From the IMG/VR virus record IMGVR_UViG_3300023063_000002, positions 12,415 to 76,414 of that record: 64,000 nucleotides of DNA. One strand, written 5' to 3'. Origin of the DNA: a virus. Each line of letters opens with the position of its first letter. Within the stretch, counting starts at the first letter, position 1. The position numbers and the translations under genes are program-made. The notes under the pieces were generated by a model. It was not told where the DNA came from. It worked only from the letters and a program-made list of their open reading frames with translations, and ran no database searches. Of this stretch, positions 1 through 64,000 are shown piece by piece.

Positions 1-3000
1 TGGCAGTAATAGCACTCAATCCCCAATCTGAATCACTAGTAAGGTTAGCAGTGCTATCATACATCCTGACAACAGCACTATACATGGTCAAACTAGAGCT
101 AGGTGCTTCACCTGGATCAATCAACCAACCATCAGGTACACTAGAAACAGAGCCATCTAACCAAGTGTAAGTAAATGGTCCAGCTGGGGCTACAGGTATA
201 GTAGGGGCCCATTGTTTGACTGTAGCATAACCAACTTGATAACCAACAGTACCGTTCTGTGCACCTTGCTCAATAATGAAATCTTTAGACCAGTCAATTG
301 TACTGATAGATGTGCCTGCACCAGCTACAATATTCTTCTTAGCTTGATACAGCTTAAGTAGAGGAGTACCATCATTAGCTGGGACACTGATAGACCAACC
401 GTTATTAACTGTTAGATTGCTTTGGCTTCCATCTACCCAAGCATAATCAGTAGTACCAGTTGTCGGGCCAGTTTCAGTTACTGTAGACCATTTGTATAGA
501 TACACAGTAGCCGTAAGATTAGCAGGACTAACCAATACAGCAGGCTGAGACCATACAAGATCATTAGTATTAATACCTTCAGTGCCTGGTAATGTAGCCA
601 AGGCAATACTTGTGTATACTAGGCTAGATCCAGTACTATCTGGAATTGTCATTGACCATACTACGCCATCTGGACTAGTAGGAGGTACACCATACGGAAA
701 CCCAGTAGCACCATTAGGAAAGGTAAAAGAACCTCCAACTGGTGGTACTTGAGCATTGCCACGAGTGTAAGCAGTCAATGTATGTGAAGATGATCCATTA
801 GCCGTAAACAGTACTGGGACACTCCAATCCAAGGTATCATCAATGATCTGAGGGTATTGTACAGTAGCTTTACATTGTGAAATATAAAGTGCTGCAGTGC
901 CTTCTGGAATAAAAGGATACCAACCATCTGGAATCTGTGTTTGCTCAGACGTTACAAAGTTATAAGTACCACCATAAGGCATGGTAGGATTAACTGGAGC
1001 AACAGTAAGAACGGAATTAGATCGCTTGTACAGAGTCAGAGGTGCTACGCTAACACCCACAGCGGAGATAGTAGCTGCAGCGCTAATCATCGGCCAACGG
1101 GAACCTGACTTGATATTGTAGAAAGGCGCTAAAACACCATTACCATCTACAGATACTACAGCAATTGTATAACTACCAGCCTTGAGATAAGGAATATCTA
1201 GGCTCTGACCATCAGTGCTACCAATCTCAGTCCATACAGTTGATTCATCTACTTGAGAAATGGCTAGTGAAGACAGCTTAACACTATACCGCTTAACACG
1301 AGTATCTTGAGCGAGATTCCAGGAAATAACACCAGAGGAGAAACCATTAACCAGAGCACTAGCACTAAAGATTAAATTAGAAGCTTGACCAATATCTGTA
1401 TCGTAAATATTACGCTGAGCAACAACTTGATCATCTTTGGCATTCCAAGCAAGGTTACGAGCATCATATTTAGCAGCAGTAACAACAGCTACATTATGGT
1501 CATCCACCTTAATCTCTTGAACTTGCATTAGCTCACCACCAATACCCATAATCTCACTAGTAACACTGATAAGATCACCAGGCTCTAAGTTAGAATACTT
1601 AATATTTACACCAATGCTATAAGTACTCATTGCACGAGAGCTACGAACTTTCTCTTCAGCAGTAGCTAATGCATTATAGTAAGTGCTATCACCCGTTTGG
1701 AAGGTGGTGCCTTCAAGTTCAATACCGTTATCTTCTTTGAGATAAGTCTCGTAAACTCCACCTGGAGTAAATTTAGGTGGCCAAGAAACACTATCCTGAG
1801 CGAAGTCTTTAGCTTCATTACTAAAAGTTACAGTATAATAGTTAAGCTTATCCTGACTAGATGGCCATGCTTGTGTTACTTTCTCATCTACTACAATATC
1901 ATCATCAGTAATATATGCTGCTATAACAGTACGTGACCATTGCAGATTATTATCACCATCCGGCGTACTACTATTATTATCTACTGTACTTTCATATAAG
2001 TCTACAGCAGAATCAGAGCCAGGTGGGTATTGAACTACATCACCTTTATTGTAAACACCTGAGCCATATACAAGAGCTCTAGCAGCACCTTCACCTGTAA
2101 TATTAATAGCCGTAATATGTGCAGCACCAAACTCCATTGGATATTCCAACTGAAGTTTATATTTACCAGAAGACCAAACTAACTCAGCACGACCCATTGT
2201 CTCAAGGAGGATGTCAATGTTATCACGAATACTTTTGGTTGTATCAACACCCATATTACATTCGTATAGCTTGATAGTTTTCTGAACGGTTTTACCTTTT
2301 TCAGTCCACAGTTTACCTTGGAGACTTGTATCAGTTAAAGTACCAGCAACAGGAACTACGATACCACAAATACGAGCTGCTTTGTAGAATGACTCTAAAT
2401 CAATTTGATCAGCCGTAAGACCACGACCGTAATCAGCATTCATCAGATAATCAAGCAAGCATTCAGCCGAGTTATTGCTATAACGCTTATTGCCTAAAGA
2501 GTAGGTATTACCAATAGCCCCAGACGATTCTATAACAGGTGCTACACCCATGCCCTCAATATAGAAAGTAAGTGATGGGATACCATTATATTGTGGTGCA
2601 TCACGGTTAAGTCTAAATACACCGCTAGCATAAGCCGCTTCTGGGAACAATGCTTGGTTACGGGCAGAGAAGTTTGAGCCCATCATTGGATCGGCTACAT
2701 TACCAGCTAGGTAGACGTGTACTCGGGAGGAGTCTCCGAAGCTTTCATCACGGTAATCTACCTCATTAATATCCATGCAGTAAACAGCACTAATACCCTT
2801 GTAACCAATTGCCTGCTGAATAAATAAGAACTCATTCTTGGTATTAGCAATGCTAGAATTCATACCAGTATTAGACAATGCAAGAACAGCACTTGGTAAA
2901 TAAACTTCAAGAATATGAGTGTCTGTAGTGTATGCCTTAATACGATAATTAGCAGATGTCACTGTTGTATTACGAGTACCATCAGAGTAGCTTACAATTG

Positions 3001-3511
3001 GTTGGTGCTGAAGAGTGATATAACCATTAGCTAGCTCAGATTGTGCAATGATATACGGATTAAATTTATCGGTATATAAATTGACAGTAAGGGTTGTTGC
3101 AGTAAGTGTAGAGTCAAGATTCACTCCACTAATTGCTACAGTCGTGGGGACACCATCGATATCTACAAACATCGATGCACCATAAATCTGAACTTGAGTC
3201 TCTACTTCAGTTTGAGTACGAGCGTCACCATACGAGGTAAATGCTACACCCGTTGTTGCAGGTGGTGCATAATTGTAATTACCAGACACCTTATGAAATA
3301 CACGAGTCCCACCTGTTTTGTTGCGACCATAATAAACACTAAGAGATGAAATCTCACCCTCAGTAGTTACTTGAAAGCCCTTTTGAGCGTCAGCAGCGGC
3401 GGCGGCGGCAGCGGCTAACTTCTTTTGGCGTTGTTGTTGGTAGACCACACTAGCGATAGTAAATGCCGCCATGATCCATTGGAATGCTGTTACACCAGCT
3501 AAGAGCGCCAT
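1..3511 (-). CDS. Tail tip / central fibre (host-specificity, lambda J-like) protein, truncated at the window edge (>1170 aa)
   Basis: Hand translation from the ATG at 3511 (MALLAGVTAFQWIMAAF...) stays open to position 1. The ORF track missed it because there is no stop in the window. Contains tail-tip-like segments (SLSVYYGRNKTGG, ECLLDYLMNADYGRGL, AAKYDARNL), an FN3-like region and repeated W/P/G-rich modules. Lies after the tape measure and two minor tail genes. Confidence 0.8.
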   Translation of the reverse strand, partial: MALLAGVTAFQWIMAAFTIASVVYQQQRQKKLAAAAAAAADAQKGFQVTTEGEISSLSVYYGRNKTGGTRVFHKVSGNYNYAPPATTGVAFTSYGDARTQTEVETQVQIYGASMFVDIDGVPTTVAISGVNLDSTLTATTLTVNLYTDKFNPYIIAQSELANGYITLQHQPIVSYSDGTRNTTVTSANYRIKAYTTDTHILEVYLPSAVLALSNTGMNSSIANTKNEFLFIQQAIGYKGISAVYCMDINEVDYRDESFGDSSRVHVYLAGNVADPMMGSNFSARNQALFPEAAYASGVFRLNRDAPQYNGIPSLTFYIEGMGVAPVIESSGAIGNTYSLGNKRYSNNSAECLLDYLMNADYGRGLTADQIDLESFYKAARICGIVVPVAGTLTDTSLQGKLWTEKGKTVQKTIKLYECNMGVDTTKSIRDNIDILLETMGRAELVWSSGKYKLQLEYPMEFGAAHITAINITGEGAARALVYGSGVYNKGDVVQYPPGSDSAVDLYESTVDNNSSTPDGDNNLQWSRTVIAAYITDDDIVVDEKVTQAWPSSQDKLNYYTVTFSNEAKDFAQDSVSWPPKFTPGGVYETYLKEDNGIELEGTTFQTGDSTYYNALATAEEKVRSSRAMSTYSIGVNIKYSNLEPGDLISVTSEIMGIGGELMQVQEIKVDDHNVAVVTAAKYDARNLAWNAKDDQVVAQRNIYDTDIGQASNLIFSASALVNGFSSGVISWNLAQDTRVKRYSVKLSSLAISQVDESTVWTEIGSTDGQSLDIPYLKAGSYTIAVVSVDGNGVLAPFYNIKSGSRWPMISAAATISAVGVSVAPLTLYKRSNSVLTVAPVNPTMPYGGTYNFVTSEQTQIPDGWYPFIPEGTAALYISQCKATVQYPQIIDDTLDWSVPVLFTANGSSSHTLTAYTRGNAQVPPVGGSFTFPNGATGFPYGVPPTSPDGVVWSMTIPDSTGSSLVYTSIALATLPGTEGINTNDLVWSQPAVLVSPANLTATVYLYKWSTVTETGPTTGTTDYAWVDGSQSNLTVNNGWSISVPANDGTPLLKLYQAKKNIVAGAGTSISTIDWSKDFIIEQGAQNGTVGYQVGYATVKQWAPTIPVAPAGPFTYTWLDGSVSSVPDGWLIDPGEAPSSSLTMYSAVVRMYDSTANLTSDSDWGLSAITA

Positions 3512-4164
3512 TATACTTTACCCCACAGAAGAGCGAGACCAGATGACCCAATAAACAATTCATCGTATGATGTATCATTAGGGTATTCCTGCCTCAAAGT
3601 TTCTCGATTGGTCATCATAGAACGAATCATACCAAGAGCACCCATTGGTGAAGTACATTCCAGAGTAGCTACAATCTCACCTTTCAAGTCAATCGAATAA
3701 GTAGGTGTATCTGTGGTTCCTTGATAGATAATAATAATATCATCAGGTGACTCTAATGGCATACCCTCGATAACCCCCTGTGGATACAATTTAGTGTTAG
3801 CATCAATTGGGCCACCTACTAGTTTTTCCAGAGTATTAAAGAATCCTAAATACACAGTAATTGGGATACCCATAAAGCCCTGCTCAAACAAAGCTCTGTA
3901 CTCAAAAGTGGGATCAGCATAAGTTACCTTAAAACTTTCACGATCTACAGCAGCAGACTGTCGTGGTGGATCAACAGCTACTAAATAATTATTGTCAGTA
4001 TAGAATCCATCATTTAAGATAGTAATACCACCTGCAACAGTTGTATGACGATAAGTTTGTGTATTACCATCGGTATCGATAAATGGTCCAATCTTGACCA
4101 AGTGATAATGCATGATGCTATTGGAAGCCAGTAACTCTAGCACTCCAGCACTAATATTTTTCAT
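3511..4164 (-). CDS. Minor tail / tail-tip assembly protein (gpL-like position)
   Basis: 217-aa ORF between the distal-tail candidate and the J-like gene; translationally coupled overlaps on both sides; ends in a lambda-L-like LLWGK motif. Confidence 0.55.
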   Translation of the reverse strand: MKNISAGVLELLASNSIMHYHLVKIGPFIDTDGNTQTYRHTTVAGGITILNDGFYTDNNYLVAVDPPRQSAAVDRESFKVTYADPTFEYRALFEQGFMGIPITVYLGFFNTLEKLVGGPIDANTKLYPQGVIEGMPLESPDDIIIIYQGTTDTPTYSIDLKGEIVATLECTSPMGALGMIRSMMTNRETLRQEYPNDTSYDELFIGSSGLALLWGKV

Positions 4165-4784
4165 TATAAAGCCTCAATAAATTTAACAGAGCCTGGATCA
4201 GACATCACACCATCTGTATATTTAATACCAAGTACAGAAGAAGAGTCGTATCTTGCAGCCATTGTACAGTATTTACCGTATTTAATCAAATCACCAGCAT
4301 TTACATTTGTTCTGAGAGATGGTCTAATTTGAGCAGCGGATCCATCAGTAGTAATACCAACTACCAAGTACACTTTTGGATCATTACCAATATTGATAAA
4401 CTCACCTTTACCAACTCTTACAGAAGCATTACCCACCAAGGCGATTGCAGTGGAACCTCTTAGATTGTCAAGACCCAAAGATACTGTAGCTACATCAATT
4501 GGGTTTTTATTAATTCGATAAACTTGTGGCATACGAAGATACATCACTTGATGGTACCCACTACCTACTGAATGAATAAGTGCATTCTCAGAACTGTTGG
4601 TTGGCATCAAGTTAGCTTCTATTTCCCAGCGCTGTACATTCATCGAAGTTACAGTTTGTTTAAGAGAAGCTGCTTCAGATACAAATACAGGTTGATTTGA
4701 TATTACACTTAATGGTGTAGAAAATTCTACTGCGATCTCTGAATCAAGTCCAGAGTTTGTTGCAGATAACAAAATACCAGACAT
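4164..4784 (-). CDS. Distal tail / minor tail protein
   Basis: 206-aa beta-rich ORF directly downstream of the tape measure gene; assignment from synteny. Confidence 0.5.
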   Translation of the reverse strand: MSGILLSATNSGLDSEIAVEFSTPLSVISNQPVFVSEAASLKQTVTSMNVQRWEIEANLMPTNSSENALIHSVGSGYHQVMYLRMPQVYRINKNPIDVATVSLGLDNLRGSTAIALVGNASVRVGKGEFINIGNDPKVYLVVGITTDGSAAQIRPSLRTNVNAGDLIKYGKYCTMAARYDSSSVLGIKYTDGVMSDPGSVKFIEAL

Positions 4785-4983
4785 AATATTCCTTATTTAA
4801 TTTAAGATACCTATTTGGTAACTAATCTAAGATGAGCTCTCTAACAATCTAAAGAGCTCATGATGCATTAGTTAAATACACCGAGTGAAACTATACTACG
4901 TTACAGCAGCTACAGCAAGCAACTAGTATACGGTAAATATACTAGAAGAGATAGGATCACCTTCCTTTCAACAGTTAACTACA

Positions 4984-7900
4984 TTACGACGATTTACCAT
5001 TTTCATAATTATGTTGATTTACACCAGATGCAATTTGAGGGATCATTTTCTGAATCTCATAACGAGTCTGGCGAGAAATATCACCTGTGACACTGATATT
5101 AAAGGCTTGTTCAGATTTACCTGCACCGCCATGTAACAAAGCATTTTGTTGAGCAGCGTTAAGGATCACTTCACCACCGTGAGCCATAATTGGTTTAGGC
5201 ATACCACGAGCACCAGGGATAATACCACCGACAGCATAGCTACCAGTAGTCTTGATGCCATCCATCCAATCAAGATTGGTAAGTGCAGATGTACCAGAGC
5301 TAAGAGTACCAGCTGATACAGAGCTAAGCAAAGCATCGCTTGTAGCGGAAGAAGTAAAGCCACCACTACTTCCACTAAACAAGGAAAGACCAGTACTTAC
5401 CAGAGTGCCGAGCAAGCCACCCGAGCTACTGCCACCAGACACGCCCAAGACGCTAGCCAGGCCCTGCAAGGCGACACCCAGCGAGCCACCCATGGTCTTG
5501 ATACCCAAACTGAGCACGCTCCCCAGAGTGATGTTACTGGCTGACAGCGTGCCTCCCAGAGTGGTCACACCCATGCGCAGGGCAGTGGCATCGTACGTGG
5601 GATCACTCTTACCAGCGATCGCCATGCCGGAGGCGTCTAGGCCCGTTCCTGCACCACCGGGGAGCACTCCTGCGAGGGCATCAGGGGTTCCACCCAAGGC
5701 AGCGGTCAGAGCACGAGTGGCGGCAGTTGCATCAATAGTGGCAGACGTCAACAAGTCCTTCTCAGATTTCTGTGGATCAGCACCAAAGAGACCAGAAGCC
5801 ATATCAAAGATACCTGAAGTAAGGCTAGCAAGTGTTTTCTGAATAAACCCAGATTTACCTGTAATACCATTCATTAAACCACCTACAAAGCTATCAATGA
5901 TACCGTTAGTAAATGTATCAGCCAAGTGTGTCAAAGCTTGACGACCTGTCTCTTTACCTTTAAGAATTTCAGAGATACCATCACCGACATCTTGAGTGAT
6001 ATTTTGAGCGAAAGTAATACCGGCTTGATAAGCTGGGGAATCCTCTTTCTTCATTGTATACAAAGTAATTTCTCGACCAATCTTATCTTGAAGTTGATCA
6101 ATAGTAATTTGAGCAGTCATACGGGCTTGTTCACTAGCACCACCATCAGCCAAGATACCACGTTGCTTGGTAATACCATCAACATAGCCATCCAAGATTT
6201 TCTGACGAGTATCTGAGATAGTATTGTAAGCATCTTCAGTTATAGTAATACCAGCCTTATTCAGCTTATCAACACCTTTAGACTGAGTAGCGACAGCAAG
6301 ACCTTTTACAAGTGACTTACGCATATCAGTCAAGCTAGCCTCTGCAACCTTACGGGTAGCAGCATCCAAACCATCGAGTTGATCAGTCTGAGTAATAATT
6401 TTCTGAGCAATAGCTTCCAAATCAGGCCTGGAGGCAATCTTAGTTTGGCTATAATCAGTATCACTCACAGTCACACCAGCCTTAGTAAGGAGGTCAGAAC
6501 CACGCTTAGTAGAGTTACGAGTGGTAGTCATTTCCAGAGCAGCTTTGTTATTGGCTTTGATTGTATCCAATGCCTTCTTAGCTATTACAGGATCAGTACT
6601 ACGACTTTCATCCAACAACTCAGAGTAGTTACGAGTCTCTTGAGCAAGTTTGACCAAGGATACTCGCTGCTTATCTTGCATACGGCCCCATTCTTCTGGA
6701 GTGATCTTAGCATCAGTAAATTGAGCATTTACAAATGTTAATTGCTGACCATAATCCATACTAGACTCAGTCAATGCACGAAGCTGTTTAACAGCAACTT
6801 GATAAGAAACACCAAGTTTCTCAACTTGTTTACTGGAGAGATTCATGTCACTAGCTTGGCGTTGCATGATTGCAATCTGATCAGCAATCTTGGTATACTG
6901 GTCAACAGTACCAGAAGGTAGCTTCAGAGCACTTGTCAAATCAATATTAGCACCAGCGCTACTAATAGCAGACAGCTTATCACTAAACGATCGTGGGATA
7001 TACTTAGCAGAAGCTTCGTCACCTTGACGGCGAAGTTTAGCTTGCTCAGCACCAAGACTCTTTTGTGTGTCTAGGGAGATACCAGCAGGATCAGCTAATT
7101 GGTCATTAATCACTTTCATACGATCAGCATTAGCCAATTGTGATTTAAGAACATCAGCTGGAATCTTAGAGACTTGAGTAGAAGTGATACTGAAGTTAAC
7201 AGTAGCTAAACGTTCAAGGCTAGCTTGTGCAGTCTTAGATACAGGTGCAAGAGTAGTCAACTCATAACGAAGAGCAGCAATTTGTTTCTTAAATGCTTTA
7301 TACTTATCATCACTGATATTTGGATCAACTGTAGCATTGCTGATAGAGTCTTCAATGATTTTAAGCTGAGCTTCTTTAGCTTGGTACTCCTTAAGCTTGT
7401 CATCAGAACTGTAGGTAGCTACATCATCAGGTGTTTGAACACCCATACCTTTAAGCATGTTATTACGTTGATAGCTAGAGGTGCCAGCAGCAAACGCTTT
7501 CTCAATAAAGACACGATTAATGTCATCTGCACCTTTAGCGATTTCAGCTTTAACGCCAGCCATCATTGATGCAATACGAGTCTTCTCATCTGAAGTCATA
7601 TCATCACGAATGATGTACTCTTTCAGATTAAGTTTAGCTTTATTCTTTTCCAATGCTTGAGCCATGTATGCCAGCTGAAGATTGAAGGTTGGAGACAAAG
7701 AAGAAAGACTTTTAGCATCAAATGTAACACCAGCCTTATCGAAGGATTTAGTAGCCAAAGCATCTGGATTCAAAGTATTCATATCAGCACCTTGACGCTG
7801 ATCTAAAACAAGACTACTCTTAGCATCACGGACAGAAAGGAAATTAGCCAAAGCACCAGCCGCATCTTTAGTACGTTTACTAGCATTAACAAGCTGCTCA

Positions 7901-10900
7901 AGCTCATTGATACGTGTTTGCAAACGATCTACAGCAAAGCCATAACTATCAGTATCTGAGCCCTTACCAGCAGTAAACAGTGGGCTGTCTTCAAATGTCA
8001 AACCAACCTTAGTCATCTGAGTATCGAGGTCACCTAGTTTCTTTTGGTAAGCAGCAACAGCTTTGTTTACAGTCTGGATAGCTAATACTTGTTTAGCATC
8101 GAACAGAGCAGCAGCACGAGCGCCATCACGATTAGTACTAGCAGCAATAAGGTTTGGATCCTTACCACTGAATGGGGCAAATGAAGTCTCTTTAGCATCA
8201 GCGTAAGCTGCATTAGCCTTCTCAAGCTCTAAGGAGGAATTACTAAAACGTGTAGAAATCCTGTTATTGTTATTCTTCTCATAAGGAGACATATTGGGAT
8301 CACTACCCAGATCCATTGCGTTACCATCAATCTTGCTATAAATACTTTGAAGATTTTTAGTATAGGGATCCGCTTCTTTATAGTTAGCACGATACAAAGA
8401 AGTATTCTTATTATTTCTCAGATCTGCCAAACCTTTAAGGGCAGCAGGGTTACTCTGATCAGTTTTAAGAATGTCAGTAAATTTGCTTGCAGCCATAAAC
8501 AATTCTTTGTCAAGGCCACTTTGCTTGATCTTAGTGCTCCAATCAGTCAATCCAATTTTAGTCTGGTTAGACTCGTTGGCATCACCAAGACTATCATTAA
8601 TATCCTTGCGAGACATGCCCTCAAGTTTCTTAATGTAGTTATTAAGCTGTTTATTGACTGTAGTAATGTTATCAGCGGTTATCTTAGATACTTCACCAAA
8701 CTGATCTTGCTCTTCATGGCCTTTAGAAACAACTTCAGCCAACTTCTCAGTAAGCTTAGTAGCATTCTCTTTGGCACCCGAATCGAGTTTAGTAAAGTCT
8801 ACACTCTTAAAGCTATACTCAACATCAATAATACCAAACTTACGCTTGTTATTAGGGACTGCCTTTTCAAGCTTCTCACCAAGCACAGTTGCACCTTGCT
8901 GAAGCAGACCAAGGCTAACAAGCATACGACGGAATACATCATCCAGCTTCTCACCAAAGGTATCACCTTCACCAAAGACAGCAGTCAGTACAGCACCCAA
9001 GCCTAAAGTAGCAGCGATAATGAGTCCGATTGGGCCAAGGATATAACCCCACATTACAGAAGCAGCTTCACCAATAGTACCAAAGCTAGCTATAAACTCA
9101 ATGCTCATTAAACGTACAGAAGCAATTGTAGCAGCCATGGAGGCTCTAGCAGCAACTGGCAACATAGTAAACAGTTGAACAGCAGCAACAGAAATACCAG
9201 CAAAGATAGCAGCTGTTTGACCATCACCACCAACCAGAGCACCAATACCACCACCAATAGCAGCTGCAGCAGTAAAGCTCTTAATCTTAGCCATAGACAA
9301 ACCAATAGAGGCAGCTAATGTTTCAGCTTGACCACCAAGATTTACTAGAGGACCAGCATTAAATGAGAATGCAATAGCAGCAGCCATACGTGCAAAGGCA
9401 GGACCAAGTACAGTAGCAAGCAAGGAAGCTACACCCATAATGGCAGGGCGAATCAAACCTGGGATCAATAAGAATGCTGCAACAGTAGTAGCACCAATAG
9501 TACCAAGCCAAGCTTTGATTGGGTCATTCTTGAAGTAGTATTTAATGTTAGACATAACACCATCAAACACACTATAGTTCTTCAAGCCAATATCTTGGGA
9601 AGTACTTTCAGCAGCACTAGCAATACCAGCAAAAGCAAGCAAAGCCAAACCAACAACCACTAGCTTACCATAACGACCAAAGAAAATACGGCCAAGAATA
9701 CCAGTCTCACCACCTACTTCACCAGCACGACGCTCAAGACCATCAGTACCTTCACGGATACGACGAAGAGCTTCAGCTGCAGCATCACCAGCACTACCAC
9801 CAGCAGGACGGTTAACTGGACCTTCAGCGGGGGCTCCAGCAGGACGACCTGGACCGGCTTGACCTTCAGGTAAATGTTCTCCGCCTTCTGGCACTAACGC
9901 AGTGGTGAATATACCTTTGATCTTAGCAATGATTTTCTGAATACCACTAGGGCCACCATCACCTTCAAACAGATTTTTAATGAAGTTACTTTTCTTAGCG
10001 AACTCACCAAGCTTAGTAAAGCCATTCTTAATAGTATCAATTGCAGCTTGGAATGCAGCTTTAAACTTACCAGTAGTTTGTTCAGGATCACTACCAAACA
10101 AGAATAGTTTACCGATGTCAATAGCACGACGACCAATAGTAGATCCATACTCTACTACAATGTCTCCAACCTTCTTAAAGGCAGTCGTCAACCAAGTTTT
10201 AGCAGATGCAAAGAATGCAGGACCACTACTGCCCCAGATGATATCAAACAAGTTAGTACCACCAAAGCTTACACGACGGGATACTGATTGGACAGCTGCA
10301 ATAAGCGGGGTTACGATAGAGCCATAAATAGCATCAGCTGCAATAGTACGAGCACGATCACCATACAGCAGTAAGAATAATAAACCACCATCTGTAACAG
10401 TACGACCAATAACTGAATCACCAAAGAGGCTATCAAAACCACCAAGTGAGGATAACAGCAAGCCTACACCAGCAATCATTCTAGCAGGGCCTACTACACC
10501 AAACAAGAATCGTTGTAGGATGCCTGTACCAGCTGCTTGTAACTCTACCCAAGCTCCGAATTTAGCGAATAATTTTAATGGCTTCTCCATGAACTTAAAG
10601 TTAGCAAGAATTGGTAGAATACTCTTACCAAAGAAGTAAGCGCCAATTAAACCTAAAGGACCAGCAGTGCCAATTACAGTAGCTGCACTCAAAACACCAG
10701 AGAGGGCTGTACCAATCAATGGAATCTGCGACAAGAAGCCTTGTACAAAGCCGGAAGCAATACCAGTTAATGCGTTAACAAACTGTGGAATTTCTTTCAC
10801 AAATTGTACTGCAAAGTAACCAGCAACCTTACCCATAGCAATAGACGAAGACATAATGAAGCTAGTGCCAAACAATCCACCGGCAAACTTCTCAGCAATA

Positions 10901-13614
10901 AGTGCGGTAGCAGTAAGGATTGATTCTCCAACTACAGCAACCAAGATTGTCTTGATAGCACCAGCTGGGAAGAATAACAAACCAAACCCAGCAAGAGCTA
11001 AGCCCATTACTTTGAGGATTTCAGGGGCTTCAGTCTTAAGCAGCTCAAATGCTTTCTTAAGTTTCTGACCAAAGCTATCGGCTACGTTACTAAGGATATC
11101 ACCAAGACCAGCGAAGTTAGCACCAATTTTATCACCAAGAGATGCTTGACCAGTAAGTTCACGGAATAGTTTACCTACATAAGCTTTGAACTTATCAAGA
11201 CCTTTCTTAGCGCGAGTCAAAAGACTATTGGATTGACTAACTACATCATCCATTGTATCAGTCCACCAAGAGTGACCAATTACTTCATCCCAGATACGTT
11301 TAAACTGTTTAATAACGTAGTTAGCAAAGCTGTCAATTGCTTTACCGGTAGCACTAGCCATTTGGTAAACTTGTAGTGGTACTTGAAGAGTTAATGCATC
11401 CAACCAATGCTGAAATTTAGTAGCAGCACCAGGATCATATGTAAGGTTATAACGAATCTCACGAAGGAAGGATTTACCAATATGCTTAACAGCGCCCATC
11501 TTAAGGCGATCTTGCATATCAACAGAGCCACCTTTAATCTCATCTAAGCCACTAGCGATATAGGCTTTAAAACGGTCAAATCCAGATTTGGTGTTAGTAG
11601 CAAGCTTGTCAGCACCATCAGACATTGAAGTGATGATGTCATCCCAGCCATACTTGCCAGTTACATTAGACCAAATATTTTTGAAAGTGTTAATAACAAA
11701 GTCACTGAACTTAGTGAGCCCATTACGAGTATCACTCAGCAAAGACTTAGAAGTATTAACTACACTTTCTACAGTGTCAGTCCACCATGAGTGGCCGATA
11801 ACTGCATCCCAGATTTCGAAGAAGTATTGAATAACCTTGACACTGAAATCTTTGATTGCTGTACCTGCTTTACGAGCCATATCTACAGCACCAGAGATTA
11901 CATCTTGGAATGTATTGTTACCGAGAGTTACACTACCGAATTTATCAAACTCAGCACGAAGCTTACGGATACCAATAATACTAAGTGCTACTGGGCCATA
12001 AAACTTATTATCCCAAGCACGACCAAGAGCAGTAGCAACTTTATCTACTGTTGCGAAGAGAGCATTGAATACTGATACGGCTGCTTGTACTAAAGCCCTA
12101 GGTGCTACTTTGAGTACATCCACTAGAGCGTTAATCACACCAATGTAAGTATCACCAAGCAGTTCTTCAATTACTCGTTTGAAGTCTACTAGTTTAACTT
12201 GCATACCACTAATACCTCGAATCAGCTGTGCAAAACTTCTCATCAATGGATCTACAGCACCAACTTGGATACGGACAATAGTATCACTGATCAAACCAAA
12301 GTAGATAAGTACACCATCAAATGCTGATTTAACTGAACGACCAAAGTTACGATAAGCTACAAAGAAACCTGAGGAATTAGCTTGTACAGCTACTGCGAGT
12401 TCTCTAAATGCTTTACCATATTGATAAAGAACATTTGTATTAAAGAACGAAGCAAGACTACCAGTAGATAGAACACCACTAAATGCATCAGTAGTTAAAC
12501 GACGAATCTGTTTAATGGCCTTTTCGACTGGGGTATTAAATGTAAACAAATCAGTTAAGAAGTACTTAGCATCACGATTTGTTTGTGAGAAGAAGTTATT
12601 AAAGTAAGCATCAATCTCATGGAATGCATACTTAGTATCACCAATCAGAGTACGAGAAAACCATACCTTTGGCATTGCCATTACTAGTTGATCACCCAAG
12701 GATTTAAAGATGCTAATCAATGGTACTGCAATCACTGCAACATTAGCCAGCATTAGTTTAGCATTAGCAGCAAAGATGGCAGCATCTACTGCGATACCTT
12801 TAGCTGACTGACGAATACCATGAGCTACTGCTACAAGGCCTGTACCAAGACTCTCACTAGCACCCAAGCCTAGCAGCAACTCATTAACCCACTCAGCGGT
12901 AGATTGCTTGATTAGCTGAATACCCTGGCCAGCAGTAGGAGCCATCAAAGCAAATTCTTTGTTAAGCTTATCTGTTTGACTTAAGAGGCCTTTAAATACG
13001 ATATCACTAGTTAACTTGCCTTCGTTAGCAAGACCACGCATTTGACCGATAGACAAGCCCAGATTATCTGCAATGGCTTGAATGATACGAGGAGTCTGTT
13101 CCAAGACAGAGTTAAACTCGTCACCACGAAGGACACCTGAACCTAAGCCCTGACCTAACTGGATGAGAGCACCGTTAGCACCCTCAACACTGGCACCAGA
13201 GATGGCTACAGCTTGTTGAACAGCACGAGTTGCCTTCAGGATTGAATCAGTAGAAGCACCAGTTGCTTTCAAAGAACGACCAAGCACACCAAATGATGTG
13301 GCAGTACCTTCAATGGAACCACGTGTTTGTTCAGAAATATCTAACAGTTGTTGCTGAGCATAAACAAGCTCTTTAGTACGGCCTGTTACCAAGGCAATTT
13401 TATTACCAAGATCAGTAAATTGATCTGAAATCTTTACTACGATACCAAACGAGCCAAGTGAGAAAGCACCAAGTGCTAACGACTTAACCATTGTACCCAG
13501 CGAGTTAGTTACGCTATCAGTAGTTTTCTTAATCCCATTTAAGGAATCATTAATCTTCTTTAGGTCTCTATCCGCTGAGTCTGATCTGGTTTGTACATCA
13601 ATTTCTACAGACAT
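4984..13614 (-). CDS. Tail tape measure protein (2876 aa)
   Basis: N-terminal tape-measure domain (DQFTDLGNKIALVTG...GSGVLRGDEFNSVLEQTPRI); long Ala/Gly-rich helical region; C-terminal YAVGGIIPG...AHGGEVIL motif; position after the tail chaperones. Confidence 0.92.
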   Translation of the reverse strand: MSVEIDVQTRSDSADRDLKKINDSLNGIKKTTDSVTNSLGTMVKSLALGAFSLGSFGIVVKISDQFTDLGNKIALVTGRTKELVYAQQQLLDISEQTRGSIEGTATSFGVLGRSLKATGASTDSILKATRAVQQAVAISGASVEGANGALIQLGQGLGSGVLRGDEFNSVLEQTPRIIQAIADNLGLSIGQMRGLANEGKLTSDIVFKGLLSQTDKLNKEFALMAPTAGQGIQLIKQSTAEWVNELLLGLGASESLGTGLVAVAHGIRQSAKGIAVDAAIFAANAKLMLANVAVIAVPLISIFKSLGDQLVMAMPKVWFSRTLIGDTKYAFHEIDAYFNNFFSQTNRDAKYFLTDLFTFNTPVEKAIKQIRRLTTDAFSGVLSTGSLASFFNTNVLYQYGKAFRELAVAVQANSSGFFVAYRNFGRSVKSAFDGVLIYFGLISDTIVRIQVGAVDPLMRSFAQLIRGISGMQVKLVDFKRVIEELLGDTYIGVINALVDVLKVAPRALVQAAVSVFNALFATVDKVATALGRAWDNKFYGPVALSIIGIRKLRAEFDKFGSVTLGNNTFQDVISGAVDMARKAGTAIKDFSVKVIQYFFEIWDAVIGHSWWTDTVESVVNTSKSLLSDTRNGLTKFSDFVINTFKNIWSNVTGKYGWDDIITSMSDGADKLATNTKSGFDRFKAYIASGLDEIKGGSVDMQDRLKMGAVKHIGKSFLREIRYNLTYDPGAATKFQHWLDALTLQVPLQVYQMASATGKAIDSFANYVIKQFKRIWDEVIGHSWWTDTMDDVVSQSNSLLTRAKKGLDKFKAYVGKLFRELTGQASLGDKIGANFAGLGDILSNVADSFGQKLKKAFELLKTEAPEILKVMGLALAGFGLLFFPAGAIKTILVAVVGESILTATALIAEKFAGGLFGTSFIMSSSIAMGKVAGYFAVQFVKEIPQFVNALTGIASGFVQGFLSQIPLIGTALSGVLSAATVIGTAGPLGLIGAYFFGKSILPILANFKFMEKPLKLFAKFGAWVELQAAGTGILQRFLFGVVGPARMIAGVGLLLSSLGGFDSLFGDSVIGRTVTDGGLLFLLLYGDRARTIAADAIYGSIVTPLIAAVQSVSRRVSFGGTNLFDIIWGSSGPAFFASAKTWLTTAFKKVGDIVVEYGSTIGRRAIDIGKLFLFGSDPEQTTGKFKAAFQAAIDTIKNGFTKLGEFAKKSNFIKNLFEGDGGPSGIQKIIAKIKGIFTTALVPEGGEHLPEGQAGPGRPAGAPAEGPVNRPAGGSAGDAAAEALRRIREGTDGLERRAGEVGGETGILGRIFFGRYGKLVVVGLALLAFAGIASAAESTSQDIGLKNYSVFDGVMSNIKYYFKNDPIKAWLGTIGATTVAAFLLIPGLIRPAIMGVASLLATVLGPAFARMAAAIAFSFNAGPLVNLGGQAETLAASIGLSMAKIKSFTAAAAIGGGIGALVGGDGQTAAIFAGISVAAVQLFTMLPVAARASMAATIASVRLMSIEFIASFGTIGEAASVMWGYILGPIGLIIAATLGLGAVLTAVFGEGDTFGEKLDDVFRRMLVSLGLLQQGATVLGEKLEKAVPNNKRKFGIIDVEYSFKSVDFTKLDSGAKENATKLTEKLAEVVSKGHEEQDQFGEVSKITADNITTVNKQLNNYIKKLEGMSRKDINDSLGDANESNQTKIGLTDWSTKIKQSGLDKELFMAASKFTDILKTDQSNPAALKGLADLRNNKNTSLYRANYKEADPYTKNLQSIYSKIDGNAMDLGSDPNMSPYEKNNNNRISTRFSNSSLELEKANAAYADAKETSFAPFSGKDPNLIAASTNRDGARAAALFDAKQVLAIQTVNKAVAAYQKKLGDLDTQMTKVGLTFEDSPLFTAGKGSDTDSYGFAVDRLQTRINELEQLVNASKRTKDAAGALANFLSVRDAKSSLVLDQRQGADMNTLNPDALATKSFDKAGVTFDAKSLSSLSPTFNLQLAYMAQALEKNKAKLNLKEYIIRDDMTSDEKTRIASMMAGVKAEIAKGADDINRVFIEKAFAAGTSSYQRNNMLKGMGVQTPDDVATYSSDDKLKEYQAKEAQLKIIEDSISNATVDPNISDDKYKAFKKQIAALRYELTTLAPVSKTAQASLERLATVNFSITSTQVSKIPADVLKSQLANADRMKVINDQLADPAGISLDTQKSLGAEQAKLRRQGDEASAKYIPRSFSDKLSAISSAGANIDLTSALKLPSGTVDQYTKIADQIAIMQRQASDMNLSSKQVEKLGVSYQVAVKQLRALTESSMDYGQQLTFVNAQFTDAKITPEEWGRMQDKQRVSLVKLAQETRNYSELLDESRSTDPVIAKKALDTIKANNKAALEMTTTRNSTKRGSDLLTKAGVTVSDTDYSQTKIASRPDLEAIAQKIITQTDQLDGLDAATRKVAEASLTDMRKSLVKGLAVATQSKGVDKLNKAGITITEDAYNTISDTRQKILDGYVDGITKQRGILADGGASEQARMTAQITIDQLQDKIGREITLYTMKKEDSPAYQAGITFAQNITQDVGDGISEILKGKETGRQALTHLADTFTNGIIDSFVGGLMNGITGKSGFIQKTLASLTSGIFDMASGLFGADPQKSEKDLLTSATIDATAATRALTAALGGTPDALAGVLPGGAGTGLDASGMAIAGKSDPTYDATALRMGVTTLGGTLSASNITLGSVLSLGIKTMGGSLGVALQGLASVLGVSGGSSSGGLLGTLVSTGLSLFSGSSGGFTSSATSDALLSSVSAGTLSSGTSALTNLDWMDGIKTTGSYAVGGIIPGARGMPKPIMAHGGEVILNAAQQNALLHGGAGKSEQAFNISVTGDISRQTRYEIQKMIPQIASGVNQHNYENGKSS

Positions 13615-13631
13615 GTTTATTTCCTTAAAAT

Positions 13632-13677
13632 AAGCCCTCCGACGATTGACTTATAAAGGTCAGCCATCAGAGGGCTT
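13632..13677 (-). terminator. Long imperfect hairpin just upstream of the tape measure gene (terminator or processing site)
   Basis: Inverted repeat AAGCCCTC...GAGGGCTT with inner pairing, followed by ATTTT on the minus strand. Confidence 0.4.
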
Positions 13678-13678
13678 G

Positions 13679-14002
13679 TCAGCGGTAGGACACAATGACA
13701 CCGGATGGAGTCACATCTTTGTTTTCTAACACTACTTTTTCAATAAAGAAAGCCGGTGCTTGAGCAGAGGTCCCTTCATTTAATTCTTTGATGTAAGGAA
13801 CATCGTTAGTGATAATTGCTTTACCATTAACATATTCAACTTGCCATCCATCACGAGCATGACCTGTTTTAACAGGAGTAGCTTCTTTTAGTTCTGCAAC
13901 TAGCTTCTCAGATACTGGTTTAAGCCTGAGTTGTTTAGCTGCTTCTAAATTAGCTTTTAGCTTAGCCATCTCAGCCTTGATACCATTAACCTGTAGCTTC
14001 AT
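13679..14002 (-). CDS. HK97 gp10-like tail completion / neck protein
   Basis: TPVKTGHARDGW and NDVPYIKELNEGTS motifs typical of this family. Confidence 0.7.
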   Translation of the reverse strand: MKLQVNGIKAEMAKLKANLEAAKQLRLKPVSEKLVAELKEATPVKTGHARDGWQVEYVNGKAIITNDVPYIKELNEGTSAQAPAFFIEKVVLENKDVTPSGVIVSYR

Positions 14003-14280
14003 TACATTTCCAATTTATGACCACCAGCTGCACCCATCATCATACTAAACAATACAGATTGTTTTAATGAAGTAGTAGCTGCAATGCTTTCTGGTTTATT
14101 TGTTGTCTTGTCAGCAGGTCTAACAGGGTTGAAGATTGGCCCAAGTGAAGGGAATAACTCATAGGGTTTAGCCTTAACACCCTTAATTTGGAGTAAAGGC
14201 ATTACTCTATTATCTTCTCTCCAACCCACAGGCCTAGCCTCAAAATACGATTGCCAGCCTAAATACTCATCATAAGTCAT
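14002..14280 (-). CDS. Tail assembly chaperone C-terminal extension (G-T type); the frame stays open upstream to about 14364
   Basis: The same frame reads FKVNLTAEEIDLYELAYLLHKSINEIYDMTYDEYLGW and overlaps the end of the upstream chaperone in the -1 frame. Confidence 0.6.
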   Translation of the reverse strand: MTYDEYLGWQSYFEARPVGWREDNRVMPLLQIKGVKAKPYELFPSLGPIFNPVRPADKTTNKPESIAATTSLKQSVLFSMMMGAAGGHKLEM

Positions 14281-14354
14281 ATCATATATTTCATTGATAG
14301 ATTTATGCAGTAAGTAAGCTAGCTCGTAGAGGTCTATCTCTTCAGCTGTTAGGT

Positions 14355-14657
14355 TTACTTTGAAGCCTTCTCACCAGCAACACCCGAGAATTCCATAATT
14401 TGCGTAGACAGCTTCGACAGTTCATCCATTGGGAAGCCATTGAAGTCGTCATCCGTAAGCTGATCACCTTCATCAACCGAAGCGCGAATCACAACACGCA
14501 GTACATCGAAACCTTTACTTTGATCTGCTTCAATTGCTTTAGCAGCATCTTGAATCTCAGTAATCTGAGCGACCGACAGCTTATTAATCACGACGTCTTG
14601 ACCCATGAACTTGATCGTTTTCGACATCTTTTTACCAACCAGCGATTTGATACCCAT
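14355..14657 (-). CDS. Tail assembly chaperone (lambda G-like)
   Basis: 100-aa acidic protein between tail tube and tape measure, with an overlapping -1 frame ORF. Confidence 0.65.
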   Translation of the reverse strand: MGIKSLVGKKMSKTIKFMGQDVVINKLSVAQITEIQDAAKAIEADQSKGFDVLRVVIRASVDEGDQLTDDDFNGFPMDELSKLSTQIMEFSGVAGEKASK

Positions 14658-14662
14658 GATAT

Positions 14663-14932
14663 TTATTCCTTATTGAAAATATGTTTATTGTGCAATTGAA
14701 AGTCATCCAGCATACCGCGCATCTTGTGCAGAGCGTCTAGTGCTTGAAGGACTTCTGTAGATTTTTCTTGATTACCATGAAACTCTGGCATACGATCAAA
14801 CGTTTTTCGAATGCTCATGTCAATGCTCTTACGCATATGTTTAGCAGTCGTACGAAGAACATATCCAACAGAGAATGGCGTAGAGTCTTGATCACTCATA
14901 TTGTCTTTCATGTTGAAATGAATTAAGGGCAT
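14663..14932 (-). CDS. Hypothetical protein in tail module
   Basis: ORF in the gene-dense tail operon; probable start at MSDQDSTPF. Confidence 0.5.
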   Translation of the reverse strand: MPLIHFNMKDNMSDQDSTPFSVGYVLRTTAKHMRKSIDMSIRKTFDRMPEFHGNQEKSTEVLQALDALHKMRGMLDDFQLHNKHIFNKE

Positions 14933-15005
14933 ATTTACGGTATAATATTTAATACTCTCTACCTACTGTTAGCCGAGTACCCTTAAAACTTAATTAACCT
15001 AGTTA

Positions 15006-15623
15006 TTAGCTCGATGCGGTGGTATAAGCACCAAAGAATTCCGACTGCAACGAGAAGGCGATCGTAGCTTGGGTCGAGTCCGTCAGACTTGGAGTGACCA
15101 GCAGCGATTCAATCTTACCATAGAAGAAGAACTGACTATTAGGGATCGTACCGATACCAGCAGGGGTGGACGAGTACTTCGTAGCACCAACGCCCAGACT
15201 ATCCGTCAGAGCCAGGGTGAAGCGCCAGACACGCGATTGACCATCGCCAATCATGTTACCCAGAACCGTACCCGTTGGGCCTTTAGCCCAGTCAGCAGGA
15301 ATGTAGTTGATTGTGACTTCCAGCGAAGGAGCATCAGCTTGACCTTGAATGGTCTGCGACGTTTTCGAACCATACTTAGGAACGTTAACGATGTTAGCTG
15401 GCGTACCAATAGCTGGGTAATCACGAACGTTGGTCATGCGACGGAAACCACCAGCTGCAACAGCCGTTTCATCAGCAAACAGGGCAGCAAAGCCAGTAAT
15501 CGACGTGGTATCACCTGGCAGCGTTGGGGCCGTAGCTGCAACTGCAACGTTAGCGGTTACGACACCAGTGGCAACCGACAAGTCCGAAAACATTGCGGCG
15601 CCAATAGAATTGATGTGCGACAT
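15006..15623 (-). CDS. Major tail (tube) protein
   Basis: 205 aa; NVRDYPAIGTPANIVNVPKYG...IQGQADAPSLEVTINY pattern of siphovirus tube proteins; codon usage like a highly expressed gene; synteny. Confidence 0.72.
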   Translation of the reverse strand: MSHINSIGAAMFSDLSVATGVVTANVAVAATAPTLPGDTTSITGFAALFADETAVAAGGFRRMTNVRDYPAIGTPANIVNVPKYGSKTSQTIQGQADAPSLEVTINYIPADWAKGPTGTVLGNMIGDGQSRVWRFTLALTDSLGVGATKYSSTPAGIGTIPNSQFFFYGKIESLLVTPSLTDSTQATIAFSLQSEFFGAYTTASS

Positions 15624-15625
15624 AT

Positions 15626-16039
15626 TTATTTTACTCCATAGTAATTAAAAGGGATTGTGTAGAGTGTTTTAGCTAAGCTTGTATTTGCACCATCAGAGGC
15701 TGTTTCGCCTAGTGTGGAACTGATCAGCTGAGTAGTCGATCCATTATCTGACACAAATACTTTACCTGCTAGATAACCATCTAAAATATCCGCTATAAGA
15801 AAGGCTCTTGTTGGACCCTCACCTGCGGATGTAAATATCTCTACGAGTAGTTGACCGGATACAGACTGTAGTTGATTAGCAACTTGATAGCGAGAGGCAA
15901 GAACAGTAATTCGAAGAAACTCCGACAAACCATTTTGACCCGTATAATTAGTGGGAAAGACAGCGATGTTTTGACCTATCCAAGCCGCACTATCAAATAC
16001 GCTAAACACATCGTTAAGCACTGATTCATATTTACCCAT
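15626..16039 (-). CDS. Tail terminator protein
   Basis: 137 aa directly before the tube gene; GQLLVEIFTSAGEG pattern. Confidence 0.6.
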   Translation of the reverse strand: MGKYESVLNDVFSVFDSAAWIGQNIAVFPTNYTGQNGLSEFLRITVLASRYQVANQLQSVSGQLLVEIFTSAGEGPTRAFLIADILDGYLAGKVFVSDNGSTTQLISSTLGETASDGANTSLAKTLYTIPFNYYGVK

Positions 16040-16416
16040 TAGGTTTCCCTTGCGAAGATAATATATGTCAAGTACTCATCAGATGTAAACGGTGGTATGA
16101 TCCTCCAAGTGTAGCCGTCGAATGTGGCCGAATCGTAGAGGTCAGGATGCCCAACCGTTGTTGCATCAAACATTAGAGTCTTAGTCATTGTTGTTGAGGG
16201 CATGATGGCTCCGCCAACACTTTGTCCACCAGACTTCTCATCTGTTGGAACGCCCTTTGTAGTTACAGTTTGTATATCATCCGATAACTCAACCAATTTA
16301 GTACCGAAGTTAAACTTTTTAGCCGTCACCAAAGTAAATGTTACTGTAGTGGCTAGAGTACCAATTAGCTTATAAGCCATTTTAACTTCACGTCTAGCGA
16401 GGGCCTTAAGATCCAT
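16039..16416 (-). CDS. Head closure / stopper protein
   Basis: 125-aa beta-rich ORF between adaptor and terminator. Confidence 0.55.
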   Translation of the reverse strand: MDLKALARREVKMAYKLIGTLATTVTFTLVTAKKFNFGTKLVELSDDIQTVTTKGVPTDEKSGGQSVGGAIMPSTTMTKTLMFDATTVGHPDLYDSATFDGYTWRIIPPFTSDEYLTYIIFARET

Positions 16417-16892
16417 TAATTAGCTCTCCAATAAGGGCTTGAGCCTCTATTAACTAGCAATGGAGTAATAAGGCTTCTAACCTTAGAAGGAATAGTTGGC
16501 GCATTTAATACCAAATCTAAGTGGATAGGGCCGACAGTAAGATTCTTTACAGAACCAGTATCGTCCGTCACATTAGGATTAAGTAGTAAATGATAAGCTA
16601 ATTCTAGAGTTGCATTGAGAATACGATTAGGTATAATGCTTGCAAGATACACACGACCACCTAAACGTGGATCGAAGTAAGTACCGTTTCTCGGGAAGGC
16701 CATTGGTTGATCAATCTCAATCACGGTACCTACCCAAGGTTTATCATCTAGAATACTAGAGGCTGTAACAAGTGCTTGAGCCTTTTCTTCTGGTGTAGCA
16801 AGAGTTGCAGCATCCACATTAAGCCTATCAGCAAAGTAGGCATCGAAGTCTGCAACTTCTGCGTAAGAATTAATACCTTTGGTAAGTGCCAT
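16416..16892 (-). CDS. Head-tail adaptor (DnaT-like domain family)
   Basis: NSYAEVADFDAYF...ALVTAS...MAFPR...IP..I..A..ELA pattern; immediately after the capsid gene. Confidence 0.65.
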   Translation of the reverse strand: MALTKGINSYAEVADFDAYFADRLNVDAATLATPEEKAQALVTASSILDDKPWVGTVIEIDQPMAFPRNGTYFDPRLGGRVYLASIIPNRILNATLELAYHLLLNPNVTDDTGSVKNLTVGPIHLDLVLNAPTIPSKVRSLITPLLVNRGSSPYWRAN

Positions 16893-16902
16893 GACTTAGC
16901 TC

Positions 16903-18084
16903 TTACGAGTGGAAGATTGGCAGAATACCCAGGCCCAGAGCCGAGTTAGTCTTACGTTCCCACGTACCGGTCGTGGTAGTACCAACAGTAGCATTGATCA
17001 GCAGTTCTGGAACACCACCCGTTACCGAGTTCATGTAGTCAGCATCCGAAGGGAATTTCTGATCCGAACCTTTCCAGTTGTAACCACTAGGGTGAGCAAC
17101 ATAACCCCAACGATACCAGATATTCGTAGAACCACCACCATTGTACGTATTACCAATGCGGGTGATTTCCGTTGGCGTTTCAACCGACAGGTTTTCCAGA
17201 GCGATCGAACCTGGCAGAACCAAGAACGACGTTTTCGAACCAACGATATCAATACCGGCACCGGTGTTAATCTTAGCCAGCTGAGCCGACGAGAAACCTT
17301 GCGATGCACGCGTCATGATCAGACGGAACTTACCACCGAAGATCGTCTCGAACGAGATATTAGCTTCCGACACTTTATCCTGATCAATCAGGTTAGCCGA
17401 ACGCAGCGACATCAGGGTTTGTGGCGAGACAACCAGATACGTGAACTCAGGCTCATAGTCTTTCCAACCCATACCCAGAGCTTGCAGGAAGCCTTCAGCA
17501 CGAGCAGCACCTTGAACAGCAGCCGTAGCAGCAACCACTGGCGTGTTAGCACCCAGGTCAACATAGAAACCATATGCTTTGTCCGTAGGGTCATTGTCAA
17601 ACGTTTGACCACCTTTACCAGCAACCGTAGTGCTCGAACCATTAGCAGCACCTTGCAGAGCTTCGGTAATGGCAACACCCTTCATGACTGCCAGGATAGC
17701 ATTGTGTTCGTCTTGAGCACGAGTCTCAGCAAAGTCACGACCAACTTTACCCAGACCATCATCTTGCGTGATGATTTGTTGCAGGTTAACTTTTTCAGCA
17801 CCATGCGTACGAACAGTCTTCACATAGTTAGCGAATTCCGAGCCATACGTGGTTGGGGTACCAGCCGTAGCATCAGTCAGCGATGCAACGTTGATAATTG
17901 GATTCAGAGGTTTGAACCAACGCATTTGACCAATGAAGGTCTCCGTGCTGACATCAATTTTAGCGTCAGTACCAACGATACCGGTACCCGACAGTTTCTT
18001 AGCATTCGTATACGCTTCATCGGCGTAGGCCGTAATAGAAGCTTGCAAGAGATAATTACTTGCGCCTGCTGGGGAAGTCAACAT
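16903..18084 (-). CDS. Major capsid protein
   Basis: 393 aa following a coiled-coil scaffold gene; strong high-expression codon bias; HK97-type size and context. Confidence 0.8.
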   Translation of the reverse strand: MLTSPAGASNYLLQASITAYADEAYTNAKKLSGTGIVGTDAKIDVSTETFIGQMRWFKPLNPIINVASLTDATAGTPTTYGSEFANYVKTVRTHGAEKVNLQQIITQDDGLGKVGRDFAETRAQDEHNAILAVMKGVAITEALQGAANGSSTTVAGKGGQTFDNDPTDKAYGFYVDLGANTPVVAATAAVQGAARAEGFLQALGMGWKDYEPEFTYLVVSPQTLMSLRSANLIDQDKVSEANISFETIFGGKFRLIMTRASQGFSSAQLAKINTGAGIDIVGSKTSFLVLPGSIALENLSVETPTEITRIGNTYNGGGSTNIWYRWGYVAHPSGYNWKGSDQKFPSDADYMNSVTGGVPELLINATVGTTTTGTWERKTNSALGLGILPIFHS

Positions 18085-18103
18085 TACTTTATTTCCTTAT
18101 TAT

Positions 18104-18799
18104 TTACGTCTTACGTTTGGGGAGTTTACCCTCAGCCGCCATCTTGAGAACTTCAGCTTGGGTTAGTTTAAACAGAGATTTGCCATCGTTACCACTAGCA
18201 ACACCTTCTGCTTCTTTACTACCACCACCACTATTTGATTTAGCCTTGAGCAAGAACGAGTTCTGTTCATCTTTAGCATAAGCTGCTGCAAACTCTTTAA
18301 TCGAGATACCAGTGCGATGCAGCCAATCACCTTTATCATTACGTACAAGTTGACTAGTTACTTCACGATGAGCCATGTCAGACGCAGTACTATTACGGAA
18401 TGTAAATTCTTTGAGTGCGTCACGCACGGAAACATCACGGCTTAGTTCCGTGTTTTTCGCTTCAAGGGAGTCACGTTCAGCTTTAAGTTTAGCCTTGTCT
18501 TCTTCCTGCTCGGTAATCTTCAATTCATACAATGCTTTGTAGTCGTTAGCTTCTTCAAGCTTCTTTTTCTCAGCATCACGTTTTTCTTGTTTCAGAGTCT
18601 CAGCATCCTTGAGCGCAGCATCACGACTAGCGTAAGCAGCATCCAATTTGTCTTTAATCCCTTTGAGATTTTCATCAACCTTAGCTTGAACTAGCTTTGC
18701 AAGCATCTCCGAATCTTGTTCTTCTTTAGTCTTTTGAATTTCGACTTCAGTAGCTGTAACGATTGGATTGCCATCTGCATCAAGTTGTGGAGTAGTCAT
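18104..18799 (-). CDS. Capsid scaffolding protein
   Basis: Charged coiled-coil (EKKKLEEANDYKALYE) with SGGG linker near the C-terminus; precedes the capsid gene. Confidence 0.72.
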   Translation of the reverse strand: MTTPQLDADGNPIVTATEVEIQKTKEEQDSEMLAKLVQAKVDENLKGIKDKLDAAYASRDAALKDAETLKQEKRDAEKKKLEEANDYKALYELKITEQEEDKAKLKAERDSLEAKNTELSRDVSVRDALKEFTFRNSTASDMAHREVTSQLVRNDKGDWLHRTGISIKEFAAAYAKDEQNSFLLKAKSNSGGGSKEAEGVASGNDGKSLFKLTQAEVLKMAAEGKLPKRKT

Positions 18800-18876
18800 T
18801 TATTTCTTTCTGAGGGCACAGCCCATTAGTTTATAGTAAGTAAGGAAACACAGTTTCAATACAGTTTGTTACAGTC

Positions 18877-21800
18877 TTAGCCAATACCATACCAGTATCT
18901 ATTTTCTTTAAATCCAGTTGGGATTGGCGCAAGAATTTGTTCTTTTGTTAGTATATCATCTTTAGTTAAGAGTTTACCACCAACTCTTGATCGTCCTACC
19001 ACAGGTATTAGGCCAATGTCCTTAGCTTCATTCAGATACTTATTGTAGATCTCTTTCGGGAGACCACGATTAAGCATTTCAGTAAGTGTAGACTCGATTG
19101 GGCTAGTCTCAACTAAATCACCATAGATACCACGAAGGGCAGTTCTGGCTGTTAACATGTCAGCTGCATTTGTAAAGAATGCATCATGAATTGTAGATGT
19201 CGGGATATTGTTTGCAAGACCCCATTGATGAAACTTTTTAACGATCACTGCATCATTAGAGTGATTGCCATTAACTGCGAATGCTGTCCTAGCCTTTTGA
19301 GCATCAACAATATCATTCATAGTACCAGCTTCATTAAGCAACTCTTCCCAGAAAGTGGGATCAGTTTTCTGAGGTGCTTGGATAATGTTAGTAATCCATT
19401 TACCTTCAGCATTCTTATAAGTAAGCTTTTCCTCAAACACTTGAGTAAAGTTTTGTTCAATGATTTTACCATCGAAGTTAACCCAAGGAATGTTAGTCCA
19501 AAGCCTAGGCTGCTCTACCTTACGAACACCATACAGAATATCCGTCAGAGTGCTGTTAGGATTGAAACCTGGAACTCTATTAACGATGTCAGGAATAGCT
19601 TGTCGCTCAGCAAGTAGTTTAGTCTTGATGATGTCCGTGATAGAAGTTCTACTATTACTAGGTTTAGCATTTGTGACAAAGTCTTCTGCTAGTCGTCCAA
19701 AGAACTTAGTGAAGTCTTTAAGAATAGGCACTTGTGTAGCCAAGTTCTCGCTCATGATATTAGCAATAGTAGAGAAGTCTTGTGGCGTAACAATGTTAGT
19801 GTAATTCCTAGAAAGCTTCTCAACTAAGTCTCTAGTCTTTGGTTCAAGGAAGTAAAGTTGTGTAAGTATATCATCACCAGGATCTTGACCCTTGTTAAAT
19901 ATATCTCTCACATCTTGACGAAGAGTACGCAATTGATCAAACATATCAGGATCAATCTTCTGGTATCGAGCCATACGAGCACTAATTTCATTTAGTACTT
20001 TGTCTCGATCAGAAGCCTTAACAACGAGTGTTCCAGTATCTTTACCAAGTACTTTAGCAAGCTTAGCCTCTACATTAAGAATACCAGTTTTATCTCCAGC
20101 ACCATAGAAGGTAACCATATTCTGAGCCTTAGCAGCCTTCCTCAAATCCTTCTCAGATAGACCTAACTTTTGGTTAAGTTCAATAAATCGAGGATCATTA
20201 AAAGTAGCTGCTGCAATCTCATCATACAATCGCTGTTTCTGATTAGTAGCTACAACATTGCTTAGTTCACCAAGTTGTTTATTCTTAGTAGTTAAAGCAA
20301 TGATCTGTGCACCAGAGGAAGAAGCATCCTGCTCAAGAGCTACTGCTATGTCATAATCTTTTAAACGCTGTATACTAGCTGCAGAGTAATCACCACCAAG
20401 ATACTCATCGATCTTAGACATCTCGATTGCAAACCGCATTGCTTTACCTTGCTCTTCGCCGTCGATCAAAGCCATAAATTCTGACTCTAATACTTTACGA
20501 ATATCATTAGGTTTAGCTCTACGCATCTGATAACCAATTGTCACTAGCTCATTACGCCATTCTTCAGCAATCTTTTGACGACCAAGAACAGCTAATGAGT
20601 TATGTCGACCTTCCAAAGCATCAGTTAAGCCACCTAGGAAGGCGCCGATCTGATCTTGTAAATTAGCATACCCATCAGCACTAAATTTGCGGGTTTCAGC
20701 AGTATTAAGGAATGGCCTGAAGGTTTCACCTGATTGTGGACTAATCATTCCACGATCATAAACACGAGCACGGTGGTCAACGAAGGCTGCATTAGAGAAT
20801 GCTGTTTCATCATCACGTAACCACTTCATAGCCTTAAATCGCTCATAAGCATCACCACGTTCTGTGATATAGCTACGATACTGATTGAGGCCATGGTAGA
20901 ATGCTGCATTACCTTTATCATCCTCGAAGTTCATTAACTTGACAATGAAGTCATGAAAATCTGGATCAACTTTATACTTAGTTTGTGAAGCCCAATTTAA
21001 TGCATCTGCTAAGCTGTCATCTACTAGAGCGTCTGGGAAATCCCCAAAAGAGTTTGTAGATGTTATTGGGATACGGGTATCAGAGTAGCCCAGTAATCCT
21101 TTTGTATGGTACGTCTTGTATCCCGGTCTAATATATAATCTATTGCGTTCTGTAGAGACTCCAAGTCGCAAACCGACATCGACTTTCCGGGTAAGCTGAG
21201 AGTACTCTTGAATTCGGGGGTCAACGATTCTAAGATTGACAGAAGTAGTGTCATAGTATGGTCCAAAATAAGCATTTGATAAACGGCTCTTCATACGGCG
21301 TTTCTGAACAGTGAAGGATTCGATATTATAGAAGCCCTTCTTATCAGCCGTATCAAGCATTTTAAGACCTAGTTGATACCACTCGTTGCGTGAGCCACGA
21401 TAATTTGCAGAATTGAATAAATCGCGACCGAGACTGATCGCCAGCTGATCACGATCAGGAGTATCAGATAGGGACAAACGATTAGCAAATCGTAAGTAGA
21501 AGGCCTGTAACTGTTCATCATCTAGACGTGTTCGTATTTTAAATGGAATTGATAAATCCAAAAAGCCACGAAGTTCTTTAGCAATCTTAGGTGCTACCTT
21601 ATCTTCCCACGCATTCTTAGCATTAATATTGTCAATGAAACTATCTGACAGGTCTTGCAATTGTACTGTACCTAGTACCGGGTCAATATAGTTATCTTGT
21701 TTAAGCCTGAGCAACAAGTTACCATCTTTACGAAGCTGTGTTTCCATGTAATCTGATACGTTCATAACATCGAACTTAATCTGGCCATTTACAACAGCTT

Positions 21801-23346
21801 TGAAATTGCCCCAAGGTTCTTTATTATCCCTAAAACGACCAAAGATAATACGCAGATTATCAGAAATAACTGCTTGTTCATTTGTGCCCACATAGCCAAA
21901 CATTCCATTAACAAAGTTTTCGATGAACTCTTTATCTTGTGGCTTAAGCAATGCTGATTCACGTACTTGTCTAAGATTGTTCTCTAGTGTCTCAGCAGAT
22001 GGCTGGTACATTCGAGCATCTTCATAGCGACCAGTTAAAGGATTAAACTTTAGATTCTCTTCTTTAGGTGGACTAGACAATACACGTACTTTAGTAGCTT
22101 TCTTATTACCTAGCAGAGTACCACGATAATTAGTCAGTGACAGGTTACCATCGAGATCGCCATTCTGTAGAATATAGTATTCACGGAGATTAGCTTGAAA
22201 GGTTTTATTGTCAATCAAATCCTCTGGACGATTAACACCTAACTGAATGGCATCCATCTTCTCTTTAGCATTAGCAAAACGAATTGTATCACCAGGTGCT
22301 GTAAAGGAATTAGCTGTTAACTGTCGAAGCTCTTTAATACCAATTGAGTTACCTGCATCATTGGTAAAACCTGAGAGTTCTAGTTGACCAGTACGGAAAG
22401 CTTCAAGACGATTAAAATCACCAAGATGCCTTAACTGTACTTCACTCGTTTGTCTCATCAACCATTGCTGATATGACTCTTTAAGTGGTGTTTGACCATC
22501 ATAAAATGCTTGCTGCTTCAAAGACAGATTAGCAAGATTCTTTTTACGTACTTGAGCTACACCCTCTAGTTTAGCAAGATCTTGCCAAGCATAAACAACC
22601 GGCACGGTAGTAGAGCGGCAGTTCCAGTGAGCAGGAGGGAGGTGAGTAGTATCACTAATAGGATAAACTGTGCCATCGCGGTGTGCACAGAGCGGAGTAG
22701 TACGGGAGTCCAATACAGCAACGTATTGCCACCCTTGTAGAGCCTTTTCATTTGCCTTGTAAACCTCATGGTCTGTCTGGACCACAACGCTAGTCATAGC
22801 AGTTCTTACCAATCCCAACGATTGTGTTCTAGATATGTTAAAAACATTTCCTTTACGAACATTCAATGCTATCTGGGCTTCTGTGTCACCATCTGCAATA
22901 CCCTTACGAATAACACCTTCTAACCGCTTTCTCTCAGCGATTGAAACACTTTGCCAACCTTGTAACAAAGTCATGTCATTGTACAGAGGACGGTTTAACG
23001 CAATGTCTTCTGCGATACGGTATTGCGGTTTACTAACACTCCAGATTTTCCCAATAGCATTGTCGAGGTTTTGGACCATGTAGGAAGTTTGATCAAAGAT
23101 GAGATCCATCAATGATCGTTTAGACATGTCATGAAGCTTACCATAGTTCTTTACTAAGAGGTTGTCTAGCTCTTCAGCAAATTGTGGTGACTTCACTTTG
23201 GACTCTGCAATAAGTTTCATTACATCAACATTATTGCCATCCATGATACTATTTATTTTACCGCCGACCCGTTCCTCGTAATACCTTATCATCGCAGCGC
23301 GATCAACAGATTTATCGAAGATGGTCGTGTTAGCATTATCCGCCAT
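18877..23346 (-). CDS. MuF/SPP1-gp7-type head morphogenesis domain fused to a T7-like single-subunit RNA polymerase (putative virion RNAP)
   Basis: N-terminus: GWQYVAVLDSRTTPLCAHRDG...PPAHWNCRST (Mu F signature). C-terminus: VDHRARVY, motif A EQDASSSGAQII, motif B RKAAKAQNMVTFYGAG, AVNGNHSNDA, motif C TIHDAF. Confidence 0.9.
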   Translation of the reverse strand: MADNANTTIFDKSVDRAAMIRYYEERVGGKINSIMDGNNVDVMKLIAESKVKSPQFAEELDNLLVKNYGKLHDMSKRSLMDLIFDQTSYMVQNLDNAIGKIWSVSKPQYRIAEDIALNRPLYNDMTLLQGWQSVSIAERKRLEGVIRKGIADGDTEAQIALNVRKGNVFNISRTQSLGLVRTAMTSVVVQTDHEVYKANEKALQGWQYVAVLDSRTTPLCAHRDGTVYPISDTTHLPPAHWNCRSTTVPVVYAWQDLAKLEGVAQVRKKNLANLSLKQQAFYDGQTPLKESYQQWLMRQTSEVQLRHLGDFNRLEAFRTGQLELSGFTNDAGNSIGIKELRQLTANSFTAPGDTIRFANAKEKMDAIQLGVNRPEDLIDNKTFQANLREYYILQNGDLDGNLSLTNYRGTLLGNKKATKVRVLSSPPKEENLKFNPLTGRYEDARMYQPSAETLENNLRQVRESALLKPQDKEFIENFVNGMFGYVGTNEQAVISDNLRIIFGRFRDNKEPWGNFKAVVNGQIKFDVMNVSDYMETQLRKDGNLLLRLKQDNYIDPVLGTVQLQDLSDSFIDNINAKNAWEDKVAPKIAKELRGFLDLSIPFKIRTRLDDEQLQAFYLRFANRLSLSDTPDRDQLAISLGRDLFNSANYRGSRNEWYQLGLKMLDTADKKGFYNIESFTVQKRRMKSRLSNAYFGPYYDTTSVNLRIVDPRIQEYSQLTRKVDVGLRLGVSTERNRLYIRPGYKTYHTKGLLGYSDTRIPITSTNSFGDFPDALVDDSLADALNWASQTKYKVDPDFHDFIVKLMNFEDDKGNAAFYHGLNQYRSYITERGDAYERFKAMKWLRDDETAFSNAAFVDHRARVYDRGMISPQSGETFRPFLNTAETRKFSADGYANLQDQIGAFLGGLTDALEGRHNSLAVLGRQKIAEEWRNELVTIGYQMRRAKPNDIRKVLESEFMALIDGEEQGKAMRFAIEMSKIDEYLGGDYSAASIQRLKDYDIAVALEQDASSSGAQIIALTTKNKQLGELSNVVATNQKQRLYDEIAAATFNDPRFIELNQKLGLSEKDLRKAAKAQNMVTFYGAGDKTGILNVEAKLAKVLGKDTGTLVVKASDRDKVLNEISARMARYQKIDPDMFDQLRTLRQDVRDIFNKGQDPGDDILTQLYFLEPKTRDLVEKLSRNYTNIVTPQDFSTIANIMSENLATQVPILKDFTKFFGRLAEDFVTNAKPSNSRTSITDIIKTKLLAERQAIPDIVNRVPGFNPNSTLTDILYGVRKVEQPRLWTNIPWVNFDGKIIEQNFTQVFEEKLTYKNAEGKWITNIIQAPQKTDPTFWEELLNEAGTMNDIVDAQKARTAFAVNGNHSNDAVIVKKFHQWGLANNIPTSTIHDAFFTNAADMLTARTALRGIYGDLVETSPIESTLTEMLNRGLPKEIYNKYLNEAKDIGLIPVVGRSRVGGKLLTKDDILTKEQILAPIPTGFKENRYWYGIG

Positions 23347-23363
23347 ATATGCCGACCTCCAGG

Positions 23364-23816
23364 TTATTTAACTTTAACAGGTTTAGATTCTTTTGATTTC
23401 TTCTTGTCAGCTTTTACTGCGGCTGTTAGTGAGTCTTCAGTATACTTCTTGTAAGCGTAGAAGGCATTGGTGCAGAGATTCTGAATAGAATAAGCTTCAA
23501 ACTCATCAGATGGTTTATCCTCACCTACATATTCTTTGTAATTCTGGAATGCATGAACCATTTCGTGTACTAGCAATGCATATACATCTTGGATAGGCCA
23601 CTTTAAAGTCTTCTTGTGGTTTACACAGACAATATTGTATTCTTTACCCTTACCATTATGGAATGAGTGTACACAAGCATCACCATTTTCACCAAGCCAG
23701 TTAATTACTACCTTGATCTTTAAACGTTTAAGTTCTTCAAGATAATCTTTCTCAGTAAAGGCAAAACTAAGATAGATTGGATTATAGACCAAAGCATTGC
23801 CCACATGATAAATCAT
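23364..23816 (-). CDS. Putative zincin-like metalloprotein (HExxH)
   Basis: ALLVHEMVHAFQ followed by EFEAY, resembling an HExxH...E zinc site. Confidence 0.45.
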   Translation of the reverse strand: MIYHVGNALVYNPIYLSFAFTEKDYLEELKRLKIKVVINWLGENGDACVHSFHNGKGKEYNIVCVNHKKTLKWPIQDVYALLVHEMVHAFQNYKEYVGEDKPSDEFEAYSIQNLCTNAFYAYKKYTEDSLTAAVKADKKKSKESKPVKVK

Positions 23817-23902
23817 TATTGCCTCACTAATATAGATTGTCTAAGAATAACTCTTGGGTAAGAATCATTCTTAGAAGCCCTCTTGTGGAAGGCCTCTATT
23901 TA

Positions 23903-25582
23903 TTACGGTGCTACTTTCTTTACTGGTGCAGCAGGACCAGCTTTAGCAGGTGGCACGCTATTAGGGTCTGGTTGCCCAGTCTTCATACCGGCTACTTGTG
24001 TTTGGAGCTTAGCAGCGAACTGCATTTCTTCACGAGGCTTAACAATAAGCTGATCGCTATTAATAGCTGCTTGACCTTCTTTGTCATCGTAGTCAGAGCT
24101 AATCATATCATTCTGCTTAATGATTGACAACCATACTTCACGAGGGATGAGACCTGACTGATACCATTCAGTAGCAAGACGAAGCCAATCAGCACCAAGA
24201 GGGGCAGGATTGAAGTCAGCAGACAAACAGAATTTAATATCTTCAGATTTATACTTCAAGTCATAGCGCCAGTTAAGCATGAAGGCAATAATATCAGCCA
24301 TCTGATTACTAATCTTAGTATTGAGAGTACCCAATTGTGCAGTCTGAGCAGCATTACGAATCTCAAGAGCTACGCCTGACTGAATTGTCTCAGGTGACAG
24401 CATACGAATGCCCATACGAGCCATTTCATCAATGGTGGCTAGGATAGCACGATCCATATCAGCAAGAGCAGCAGTAGGTGTTTCCACAACCTTGATCTCA
24501 TCACCTTGTTTAACACGAAGCCAGGAGCCTAGACCGCTATCAACAATCTTGTCGAAGTCATCTTCAGCCATATCGCTAGCTACATAAGGAGTATAAGTAC
24601 TAGCACCATACAGCAAATGATTACGACGACTAACCTTGTTATAAAGGCTAATCTCACGATCAATTAATGCAGTGAGGATCGGCTCAAGTGGCTTAACAGA
24701 TCCGTTGAGTGGCCATGCTGGGATAAAATCAAGAGGTTCACCGTTGCACTCAATATTATCAATAGTTTTAATAAGTTCAAAACCAGCTGAAGAATCTTGG
24801 TAATTCTGTTGGATCGATCCATTAATAATCGAAGCAGAAGCCGTTGGAGTCTTGTTTTGAAATACCCTGATTTGGTAGACATCATCAACAATCTCATGTA
24901 CGCGAACAGTATCCATGAGCGATGGGTGGAATTCTCCAGGTACATACGTTTCTTCATAGCCTCGAACAATAATCATGTTGAGCTTTTGGGAGCCATCTTT
25001 GCTACTAACACCCATGCGCCAGTTAACAATAGACTCAGCATTCCACATTACTGGATAAGGCTTCAAGTCAGCGAAGTCTTGTGTAGTCATCGATGATTTA
25101 TCATCATCACTAACAAATGGATAATCTACATATACCCAAGCACGGCTAGTCTGCATTTCTTCCCAAAGGCCACTATCTAGAAAGTTAACTAGTGGTGAGC
25201 CATCTTGAGCAAAGTGATTCATGATCCAATCATGAGCATCAGCAGGTGCATCTTTAGGTAGCTCTAGTGTGGGCTGCTTACGTAGCAATCCACCAACAAT
25301 AATCTTAGCGTACTGTGATACAATCCCTGGCAACTCAGCTTCAGCACGATAGAAATCGTATTGTTCCTGAGTCATGGAAGGGCTAAATGGAATGAGCAAG
25401 TTAGTCATTCCGACTACATCTAGGATCGAGTCGTAAGCCTTAACAAAACGTTCGCCATTACACACTGCCCGACTCTTCAACCAAAGTGGTTGCATGGAAG
25501 TATAGCCAATGGTAGGATCTGCTACTGTCTTATTGCGCTCTGACCCTACTGAGTCTACTTCGGGCGTGGTAATTTTAATCAT
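23903..25582 (-). CDS. Portal protein (DUF4055-like)
   Basis: 559 aa between terminase and MuF; YDFYRAEAE, PYPVMWNAESIVNWR and ETIQSGVALEIR patterns of siphovirus portals. Confidence 0.8.
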   Translation of the reverse strand: MIKITTPEVDSVGSERNKTVADPTIGYTSMQPLWLKSRAVCNGERFVKAYDSILDVVGMTNLLIPFSPSMTQEQYDFYRAEAELPGIVSQYAKIIVGGLLRKQPTLELPKDAPADAHDWIMNHFAQDGSPLVNFLDSGLWEEMQTSRAWVYVDYPFVSDDDKSSMTTQDFADLKPYPVMWNAESIVNWRMGVSSKDGSQKLNMIIVRGYEETYVPGEFHPSLMDTVRVHEIVDDVYQIRVFQNKTPTASASIINGSIQQNYQDSSAGFELIKTIDNIECNGEPLDFIPAWPLNGSVKPLEPILTALIDREISLYNKVSRRNHLLYGASTYTPYVASDMAEDDFDKIVDSGLGSWLRVKQGDEIKVVETPTAALADMDRAILATIDEMARMGIRMLSPETIQSGVALEIRNAAQTAQLGTLNTKISNQMADIIAFMLNWRYDLKYKSEDIKFCLSADFNPAPLGADWLRLATEWYQSGLIPREVWLSIIKQNDMISSDYDDKEGQAAINSDQLIVKPREEMQFAAKLQTQVAGMKTGQPDPNSVPPAKAGPAAPVKKVAP

Positions 25583-25599
25583 TTATATTAGTTCTCAGT

Positions 25600-25899
25600 T
25601 TAATCTTCACGAATGAATGCGGAGAACTCTTTACGAGTACCAGTGAACTTACGCATACTCACATTGTTCATACAGCTAACGACATTAACATCATCGGTCT
25701 CGACAATGGTCCAATTAGCGGGAATACGATCTGCTTGTGTCAAAGGCTTAGGTAGTTTTAGTGGTCCACTTACAGCACTTGGTTTAGGCTCTTCAGGGAT
25801 AGCATTAGCCACTACTGGCGGAGTAATGATGACCTTAGCAGGCACAGTAGATGCAGGCTTATTAATAGTATTTACTACAGGAGTAACAATGGCGTTCAT
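25600..25899 (-). CDS. Hypothetical Pro-rich protein
   Basis: ORF with AGAAG ribosome-binding site just downstream of the promoter motif. Confidence 0.55.
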   Translation of the reverse strand: MNAIVTPVVNTINKPASTVPAKVIITPPVVANAIPEEPKPSAVSGPLKLPKPLTQADRIPANWTIVETDDVNVVSCMNNVSMRKFTGTRKEFSAFIRED

Positions 25900-25926
25900 A
25901 ATTTTATCTTCTACGACTTGTCAGTC

Positions 25927-25946
25927 GGGTTAAGTTAACGGGTTGG
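25927..25946 (-). promoter_or_regulatory. Putative phage RNAP promoter, copy upstream of the portal/head operon
   Basis: CCAACCCGTTAACTTAACCC, followed by the hairpin CGACT-GACA-AGTCG. Confidence 0.7.
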
Positions 25947-25963
25947 CAATCAATACAAAGTGG

Positions 25964-27292
25964 TCAGAAGCGCTTGCTCTTACGTACTTTGACGCTAGCA
26001 TGGGTGATAGGGAATAAGTATTCCATTGGATATCTTACACCATCAGAGAAGTGTTCAACGCCTTCTTTCTTATCAATCGTAGCAGTATCACTAGATGTAG
26101 TTGCCCAAGAAGTTCGCTCAAGTGACTGAATGAGACCTGCACAACGAGGGTGAATATACATATCAACAATCCCTGACGCAGTCTTGAGCTTCTTATTAAC
26201 AGCTGCTACTGAATCAACAATTGGTGGAGCTTTCATGTGAGCCCTAGTAATCAGACCATGCTTCTCAAGAATAGTAAAGTCAGTAACACCTACTGTAGCA
26301 GATGTCTTTCTTGATCTACCTGACGGGTCAGGGTAAACATAAATCTTGTGTCCCTTAAACTTATCCTTGATTGCAATTGCGAGTGTCTCTGTATCGGGAT
26401 GTCCCTTGAATTCATCGATATAGTGTACTTGGCCACCTCTAAGACAGAATACGGAGGAGCACTGTAATCCAACGTTGAAGTCGATTCCAATATGGACGTC
26501 TTCATCGGTTTCCAAATCTGGGACATCTGACTGTACATGTACTTTTCGGTCGAAGCAATAAAATACTCCGTTGCTTGAGCCTTGGAAAGAAGCGAGATAC
26601 TCCCGAGCGAATTGTATTGGATCGATCGTGTGCTTAACCTTTTCAATCTCTTCTTCATCCAAGTAGGGAGAAGACGTATAATCGTAATGATACGATTTCC
26701 AATCCTTATCCATCTCTTGATAGTTGAACATGTCGTAGAGGAAGTCAAACCCCTTTGGAGTTGATATACATAGAGCTCTACCGGGAGATTTAGCGAATAA
26801 CTGTTTGGCACGTTTTCTACTCCAACGAGTGTTAATACAAGGCTGAATAATGGATTGCCAAGCTTCTTGGAAACCTGCACCCTTAGTCCAATCTCGGACT
26901 TCATCCATAACTACAAAGTAGGCACCTGTACCACGTAAGCGATCAACCGCCTCATATGATACGAGACGGAGTTCAACATTACGAGGAAACCAGAATCTAC
27001 CAAGATCTTTAGAGGATCTTAGAGCATAGGCATCTAATCCCAACTCATAGGCAAGCAATGGATAATAAATATCGGTCACTTGACTATAAGTAGGAGCAAT
27101 GATATAAACAATTTTATTAGGTACGACTGAGGCTAACTCTAGCAACTCAAATACAGCAGTCATAGCACATACAGCAGCAAAGTAAGACTTCCCCCAACCA
27201 CGGCTACAGACTGCTACAGCATACCTACATGTCTTCTCGACAAATAAGTCGTTATAGACCTCAGACTGGCCTGCATGGAGGACAATTGACAT
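25964..27292 (-). CDS. terL: Terminase large subunit
   Basis: Walker A CSRGWGKS, Walker B VVMDE, nuclease HIGIDFNV and HFSDGVRY. Confidence 0.92.
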   Translation of the reverse strand: MSIVLHAGQSEVYNDLFVEKTCRYAVAVCSRGWGKSYFAAVCAMTAVFELLELASVVPNKIVYIIAPTYSQVTDIYYPLLAYELGLDAYALRSSKDLGRFWFPRNVELRLVSYEAVDRLRGTGAYFVVMDEVRDWTKGAGFQEAWQSIIQPCINTRWSRKRAKQLFAKSPGRALCISTPKGFDFLYDMFNYQEMDKDWKSYHYDYTSSPYLDEEEIEKVKHTIDPIQFAREYLASFQGSSNGVFYCFDRKVHVQSDVPDLETDEDVHIGIDFNVGLQCSSVFCLRGGQVHYIDEFKGHPDTETLAIAIKDKFKGHKIYVYPDPSGRSRKTSATVGVTDFTILEKHGLITRAHMKAPPIVDSVAAVNKKLKTASGIVDMYIHPRCAGLIQSLERTSWATTSSDTATIDKKEGVEHFSDGVRYPMEYLFPITHASVKVRKSKRF

Positions 27293-27702
27293 TATTTAGT
27301 CGCTAGCTTGGCAGCATGTTCAGCATCAATCTTAGCACGATGAGCCATAATATCTTCATGCGAGGATGGGATATCAACTGACTTAATTGGCTCAGGTGCT
27401 ACTACATTGATTACTGTTTGGGTAGGGCTCTGTTCAGCAAGTACTGTGCCACCCATAGATTGGTAGAACAATGCTGTCTGCATCATATAACCCTCAAGCT
27501 GCCAGATTTGATTGAATGCATCATCGTAGGAATACTTCTCACCAAGTGTTTGATCAAACTTCTTAATGTCAACTACACCACTCTTGCCAATGACTCCAAA
27601 GCCATTGCGAAGGATTAGTTCGCATACCATTGTCTTGCCAGATGGCAGAGTAGTAAAGCTCTTAGAGACAATCAAGGACTCTAGATATTCTTTAGTAATC
27701 AT
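27292..27702 (-). CDS. Phage gp49/gp66-like family protein
   Basis: TMVCELILRNGFGVIG.S..VD...FD...G...YDDA..QIWQLEGY pattern. Confidence 0.55.
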   Translation of the reverse strand: MITKEYLESLIVSKSFTTLPSGKTMVCELILRNGFGVIGKSGVVDIKKFDQTLGEKYSYDDAFNQIWQLEGYMMQTALFYQSMGGTVLAEQSPTQTVINVVAPEPIKSVDIPSSHEDIMAHRAKIDAEHAAKLATK

Positions 27703-27726
27703 TTGTTGCTTTCAGTTAGTCTACAA

Positions 27727-27963
27727 TTAGCTTACGATATTACGTTCACGAAATACTGCATTGGTAACATGATAGGTATCAGTGTCTGTAAGTCGCACAA
27801 CCCAATCGCCAATCATTGGTTGTTCATAAGCCTTAAATGACACTTGATGGCCACCGGAGTAGATGATGTATGTAGAGGCTTTTTCTGCCACATCAATAAT
27901 ATCTAGCTCTTTAATCTGGTATGCCATCCGAATAACAGGCTTACTTTCGTATGCTTTAAACAT
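27727..27963 (-). CDS. Hypothetical protein (paralog of 27972..28358)
   Basis: ORF; shares P.(I/V)GD(W/Y)(V/I)V motif with its neighbour. Confidence 0.55.
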   Translation of the reverse strand: MFKAYESKPVIRMAYQIKELDIIDVAEKASTYIIYSGGHQVSFKAYEQPMIGDWVVRLTDTDTYHVTNAVFRERNIVS

Positions 27964-27971
27964 AGTCTTGA

Positions 27972-28358
27972 TTAGACAGCCGGAGTTACTGCAGGCTCAG
28001 CAACTGGTGTAGTCTCTTTAACATAATCAACAGCGCTAACAACATGGCCATTATCTGGGTCTTCAAACACAATGTAATCACCAACCACTGGAGCAGTCTG
28101 GCAACTCACAGCAATTTGTACACCACTAATAACTACAAGCCACGTATTGGGCTTCGAAGGGTATTGTTCAATGACACTATCTTGTGCTACTTGGAAAGCT
28201 TTTTGCATATTGTTCTCTTTAATATTAGCTGTGATATGAGTAAGCTCATTCACTTGGATTGTAGGGATAGCATTCGATTCATCATAATTAGGGAGAGCTT
28301 TAACTTCATCCCAAAATGCTTTTAGTTGATCAAGGATAATCATACAGTAGGTGGCCAA
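27972..28358 (-). CDS. Hypothetical protein
   Basis: ORF; C-terminal half resembles 27727..27963. Confidence 0.5.
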   Translation of the reverse strand: MATYCMIILDQLKAFWDEVKALPNYDESNAIPTIQVNELTHITANIKENNMQKAFQVAQDSVIEQYPSKPNTWLVVISGVQIAVSCQTAPVVGDYIVFEDPDNGHVVSAVDYVKETTPVAEPAVTPAV

Positions 28359-28522
28359 TCATCATGGTTGTAGTAGAGGTAAACAACAATGACCATGATA
28401 ATCATTAGCCATGTATAGCTAGTCAAGCTCATATACAACTCCATTCTTAGTGTCGATGTACTCAGCTGTGCAAGCCCAAATTACCAAAGCCATTAGCAAG
28501 ATCCAGATTAGAAAACCAGTAG

Positions 28523-28711
28523 TCATGGTGCCACCCAAATAGAATTGTTACAGACTGGACATCGTACTTTTAATACAAGTCCATCTCGTGGATCATCAAT
28601 GGCAATCCCATCATTTGCTAGGAACTTAACTTTGGTATTGCAAACATTACAAGTTGCCTTATACTGTTTGCTCTCTGGTGGAATACCAAGTGAAATAATC
28701 TCAATGGTCAT
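28523..28711 (-). CDS. Small zinc-ribbon protein
   Basis: CNVC and CPVC motifs. Confidence 0.55.
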   Translation of the reverse strand: MTIEIISLGIPPESKQYKATCNVCNTKVKFLANDGIAIDDPRDGLVLKVRCPVCNNSIWVAP

Positions 28712-37511: not shown

Positions 37512-37972
37512 TATTTACTCCCTTTGAACTGTTTAATTACCCTAACTACTGAATCGTAATCTTCATTGTTACCAAATATCGAGTATCCGTTACTATACTC
37601 TAGTATTTCTTTGCCAACTTTATAAAGATTTTCATAACCTTTGCTGGATATAACAAGACGATCACCTTCATGACTGCAAGCAGCAATGGCACCTTCTACT
37701 ACCATTTGCATAGCTTCTTCACGTGGTACATCTAACTGCATATCTTTATTCCAGAGGACTTCCAGCTTTGTTAAGCCACCATCCTTGTCAATGAATGCTA
37801 ATTTCTTTCCTTCTTTCAAGCTCTCATCAACAATTACATAAAGTTTGATGGCTTCCCGGATGATCTCGGACTTGCTGATACCTTTCGAATCAGACTTTGA
37901 GTCAACCCTACGCCAATCTTCTGGACGTAAGTTGTAAGTCTTTGGTGAGGTTGTCGATTTACGTTTGAACAT
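37511..37972 (-). CDS. Ribbon-helix-helix (CopG-like) DNA-binding protein with C-terminal extension
   Basis: TYNLRPEDWRRVD....SKGISKSEIIREAIKLY. Confidence 0.6.
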   Translation of the reverse strand: MFKRKSTTSPKTYNLRPEDWRRVDSKSDSKGISKSEIIREAIKLYVIVDESLKEGKKLAFIDKDGGLTKLEVLWNKDMQLDVPREEAMQMVVEGAIAACSHEGDRLVISSKGYENLYKVGKEILEYSNGYSIFGNNEDYDSVVRVIKQFKGSK

Positions 37973-37980
37973 TTGGTGCC

Positions 37981-38184
37981 TTAAAATGCAGTTATGGTTA
38001 TTGATTTAACTTCATCCATACGAATTTCTGCGATAGAATCACCACAAGTAGTAATATGGTAATACTCAATTTCACTACCACGACCTACAAATTTGTAGAT
38101 GGATTTAGCACCGCAATATATCCATTCTTCACCGCGATTAAACTCTATGCTAATTCGCATTATAGTCACTCCTTTGTGTGGCAT
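37981..38184 (-). CDS. Hypothetical protein
   Basis: ORF; AAGGAG ribosome-binding site suggests a start at MRISIEF. Confidence 0.5.
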   Translation of the reverse strand: MPHKGVTIMRISIEFNRGEEWIYCGAKSIYKFVGRGSEIEYYHITTCGDSIAEIRMDEVKSITITAF

Positions 38185-38244
38185 TAGACTGCTGTGAATT
38201 CAATTTTTAAGCGATATCGGTTAGGATATCGCGGTTGTTACTGG

Positions 38245-38481
38245 CTAACGATTGTTACCATATGGCATACCGAGTGCTGGATGCATACTCATTCGACGTT
38301 TAGGGACTTGCAGAGGCTTCATCTCATAGTTAGCAGAGTCAACCCAAAGTACATTTACTGATCCATCCGCATTACAAATTACTGTACCAGCTGAGTAACC
38401 TTTACTACGCATCTCTTTGACTTTCTTTTCGTATAAGTATTGACTACCAATACGTTGGCCTAATTGTTCTGTAATAGCCAT
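38245..38481 (-). CDS. Hypothetical protein
   Basis: 78-aa ORF with AGAAAG ribosome-binding site. Confidence 0.55.
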   Translation of the reverse strand: MAITEQLGQRIGSQYLYEKKVKEMRSKGYSAGTVICNADGSVNVLWVDSANYEMKPLQVPKRRMSMHPALGMPYGNNR

Positions 38482-38499
38482 TTAGTTCTTTCTAAAGTA

Positions 38500-38667
38500 T
38501 TACTGTTTAAGTTGTGGGTATTTGTCTTCAATCTGTTTAATACGTCCTTTTGCCATTTCTATTACTACACGGCTAGTGGCATGGGTTAATAGTTCCTTCA
38601 TACGTGCATGTGAAGCTGCCTGAATTTCCCATACTTTTTGGTCATAACTATTTTTGGAATCTGACAT
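38500..38667 (-). CDS. Hypothetical 55-aa protein
   Basis: Hand translation MSDSKNSYDQKVWEIQAASH...YPQLKQ; CAGGA ribosome-binding site. Confidence 0.5.
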   Translation of the reverse strand: MSDSKNSYDQKVWEIQAASHARMKELLTHATSRVVIEMAKGRIKQIEDKYPQLKQ

Positions 38668-38677
38668 ATAATTCCTG

Positions 38678-38752
38678 AAAAAAAAAAAAAAAGAATTAAG
38701 CCCTTAGATAATTACAAACCACCATACAGGGATTCATAATTATCTAAGGGCT
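38678..38752 (-). terminator. 15-bp-stem hairpin followed by a T15 tract
   Basis: GCCCTTAGATAATTA/TAATTATCTAAGGGC inverted repeat; A15 at 38678-38692 on the plus strand. Confidence 0.65.
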
Positions 38753-38960
38753 CAAAAATTTAACCCTTCATCAATCCAATTAAGGAAAGTGAAGGGTTAA
38801 CAAACATCTCGTTGCTAGATAGTACAACAACTTTTATAACGGTGTAGCATTGAAAGCCGTTAGTGAATAGTTTGAACTTGAGATATTTAGATGCCTAGGA
38901 CGGGTACCAGGACTTATTTGAGTCTCTACCAACTATCAATTGGTGAGAAACCCCGTACAA

Positions 38961-39422
38961 TTAATACTCTTCGGCAGCAGCTGGGACTTCAGCAACCACT
39001 TCTGGGACTGGATCGGCAGCAACAGCCGGATCAGCGATGATTTCTTTCTTAGCGCGAGCAGCCTTCATTTTGGCTTTCGTTTCTTCGGTCACTGGAGCAC
39101 GTTCAACTTTAGCAGCATCGAATGCTTTGACCAGTTCAGCTTTCGAAGCCAGCAGGAATTCAGCCAGGGTTTGTGGAACCACTGCATCATTGCCATCAGC
39201 GTCTTTACCAGCTTGGGTACCAGTGAACAGAGCAGCAACAGCAGCAACAGCTTCGACAACCAGATAGCTACGGACGTGCTCACCCGCTTCTTTTTGCGTT
39301 TCGAAGATCAGACCATCAGGCGTTTGGAATTGAGCCAGTTTCTTGAACAGAGCTGGTTTCTTGGCAACGATTGGAGCGGCTTCGTTGGTATCCAGGACTT
39401 GGTTTTCGGTAGCGTTGGTCAT
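38961..39422 (-). CDS. Ala/Lys/Glu-rich hypothetical protein, probably highly expressed
   Basis: Strong codon bias like the capsid gene; downstream of two promoter copies; AGAAAG ribosome-binding site. Confidence 0.7.
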   Translation of the reverse strand: MTNATENQVLDTNEAAPIVAKKPALFKKLAQFQTPDGLIFETQKEAGEHVRSYLVVEAVAAVAALFTGTQAGKDADGNDAVVPQTLAEFLLASKAELVKAFDAAKVERAPVTEETKAKMKAARAKKEIIADPAVAADPVPEVVAEVPAAAEEY

Positions 39423-39716
39423 GATGTAAATCTTTCTAAATGATATTAAATGGGTTGTTTAACTACTGTATTGTTACTATGTATTGCTTCTTGTGATCGG
39501 TAAATAGACTTTATTGCTATTGTCTTTCTTCCTTTCATATAAGATACCTCAATTCCCGCAATATCTTTGTGGTGAACGAGGTATCTATACAAATAACGAA
39601 ATACAATTGAATACAACTAAAGTACTGTTAGTGCAGTACTCAGACCCGCTTACTTCGAAGTATAGCCCTCCAGGCCAAGTTCAAAAAGTCGTCGATCTTT
39701 TCCTGCTCCCATTACT

Positions 39717-39736
39717 GGGTTAAGTTAACGGGTTCG
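39717..39736 (-). promoter_or_regulatory. Putative phage RNAP promoter (tandem copy 2)
   Basis: CGAACCCGTTAACTTAACCC, whose last bases begin a CCCA-GTAA-TGGG hairpin. Confidence 0.68.
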
Positions 39737-39787
39737 TTTGCTGCCTTCAGCGGGCGTGTCACGAGGCCTGTTCAACCTACCCTTTCA

Positions 39788-39807
39788 GGGTTAATTTAAC
39801 GGGTTGG
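39788..39807 (-). promoter_or_regulatory. Putative phage RNAP promoter (tandem copy 1)
   Basis: CCAACCCGTTAAATTAACCC, whose last bases begin an ACCCT-GAAA-GGGT hairpin. Confidence 0.7.
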
Positions 39808-39821
39808 CAATACTCGACGAA

Positions 39822-39992
39822 CTACCAGCCACTTGCCTCTTGGACCTTCACGGGCTTTTTAGGCGCAGGTTGGACCGGCTCGGTACCAGGTTGGTCGCTG
39901 GTGACGCCGTTGGGATCTTCGCCGGGGAAACTGTGGGCAAAGTCCTCGGCAGCCAGAGCGGCCAAAAGTTGGGCCTTGAAGTCATCACTCAT
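39822..39992 (-). CDS. GC-rich 56-aa hypothetical protein
   Basis: Hand translation MSDDFKAQLLAALAAEDFAHSFPGEDPNG...ASGW; AAGGA ribosome-binding site. Confidence 0.5.
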   Translation of the reverse strand: MSDDFKAQLLAALAAEDFAHSFPGEDPNGVTSDQPGTEPVQPAPKKPVKVQEASGW

Positions 39993-40258
39993 TCTTGATA
40001 TCCTTTACGTATTGGTCTTTTATAATAGAACTCTTGAATGTTTATGGCACGTATAACATCTTGTCTGCGTTTAAGGGCTTCATTACTGGGTGCACAAAGT
40101 AGTAGATTGACTGCCTTGGTATAAGGCTTATCACCTGGCATGATACCCATCTCAGCACCCTTAATACAAGCAAAGATACGCTTAACTACAGCTATTTCTC
40201 CTCTAGTCAAAGGATACCTTGTTTGACCTATACAGAATGGAATAGCTACTGCCTTCAT
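39989..40258 (-). CDS. Hypothetical protein
   Basis: 89-aa ORF. Confidence 0.5.
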   Translation of the reverse strand: MKAVAIPFCIGQTRYPLTRGEIAVVKRIFACIKGAEMGIMPGDKPYTKAVNLLLCAPSNEALKRRQDVIRAINIQEFYYKRPIRKGYQE

Positions 40259-40518
40259 TATGCCAACTCTACTGGCTCAACCTTAGAAGCATTAATTACC
40301 TTGGAGTACTCGTTCACAATATCAAGACTGCATTTCTTGTGATCTTCTTTAGCAATATTGAGCATACTCTTTGCCATGATAAAACTTTGTTGGGCTTTCT
40401 GAAGATACTTAGTAGAAGCTTCCAAGGCATTTTGGTAATCGCCAAGTGATTTAGTTACAGTCATAGCTACACCAATGTTTGCATTTACGTTGATTGCTGC
40501 TTTGGTTACTTTGGTCAT
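40258..40518 (-). CDS. Hypothetical coiled-coil protein
   Basis: 86-aa ORF with AGAAAG ribosome-binding site. Confidence 0.55.
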   Translation of the reverse strand: MTKVTKAAINVNANIGVAMTVTKSLGDYQNALEASTKYLQKAQQSFIMAKSMLNIAKEDHKKCSLDIVNEYSKVINASKVEPVELA

Positions 40519-40561
40519 GATTGTTACTTTCTATTTAAATTGAATTATATTGTTACTAGAG

Positions 40562-40843
40562 TTATACTGAACGAAACCAGTTAAGGTAACGCATATCATC
40601 CATGCCATGTTTCTTATTGATGATTTTACGATTAATAATACGCTGATCCTGAATAAGTGTACCAATCATGATCTTGTCGGTCTTTTGTTCAAAACGGTTT
40701 TTAGGCAAAATACTCTTCATAACATCTAATGTTTCTTGATTATAGTACCAGGTAATGCCATTGACAATTGCCCTTTCAGCATATGCAATATCTTTGGCAC
40801 GCATATCAATTTGGGATTGTAGCTTACGAATTTCTTCTATCAT
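40562..40843 (-). CDS. Hypothetical protein, paralog of 40863..41186
   Basis: IRKLQSQIDMRA...KKHGMDDMRY. Confidence 0.6.
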   Translation of the reverse strand: MIEEIRKLQSQIDMRAKDIAYAERAIVNGITWYYNQETLDVMKSILPKNRFEQKTDKIMIGTLIQDQRIINRKIINKKHGMDDMRYLNWFRSV

Positions 40844-40862
40844 GATTTCTTTCTACTAAATA

Positions 40863-41186
40863 CTACAGTGAGTCCCACCACTTACTCCGGAATACCCAAT
40901 CAGAGTAGCGTTCATCATTCATACCGTGTTTCTTGCCAACTTTCTTGGGATTACGATCTTTCTTAATAAGCTCTGCAATTTCACTCTTCTCCAGAGTTTG
41001 GATGCTACGGAGAATAGAAATACCTCTCACATGGCTATCTTGTGTTCTTAGCCAGAGAGCTTTCGCTGTATCACTAAGTCTATGGTACGGTTTTGCATCA
41101 ATCCAACTTTCTGCTAATTGGATAGTATTGGCACGTATATCAATTTTAGATTGTAGCTTCCTAATTGCTTTACGCATATTGTTCAA
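40863..41186 (-). CDS. Hypothetical protein, paralog of 40562..40843
   Basis: IRKLQSKIDIRA...KKHGMNDERY. Confidence 0.6.
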   Translation of the reverse strand: MNNMRKAIRKLQSKIDIRANTIQLAESWIDAKPYHRLSDTAKALWLRTQDSHVRGISILRSIQTLEKSEIAELIKKDRNPKKVGKKHGMNDERYSDWVFRSKWWDSL

Positions 41187-42076
41187 GCCTTGGCAAGATA
41201 ATGAGTACGTGGGACGGAAAAGCCTGCTGCATGTTTATGACCGCCTCCACCGAAGTAAGCAGCGATAGTAGACACATCACCACCTGTACCCTTCATACTA
41301 CGAAGACTAAATTTACGTTCTTTATCTGTATCATAGTAAGTACCTACAAACCATTCAGGGCATGCTACATACAGAGCCTCACCTACCTCAGAGGCCAGTT
41401 CACCCGATGCGTTACAAATTGGGAAATGGTAATCACAGCCATTTACATCCATGGTCATGATACGCTGATTAGTCTTGATAATACTTGCTACATCCTTCTG
41501 AGTCTTACGATTAATTACCCTCCCTTCCTCATAAAGATCTTCTATCTCTTGACCCATGAGGGAGTCCCATACTTCAAACTCAAATGGGTAAGAAAATACT
41601 GCTGCCATGATTTCTTTAGTACCATGAATTTCAAACTTCCAAAGATCACGATCCTGGATATGGCGAATAAGTTCAGGTGGTGTTTCTTGGAGCATACTAG
41701 GGTTAGACATTGAATCAACGAAGTCCCAAGCAAGCATGGCGCCTGAGTGTTCATTATCAAAGCATTTAAGGAAGTTATCAGCTTCTAAACCATCTAAATC
41801 TTTACGAGCAGACTCATGATGATCAATCCAAGTAATATGTTTGGCTGCAAAGATCAAGCCCTCCATTACTGAACGTTTGTAACTAAAGTCTACAATATAT
41901 ACTTCACGATCTGTCACATCTGGAGTTGGTTTACCATAGTGACCAGCAAAATACTCAAATGAATCGCCAAACTGATTCCAGAAACACCAAGCAGCACCAA
42001 AGCCATCAGTACAATTACCGTGATAAATAACCAATGGTTTGAGGGCTTCTTTTGCAGGTGTTTGGGCAATGTTCAT
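41183..42076 (-). CDS. DHH/DHHA1-family phosphoesterase
   Basis: YHGNCTDG, VDFS, WIDHH, DRDLW and GGGGHKHAAGF motifs. Confidence 0.85.
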   Translation of the reverse strand: MNIAQTPAKEALKPLVIYHGNCTDGFGAAWCFWNQFGDSFEYFAGHYGKPTPDVTDREVYIVDFSYKRSVMEGLIFAAKHITWIDHHESARKDLDGLEADNFLKCFDNEHSGAMLAWDFVDSMSNPSMLQETPPELIRHIQDRDLWKFEIHGTKEIMAAVFSYPFEFEVWDSLMGQEIEDLYEEGRVINRKTQKDVASIIKTNQRIMTMDVNGCDYHFPICNASGELASEVGEALYVACPEWFVGTYYDTDKERKFSLRSMKGTGGDVSTIAAYFGGGGHKHAAGFSVPRTHYLAKA

Positions 42077-42137
42077 ATTTATCCTAGTTGGAGTTATATT
42101 TAGTTATGGATACTGCTGTTTAACTACTTCGTTACAT

Positions 42138-42416
42138 TTAATCTACTGTAAACTGTTTAGTGCTAATTGCTTCAAAGAATTCTTCACGAGTACCTACTGC
42201 CCTGCGGCTTGTAAAACGGATGTGTCTAAATCCGTGAGATCCTCTTTTTGGACCCATATCTTTAGAGTGTGTAAAATAAATACTCCATTCAAAGCGGTCT
42301 TTATTAAAGTCTTCGACAACGAATGCAGTCATTAGCCCTTTACGACGAATCTTTACCTTGTCACCACTTTTGATAGCTTTAAATTCTTCAAGAGTTGCTG
42401 TATGTAAATTAAGCAT
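42138..42416 (-). CDS. Hypothetical protein
   Basis: Start revised to MLNLHTAT to avoid a long overlap with the next gene. Confidence 0.5.
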   Translation of the reverse strand: MLNLHTATLEEFKAIKSGDKVKIRRKGLMTAFVVEDFNKDRFEWSIYFTHSKDMGPKRGSHGFRHIRFTSRRAVGTREEFFEAISTKQFTVD

Positions 42417-42759
42417 TGTTTTCCTTATACATGGCGGTAATACGATCTTGAGTATCTTTAGCCAAATCAAACCAAAGCATTGGAGAAATGAATGCAGTGT
42501 TATCTTCAGTAGTGGGACGACCACCTTCAATAATTGTGCCAGCATACGACTGAATTGCGGCCATAATAAACACTTGGCTCATAGCACCGAACTTGCTGTA
42601 GTTCATGAGTTGTTCCATGATTTCTACGTTACTACGATGAACTGGTGCCCCAATACCCTTAGCAATCAGTTGTTCGCGAAGGCTAAGCTTACTCTTTTTG
42701 TCTTCTTTAAATTCTAGAACATTGCTAGGAATTTCATTGGCTTTGTTAAAATAGTTCAT
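42409..42759 (-). CDS. Hypothetical protein
   Basis: 116-aa ORF with AGAAAG ribosome-binding site; SN.E....LM.YS..GA..Q.FI..AI..YA pattern. Confidence 0.55.
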   Translation of the reverse strand: MNYFNKANEIPSNVLEFKEDKKSKLSLREQLIAKGIGAPVHRSNVEIMEQLMNYSKFGAMSQVFIMAAIQSYAGTIIEGGRPTTEDNTAFISPMLWFDLAKDTQDRITAMYKENNA

Positions 42760-42780
42760 TTGTTGCTTTCTATATAAATG

Positions 42781-42801
42781 GAGAAAGAGCCCGAAGGCTC
42801 T
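42781..42801 (-). terminator. Intrinsic terminator with cUUCGg tetraloop
   Basis: AGAGCC-TTCG-GGCTCT followed by TTCTC on the minus strand. Confidence 0.7.
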
Positions 42802-42832
42802 ATTTGTTACTGTCTAATATTACAAATTACAA

Positions 42833-43645
42833 TTAACGTGAACCATTTTCTTCATCAACATCATCTTCATGAGCGAAGCCATCAATACTGTCAAACGCTT
42901 CTTTGATGAATGTACCGTAGTCATAAGGGAGACTCTCACCAAACTTACTCTGCATATGGGGAGCATCAAACAAGTTCTGAAGATAGGAAGTATCAATACC
43001 CATCAGTTGTTCCTTGAGTTGTTTATAAGTCTCAATCTTCAAGCGTACAATACAAAGAGCAATGTGCATAACAGTACTGCCAGGCATAGTGTAACCCTTA
43101 GCTTGGTACTTCTTAGTACGGTACATGGCGCAAATAGGAAACATAGACTTGCCGAGAAAGATAAGCTTACGACGAGCAATATCTTGGAGGAACCGATCAC
43201 CCAAAACAAAGTCATTATTAAAGAAGTCATATGAACCTTGAGTGATAGTGAAGTCGAACCAATCCATGATTTGTTCAGGGCTACCATGGAAGCGTGTGAT
43301 GAATTGGATATTGTAAACGTGGTTAGAGCGAGTAGACCTACGTTTGTAAGTCAGAGCATTGCTACTTTCAAAACTTGGATTGCCACAAAATCCTTGGAAG
43401 AATGCCTTTACCTTGTTGACTGATTGTGAGTCACTATACTTACAATAGAAATCAAGATCATTAATATTGAGGTTACTAAATACACTAGTAATAGCGCCAC
43501 CTGCTAGGATAATACCCAAACTTGCCATCTCATCCATTACTGTATCAACTGACACACCACTAATATCTTGGTATGAATTCATTTTAACACCGAAGAATTT
43601 AGCAATTGCTTTACGGACTTTAGATTGTTCGAGTTGATAGTTCAT
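42833..43645 (-). CDS. Nucleotidyltransferase (CCA-adding/poly(A) polymerase head-like)
   Basis: LAGGAITSVF...NDLDFY (GG..DxD) and FDFTI, resembling the RDFTIN motif. Confidence 0.65.
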   Translation of the reverse strand: MNYQLEQSKVRKAIAKFFGVKMNSYQDISGVSVDTVMDEMASLGIILAGGAITSVFSNLNINDLDFYCKYSDSQSVNKVKAFFQGFCGNPSFESSNALTYKRRSTRSNHVYNIQFITRFHGSPEQIMDWFDFTITQGSYDFFNNDFVLGDRFLQDIARRKLIFLGKSMFPICAMYRTKKYQAKGYTMPGSTVMHIALCIVRLKIETYKQLKEQLMGIDTSYLQNLFDAPHMQSKFGESLPYDYGTFIKEAFDSIDGFAHEDDVDEENGSR

Positions 43646-43712
43646 TGTTTGTTACTTTCTATGTAATTTGAATTATGGTGTTACTGTTACTGTTTAATTG
43701 CTGACTACTATA

Positions 43713-44012
43713 TTAAAAAGAGCTTTCGACTGTACCGAGGTATGCTGATGTTCTCATCATATTCCAAGTACGATTCTTTTTAGCCTCCATGGCACGATTG
43801 ATATCTTCTTCAGTCATGCTATCAAGAACACCCGTCATTTTAATCAGAGTGAGTACATCAATGACTTCTTGTTGTAAACCTTTAAAGTTAGATTGACGTG
43901 TAAGTGGATTGATGTGGTTCATACCGAATCGTTCACACTTTGAAAGACCTTGAACTACTTCTGCACATTCTTCACCTAAGATTGTGAACAGCATTTCTTT
44001 GATTGTCTTCAT
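43713..44012 (-). CDS. MazG-like NTP pyrophosphohydrolase
   Basis: LGEECAEVVQ..SK..RFG...QQEVIDV acidic helical motif. Confidence 0.6.
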   Translation of the reverse strand: MKTIKEMLFTILGEECAEVVQGLSKCERFGMNHINPLTRQSNFKGLQQEVIDVLTLIKMTGVLDSMTEEDINRAMEAKKNRTWNMMRTSAYLGTVESSF

Positions 44013-44025
44013 TACTTCTTTCTAA

Positions 44026-44937
44026 TTAAGATGCATGCTCAGGTGACCAGAATCCTTTGGCGCGAGGCTGTCTTGGCATATCTTTAGCACCAATTGGGAA
44101 ATGGCGGAAGCGCAACCAGGTATTAAGATATTTAAACTGGTTATCCCAAATCTCTTGCCGTTCGTCATGCTTGAAAGAACCAGGTCCAACTTTGATTACT
44201 TGACCTTTGAACAATACCAAGAACTTACCAAGAGTTCCTGCAAGTACTTTGTTCTCTTGATGGCTAGTACGTTTAGCAAATCCAAGTTCATTGTCAATCT
44301 TTGGATTGTTATTCGTAAAGCCTTCTTCAAACCCTACAATCAAGCCCTCTTCATCAACTGGTCGTTTAAGCTTTTTAATGATCCATTCTTTATAAGTAGC
44401 ACGATTATGCTTGTAAACACCTTCATAGTTACGAAGCATAAGGCCTTCAAACCCAGATTCAAGTGCCTTCTCCTCATACACAAATAGCTGCTCTAAATCA
44501 AGTATTTCTTTTTGGTAAACAAGCTTAACCTGCGGATCATTAAGCTCCAACCATTTTTGGTGCAAATAGGAGTAACGAGCTTTGAATGGCCAATGAGCCT
44601 TACTTTCTTCAGCCCAATCAAATACATAGAACTTTAGATCAGGATGTACTTTCTGGTTAACCCCTGACATGATATAGCTTTGAGCAGTGTTGTAAACATC
44701 TTCTGCTACTGGTGAGCCACAGATAAGTTCACCATCCATCTCTTGACACTTACTAAACATCTCTTGGGCTTGAGCACTTGGAATATCTTTGTAATTACGG
44801 GATTTCAAAACACCATCTTTACCAATACCTCGTATGCCATCAAATTTGTAAGAAGCCAACAGAGGAAATGTAAGATCATCAAAGAATGTTGGCGTATTGA
44901 GTGGATCATTGTTAGGGCTAAGAAGAGGTCTGAACAT
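44026..44937 (-). CDS. ATP-dependent DNA ligase
   Basis: Motif I SYKFDGIRG, MDGEL, FYVFD, motif IV EGLMLR, KLK. Confidence 0.9.
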   Translation of the reverse strand: MFRPLLSPNNDPLNTPTFFDDLTFPLLASYKFDGIRGIGKDGVLKSRNYKDIPSAQAQEMFSKCQEMDGELICGSPVAEDVYNTAQSYIMSGVNQKVHPDLKFYVFDWAEESKAHWPFKARYSYLHQKWLELNDPQVKLVYQKEILDLEQLFVYEEKALESGFEGLMLRNYEGVYKHNRATYKEWIIKKLKRPVDEEGLIVGFEEGFTNNNPKIDNELGFAKRTSHQENKVLAGTLGKFLVLFKGQVIKVGPGSFKHDERQEIWDNQFKYLNTWLRFRHFPIGAKDMPRQPRAKGFWSPEHAS

Positions 44938-45116
44938 TATTGTTCTCTTTATTGAATAAGTTGTTATCGAACGCTTCTTGCTTTAATGCATCAGACATTT
45001 GACGTAGTGCTAGTTTATACAAGAACTCTTTTAAAGCTGGGCTAGACTCTTTAGTGGATGCAAACTTGACACTGTTTAGTTTGTTCATATTGTCTCTAGT
45101 TAATACTGTTTAAGTT

Positions 45117-45305
45117 CTAAAGTAATATAAAATACAGAATATAGAACCAACTGAGTAACGAATGAACCATCGCCCAGAGAATACTGTGATTGACTTCCCA
45201 ACTGAGAATTGCTGCTATCAGCTGGCCAAGTGTAATGAACCAATACAAAGGTCCACGTACTTTTGGTGGCTTAATGATTGTTACTTGAGTAATCTGAATT
45301 GCCAT
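45117..45305 (-). CDS. Small membrane protein
   Basis: Two hydrophobic segments; SWEVNHSILWA motif. Confidence 0.55.
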   Translation of the reverse strand: MAIQITQVTIIKPPKVRGPLYWFITLGQLIAAILSWEVNHSILWAMVHSLLSWFYILYFILL

Positions 45306-45311
45306 TTTATC

Positions 45312-45773
45312 CTAAGATAGAGTATAAGCTGTTTTGCCCCAATTACTGCATTTAAGAACTTCTACACGCCTTTCGTAACCGTAATCCTGATTCAAGTCTG
45401 ATGTGAGCCAAACATCTCCCAAACGGCTAGCACCAGTGCAACGGTAGCGTACACCCTCATAGTCACAGAAGAGCTTGTGCTCTCGCATGGCCTTAGCAAA
45501 AGCCATTTGAAGAGTTGCCGGAGAACGTTTGTAAAAGAGGAACCAGCGTGCGTAATTGATTTCATCTTGTTCACTTTCTGTTAATTTGTGGTAATTGACT
45601 GGGCCGTAGTCAATCCAATCATCTATATGTGTACTGGTGTTAGGTATTGCTGCGTTAAGTTTATCTGCTACTAAGTCGTTGCAAGGCATTGGCATTTTGT
45701 TGTCCTGTTTAAATACCCAGTAATTAATTACTTGAACTAAACTTTTGTACGACATTGGTTTAGTCATAACCAC
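45312..45773 (-). CDS. Hypothetical protein
   Basis: YRCTGASRLGDVWLTSD motif. Confidence 0.6.
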   Translation of the reverse strand: MVMTKPMSYKSLVQVINYWVFKQDNKMPMPCNDLVADKLNAAIPNTSTHIDDWIDYGPVNYHKLTESEQDEINYARWFLFYKRSPATLQMAFAKAMREHKLFCDYEGVRYRCTGASRLGDVWLTSDLNQDYGYERRVEVLKCSNWGKTAYTLS

Positions 45774-45960
45774 ACCCTGTTCTGCCGTTCTTCATTGGCA
45801 AAGGTTTAGGGCATGGTACTCCTTTGTCTTCTGTACCATCGAACTCATATAACTTGCCACCACATACATTACAAAGAGCCCAAGCGTTCTGAAGTACTGC
45901 TAGCCTATAGGTATTTCTTTGTTTATACCAGTCTTGGGTAGACTGTTTAACTTCACTCAT
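45760..45960 (-). CDS. Small Cys-containing protein
   Basis: CNVC, CPKP and GCG motifs. Confidence 0.5.
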   Translation of the reverse strand: MSEVKQSTQDWYKQRNTYRLAVLQNAWALCNVCGGKLYEFDGTEDKGVPCPKPLPMKNGRTGCGYD

Positions 45961-46244
45961 GCTGCCAACCGGTCATCTTCGTACATATCATCATTGGCAG
46001 AATCTCCATGATTAATATCTGGCTCTGGTCGTTTACGAAGTTGATGTGGTAATGGCCCACAAACAAAACCATCACTAAACTCTACACGATACCTTAATAC
46101 ATTTTCCTGAGTCGTCATATCATCATTAATGATACCCGTAAACTGAAGGCTATTCAGAATAGTACACTCTTCACCATTACGCTCTGGGAATACATTGAAA
46201 TACTGAGCGATTGCTATATCACCTTCTTTAAGAAAATTACTCAT
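45957..46244 (-). CDS. Hypothetical protein
   Basis: 95-aa ORF. Confidence 0.55.
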   Translation of the reverse strand: MSNFLKEGDIAIAQYFNVFPERNGEECTILNSLQFTGIINDDMTTQENVLRYRVEFSDGFVCGPLPHQLRKRPEPDINHGDSANDDMYEDDRLAA

Positions 46245-46251
46245 ATTACTC

Positions 46252-46485
46252 CTACATGTAAGGTTTCCACCATAATACTTTAGCTGCTGGGGTTATATAG
46301 CTAATTAAACTTCTTTTAAATTCTTTGCAGTTATTCTCTTCATTCCTCATGCAATAGCCATCATCATTGTAAACATCAAAGTTATTGTAAATCTTTACTG
46401 CTGTACAACGGTCCCAGCTAGCACCAGGTTGTGGTGTGTAATCTTCTTTATAATACTTACATTGACTACAACGAGCAACTGTCAT
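46252..46485 (-). CDS. Cys-rich hypothetical protein
   Basis: CSQCKYY...C...C...NEENNCKEF. Confidence 0.5.
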   Translation of the reverse strand: MTVARCSQCKYYKEDYTPQPGASWDRCTAVKIYNNFDVYNDDGYCMRNEENNCKEFKRSLISYITPAAKVLWWKPYM

Positions 46486-46751
46486 GCTCTTTCTCCACGA
46501 TTAACGAACCATTGTAATGCCTTACGGATGTAGTAACCACGCTCATTTGGTTCCTCATACCAATCATCAATCTGCCTACGACAAGCTTTATCTGCAAAGA
46601 ATGTTGGTCCACAGTAGTTATGCCACTCCATATAAACATGAGTACCATCTGCTAATGGTAATCTGAATGTAGGTGACAAACACATGATACCATTTGGGAT
46701 CCGTATGCAAGTCATACTAATCGCCTCGCTGAATGGCTGTATTAATTGCAA
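46482..46751 (-). CDS. Hypothetical protein
   Basis: MTCIRIPNGIMC...MEWHNYCGPTFF motif; probable start at MTCIR. Confidence 0.55.
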   Translation of the reverse strand: MQLIQPFSEAISMTCIRIPNGIMCLSPTFRLPLADGTHVYMEWHNYCGPTFFADKACRRQIDDWYEEPNERGYYIRKALQWFVNRGERA

Positions 46752-47079
46752 TCTTCCACATGTTAATTACTTCTGGATGCATCTTGTAATCATTGAACTC
46801 TACAAAGCTAAGTTGTTTACTGCCTTGATTAAGGGTAAGAAAGTTAGCAGCAGAGACTAAGTAACGAGCAGCCTTTGCACCATGTACAGGAATCTTTAAT
46901 CCGTTATCTGTGACAACCTTATCTAACACACCTGCTGAGCACCAGCAAGTCGCTTTTGGATCTAACGGATTACATTGGCTACCATTCTCATCTCTTGCAT
47001 AGAAAACTTTAGTATGTTTTGTTGGATCGATAATGATATTTAAACCAGCTTGTAAAACTTGAGAAGCTTTCATAATCAC
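46717..47079 (-). CDS. Hypothetical protein
   Basis: ARD..G......DP.A.CWC..G motif. Confidence 0.6.
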   Translation of the reverse strand: MIMKASQVLQAGLNIIIDPTKHTKVFYARDENGSQCNPLDPKATCWCSAGVLDKVVTDNGLKIPVHGAKAARYLVSAANFLTLNQGSKQLSFVEFNDYKMHPEVINMWKIAINTAIQRGD

Positions 47080-47086
47080 CTTGATT

Positions 47087-47117
47087 AAAAAGGTGAGCCT
47101 AGTTTCAGACCCACCTT
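47087..47117 (-). terminator. Intrinsic terminator downstream of nrdA
   Basis: GGTGGGTCT-GAAACT-AGGCTCACC followed by TTTTT on the minus strand. Confidence 0.7.
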
Positions 47118-47139
47118 GACTACTGTTTAACTTCTAAAA

Positions 47140-48897
47140 TTACTGACAGACTTCGCATTCACCTTTAGAGGCTACAATACCCGCTTTTGAGTAGCAGTAG
47201 TAGAGCCCGAAGATCCATTCATTCTTGAAAGCTTCTGAGTGGATTTCAGCAATGTACTCTTCATCTTCAGATGAGCTAAAGAACAAGTTAAGGGATTGAC
47301 CTTGACACAACCTTTGTTGCCTTGCAGCAGCCATTCGGAGGATAACTCGTTGATCAATTTCGAATGCAGTTTTGAATACTTTCTTTTCATGGTCAGTAAG
47401 CCAATCTACTAGCTGTACAGAGCCCTGGGCATCAGTGATCTCCTGCATGTGCTTGTCGTCATACACACCACGATCTTTCATAAGCTGCAAAAGCACCGGG
47501 TTAGCACGATCAACTTCACCGGCAGGTGTCAGCTGGTTGTACGTCATGGCCACGTCGGGGTTGATGCCCTCAGAGACACCACCCATGAGCAGGGCAGACG
47601 ACTTGGTGGGCGCGATGGCCAGCCTGTGTGTGTTCCTAACACCGTAGCCCTTGCACCACTCAGGCTCACCGAGAACCTGGGCCAGCCACTGAGAAGCCTC
47701 CAGGGACTGGTCACGGATGTGGTCGAACACCTCATTGTTCCAGAAGTGTGTCTCCATAGAGTCAAATGGCATGCTGTTCATCTGGAGATACGTGTGGAAG
47801 CCACAGACGCCTAGGCCGGTAGCACGAGACAGCTTGGTGAACTTCAGAGCTTTCTCAAGACCTGGAACGCCCTCTGCCTTCTGGATAAACTCTTCTGCTA
47901 CACAGTCAAGGAAGACTTGGGCAATGAAGGTAGCTTTAGACTTCTTAATTTTATCCCAATGGACAAGATTTTGACTACTAAGGACACAAGTGTAAGTGAG
48001 GTCTTCGCTACTATGAAGATGGATTTCATTACATAGCTGGGGTGCCACAACTCGAAGGTCGAGGTCTTTGTACATCTGTGGACGATGACGATTAACCTTG
48101 TCTTCGAAGAAGAAGTAACCCTTTCCTGTTGCCATCTTCGTATCCATAGCTGCTTGGAAACGATAGTTTGCGACTTCACTTCCAGCTTCCATGGCTTCGT
48201 TAAAACTATCTTTAACACACCAACCAATATGCAGACCATCAGGAGCTTCTGCAAGATAACTAACAACTTCATCGAAGTCTCCATGCATTAGTGGTAAGTA
48301 GGCTGCCCAGGCACCTCGTCTCGACTGCCCTTGCGAAACATAGTCCATGTCCTGAACGACGCCCTGGATGATAGGCAAGACGCCAGACGCGACGACCCCT
48401 TTATTGGTAAGAGTACCGCGTGGTTGAATAGCACCGAGGTAAGAGGCCGTACCAAAGGAATTCTTCGTAAGTACTGCAGTTTCTTGTTTTGATTCATAGA
48501 TGCCATGAATATTGTTGGGCATAATATTGCCAGAACAGGATACTGACATGCCACGATCTGTACCCGTATTACTGACTACTGGTGTAGAGCCTGAGAGACG
48601 ACCTTCCCAAAGTTCATTAAAGAATACTGTAGCCCATGTTGGGGCATAAGGAACACCATCATGATCAAATCCAAACTCTTCAGCCCACCACTCTGGATAT
48701 TTACCTTCAATATGCTTAGCCAAAGTATCAGCAATTCGTTTGAACTGTTGACGAGGATTTGTGGCTGCATACATATACTTGCCTTTAAACAACTGCCAAG
48801 CACCAGTGGACCACCAGTCAGGCATTAGTTTATCAGCTTGCAGTTGCTTACGTTCTTTACTAAGCTTCTCATACTTACTATCAATCTTGGTACTCAT
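47140..48897 (-). CDS. nrdA: Ribonucleotide reductase class I alpha subunit (no ATP cone)
   Basis: QLCNEI catalytic motif, AIAPTKSSA, GLYY, C-terminal CEVCQ; start revised to MSTKIDS. Confidence 0.9.
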   Translation of the reverse strand: MSTKIDSKYEKLSKERKQLQADKLMPDWWSTGAWQLFKGKYMYAATNPRQQFKRIADTLAKHIEGKYPEWWAEEFGFDHDGVPYAPTWATVFFNELWEGRLSGSTPVVSNTGTDRGMSVSCSGNIMPNNIHGIYESKQETAVLTKNSFGTASYLGAIQPRGTLTNKGVVASGVLPIIQGVVQDMDYVSQGQSRRGAWAAYLPLMHGDFDEVVSYLAEAPDGLHIGWCVKDSFNEAMEAGSEVANYRFQAAMDTKMATGKGYFFFEDKVNRHRPQMYKDLDLRVVAPQLCNEIHLHSSEDLTYTCVLSSQNLVHWDKIKKSKATFIAQVFLDCVAEEFIQKAEGVPGLEKALKFTKLSRATGLGVCGFHTYLQMNSMPFDSMETHFWNNEVFDHIRDQSLEASQWLAQVLGEPEWCKGYGVRNTHRLAIAPTKSSALLMGGVSEGINPDVAMTYNQLTPAGEVDRANPVLLQLMKDRGVYDDKHMQEITDAQGSVQLVDWLTDHEKKVFKTAFEIDQRVILRMAAARQQRLCQGQSLNLFFSSSEDEEYIAEIHSEAFKNEWIFGLYYCYSKAGIVASKGECEVCQ

Positions 48898-48898
48898 A

Positions 48899-49900
48899 TT
48901 AACCCTTCTTCCAAATAAAGCGACTACGATCCCAATCCCGTTTATACTCACGGCCTACACCTTGGAAGAAGTCATTCATCTGGTAGTTGTTAATACCTTT
49001 GTAAAACCATTCAGCAATTGGATTGTGGGTAACAGTGTACATTGCAGGGAGGTTAAGATTACCCAAACAGATATTCAAACGACTCTTAACAAACTCAATT
49101 GCTTCAAGTTCATCCCAACCGTCTACTGGCCCAAACTCAAGTGTCTTCTTAATAATAGCACACTCATGCTCAAACAGCTTGCTTACACCTTCTTTGATTG
49201 CTTGATGGTAAGCCTTCATTTCATAAGACGAACGTTGTTGTTCTGCTAATGCTACCTTAACAAGACCCGCACCACCAATGGAATGCAAATTCTCATCACG
49301 GGCACTCATGTTAATACCACGAGCTATATTTTGTGCTTTATTCTTACCTTGACTTTGATAATGTTTAAGATAAGCGAACACACTATACAAGACACCCCCT
49401 TCAACGATTGAGAACATAGAAGTCGAAAGCTCATCATCTTTATCATCAACTACACTGTTAATATGCTCCATCCTGCTAGCTAGGATAGGGTCTTCAAGGT
49501 ACGATGTGTAGAAGGCATAATTCGCCAAACCTAGTTCTTTATTAATCTCATTATAGAATGGCGCATGACTGTTTAACTCAACGTGAGCAAACACTGCTGA
49601 CATCCTCTGTGGAGATACATGAGGGTAAGCCTTAGATACTCGCCCACCCCACTGCTCATTACCTACAAACAATTCATATTTAGTGAATAATTTTAAAGAG
49701 GAGATGATACCATGCTTTTCTGACTCTGTAACACCTACCAGTAAATCTTGTTTATCTTTAGATACTTTAATCTCTGACCAAGGCCAAAAGATTTCCATTT
49801 GTTGATCAGCAATTACACCGAACTCTGGGTACTCATCGACATAACCGTCTTTCCATGTTTTAATATTTGCTACTGATTGTCCTACTGTTGGTTCAGGCAT
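48899..49900 (-). CDS. nrdB: Ribonucleotide reductase class I beta subunit
   Basis: Di-iron ligands ELNSHAPFY, VEGG, DENLHS; C-terminal tyrosine. Confidence 0.9.
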   Translation of the reverse strand: MPEPTVGQSVANIKTWKDGYVDEYPEFGVIADQQMEIFWPWSEIKVSKDKQDLLVGVTESEKHGIISSLKLFTKYELFVGNEQWGGRVSKAYPHVSPQRMSAVFAHVELNSHAPFYNEINKELGLANYAFYTSYLEDPILASRMEHINSVVDDKDDELSTSMFSIVEGGVLYSVFAYLKHYQSQGKNKAQNIARGINMSARDENLHSIGGAGLVKVALAEQQRSSYEMKAYHQAIKEGVSKLFEHECAIIKKTLEFGPVDGWDELEAIEFVKSRLNICLGNLNLPAMYTVTHNPIAEWFYKGINNYQMNDFFQGVGREYKRDWDRSRFIWKKG

Positions 49901-49962
49901 TCTTTCCTCATTACTGTTGCCCTACTCTTTAAATGGTATAAAGTATACGCAGAGGATTGTTG

Positions 49963-50253
49963 TTAATAGTTACTACTCTTCCCTGTAATTGCATTTAGCA
50001 AATAAGTATCTGTTGATGGTCGTGAATCTATATTAAGGCTTTCGCTACGTCCATAGCAACCACCTTTGTATGTTATAAAACCTGCTGATACTACTTGTGA
50101 CATACCCAGCCTTTGGTCATGATCACCTGGATAATTCCCGTGAGAATAAGCACGGATGGTATCAAAGAAATCTACATGATTCATCCAATTTGGAAAGATG
50201 AACATTTCTTCTTTATTTTCATGAGCAACTACGATATACTTAGCATCAGCCAT
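49963..50253 (-). CDS. Hypothetical protein
   Basis: KYIV...FIFP...H...VSAGF...CYGRSESL.I.SR pattern. Confidence 0.6.
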   Translation of the reverse strand: MADAKYIVVAHENKEEMFIFPNWMNHVDFFDTIRAYSHGNYPGDHDQRLGMSQVVSAGFITYKGGCYGRSESLNIDSRPSTDTYLLNAITGKSSNY

Positions 50254-50276
50254 TTATTGCTTTCTAGTTAAACTGA

Positions 50277-52004
50277 TTAATCAATAATTTTGAAATCTTC
50301 TTCTGGTGCATCTTCGAGACCAACTAGTAAGCCAGTCTTATAGTTATAATAAGCACCAGGTACTGGGCCTGTTAGACCTGTATGGCGGCATTTAAGTACT
50401 GACATAGATAGTGTATTTCTTTCTGGCTCATTATCAGCTGTCATATTACGAGCAAAGGCAATAATATCTAAGCATACTTGTTTAATACTACCAGACCCTT
50501 TGATGTCATCAATACTTGGGAGACGGCCTTCTTCAAATGATTTGTTACCACTTGATGCTTTACGAAGGTGAGATACTAGGCCGATATGAACATCATACTT
50601 CTTAGCAATACGAAGAAGATCATTCATAATCTTATCGATCGCTTCATTACCTGTCAAACCTTCAGCACCTTCACTAACTAGGATAGTAATGTGATCAATG
50701 AATAAATACCCGCAACCCATGAGAGCCATATACTCAAGCTGCGCAACGATTGAATCGTCTTTGATACTCCCTTGATGATCAAGTACAATGACTCTTTCGT
50801 CCTCTCCATCCACTCCAAATACTTTATCAAATCCGACATCCATGTCCTCGTCAGGAATTTCTTCCGCTGAATGGTTCCTCGCAATCGCCATCGCGGATAG
50901 ATTACGTGCGGTCTCACCCGGAGTTTCTTCGAGGCTGATAATACCAACTTTGTCATCTGTGATTTCTAGAATGTTGAGGATATTCTGACGAATCATTGTG
51001 GACTTACCAGAACCTGTACCTGAGATATAAAGTGCGATCTCACTCTTACGCATACCTTTAGTCTTACTCTGTACACCTCGCATTGCTTCTGGGTAAGGTA
51101 CAGACTTAACTGCATTCTTGGCCTTCATCGCAGTCTTGAGAGCACTACGACCCATGATACCTGCGGGTTGATGCTTCTCAGCATCCCAGATACAGCGGAG
51201 TAGCTTATCTCCGCCTTCTTTAACTAAGATTTCATTTGGATCTTTGCAGCCACTTGGGTACTTTGGAATACGTACTTTATCCACCCCAAGTATAGAGATA
51301 GCCTTAAGTGTTAGTGCCAGACCTACTTCATCATTATCAAAGAATAAAATGATCTCATCAAATGATCTTAGCCATTCACGATTTTCAATTAAGGCCTTAG
51401 TATCTACACCTGCCTTTACTGATACCGCTGGATATATAATTTGATTCCTACTGTGGTAAGCTTGAGCAACACTCATTGCATCAATTTCACCTTCAGTAAT
51501 AACTACTCGTTTACCACCATTTGCAAATATATCTTTACCAAAGAGGCCACTAAATGCACCTACAAAGCTGAAACTCTTTGGAAGCTTACGAACCTTGTAA
51601 CCAATACCCTCTTCACTCAGATAAGGATAATAATGTGTCTTGATTGTACCATCTGAGTTATAATCAACTTTGACATTAAAGAAGCTAGCCACTGTCTTAG
51701 TGATGTGCCTCTCTTGAAAACCTCTGCTACCTAAGCTACCGATTTCTTCGAGCTTGGCTGTGTAGTCTACTACGTCTTTACCATCAGTAAATTTCTGTAC
51801 TCTAGTTGTTTCTTCTTCTTCAAACTCTTCATTTGAATTTTTAGCCATATTAGTTGATGTACCTTCTGTGTCTTCTGAAGCTTTAAAACTCTTGTTACAA
51901 GAAAAACATTTAGAACCACCATCTTCATACACCTGTCTAGCATCTGACGAACCACAGCGTGCTATATCTAGACAAGGCTGGTTACGTCTGATAACCTTAC
52001 CCAT
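50277..52004 (-). CDS. T7 gp4-like primase-helicase
   Basis: Zinc finger (C..C...CFSC), TOPRIM ITEGEIDA/FFDND, Walker A SGTGSGKST, FIDHI, HLRK, KGSGSIKQ. Confidence 0.93.
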   Translation of the reverse strand: MGKVIRRNQPCLDIARCGSSDARQVYEDGGSKCFSCNKSFKASEDTEGTSTNMAKNSNEEFEEEETTRVQKFTDGKDVVDYTAKLEEIGSLGSRGFQERHITKTVASFFNVKVDYNSDGTIKTHYYPYLSEEGIGYKVRKLPKSFSFVGAFSGLFGKDIFANGGKRVVITEGEIDAMSVAQAYHSRNQIIYPAVSVKAGVDTKALIENREWLRSFDEIILFFDNDEVGLALTLKAISILGVDKVRIPKYPSGCKDPNEILVKEGGDKLLRCIWDAEKHQPAGIMGRSALKTAMKAKNAVKSVPYPEAMRGVQSKTKGMRKSEIALYISGTGSGKSTMIRQNILNILEITDDKVGIISLEETPGETARNLSAMAIARNHSAEEIPDEDMDVGFDKVFGVDGEDERVIVLDHQGSIKDDSIVAQLEYMALMGCGYLFIDHITILVSEGAEGLTGNEAIDKIMNDLLRIAKKYDVHIGLVSHLRKASSGNKSFEEGRLPSIDDIKGSGSIKQVCLDIIAFARNMTADNEPERNTLSMSVLKCRHTGLTGPVPGAYYNYKTGLLVGLEDAPEEDFKIID

Positions 52005-52011
52005 AATACTC

Positions 52012-52638
52012 CTAGCTGACGATAACTACATCTAGAGGATGGTCATTAATGATGCAATCAAGACGATGTTTATGCCTTGAAGATATAGCCTCAGTAGAGA
52101 ACCATGATACTTTATTAACAAGCCGATTATACCACTTGTCTTGATTTGAAGGAGTTTCTGCCCTCATGATACTCCATGTCTCAGCGTAACCAAGAGCTCG
52201 ATCGGAACAATATTCTTCTAATACAATGAACTCAAAGTTTTCTTTACCATGAAGCTTAATTTGTTCTACCATTGAATCACGGCTAGACATATACCATGGC
52301 CAGTTAGATTCTGTGCCTTTTAGATCATGATTGTCACCAGCATAACGATACTGTTTCTTGCCGATGTAAGCCATGTTATTTCTAAGATCACGGATAACAT
52401 AAATAAATCCGAACTTCTTAGTGGTCGCCATTTGCTCAGGGAATGACCAATGACCATTACCAGCATAATCTTTACGACTAATACGTTTAACAATTGGTGC
52501 TGGAGTGATCAAATCTATTTGTCTTGGATCAACTAACTTCACTCTTTTGCTTTTAGTCTTTAGCACTTCCTTCTGTTTAATTTCTTTTACTGGTTGAACC
52601 TTTGTAATCATTGCTGCGAGTTCTGCTTTGGTGACCAT
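52012..52638 (-). CDS. GIY-YIG-family endonuclease
   Basis: FGFIYVIRDLRNNMAYIGKKQ, ESNWPWY, YN; start revised to MVTKAEL. Confidence 0.75.
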   Translation of the reverse strand: MVTKAELAAMITKVQPVKEIKQKEVLKTKSKRVKLVDPRQIDLITPAPIVKRISRKDYAGNGHWSFPEQMATTKKFGFIYVIRDLRNNMAYIGKKQYRYAGDNHDLKGTESNWPWYMSSRDSMVEQIKLHGKENFEFIVLEEYCSDRALGYAETWSIMRAETPSNQDKWYNRLVNKVSWFSTEAISSRHKHRLDCIINDHPLDVVIVS

Positions 52639-52784
52639 TATTGTGTCTTCCCACAATCATCACAAATGTATACACCGTTTAGGAAATCCCAGCTGACATC
52701 ATCACTGTTACAATGTTGGCAAGACTCAGGATCAAAGTCAGGCATAGGTCCGCTATCGTCCTCGCTAGTATCAAAATCAAACAT
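52638..52784 (-). CDS. 48-aa acidic zinc-ribbon protein
   Basis: Hand translation ...SCQHCNSDDVSWDFLNGVYICDDCGKTQ. Confidence 0.5.
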   Translation of the reverse strand: MFDFDTSEDDSGPMPDFDPESCQHCNSDDVSWDFLNGVYICDDCGKTQ

Positions 52785-53742
52785 TTTCTTCTACCTTAGG
52801 TTTACGTGGTCTACGAATCTTCTGTGATTCTTTTAGTTCAGCTGCAATCTTAGCCAAGCGTTGTTCTTCTTCGACTACATCCCAATCAGGTTCTTTCTCA
52901 AACTGAGCCCAACCACGAATATGGAAGTAATCATTAACTGCACGTTGGATATACAGTAGTTTGCCATTAGCCAGCAGGTACGACTTCCAATTACGGCCAT
53001 AGTACTTACGGTATTCTTCGATTACTACAGCTTGAAATTCTCTCTCTGTATCATAAGGTTCAAGTGCTGCTTCTGCTTTCTTCGGACCCATCTTCGGGAT
53101 ACCAGGGATATTATCTGTCTGATCGCCCATGATATACTGTTCATAAGCAAACCGAGTAGCGTAATTAGGGCTGACTGTGATAATCATCCAGTCCTTGATC
53201 TTTAAATGCTTGCCAGGGATACGATGCAAGTCTTTATCAATCGATGCCATGATCCACTCATGACCAGCTGCCTCGGCCTCTGTCGCCCATATTCCGCATA
53301 GATCATCCGCCTCGCGGTCATGCGATTCGATGGCGATACCGTTGTCGATCGCCATTTGTCGGAGCTTGGGTACGAATGTGTTTCGCTTTTCCTCCTTACC
53401 CGCTGAACGTTGCGCTTTGTAGCCCCTTGATTCTGGTGTCCCAAGGAATTCTGGTGGGAATATCCAGTCACGATAATTGGTAGAGCTTTTAACACCCATG
53501 ACATGATAGTCAGCCTTAGAAAATTTCATTATACCAGAGATCATACTTTGAAGGTTAAGAAATGATTTCTGAAGATAAGCTTCATTTTCTTCTTCTGTAT
53601 ATTCAGCTGATTCTCGTTTGATTTCATTACCGTCATCATCAACAGCAATAAATCCATGAACAGATTCTTCACGCTCTTTACATGACATATGACATAGTAC
53701 ATCGCCATCTATAATCAATACTCTTGTTTTCTTTTCAGCCAT
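52777..53742 (-). CDS. 5'-3' exonuclease / RNase H (T7 gp6-like)
   Basis: IIDGD, EADD, SIDKD, GDQTDNIPGIPKMGPKKA (H3TH motif). Confidence 0.88.
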   Translation of the reverse strand: MAEKKTRVLIIDGDVLCHMSCKEREESVHGFIAVDDDGNEIKRESAEYTEEENEAYLQKSFLNLQSMISGIMKFSKADYHVMGVKSSTNYRDWIFPPEFLGTPESRGYKAQRSAGKEEKRNTFVPKLRQMAIDNGIAIESHDREADDLCGIWATEAEAAGHEWIMASIDKDLHRIPGKHLKIKDWMIITVSPNYATRFAYEQYIMGDQTDNIPGIPKMGPKKAEAALEPYDTEREFQAVVIEEYRKYYGRNWKSYLLANGKLLYIQRAVNDYFHIRGWAQFEKEPDWDVVEEEQRLAKIAAELKESQKIRRPRKPKVEENV

Positions 53743-53789
53743 TATATTCTTTCAGGGCTCACCCAAACGAATGAGCCCAAGATCAAGTG

Positions 53790-53933
53790 TTAGTAGGCTG
53801 GTTTACGTGCTGTCTTGGTTGCTTTCTTTTTACCTGTCTTGTTGATTTGAGCAGGTGTCAAATTAAAACTTTGATGACCTGGCGAACGCAGATGACGAGC
53901 GGCTACTTCTTGTGCTTGAGCGGATTTTTGCAT
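53790..53933 (-). CDS. 47-aa basic hypothetical protein
   Basis: Hand translation MQKSAQAQEVAARHLRSPGH...; AGAAAG ribosome-binding site. Confidence 0.5.
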   Translation of the reverse strand: MQKSAQAQEVAARHLRSPGHQSFNLTPAQINKTGKKKATKTARKPAY

Positions 53934-54059
53934 GATAAATCTTTCTATCTAGATGTTGCTGTTTAACTACTAAAGATGTGGTATACTGCTTCTACTAGGA
54001 ATATGATACCGTTTATTACTAACACAAACTCTGCAAACCTAACTATTCTAGGGTCCATG

Positions 54060-54413
54060 TTACTTGTTTACAACACTGATTTCTATATCAACCAATTCTA
54101 CTGGGATATTACTGGACAGCAATACCTTGCCTTCATTCAGATTAATAATCCAAAGTTCATCGGCTTTACTTGCTTGACCTTTGACATTGTTATTGCAAAC
54201 ATTAAGCACTCGCATGCAGAGTTTACCTTCACGAACAAACACTTGGCCTTTGGCCATATCAGCAACCATCTTAGGGCGTTTATGTTTCTCCAGATCGGCA
54301 TTGATTACCAGTTTGCCAGATGGCTTTGGTTTGGCAACGGATGGCTCTTTGATACGACGGGTGGATGCTTTGACGAGTGGATCTGCTTGGTTGCTGTTTA
54401 CGGTAGTGTTCAT
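54060..54413 (-). CDS. Hypothetical protein
   Basis: Start revised to MNTTVNS on the basis of an AGAAAG ribosome-binding site. Confidence 0.55.
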   Translation of the reverse strand: MNTTVNSNQADPLVKASTRRIKEPSVAKPKPSGKLVINADLEKHKRPKMVADMAKGQVFVREGKLCMRVLNVCNNNVKGQASKADELWIINLNEGKVLLSSNIPVELVDIEISVVNK

Positions 54414-54489
54414 TTTATTACTTTCTAGTTTATATGACTGTTGAAGGATTTTGTTTAAAGGTGATTGATTGTAAATCGTTTTACCATAG

Positions 54490-55044
54490 TTACCCACGGT
54501 TAGCCCTACCTTTAGATACATAGCTCGGGTTATAACGACCAAGAATATGATCAGGCCTACGAGAGTCTGGTTGAGGGCATGAAGCAATAATACGCCAGCC
54601 GTTATCTAAGTTATCTTGAAGAGCATCACAACAAGCATCCTCAAGCAACATAATTTCATTATACAAGGATAGAGCTTGGCCTGGCATATGAACTTCTACT
54701 CTCTTGTTGAAGTTGGGATTACATGAATCACCGTAGTCAGTGTAAGTAGATGGCTGCTGAGATTTTTCTGCTATTTTGGTGAAGGATACTTCTGGGTCAA
54801 TACTTACGGTTGATACCTTAACTACCTCGAAACGTATTTTTGAGAGATATACATCTAACAGCTGCTTGTCTGTTAGCAGTACTGATTCATTACCAAACAT
54901 TACTTTATCCGCAAATACAAGACCAACTGCAGCAAACTCGCCAGGTCTCTTTTCTTTTTCTAACTCTGCAGATTTAAAGTACTCTGGATACTTTTCTTCA
55001 TTCCAATTATGAATGCTATCAAACTTGATTTCTGTTATTCTCAT
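54490..55044 (-). CDS. Hypothetical protein
   Basis: EDACCDALQ..LD.GWRIIASCPQPDSRRPDHILGR motif. Confidence 0.6.
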   Translation of the reverse strand: MRITEIKFDSIHNWNEEKYPEYFKSAELEKEKRPGEFAAVGLVFADKVMFGNESVLLTDKQLLDVYLSKIRFEVVKVSTVSIDPEVSFTKIAEKSQQPSTYTDYGDSCNPNFNKRVEVHMPGQALSLYNEIMLLEDACCDALQDNLDNGWRIIASCPQPDSRRPDHILGRYNPSYVSKGRANRG

Positions 55045-55076
55045 TTGAGATTTCCACTTTGGTTATGTATAGCTGT

Positions 55077-55268
55077 TTAATTACTTGTTCTAGGGATGTA
55101 ACTATCAGTCAGTAATCTGATTCCAAAAGAAATCATGGTGGGTCTTAGCTTCTGACGCTTGCCATCGCTGTTCCATAATGCTTGGTATCGTCCTCTCAAT
55201 AGAAGGCCTTCCGTAGCCCTCTTCATAAGCGTCTCGTAGCATCTTACAGAAGGTTCTGAGACTGTCAT
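55077..55268 (-). CDS. Hypothetical protein
   Basis: 63-aa ORF. Confidence 0.45.
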   Translation of the reverse strand: MTVSEPSVRCYETLMKRATEGLLLRGRYQALWNSDGKRQKLRPTMISFGIRLLTDSYIPRTSN

Positions 55269-55624
55269 TTAAGGTGTCTTTCATTTTACAGTGGTACTTC
55301 CAAATTCTTGCTCTAGCAATTGGTATAGCCTGTCTGCTAGATCATTGCGCATATACAACACCGTACCATCTTCACCATTAAGCAAGCGTTTGATAACAGC
55401 TTCTGCTTCACGCCGTGACAGTGTTACTGTAATGCTTTGTATTTCAGATCTCATATTTAGCTCAGTAAACAGGTTATGATAATAGATAATACTACAAAGG
55501 CAAAGAGAATACCGCCTATATAATCACTAGCACTTGAATCTTCTGTATAATGCTTCTTACAGCAAGCTTCACAAACAAATGGAATACAGTTTTTACGTTT
55601 CATTTTATGCTCGTCTTTGGTATA

Positions 55625-56197
55625 TCAGTCATCTATGTTAATCTTGAAATCCAAAAGTGCTTGATATGCTTTTGGGTCAATCATGCTTTGGTAAGAGCTA
55701 GCTTCCTTTTTAATACAGTCTTCTTTAGCTGTTTTATAAGCGAAAAAAGTTTCTTCTATAGTATTAAACCTGCCTACAAATATATTTAGGCCACCAACTT
55801 TCATAGTAGATTGATATTTCTTTTTAGCAGTGTTCCAAGATACCCCAATTGGTAAATCACCTCTACGATATTTATTTAATCGTATAAGACAATTTAGTTT
55901 CATAGGTAAAAATACACAGGTATTTCTACTATAGTGTTTATTACCCTTAACAAGCAAATCTTTGTCTAACTGGTAATGGCTTGCAAACCCAATTTGAGAG
56001 TTACACCATTCTGCAAAACTTTGAAAATTCATAAACTCTGAAGACGCGGTAGTGCCTTCGTAGGAGGGATTTCCAATCCAAAAACTAGGATTGCAGCGTT
56101 GTTTTAATTGAGTCCAAAGTTGATATTCAGGATCATTAGCAATGCCTCCTGTATTACAAACGTACTTGCCGGGTGTATACAACCATCCGTGATTCAT
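55625..56197 (-). CDS. Free-standing HNH-type homing endonuclease with AP2 DNA-binding domain
   Basis: YQLW..LKQRC, QLDKD...GNK.YS..TC.FLP..LN, and AP2-like GVSW...KKY...VGRF.T.EE...AY; AGGAG ribosome-binding site supports a start at 56197. Confidence 0.75.
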   Translation of the reverse strand: MNHGWLYTPGKYVCNTGGIANDPEYQLWTQLKQRCNPSFWIGNPSYEGTTASSEFMNFQSFAEWCNSQIGFASHYQLDKDLLVKGNKHYSRNTCVFLPMKLNCLIRLNKYRRGDLPIGVSWNTAKKKYQSTMKVGGLNIFVGRFNTIEETFFAYKTAKEDCIKKEASSYQSMIDPKAYQALLDFKINIDD

Positions 56198-56204
56198 AGA
56201 TCTC

Positions 56205-58103
56205 CTAGTGAACTTGGTACCATGTGTCTCCAATTTTACCTGTACCATCAAGAATCATCATTCCAAAATGTTTACCTGCTTCTTGGAATGCTTCTACACA
56301 GATCAGCCTAGCTTGTTCTGCATCTTCTTCTTTAACAATTATCTCCAGTTCGTCGTGATAGAAGATCTTAGGCTCATACCAAATGCCAAGCTCTTCCAGC
56401 TTATCCATTGTGTAAGCAACAGCAGCTTTACAGCTAATTGCTTCGAAGTCTTGAAGAAGATAATTCAAAGCCTTGTGGGATGAATCACAGTAAATCCTGC
56501 GACCATCAATACCTGGGATATAAGGATTACCACGTTGCTCTGTCTTGTAGTAGATAGCAGTAATCTTATCAACTAACTCAGTAAAGCCAGGAATCTTAGC
56601 CATAAATTCTGACTTGAGCTTATTACCAATCTTCTTATTACGACGACCAATAACAATCAGGGAGAGCTTATCACCACCACCACCAAACAACATGGCATAG
56701 ATAAATGGCTTAGCGGTCTTGCGAGGCGTCTTCTGCCCCTTAAGATACTCTTTGATCTCTAAAAGAATCTCAGTAAGAACATCTGCATTCTTCTGGTGGA
56801 CATCACCGTTGAGAACAATGTCTGTATACTCTGGATTATTTAAGTAATGGCAGAGAGCTCGGAACTGATTACCTGACGAGTCTGCACCAATAATTTTAGT
56901 GCCTGGCGGACAGATGAACAAGGAACGAATTTGTTTACCCCACGGCGCATCAGCTCCTGGCACATTAACAAGTATGGAATGTCTTGCTCGTCCAGTGGGA
57001 GTTGCAATTGTAAAACAGCCTCCATGTAGTTTATTTTCGCTATCAAGATTACCAAGCCATCCCGATAAGATTGAGTGCCTGGATTTAGTTGTAGTATACG
57101 TGTTAATAAGCTCGCCGTCAGCGCCCAACGCCAACAATGAGGATTCTGAAAGCTTTGGCGTGGTCTTGACGCTTTTACCCGATTCGTCTTTCTTAAAGTT
57201 CCAGTCATCTGGCTCCCAGCCTATACTATATAAGAACAGTTTAACATCATCCATGTTGCTGAGTGTAGGTGCTACGAACTCAACCCTGGAGTATGGACCC
57301 TCTACTAATCGATCTTCATCTTGGCCAGTCTCAGGTTCAATCTCAAAGAACCTACAAGTGTGTGCATCATACTTACCGCTAAGTAACCATTTAGGTTTCT
57401 TGGGCTCTACTACACCTTTGGCCTTATCAATGGGTACAGTTTTTATTAACAGCTTAGGGACAATGATTGCTTCTGTTGCTCTTAGATCTACTTCCATTTC
57501 TGCTAGAAGGGCTTCAGCTGCTACACGATCAAATAGCCAACCAGCTGTTTCTGCTTGTTCACAGAACTGAGCTACTCTGTGTTCGTTTTGAAGTGACTTC
57601 TTAAACAGTGGATTACGTTCTACAATATTTCTAAACTCTTTAATCAGGTAGCGATAAACTTTACCTGTTAGATCCATATCACGATTCCAGTAAGTCTGCA
57701 TCTCTGGAGACCACTTAGTCCAATCGCTATGATCACCCTTAGGCAGACCAAAGAACTCACCCCAATCTTCAAGCCTGTGACGGCTATTTTTAAATCGACG
57801 GTAGTTCTGTGCTTGAGACATTAGCATCGTATCATGGAATCTGCATAATGGATTAGGCTTCCACCTGAAGACTTTAAACATTGCTGGTAAGTCATAGCCA
57901 ATAATGTTATGGCCTACTAGGAGAACAGCATCATCAAACTCTTCCATCCAGCCTAGATCACCATCTAACCACCATTTACGTTCATTTGTTACTAGATCAT
58001 CAAATCCGATAATCCATGCTTTACTAACTGTTACCAATAAGCCGTCTGTCTCAATGTCATACAAGAGCTTTCGGGTTGGGATCTTGAGTTTACCAAGATG
58101 CAT
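56205..58103 (-). CDS. Family A DNA polymerase (T7 gp5-like)
   Basis: Exonuclease motifs YDIETDG, GHNIIGYD, HDT; motif A DSSGNQFRAL, motif B RKTAKPFIYAMLFGGG, motif C YHDE; T7-type C-terminus G.W...H. Confidence 0.95.
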   Translation of the reverse strand: MHLGKLKIPTRKLLYDIETDGLLVTVSKAWIIGFDDLVTNERKWWLDGDLGWMEEFDDAVLLVGHNIIGYDLPAMFKVFRWKPNPLCRFHDTMLMSQAQNYRRFKNSRHRLEDWGEFFGLPKGDHSDWTKWSPEMQTYWNRDMDLTGKVYRYLIKEFRNIVERNPLFKKSLQNEHRVAQFCEQAETAGWLFDRVAAEALLAEMEVDLRATEAIIVPKLLIKTVPIDKAKGVVEPKKPKWLLSGKYDAHTCRFFEIEPETGQDEDRLVEGPYSRVEFVAPTLSNMDDVKLFLYSIGWEPDDWNFKKDESGKSVKTTPKLSESSLLALGADGELINTYTTTKSRHSILSGWLGNLDSENKLHGGCFTIATPTGRARHSILVNVPGADAPWGKQIRSLFICPPGTKIIGADSSGNQFRALCHYLNNPEYTDIVLNGDVHQKNADVLTEILLEIKEYLKGQKTPRKTAKPFIYAMLFGGGGDKLSLIVIGRRNKKIGNKLKSEFMAKIPGFTELVDKITAIYYKTEQRGNPYIPGIDGRRIYCDSSHKALNYLLQDFEAISCKAAVAYTMDKLEELGIWYEPKIFYHDELEIIVKEEDAEQARLICVEAFQEAGKHFGMMILDGTGKIGDTWYQVH

Positions 58104-58137
58104 ATTATCCTTTTGGATTTAAAATGGTGTGAACAGC

Positions 58138-58929
58138 TTACTTAGGATATCCCATCTCTTTAGAGACATTAGGATTTATTAGATAACACATTTCATAGTA
58201 TTGTTTTTGTGTTAGTTTATTGGACCCTACAGTAAGAATATGCCGCTCTGTAACAATATCCGCACCAAGCATTTTACCTAAAGCTTCAGCGATTGACTTC
58301 CAGTATTCACCTTCATCACCCGAATGCTTAGTGCCTTCATTAAATGCTTCACCTACTTCTTCACGAGTAGCAGTGCCAAGGATAGTATCCACTTCTTCAG
58401 CTTTGATTGCACGATTAGCAGTCATATAAGCAACTAGGTAACGGAAGTACCAAAGTGCCTTTTTATATTCTTGTGCTACAGAATCCTTCTTACCACTACG
58501 CATGAGGTATTTATAAACTTGGGTAAGCAAGCTAGCCTCTACTGGATCTTTATCTTTTAGCAAATAACACATCACATCTTGGTATTGCATACCTGGGATG
58601 ATATCTTGATAATGACTTGCCTTACCTACTACATTGTAGTTCTGTTTAAATTCTGTTGGTGATTCTTTAACCAGCTCTTTAGTTGCTTCAACTGTTTGCA
58701 TATTCTCTTTCAAAGGAATTTGTTTATACCATGACTCTTCACGACCAAGCATCTCATTCCACTCAATCATTGCTGCCTTATCACTCATGATGAAGGCAAT
58801 TTCATTCGTAAGTTGATTAGTTACTCGGATATAACCAATAGTTGGTAAATTGTAATTAACATCCCAACGATCAATAATATCAAATACTCTTGTACTACCA
58901 TAATCAACAACTTCGTAAAGGTATTTCAT
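58138..58929 (-). CDS. DUF3310 (SaV-like) domain protein
   Basis: SHYQ..IPG.Q..DV...YKYL.R.GKKD...QE..KA.WY. Confidence 0.7.
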   Translation of the reverse strand: MKYLYEVVDYGSTRVFDIIDRWDVNYNLPTIGYIRVTNQLTNEIAFIMSDKAAMIEWNEMLGREESWYKQIPLKENMQTVEATKELVKESPTEFKQNYNVVGKASHYQDIIPGMQYQDVMCYLLKDKDPVEASLLTQVYKYLMRSGKKDSVAQEYKKALWYFRYLVAYMTANRAIKAEEVDTILGTATREEVGEAFNEGTKHSGDEGEYWKSIAEALGKMLGADIVTERHILTVGSNKLTQKQYYEMCYLINPNVSKEMGYPK

Positions 58930-59009
58930 AGATCCTTTGGTATTAAATAATGTGGGAGAACCATTTAGATTCTCCCATTGTAGTGCTATTTAATGCTATT
59001 TACCACTTA

Positions 59010-59624
59010 TTAGAAATCGTCGCCAAGTTCTCTAGGCGGTGCTTTAACTTCTTTCTTAGCTGGTGCTGCAGATGCTGGCTCGTCATCATTATCATCTGCC
59101 ATAACAGTTTCAGTATCGGTAGTATCAAAGTCATCATCACGGCTACCACCAGTATACAATACATATTTGGTGAGTTGCAAAGCCATTAGGATTGACTGAG
59201 TCTTAGGCTTGCCTTCTTTATCTTTACCTTCGTAGTGATAAACACGTACATTAGCAACAGATCCATTACCAACTGTATTTGGATCGATATCCTCCAAACG
59301 ACCATTGATAACCTTAACTGCTTCAGCAGGTTTCTTCTCTTTATCCAAGGAGCGCTTGCTGATGTTAACACGATAAATCTTTTTGCCATCTGGAGTAAGC
59401 ACTGGCGTCTTAGTACGTTCTTCTTCTTCTTGGCCTTCTTCTTTAGGTGAAAGTACAGTCAAGAGTTTTACTGGCAAACCACCAGTCCGCCATTCATCAC
59501 GCTGTTCAATATCTGTAGTACGAAGTTGAACTTCCCAGGTTGGATTCTCTTTATTGTAACGAGCATTTGGACGCTTTGGATCAGCTTTAAGGAAGTAGAT
59601 TTCGCACTTTTTGTACATTGCCAT
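59010..59624 (-). CDS. ssDNA-binding protein (T7 gp2.5-like)
   Basis: OB-like pattern, IGNGS.ANV-type segment, acidic tail ending in Phe (ELGDDF); located in the replication module. Confidence 0.65.
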   Translation of the reverse strand: MAMYKKCEIYFLKADPKRPNARYNKENPTWEVQLRTTDIEQRDEWRTGGLPVKLLTVLSPKEEGQEEEERTKTPVLTPDGKKIYRVNISKRSLDKEKKPAEAVKVINGRLEDIDPNTVGNGSVANVRVYHYEGKDKEGKPKTQSILMALQLTKYVLYTGGSRDDDFDTTDTETVMADDNDDEPASAAPAKKEVKAPPRELGDDF

Positions 59625-59784
59625 TTGGTATACTCTTTAATTAAATTAGTTGAAGTCTATTGACTTATATTACTACTTATGATACTATCTATTACTACTT
59701 ACTATTATTAGTTATTACTACTAGTCCCTATACTCTATCCCTATCTACTACTATACCTTATAGAGCTAACGGGGGAGGCAGAGG

Positions 59785-59804
59785 GGGTTAATTTAACGGG
59801 TTGG
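59785..59804 (-). promoter_or_regulatory. Putative phage RNAP promoter upstream of the replication genes
   Basis: CCAACCCGTTAAATTAACCC. Confidence 0.7.
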
Positions 59805-59822
59805 AATCAGTATTGATTCCGT

Positions 59823-60023
59823 TTAGTCCTCACCAAACAATAGATTCCACTCTTCAGATGTTGAACCAGTCATCAAAAATTCTCGTTGGTCAGCGTTCAA
59901 CTTTGGAAATGCATCTTGGGTAAGTATTCGACTATACATCCAACTGTCAATTTCAAACTGTGTTACTGGAATTTCCATTTGATTTGTTTTGCCAGTCAAG
60001 CCAGAGACTTTAGTAATCAGCAT
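59823..60023 (-). CDS. Small conserved phage protein
   Basis: ITKVS.LTG.....EIPVT......W.....Q.AFP.L.ADQREFL.TG....EW pattern. Confidence 0.6.
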   Translation of the reverse strand: MLITKVSGLTGKTNQMEIPVTQFEIDSWMYSRILTQDAFPKLNADQREFLMTGSTSEEWNLLFGED

Positions 60024-60448
60024 TCTTTTTCCAGTTCTTCAATATTAATGAAACTTCCTAAACCACTGAGCTCTAGTCCTTTGGGTGTAAAGTAAAACAT
60101 GTTACCACCCTGATTGTTTGTGATAAGCATACCAAATTTAATATCAGTATTTTCTACATAGCCTACGATATCAAATCCAATGAACTCTTTCTTATAGGTA
60201 GTCTGATCAAGCTGATATACAAGTAGACCATTCATTTCATGTACATCATTCTCATCATCAATGAGATAAAAGTAGCCTCCACGAATTTCCAAGAGATCAA
60301 ATTCAACGTCTTCCACAAGATCTAATGCGTTATCAACTTCAAAACTATGTTTAATATCTGCAAATAGTTTATTTTTAGTATCATTATCAATCTCTGTTGT
60401 GATATCTAAGATTGTACAGAGCTCACTAAAAGTGTTTCCAAGTCTCAT
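60017..60448 (-). CDS. Hypothetical acidic protein
   Basis: 143-aa ORF. Confidence 0.55.
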   Translation of the reverse strand: MRLGNTFSELCTILDITTEIDNDTKNKLFADIKHSFEVDNALDLVEDVEFDLLEIRGGYFYLIDDENDVHEMNGLLVYQLDQTTYKKEFIGFDIVGYVENTDIKFGMLITNNQGGNMFYFTPKGLELSGLGSFINIEELEKEC

Positions 60449-60795
60449 GATCTAGCCTTGAAGAATTTACTAGGGGCATGCCAACCTACGTCGGAGCTAC
60501 CTCTTACTGAGGAGTGATACATTAATTTAAGATACTCAGTAGATGTAGAACGGTATCCCCAATCCGTATTAGCCTTTTCAGCTCCTTCCAAAGTGTCAAA
60601 AGTATTTAAGTATGAGGCAGCTTGCAAAGTGCCATTAAATATATACTCAACTTCAACTAGTTTTGAAGATAGCTCAATATTGATTTTTGTAACAACAGCA
60701 ATAGCTACATGTGAAAATTCAGAAAACCTTTCACCTTGGATAACAAATACTTTTTCACCAATTGGGATAATGCTTAGCTCAATATTCTTTTTCAT
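60445..60795 (-). CDS. Hypothetical protein
   Basis: 116-aa ORF. Confidence 0.55.
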   Translation of the reverse strand: MKKNIELSIIPIGEKVFVIQGERFSEFSHVAIAVVTKINIELSSKLVEVEYIFNGTLQAASYLNTFDTLEGAEKANTDWGYRSTSTEYLKLMYHSSVRGSSDVGWHAPSKFFKARS

Positions 60796-60800
60796 ATCTA

Positions 60801-62315
60801 TTACGCAAATGCGTACTCACTGTCTAAAACCAATTTAAGATCCAATGTGCCAATCTCTACAGCACTCATATCACCACCCATCTCAGCAATCAAGTTCTCA
60901 AGAACTGGACCACTGTATAACTCTACAAATGTTTCCCGAACAACAGCATATAGCTCAGCCATATCACCAAGCAGACACCCAAAGGAATCATGAATAGTTG
61001 TAACAGGAAAGTCACAGCGGTTAATACATAGAGTAAGGTGAGCAGCGTCAAGGCTGTGGATAGCATTAGGACTGGCACCACTAGCTTGTTTCTTTGGAGA
61101 GTTTTGAAGATCCTCCATAAAACAAATGTGAAGTTGTCGTGTATTTTCATAGTAGCCTGTTTTAAGTTTCTCACCAACTGGTGGGCCATACTGGATGTAA
61201 GTCTTCTTTACAGTACCCTCCACATAATGTTGAACAACTGGAAAGTTAGTAACTGGAGTATGCCAAGATAGGAATTCATCTCGCTTCTCTGCCTTCTCAC
61301 CTGCATCTCTAAATACATCCAACAATTGCATTGGACGACGTAGTGATTCTTTACAGTCCTCAAAGATCATTCGACCCATATAAGCGCCCCAACCATGCTC
61401 CATGGACATCAATTGCTCAATACCATGTTTACGGGCATCATCAATAACTTGCTGACCGAGACCATACGAACTTCCACCATACGGCAACGTCATTACTCCA
61501 CGTTTACAAATCTTACGTTTCTGCTTACTATCTTTAATACGATACCAGTATACAACTGCTGAATCCTTAACTGCTTCTTTATTCTTTAGTTTGTAACTGA
61601 TAATCTCTTCAATTAGCTGTTTACGCAATTCAGACTTTTGAGGTGCATTATTAATCTGGTTTTTGTAATCTGTAATTGTATCGATTGTTACCTCAAGTTC
61701 TTTGATTATATTCTTATGTATGACACTGTACTCTTTACCCATTTTATGCCACACGTGATCTGCTACATACTTATACAAATCACCTGGCAAATCAAGAGGT
61801 ACTAGATTAACGTGTGGTGCTGTAATCTCATCCTTTGTTAATGCTGAAAGATGCTGTGATCCATTGTTGCTACCATCAATAAAGCATTCGAGATGACTCT
61901 CATAATCAATATCTTTAAACTTAAAGTTAAGACCTGAAGTATAACCGCCTGTTACTTTCCATGTTTCTAGTTTAAACCACTCATTACAAGCTGCTAAGAA
62001 TTGCCAAGGCTTATCTGCCTTCATCCAACCCTGATTGATCTTTGGGCTATCAGCATACGACAGTAGAATTTCCTTGTTATCCAGAGCCCAATGTACACGA
62101 TCATTCAATGGTATTTTATCAGTCTTTTGATTGTCTTCCCTACCAGCATCGCCTGCCCAATTTGATGCGATTGATATGAGTAGCCAGAAAAACCCTTGCT
62201 CTCCAATGCGTTTCTTATCGGCTCGTAGAAGCATTCCCTTGGATACATCAGTGCCTTGTTCATGGAAGTAAGCACTTGAAGGATATTTCCGTCCTCTGAA
62301 ATCGTAGTAATAGAG
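60801..62315 (-). CDS. T7-like RNA polymerase, exon 2
   Basis: YYDFRGRKY, motif A DGSNNGSQH, motif B RKICKRGVMTLPYG, PNAIHSLDA, motif C TIHDSFG. Confidence 0.93.
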   Translation of the reverse strand, partial: LYYYDFRGRKYPSSAYFHEQGTDVSKGMLLRADKKRIGEQGFFWLLISIASNWAGDAGREDNQKTDKIPLNDRVHWALDNKEILLSYADSPKINQGWMKADKPWQFLAACNEWFKLETWKVTGGYTSGLNFKFKDIDYESHLECFIDGSNNGSQHLSALTKDEITAPHVNLVPLDLPGDLYKYVADHVWHKMGKEYSVIHKNIIKELEVTIDTITDYKNQINNAPQKSELRKQLIEEIISYKLKNKEAVKDSAVVYWYRIKDSKQKRKICKRGVMTLPYGGSSYGLGQQVIDDARKHGIEQLMSMEHGWGAYMGRMIFEDCKESLRRPMQLLDVFRDAGEKAEKRDEFLSWHTPVTNFPVVQHYVEGTVKKTYIQYGPPVGEKLKTGYYENTRQLHICFMEDLQNSPKKQASGASPNAIHSLDAAHLTLCINRCDFPVTTIHDSFGCLLGDMAELYAVVRETFVELYSGPVLENLIAEMGGDMSAVEIGTLDLKLVLDSEYAFA

Positions 62316-63126
62316 CATGTTTGTTCAGTATACTTCGCGAGGGTATACCCGTATGTGTAGGCTCTCGACAGCCTAAATTGTAACTTGAGACCAATTACGG
62401 CCAGTTCGAATACAGTTGATGGTACCCTTATGCACATTAAATTTTTCAGCAATAGTTTTGTTAGTCTCCCCATCTAAGAACATTTGTTTGATAATTTTAA
62501 CTTCTGCCTCAACTAACTTAGTGTTTAAAGAAAATTCCTTAATCATAAGCCCAGCTTTAGTTGCATGCTCCACGTTAAATGCTTGAGTACACCACTCTAG
62601 ATTTGAATATTTATTATTTAGCTTATTAGTATCCTTGTGATTCACCTTAGGTAGGTTTAAGGGGTTTTCTAAGAATGTTCTTGCAACTAAAACATGCACA
62701 CGTTCTGTTTTGTTATGGCCATTAATACAGATTTGAATTTGCATATACCCATTTCCGTTATCATACTGTTTTAAAGTTCGGCCTTCTTTTAAATATTCAC
62801 CACCATGCGTGCTCCTAACCATACGAGTCATACTTCTAACTTGGCCCATATTTGAAACTTCATAAAAACTGTTATATTGCTTCCAAATTTCCATATTTGT
62901 CTTTCTAAGTAAATTGTCGAGATTTACACATACTGCTATATGTTGCCATATAAGTTCAGACTATATCATGCGTATAAACAACCGCCTTTGCGCTTCCACT
63001 CGCTTGAGTGTACTCCCTCCCGGGATAGTCGTTGCACCTTCAAGAACACTAGTGTTCAAGCTTGGCTCAGGGTTGGCCACATGGGCTGTTCTCTGAATTC
63101 ACAAAGTTTTACTATCACCAATATTA
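62316..63126 (-). ncRNA. Group I self-splicing intron (811 nt) interrupting the RNA polymerase gene
   Basis: 5' exon ends in U (CAT) and the intron ends in G. P1: exon CTATCAT pairs with GTGATAG (63112-63118) through a U.G pair. Core elements: P GAATTCAGAGAA (63089-63100), Q AACCCTGAGCCAAG (63061-63074), R GTGCAACGACTATCC (63023-63037), S ATGATATAGTCTG (62957-62969). Splicing restores FYH-LYYYDFRGR. Confidence 0.9.
62373..62894 (-). CDS. Intron-encoded NUMOD4-HNH homing endonuclease
   Basis: EIWK...YEVSNMGQVRS (NUMOD4), VNHKDTNKLNN..SNLEWCT...N..HA (HNH), C-terminal HTH. Confidence 0.88.
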   Translation of the reverse strand: MEIWKQYNSFYEVSNMGQVRSMTRMVRSTHGGEYLKEGRTLKQYDNGNGYMQIQICINGHNKTERVHVLVARTFLENPLNLPKVNHKDTNKLNNKYSNLEWCTQAFNVEHATKAGLMIKEFSLNTKLVEAEVKIIKQMFLDGETNKTIAEKFNVHKGTINCIRTGRNWSQVTI

Positions 63127-63951
63127 ATGATAGAACGTTTCATCAAGAAAGCGCTTAGCAATAGATCCGACCGTCCTTGCTTCCCGTAGCTTCGAGGATT
63201 TAGCCTCAGGGTTTTGCATGTCCCAAATGTCTGCAAAGGCTTCGGCTTTGTTGCGTAGGGCCCACGTGAAGATCGGGTAAATATCCTTATTAACATTCCA
63301 ACCAGTGCGCTGGGCTTTGTTAAGGCATTCAAAGACAAGTGGGTGTGTTTGTATTGTGAGCTCATTCAGTACTCCCCTGTTTTGAGTCTTAACCATTACA
63401 GATCCACAGCTATGCTTAGTGGTTGTCCAAGGCTCATATGGTACAAGAGATGGCAGCTTCTCAATCTTGTTAATCACTACAGAAGCAAACAACTCATCTA
63501 GTGCTTCCTCATCAATTGTCTCTACAAGGAATGTTGCATGCTTACCATTACCCTTACCGAGATACGTTTTAACAATACCATATTTCTCAAATGACCAAAG
63601 AAGAAATGCACCACTTTTAGCTGCTAGTGAGGAGTCTTTTTTGAGCTTAGCTCTACTACGAATAGAATGGCCAATACCAGAAATAATCTCTGCCATAAAT
63701 GGTAATGATTTACTCTTCCTGGAGAAGCTACCACCACCTCGTGTGAATGTATGTAGGATCAATGTTACGGCGTCTACTAAATCTGAAGGTCCCATACTCT
63801 GCATAAACTTCACAGGATTACGTGGGCTTACCTCATTTTCAAGACGGTCTGTGATAGAAGCAATTAATTTTTGTTTCATTGTTTCCAAGGTGTATCCTAG
63901 TCTATTTAAATTCCTGCCATGATACGGGGTATTAGCTTGATAAAGTTCCAT
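63127..63951 (-). CDS. T7-like RNA polymerase, exon 1 (spliced product about 779 aa)
   Basis: N-terminal RNAP region (P..PWT, LNKAQRTGWNVN) ending at TFYH, followed by the in-frame TAA of the intron. Confidence 0.88.
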
Positions 63952-64000
63952 CCAATAAAAATTAGAAAGAGACTCATCATAGCTTAATTCCTTTAATTTG

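Follow-up and report, generated by a model that had tools for sequence, protein, structure and literature searches.

A single gene of a long-tailed phage from leaf litter encodes a minor head protein of the MuF type joined to a complete, apparently active RNA polymerase (RNAP) of the T7 type, which, judged from the genes, makes it probable that this phage carries a transcription enzyme inside its capsid. The same probably holds for hundreds of uncultured relatives and for the cultured marine Naomviridae. No published description of a MuF-RNAP fusion was found (Iyer 2017, Jamet 2017, Rihtman 2021), and Jamet 2017 (PMC5576092) does not use the term "RNA polymerase" (0 occurrences). The window analysed is a stretch of 64,000 nucleotides of the virus record IMGVR_UViG_3300023063_000002; its features are collected in Table 1.

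Table 1. Position of the fusion gene, its parts and related features in the window
Feature	Position (nt)	Strand	Residues (aa)	Remarks
MuF-RNAP fusion gene	18877..23346	-	1489 in total	GGAGG ribosome-binding site 10 nt upstream
MuF / SPP1-gp7 head-morphogenesis domain	22312..23346	-	1-345	Pfam PF04233, TIGR01641, PHROG 241
MuF core GWQYVAVLDSRTTPLC...PPAHWNCRS	22606-22734	-	205-247	
Connector	21667..22311	-	346-560	mostly helical, family-conserved
Complete T7-type single-subunit RNAP module	18880..21666	-	561-1489	N-terminal domain, thumb, palm, fingers, specificity-loop hairpin
DHRARVY	20758..20778	-	857-863	counterpart of T7 D421-x-R423-G-R425-x-Y427 (HMM alignment to T7)
Motif A, EQDASSSG	20311..20334	-	1005-1012	D1007 counterpart of T7 catalytic D537
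Motif B / O-helix, RKAAKAQNMVTFYG	20101..20142	-	1069-1082	spacing as in T7
NGNHSNDA	19249-19272	-		ahead of motif C; counterpart of T7 N781-D787
Motif C, TIHDAF	19177..19194	-	1385-1390	H1387, D1388 counterparts of T7 H811, D812
Major capsid protein	16903-18084	-		PHROG match (PHROG 206 and 247 cover scaffold and major capsid protein)
Scaffold	18104-18799	-		PHROG match (as above)
150-aa ORF between portal and fusion	23364-23816	-	150	
Portal protein	23903..25582	-	559	PHROG 145 (E 1e-50), DUF4055
Phage-promoter-like repeat CCAACCCGTTAAmTTAAC (18-20 bp)	25929..25946	-		heads portal/head operon including fusion gene
TerL	25964-27292	-		
Second, canonical T7-like RNAP gene	60801..63951	-		exons 63124-63951 and 60801-62318
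NUMOD4 endonuclease ORF in second-RNAP intron	62373-62894			

The fusion protein has a mass of 168 kDa. Its reading frame is confined to the minus strand; read on the plus strand, the same positions show stops throughout and no open frame. The possibility of an assembly chimera at the join, raised in the earlier note, was rejected, since an identical protein was called on three contigs, which may share one leaf-litter sample, and more than 500 homologs contain both domains. The MuF signature described in that note for the first ~350 residues was confirmed, and the quoted strings were located. Pfam Phage_Mu_F (PF04233) matched residues 142-247 (E 3.4e-16, 60.4 bits, curated cut-off 29.6), TIGR01641 phageSPP1_gp7 matched with E 3.4e-16 and 59.6 bits (cut-off 39.65), and PHROG 241 (head morphogenesis) covered residues 1-362 (E 1e-54). 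With model matches above threshold and a gene slot after the portal, the fusion falls into the MuF / SPP1 gp7 family. Residues D213, C220, P237, P238, H240, C243, R244 and S245 were invariant in 22 full-length relatives. In the AlphaFold2 (AF2) model, pLDDT was mostly >85 up to residue 345, followed by a low-confidence hinge at residues 347-355. The MuF domain is presumed to dock on the portal protein; a complex prediction of the portal with residues 1-345 scored 0.20, against a mark of 0.34. The connector was confidently folded (model residues 1-201), lay outside every RNAP alignment and was 29-58% identical among family members. It had no match in the Atlas, and no resemblance outside the family was found.

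All catalytic motifs of single-subunit RNAPs that the earlier note had listed (DHRARVY, motifs A, B and C) were present at the coordinates checked. In motif B, R1069, K1073, Y1081 and G1082 are spaced like R627, K631, Y639 and G640 of T7, and the tyrosine for rNTP selection is invariant. RNA_pol (PF00940) matched residues 1330-1436 (E 3.5e-9, 36.4 bits, cut-off 22), phrog_414 (RNA polymerase) matched the fusion with E 5e-19, and the family profile found T7 RNAP with E 4e-23 in four collinear blocks. The AF2 model (pLDDT 86.6, pTM 0.80), a comparison with T7 RNAP that the earlier note had suggested, spans the whole T7 fold, with N-terminal domain, thumb, palm and fingers all present. R861, D1007, K1070, K1073, Y1081, G1082, D1365 and D1388 were invariant in all 22 full-length relatives, the most distant of which share 21% identity, whereas R1069, D857 and R859 were invariant in a closer 15-member set and not in the 22-member alignment. 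By this measure the module retains the residues on which catalysis and the choice of rNTPs depend. Conservation within the fusion was highest in the polymerase domain (34%) and lowest in the N-terminal, promoter-binding domain (23%), a pattern that diversifying promoter specificity would predict. One might still take the module for an inactive relic, mere bulk or a DNA-binding internal head protein, and the low Pfam RNA_pol score (36 bits) could be quoted to this end, although it reflects the divergence of the family and nothing specific points this way. The invariance of catalytic and rNTP-selecting residues, the position of the polymerase domain as the most conserved region, the complete T7 fold of the model and a homing HNH intron inserted exactly in motif B of the fusion gene of EBPR siphovirus 1 make such a relic very improbable.

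A profile search and a homolog survey had been suggested in the earlier note: both Pfam domains scored above their curated cut-offs, and the homologs are ~1500 residues long, on contigs of up to 155 kb. Among diverse members MuF was found in 22 of 22, and the Pfam RNA_pol threshold was reached in 18 of the 22. Some hits lacking MuF are proteins truncated at a contig edge, as was P0106, the one checked. The fusion family turned up in one MAG among 185,579 species genomes, so that it is viral and not prophage-borne. From these comparisons, the architecture is conserved across a clade of ~60-80 kb siphophages with a T7 replication module; this clade is large, deep and strictly viral and includes EBPR siphovirus 1 and the Naomviridae roseophages DSS3_VP1/PM1. 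In these phages the fusion is annotated solely as a head protein, and the DSS3_VP1 papers do not mention an RNA polymerase.

On the minus strand the genes follow the order TerL, a small ORF, portal, 150-aa ORF, fusion, scaffold, major capsid protein and tape measure protein (2876 residues). The earlier note had described a single ORF between portal and scaffold: the ORF and the adjoining scaffold stood, but the 150-aa ORF, which it did not mention, separates the portal from the fusion. The order is portal, tRNA, fusion in DSS3_VP1 and gp46 (portal), then gp47 (fusion) in EBPR siphovirus 1. The scan of head-module ORFs detected no prohead protease, and the contig is circularly closed at a poly-T tract. 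The fusion gene belongs to the late head operon, downstream of a candidate phage-type promoter; neither a promoter nor a terminator specific to this gene was found. This location would also suit a polymerase that works undelivered in the producing cell, as a late RNAP tethered by MuF to the portal or procapsid, or released from it, which boosts late transcription or couples it to packaging while MuF does its usual head job. The 150-aa protein directly upstream is zincin-like (HExxH), and cleavage of the fusion by it is conceivable, but its gene is not a conserved neighbour of the fusion gene. Moreover, a dedicated T7-like RNAP is already present, with its presumed promoters heading the late units, a soluble late RNAP would have no reason to keep a portal-docking fusion across a clade diverged to 21% identity, and other MuF fusions are read as head-delivered cargo. 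We consider a role confined to the producing cell unlikely.

The second, intron-split RNAP reported in the earlier note was recovered with both exons and its intron ORF (PF00940, E 4e-64; phrog_414, E 1e-100). BLASTP aligned it with the fusion at motifs A and C only, and its identity to the DSS3_VP1 RNAP was 35%. In the window, in DSS3_VP1 and in 4/4 IMG/VR relatives tested (86-100% complete), the fusion was accompanied by a separate canonical T7-like RNAP. The promoter-like repeat occurs in the window in five copies, where 0.07 were expected, all in coding orientation and all downstream of the T7-like RNAP gene; on the circular map the repeat is missing from the tail, lysis and pre-RNAP block. 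In DSS3_VP1, a T7-type consensus of its own occurs 13 times and never at 35.7-45.9 kb, where the small-gene block and the RNAP gene lie. Since in both phages the repeats begin only downstream of the T7-like RNAP gene, the early block appears to be left for another polymerase. The pre-RNAP block of the window contained one sigma-70-like site, compared with 8.2 +/- 3.4 in shuffles, and none was found upstream of the T7-like RNAP gene; as evidence, this scarcity is weak. In DSS3_VP1, a duplicated element heading the early block contains a perfect TATAAT, and host RNAP may therefore start early transcription there.

That TATAAT would fit a fusion which is packaged and ejected but serves mainly to internalise the genome by transcription, or to supply replication primers or R-loops, while host RNAP makes the early mRNAs. 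T7 RNAP both internalises DNA and primes replication, and transcription by the virion RNAP (vRNAP) likewise internalises the first part of N4 DNA. The packaging evidence is shared by this explanation, which is hard to separate from the one we prefer, as a transcription motor needs promoters and would yield early RNAs anyway. The low number of sigma-70-like sites in the pre-RNAP block and their lack ahead of the T7-like RNAP gene speak against it, and we hold it to be quite unlikely.

The explanation that we prefer, and consider rather likely, is a virion-packaged, MuF-tethered RNAP that is ejected together with the DNA and reads the early block, feeding a relay to the second RNAP. The fusion protein would be made late, from the head operon, and after packaging would be located at the portal, adjoining the DNA. 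On infection it would exit through portal and tail along with the DNA and transcribe the early block, which lacks T7-type repeats and holds the T7-like RNAP gene. The second RNAP would then read the 18-20 bp repeats heading the replication, terminase and head-tail units and in this way supply the next generation with the fusion protein. The outcome would be an N4-like relay of two T7-type enzymes in a long-tailed phage, with host RNAP possibly dispensable. Such a MuF tag and two-RNAP cascade had been proposed in the earlier note; the late head operon, the repeat-free RNAP block and sigma-70-like sites that are not enriched agree with it, whereas packaging, ejection and early transcription by the fusion are steps that we infer. 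Passage of a 168-kDa protein through a siphovirus tail would be needed, a point against this explanation. To our knowledge, protein ejection has precedents solely in other morphotypes (N4 gp50, T7 gp16).

Capsid-delivered RNAPs are textbook examples of host-independent takeover and are known to us from few lineages, namely N4-like podophages, crAss-like phages and phiKZ/AR9 jumbo phages. If our explanation is true, long-tailed phages came by the capsid-borne strategy anew, through a simple domain fusion, and the concept of MuF cargo takes in, besides toxins, the transcription machinery of the phage itself. The "head morphogenesis protein" of 1460-1560 aa that hundreds of genome annotations list would then have an explanation, and there would be a T7-like polymerase family that is compact (about 930 aa), presumably promoter-specific and diverse in its specificities, and that might serve as a source of orthogonal transcription tools. 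Both DSS3_VP1/PM1 and the host of these phages, Ruegeria pomeroyi DSS-3, are cultured, which opens the idea to direct testing. A wider proposal has, in our view, a little less than an even chance: a large, global lytic long-tailed clade (soil, sludge, freshwater, marine), with the cultured Naomviridae among its members, would deliver a portal-tethered T7-type RNAP via MuF, and two RNAPs would run the whole programme without host RNAP. This would be the third independent solution after the N4-type and two-barrel-type enzymes, the first in siphophages and the first MuF with a core information-processing enzyme.

The closest parallels to the carrier are MuF toxins and polyvalent proteins (Jamet 2017, PMC5576092; Iyer 2017, PMC5512222), which share the N-terminal PF04233, the slot after the portal and an enzymatic C-terminal domain proposed for head-to-host delivery. 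Gp7 attaches to the portal, and 1-2 copies of it are directed to the inside of the procapsid; delivery to the host was proposed for the C-terminal toxin domains of MuF proteins (PMC5576092, PMC6316719, PMC5512222). The described cargoes, however, are toxins and host-modifying enzymes (ADP-ribosyltransferases, nucleases, peptidases) of mostly temperate phages, whereas the fusion described here belongs to a lytic clade and has a polymerase of 930 aa as its cargo. Compared with T7 RNAP and mitochondrial RNAPs, the fusion polymerase is only 12-17% identical. Its N-terminal domain is about 70 residues shorter, it ends in WYGIG instead of FAFA, and it stands behind 560 residues of MuF and connector in the head operon, not in the early region, in genomes that hold a true T7-like RNAP orthologue elsewhere.

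Membership in the N4 vRNAP clade (Schitoviridae gp50 type) was rejected, as the family profile misses N4 vRNAP and matches T7 RNAP. N4-like RNAPs almost always carry a zincin metallopeptidase (Iyer et al., PMC5512222), whereas the fusion has MuF and RNA_pol domains only. It is also shorter than N4 vRNAP (1489 versus about 3500 residues) and has an N-terminal MuF as carrier, in place of the N- and C-terminal injection/encapsidation regions of the N4 enzyme. Unlike the podophage N4, whose late genes are read by host RNAP, the phage described here is long-tailed and appears to have phage promoters at its late units. The crAss-like gp66 and the virion multisubunit RNAPs of phiKZ/AR9 are capsid-delivered and provide host-independent early transcription. 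The concept of a capsid-delivered enzyme, for the fusion a proposal, is common to them and the fusion, but they are two-barrel RNAPs of unrelated folds with other carriers and morphotypes. AR9/PBS-type phages have dU-DNA, as does DSS3_VP1; homologues of the DSS3_VP1 dU-synthesis genes were not detectable in the window phage, so that the fusion is not tied to dU-DNA.

The open reading frame that the earlier note had described as a minor head protein (MuF) fused to a T7-type RNA polymerase (RNAP) is real and lies on the minus strand; a plus-strand reading was rejected, stops being found throughout. All sequence strings quoted in that note were found and their coordinates recomputed (see table). 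Both domains were also recovered by profile search: Pfam placed Phage_Mu_F at aa 142-247 (E 3.4e-16) and RNA_pol PF00940 at aa 1330-1436 (E 3.5e-9) of the fusion, each over the curated cut-off. In PHROGs, aa 1-362 corresponded to head morphogenesis phrog_241 (E 1e-54) and RNA polymerase phrog_414 was matched as well; in NCBIfam, the protein matched phageSPP1_gp7. The gene is placed in the late operon, where the minus-strand order is large terminase, portal, a 150-aa ORF, fusion, scaffold, major capsid protein, head-tail genes and a 2876-aa tape measure protein. Its ribosome-binding site is GGAGG, and no promoter- or terminator-like site belonging to the gene itself was seen.

Coordinates of the features discussed, in window positions unless another record is named
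Feature	Location	Strand	Remarks
Fusion gene (P0001)	18877-23346	-	1489 aa
MuF core	aa 205-247 of fusion
DHRARVY	aa 857-863 of fusion
EQDASSSG	aa 1005-1012 of fusion
RKAAKAQNMVTFYG	aa 1069-1082 of fusion
TIHDAF	aa 1385-1390 of fusion
ORF between portal and fusion (P0271)	23364-23816	-	150 aa, phrog_882, function unknown
T7-like RNAP gene	60801-63951	-
NUMOD4 endonuclease ORF	62373-62894
Repeat CCAACCCGTTAAmTTAAC	25929-25946, 30991-31008, 39719-39736, 39790-39807, 59787-59804	-
Repeat TAGTArTTAAACAG	14 sites within 31696-55086	-	two more in the pre-RNAP block, L094 24142 and 24605
Identical 29-nt GAAA-loop elements	L094 24632-24660, 24834-24862 (= L095 4776-4804, 4978-5006)		outside the window
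Poly-T contig ends	L095 5985-6060; L008 1-31		about 170 nt past window position 64000
EBPR siphovirus 1 fusion gene, HNH-bearing interruption in motif B	L002 9204-10124		gene pieces annotated gp47, gp48, gp49
DSS3_VP1 duplicated 27-bp element	35795, 36242
DSS3_VP1 large terminase	4390-6410

Modeled with AlphaFold2 from a 35-sequence alignment, aa 360-1489 gave a mean pLDDT of 86.6 and a pTM of 0.80, and in a Foldseek search with this model mitochondrial and T7 RNAPs ranked first (E about 1e-19). Single-protein phmmer against PDB sequences gave no match. The family profile matched T7 RNAP sequences (E 4e-23) in four collinear blocks, namely the N-terminal domain, the DxRGR region, motif A and the stretch from specificity loop to motif C, and it also matched mitochondrial RNAPs (1e-15) and N4 RNAPII (1e-6). 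N4 vRNAP was not matched by this profile. Model and profile matches together thus indicate a complete T7-type polymerase, nearer to T7 RNAP than to N4 vRNAP. In a second model, of aa 1-450 (pLDDT 82.6), a compact MuF domain extends to about aa 345, with low-confidence hinges at aa 347-355 and 400-410; Foldseek of this model against PDB returned nothing at E <= 0.001. The connector at aa 346-560 was modeled as confidently folded and mostly helical and lies outside every alignment. No usable match was obtained for aa 346-565 in an Atlas search, and the connector has no detectable relative.

The possibility that the join is an assembly chimera, raised in the earlier note, can be ruled out since it recurs in many independent homologues. 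Three contigs of 75-77 kb encode the identical protein, but these may share one leaf-litter metagenome sample and therefore carry little weight by themselves. A word-indexed search returned 518 homologues, and the best 120 of them were nearly all 1400-1600 aa long with both Pfam domains, on contigs of up to 155 kb. When 1.84 billion cluster representatives were searched exhaustively with HMMER, only 157 clusters were matched, about 25 of them full-length (1300-2073 aa, 24-61% identity), and in every one of these the polymerase part starts some 700 residues in. Phage_Mu_F was present in all 22 diverse full-length members and the RNA_pol threshold was reached in 18 of the 22; about 40 further full-length loci were found in IMG/VR. 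The architecture is thus kept across the family. MuF-less matches were considered as candidate stand-alone polymerases, but they include truncated proteins: P0106, the one that was checked, ends at a contig edge. Five close homologues (P0004, P0025, P0061, P0094 and P0111) are 1626-1765 aa long, 130-280 aa longer than the fusion. In the single case aligned, P0004, about 150 additional residues follow aa 984, just before motif A. This segment, tested as a possible intein, has neither a Pfam match nor an intein signature and is treated as a variable insertion. Among prokaryotes (one genome per species, 185,579 species, searched with a narrow family alignment), the family occurred in one MAG only, on a 74-kb contig that is evidently binned phage, and we consider it for this reason to be viral and not prophage-borne.

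In 22 members, with identities down to 21%, R861, D1007, K1070, K1073, Y1081, G1082, D1365 and D1388 of the polymerase are invariant, as are D213, C220, P237, P238, H240, C243, R244 and S245 of the MuF domain. The spacing of the polymerase residues is that of T7 R627-K631-Y639-G640, and the Tyr kept here is the ribonucleotide-selecting residue of T7 RNAP. In the diverse set the polymerase domain was the best-conserved region (34% mean identity) and the N-terminal domain, the promoter-binding part of T7 RNAP, the least conserved (23%). This pattern fits a working enzyme whose promoter specificity is diversifying.

Four GenBank phage records were found by tblastn to span the whole fusion protein: EBPR siphovirus 1 (JF412302, 55% identity) and, at 30% identity, the roseophages DSS3_PM1 and DSS3_VP1 (two records for the latter), which infect Ruegeria pomeroyi DSS-3, belong to the Naomviridae and have dU-DNA genomes; their fusion protein is on record as YP_010105321. 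In DSS3_VP1 (NC_055826), a 1463-aa gene annotated as 'head morphogenesis' only follows the portal and a tRNA and precedes a scaffold-like gene and the capsid gene. Synteny between this phage and the window phage extends over the early and middle region (T7-like RNAP, nucleotide kinase, DNA polymerase, exonuclease, GIY-YIG protein, primase-helicase and ribonucleotide reductase). Of the DSS3_VP1 ORFs in the 31-75 kb region, none apart from the shared replication and tail genes had a homologue detected in the window; the dCTP deaminase was among those missing. The fusion is thus not tied to dU-DNA, and such a link as a general rule is rejected by the window phage.

The second, split RNAP of the earlier note was likewise present in the window and is a canonical T7-like enzyme (PF00940, E 4e-64). 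It could be aligned with the fusion polymerase at motifs A and C only, which indicates that the latter is not a recent copy of it. DSS3_VP1 encodes both polymerase types, as does each of the four IMG/VR clade genomes with 86-100% completeness; in a fifth (73%), the fusion alone was detected.

The distribution of repeated elements bears on which polymerase reads which block. The 76.6-kb contig of the ENA assembly carries the same poly-T tract of at least 30 nt at either end, in one case after a 9-bp hairpin. The assembly therefore closes into a circle, which was broken at this homopolymer; the tract lies about 290 nt upstream of the T7-like RNAP gene. An 18-20 bp repeat, CCAACCCGTTAAmTTAAC, was counted five times against an expectation of 0.07, always in coding orientation and downstream of the T7-like RNAP gene, where the copies head replication, terminase and head units; the 25.9-kb copy heads the portal/head operon containing the fusion. 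On the full circular map it was missing from the tail and lysis blocks and from the pre-RNAP block, the stretch between lysis cassette and T7-like RNAP gene. It is likely a phage RNAP promoter, and was not conserved in the fetched loci of related phages. A second repeat, TAGTArTTAAACAG, strand-specific and intergenic (15 matches vs 1.9 expected), was restricted to the early and middle small-gene arrays, where its copies occupy the ends of genes, with a TAGAAAG-type ribosome-binding site following after 20-40 nt. It may mark a second class of promoters or, alternatively, sites of processing. The 29-nt elements (7-bp stem and GAAA loop, about -5 kcal/mol as DNA) were confined to the pre-RNAP block, each followed 25-45 nt downstream by a very small membrane-protein ORF, and are candidate promoters as well.

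In DSS3_VP1, a T7-type promoter consensus (ATAGG, three variable bases, CGTTAAAG; also given as ATAGGnnnCGTTAAAG) had 13 coding-strand copies, all outside the 35.7-45.9 kb block that holds small genes and the T7-like RNAP gene. In both phages, then, the block with the T7-like RNAP gene is without the promoters that its product would most plausibly read, and this block must be opened by another polymerase. Host RNAP may do so: just behind the late terminator, the DSS3_VP1 block starts with two copies of a 27-bp element that includes a perfect TATAAT. In the pre-RNAP block of the window phage, however, sigma-70-like sites were not enriched (1 vs 8.2 +/- 3.4 in shuffles), and none was seen upstream of the T7-like RNAP gene, a result that speaks only weakly against host RNAP.

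The other candidate is the fusion itself. SPP1 gp7 binds the portal, and one to two copies of it are directed into the interior of the procapsid; virions that lack it are only about 25% infectious, and delivery of MuF C-terminal domains to the host has been proposed (PMC5576092, PMC6316719, PMC5512222). From the observed architecture, conservation, late-operon placement, co-occurrence with a second RNAP and promoter geography, we infer a route in which the polymerase would be loaded at the portal by its MuF domain and would exit together with the DNA. It would then transcribe the early block and with it the gene for the T7-like RNAP, and this second enzyme would go on to serve the middle and late units. 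A predicted complex of the portal with MuF aa 1-345 scored 0.20 against a mark of 0.34, which weighs neither way on binding. The head-module ORFs scanned showed no prohead protease, and the fusion may for this reason stay intact. Cleavage is possible, given the hinge after aa 345 and the neighboring HExxH protein P0271, which is not conserved. This protein carries a zincin-like HEMVH motif and a downstream EFEAY. Iyer 2017 (PMC5512222) reports a fused zincin peptidase in nearly all N4 virion RNAPs; the zincin-like protein of the window phage is encoded by a separate gene. As a conserved processing partner it was rejected, since the sole other homologue among the fetched loci, in EBPR siphovirus 1, is at a different position.

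MuF fusions and virion RNAPs were both surveyed by Iyer et al. 2017 (PMC5512222), where no description of the present fusion was found. The term 'RNA polymerase' appears neither in the MuF toxin paper of Jamet et al. 2017 (PMC5576092) nor in the paper describing DSS3_VP1/PM1 nor in a 2025 paper on the dU pathway of DSS3_VP1, and a search of open-access papers and preprints for Naomviridae, Phage_Mu_F and virion RNAP gave no relevant literature. Capsid-borne RNAPs and MuF-cargo fusions are kinds already known, and the present fusion would be a variant of both.

GenBank lists the fusion gene of EBPR siphovirus 1 as three unrelated genes: gp47 ('head protein'), gp48 (an HNH endonuclease) and gp49 (hypothetical). 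The alignment of gp47 ends at ...KAAKAQNMV (aa 1078) and gp49 picks up downstream, which places an HNH-bearing insertion exactly inside motif B. Homing introns typically choose positions of this kind, their targets being those sites in functional genes that are under the strongest constraint. The T7-like RNAP gene of the window is split as well, by an insertion with a NUMOD4 endonuclease ORF, and homing elements target both polymerase genes in this clade. The large terminase of DSS3_VP1 is annotated in two pieces flanking an endonuclease VII gene.
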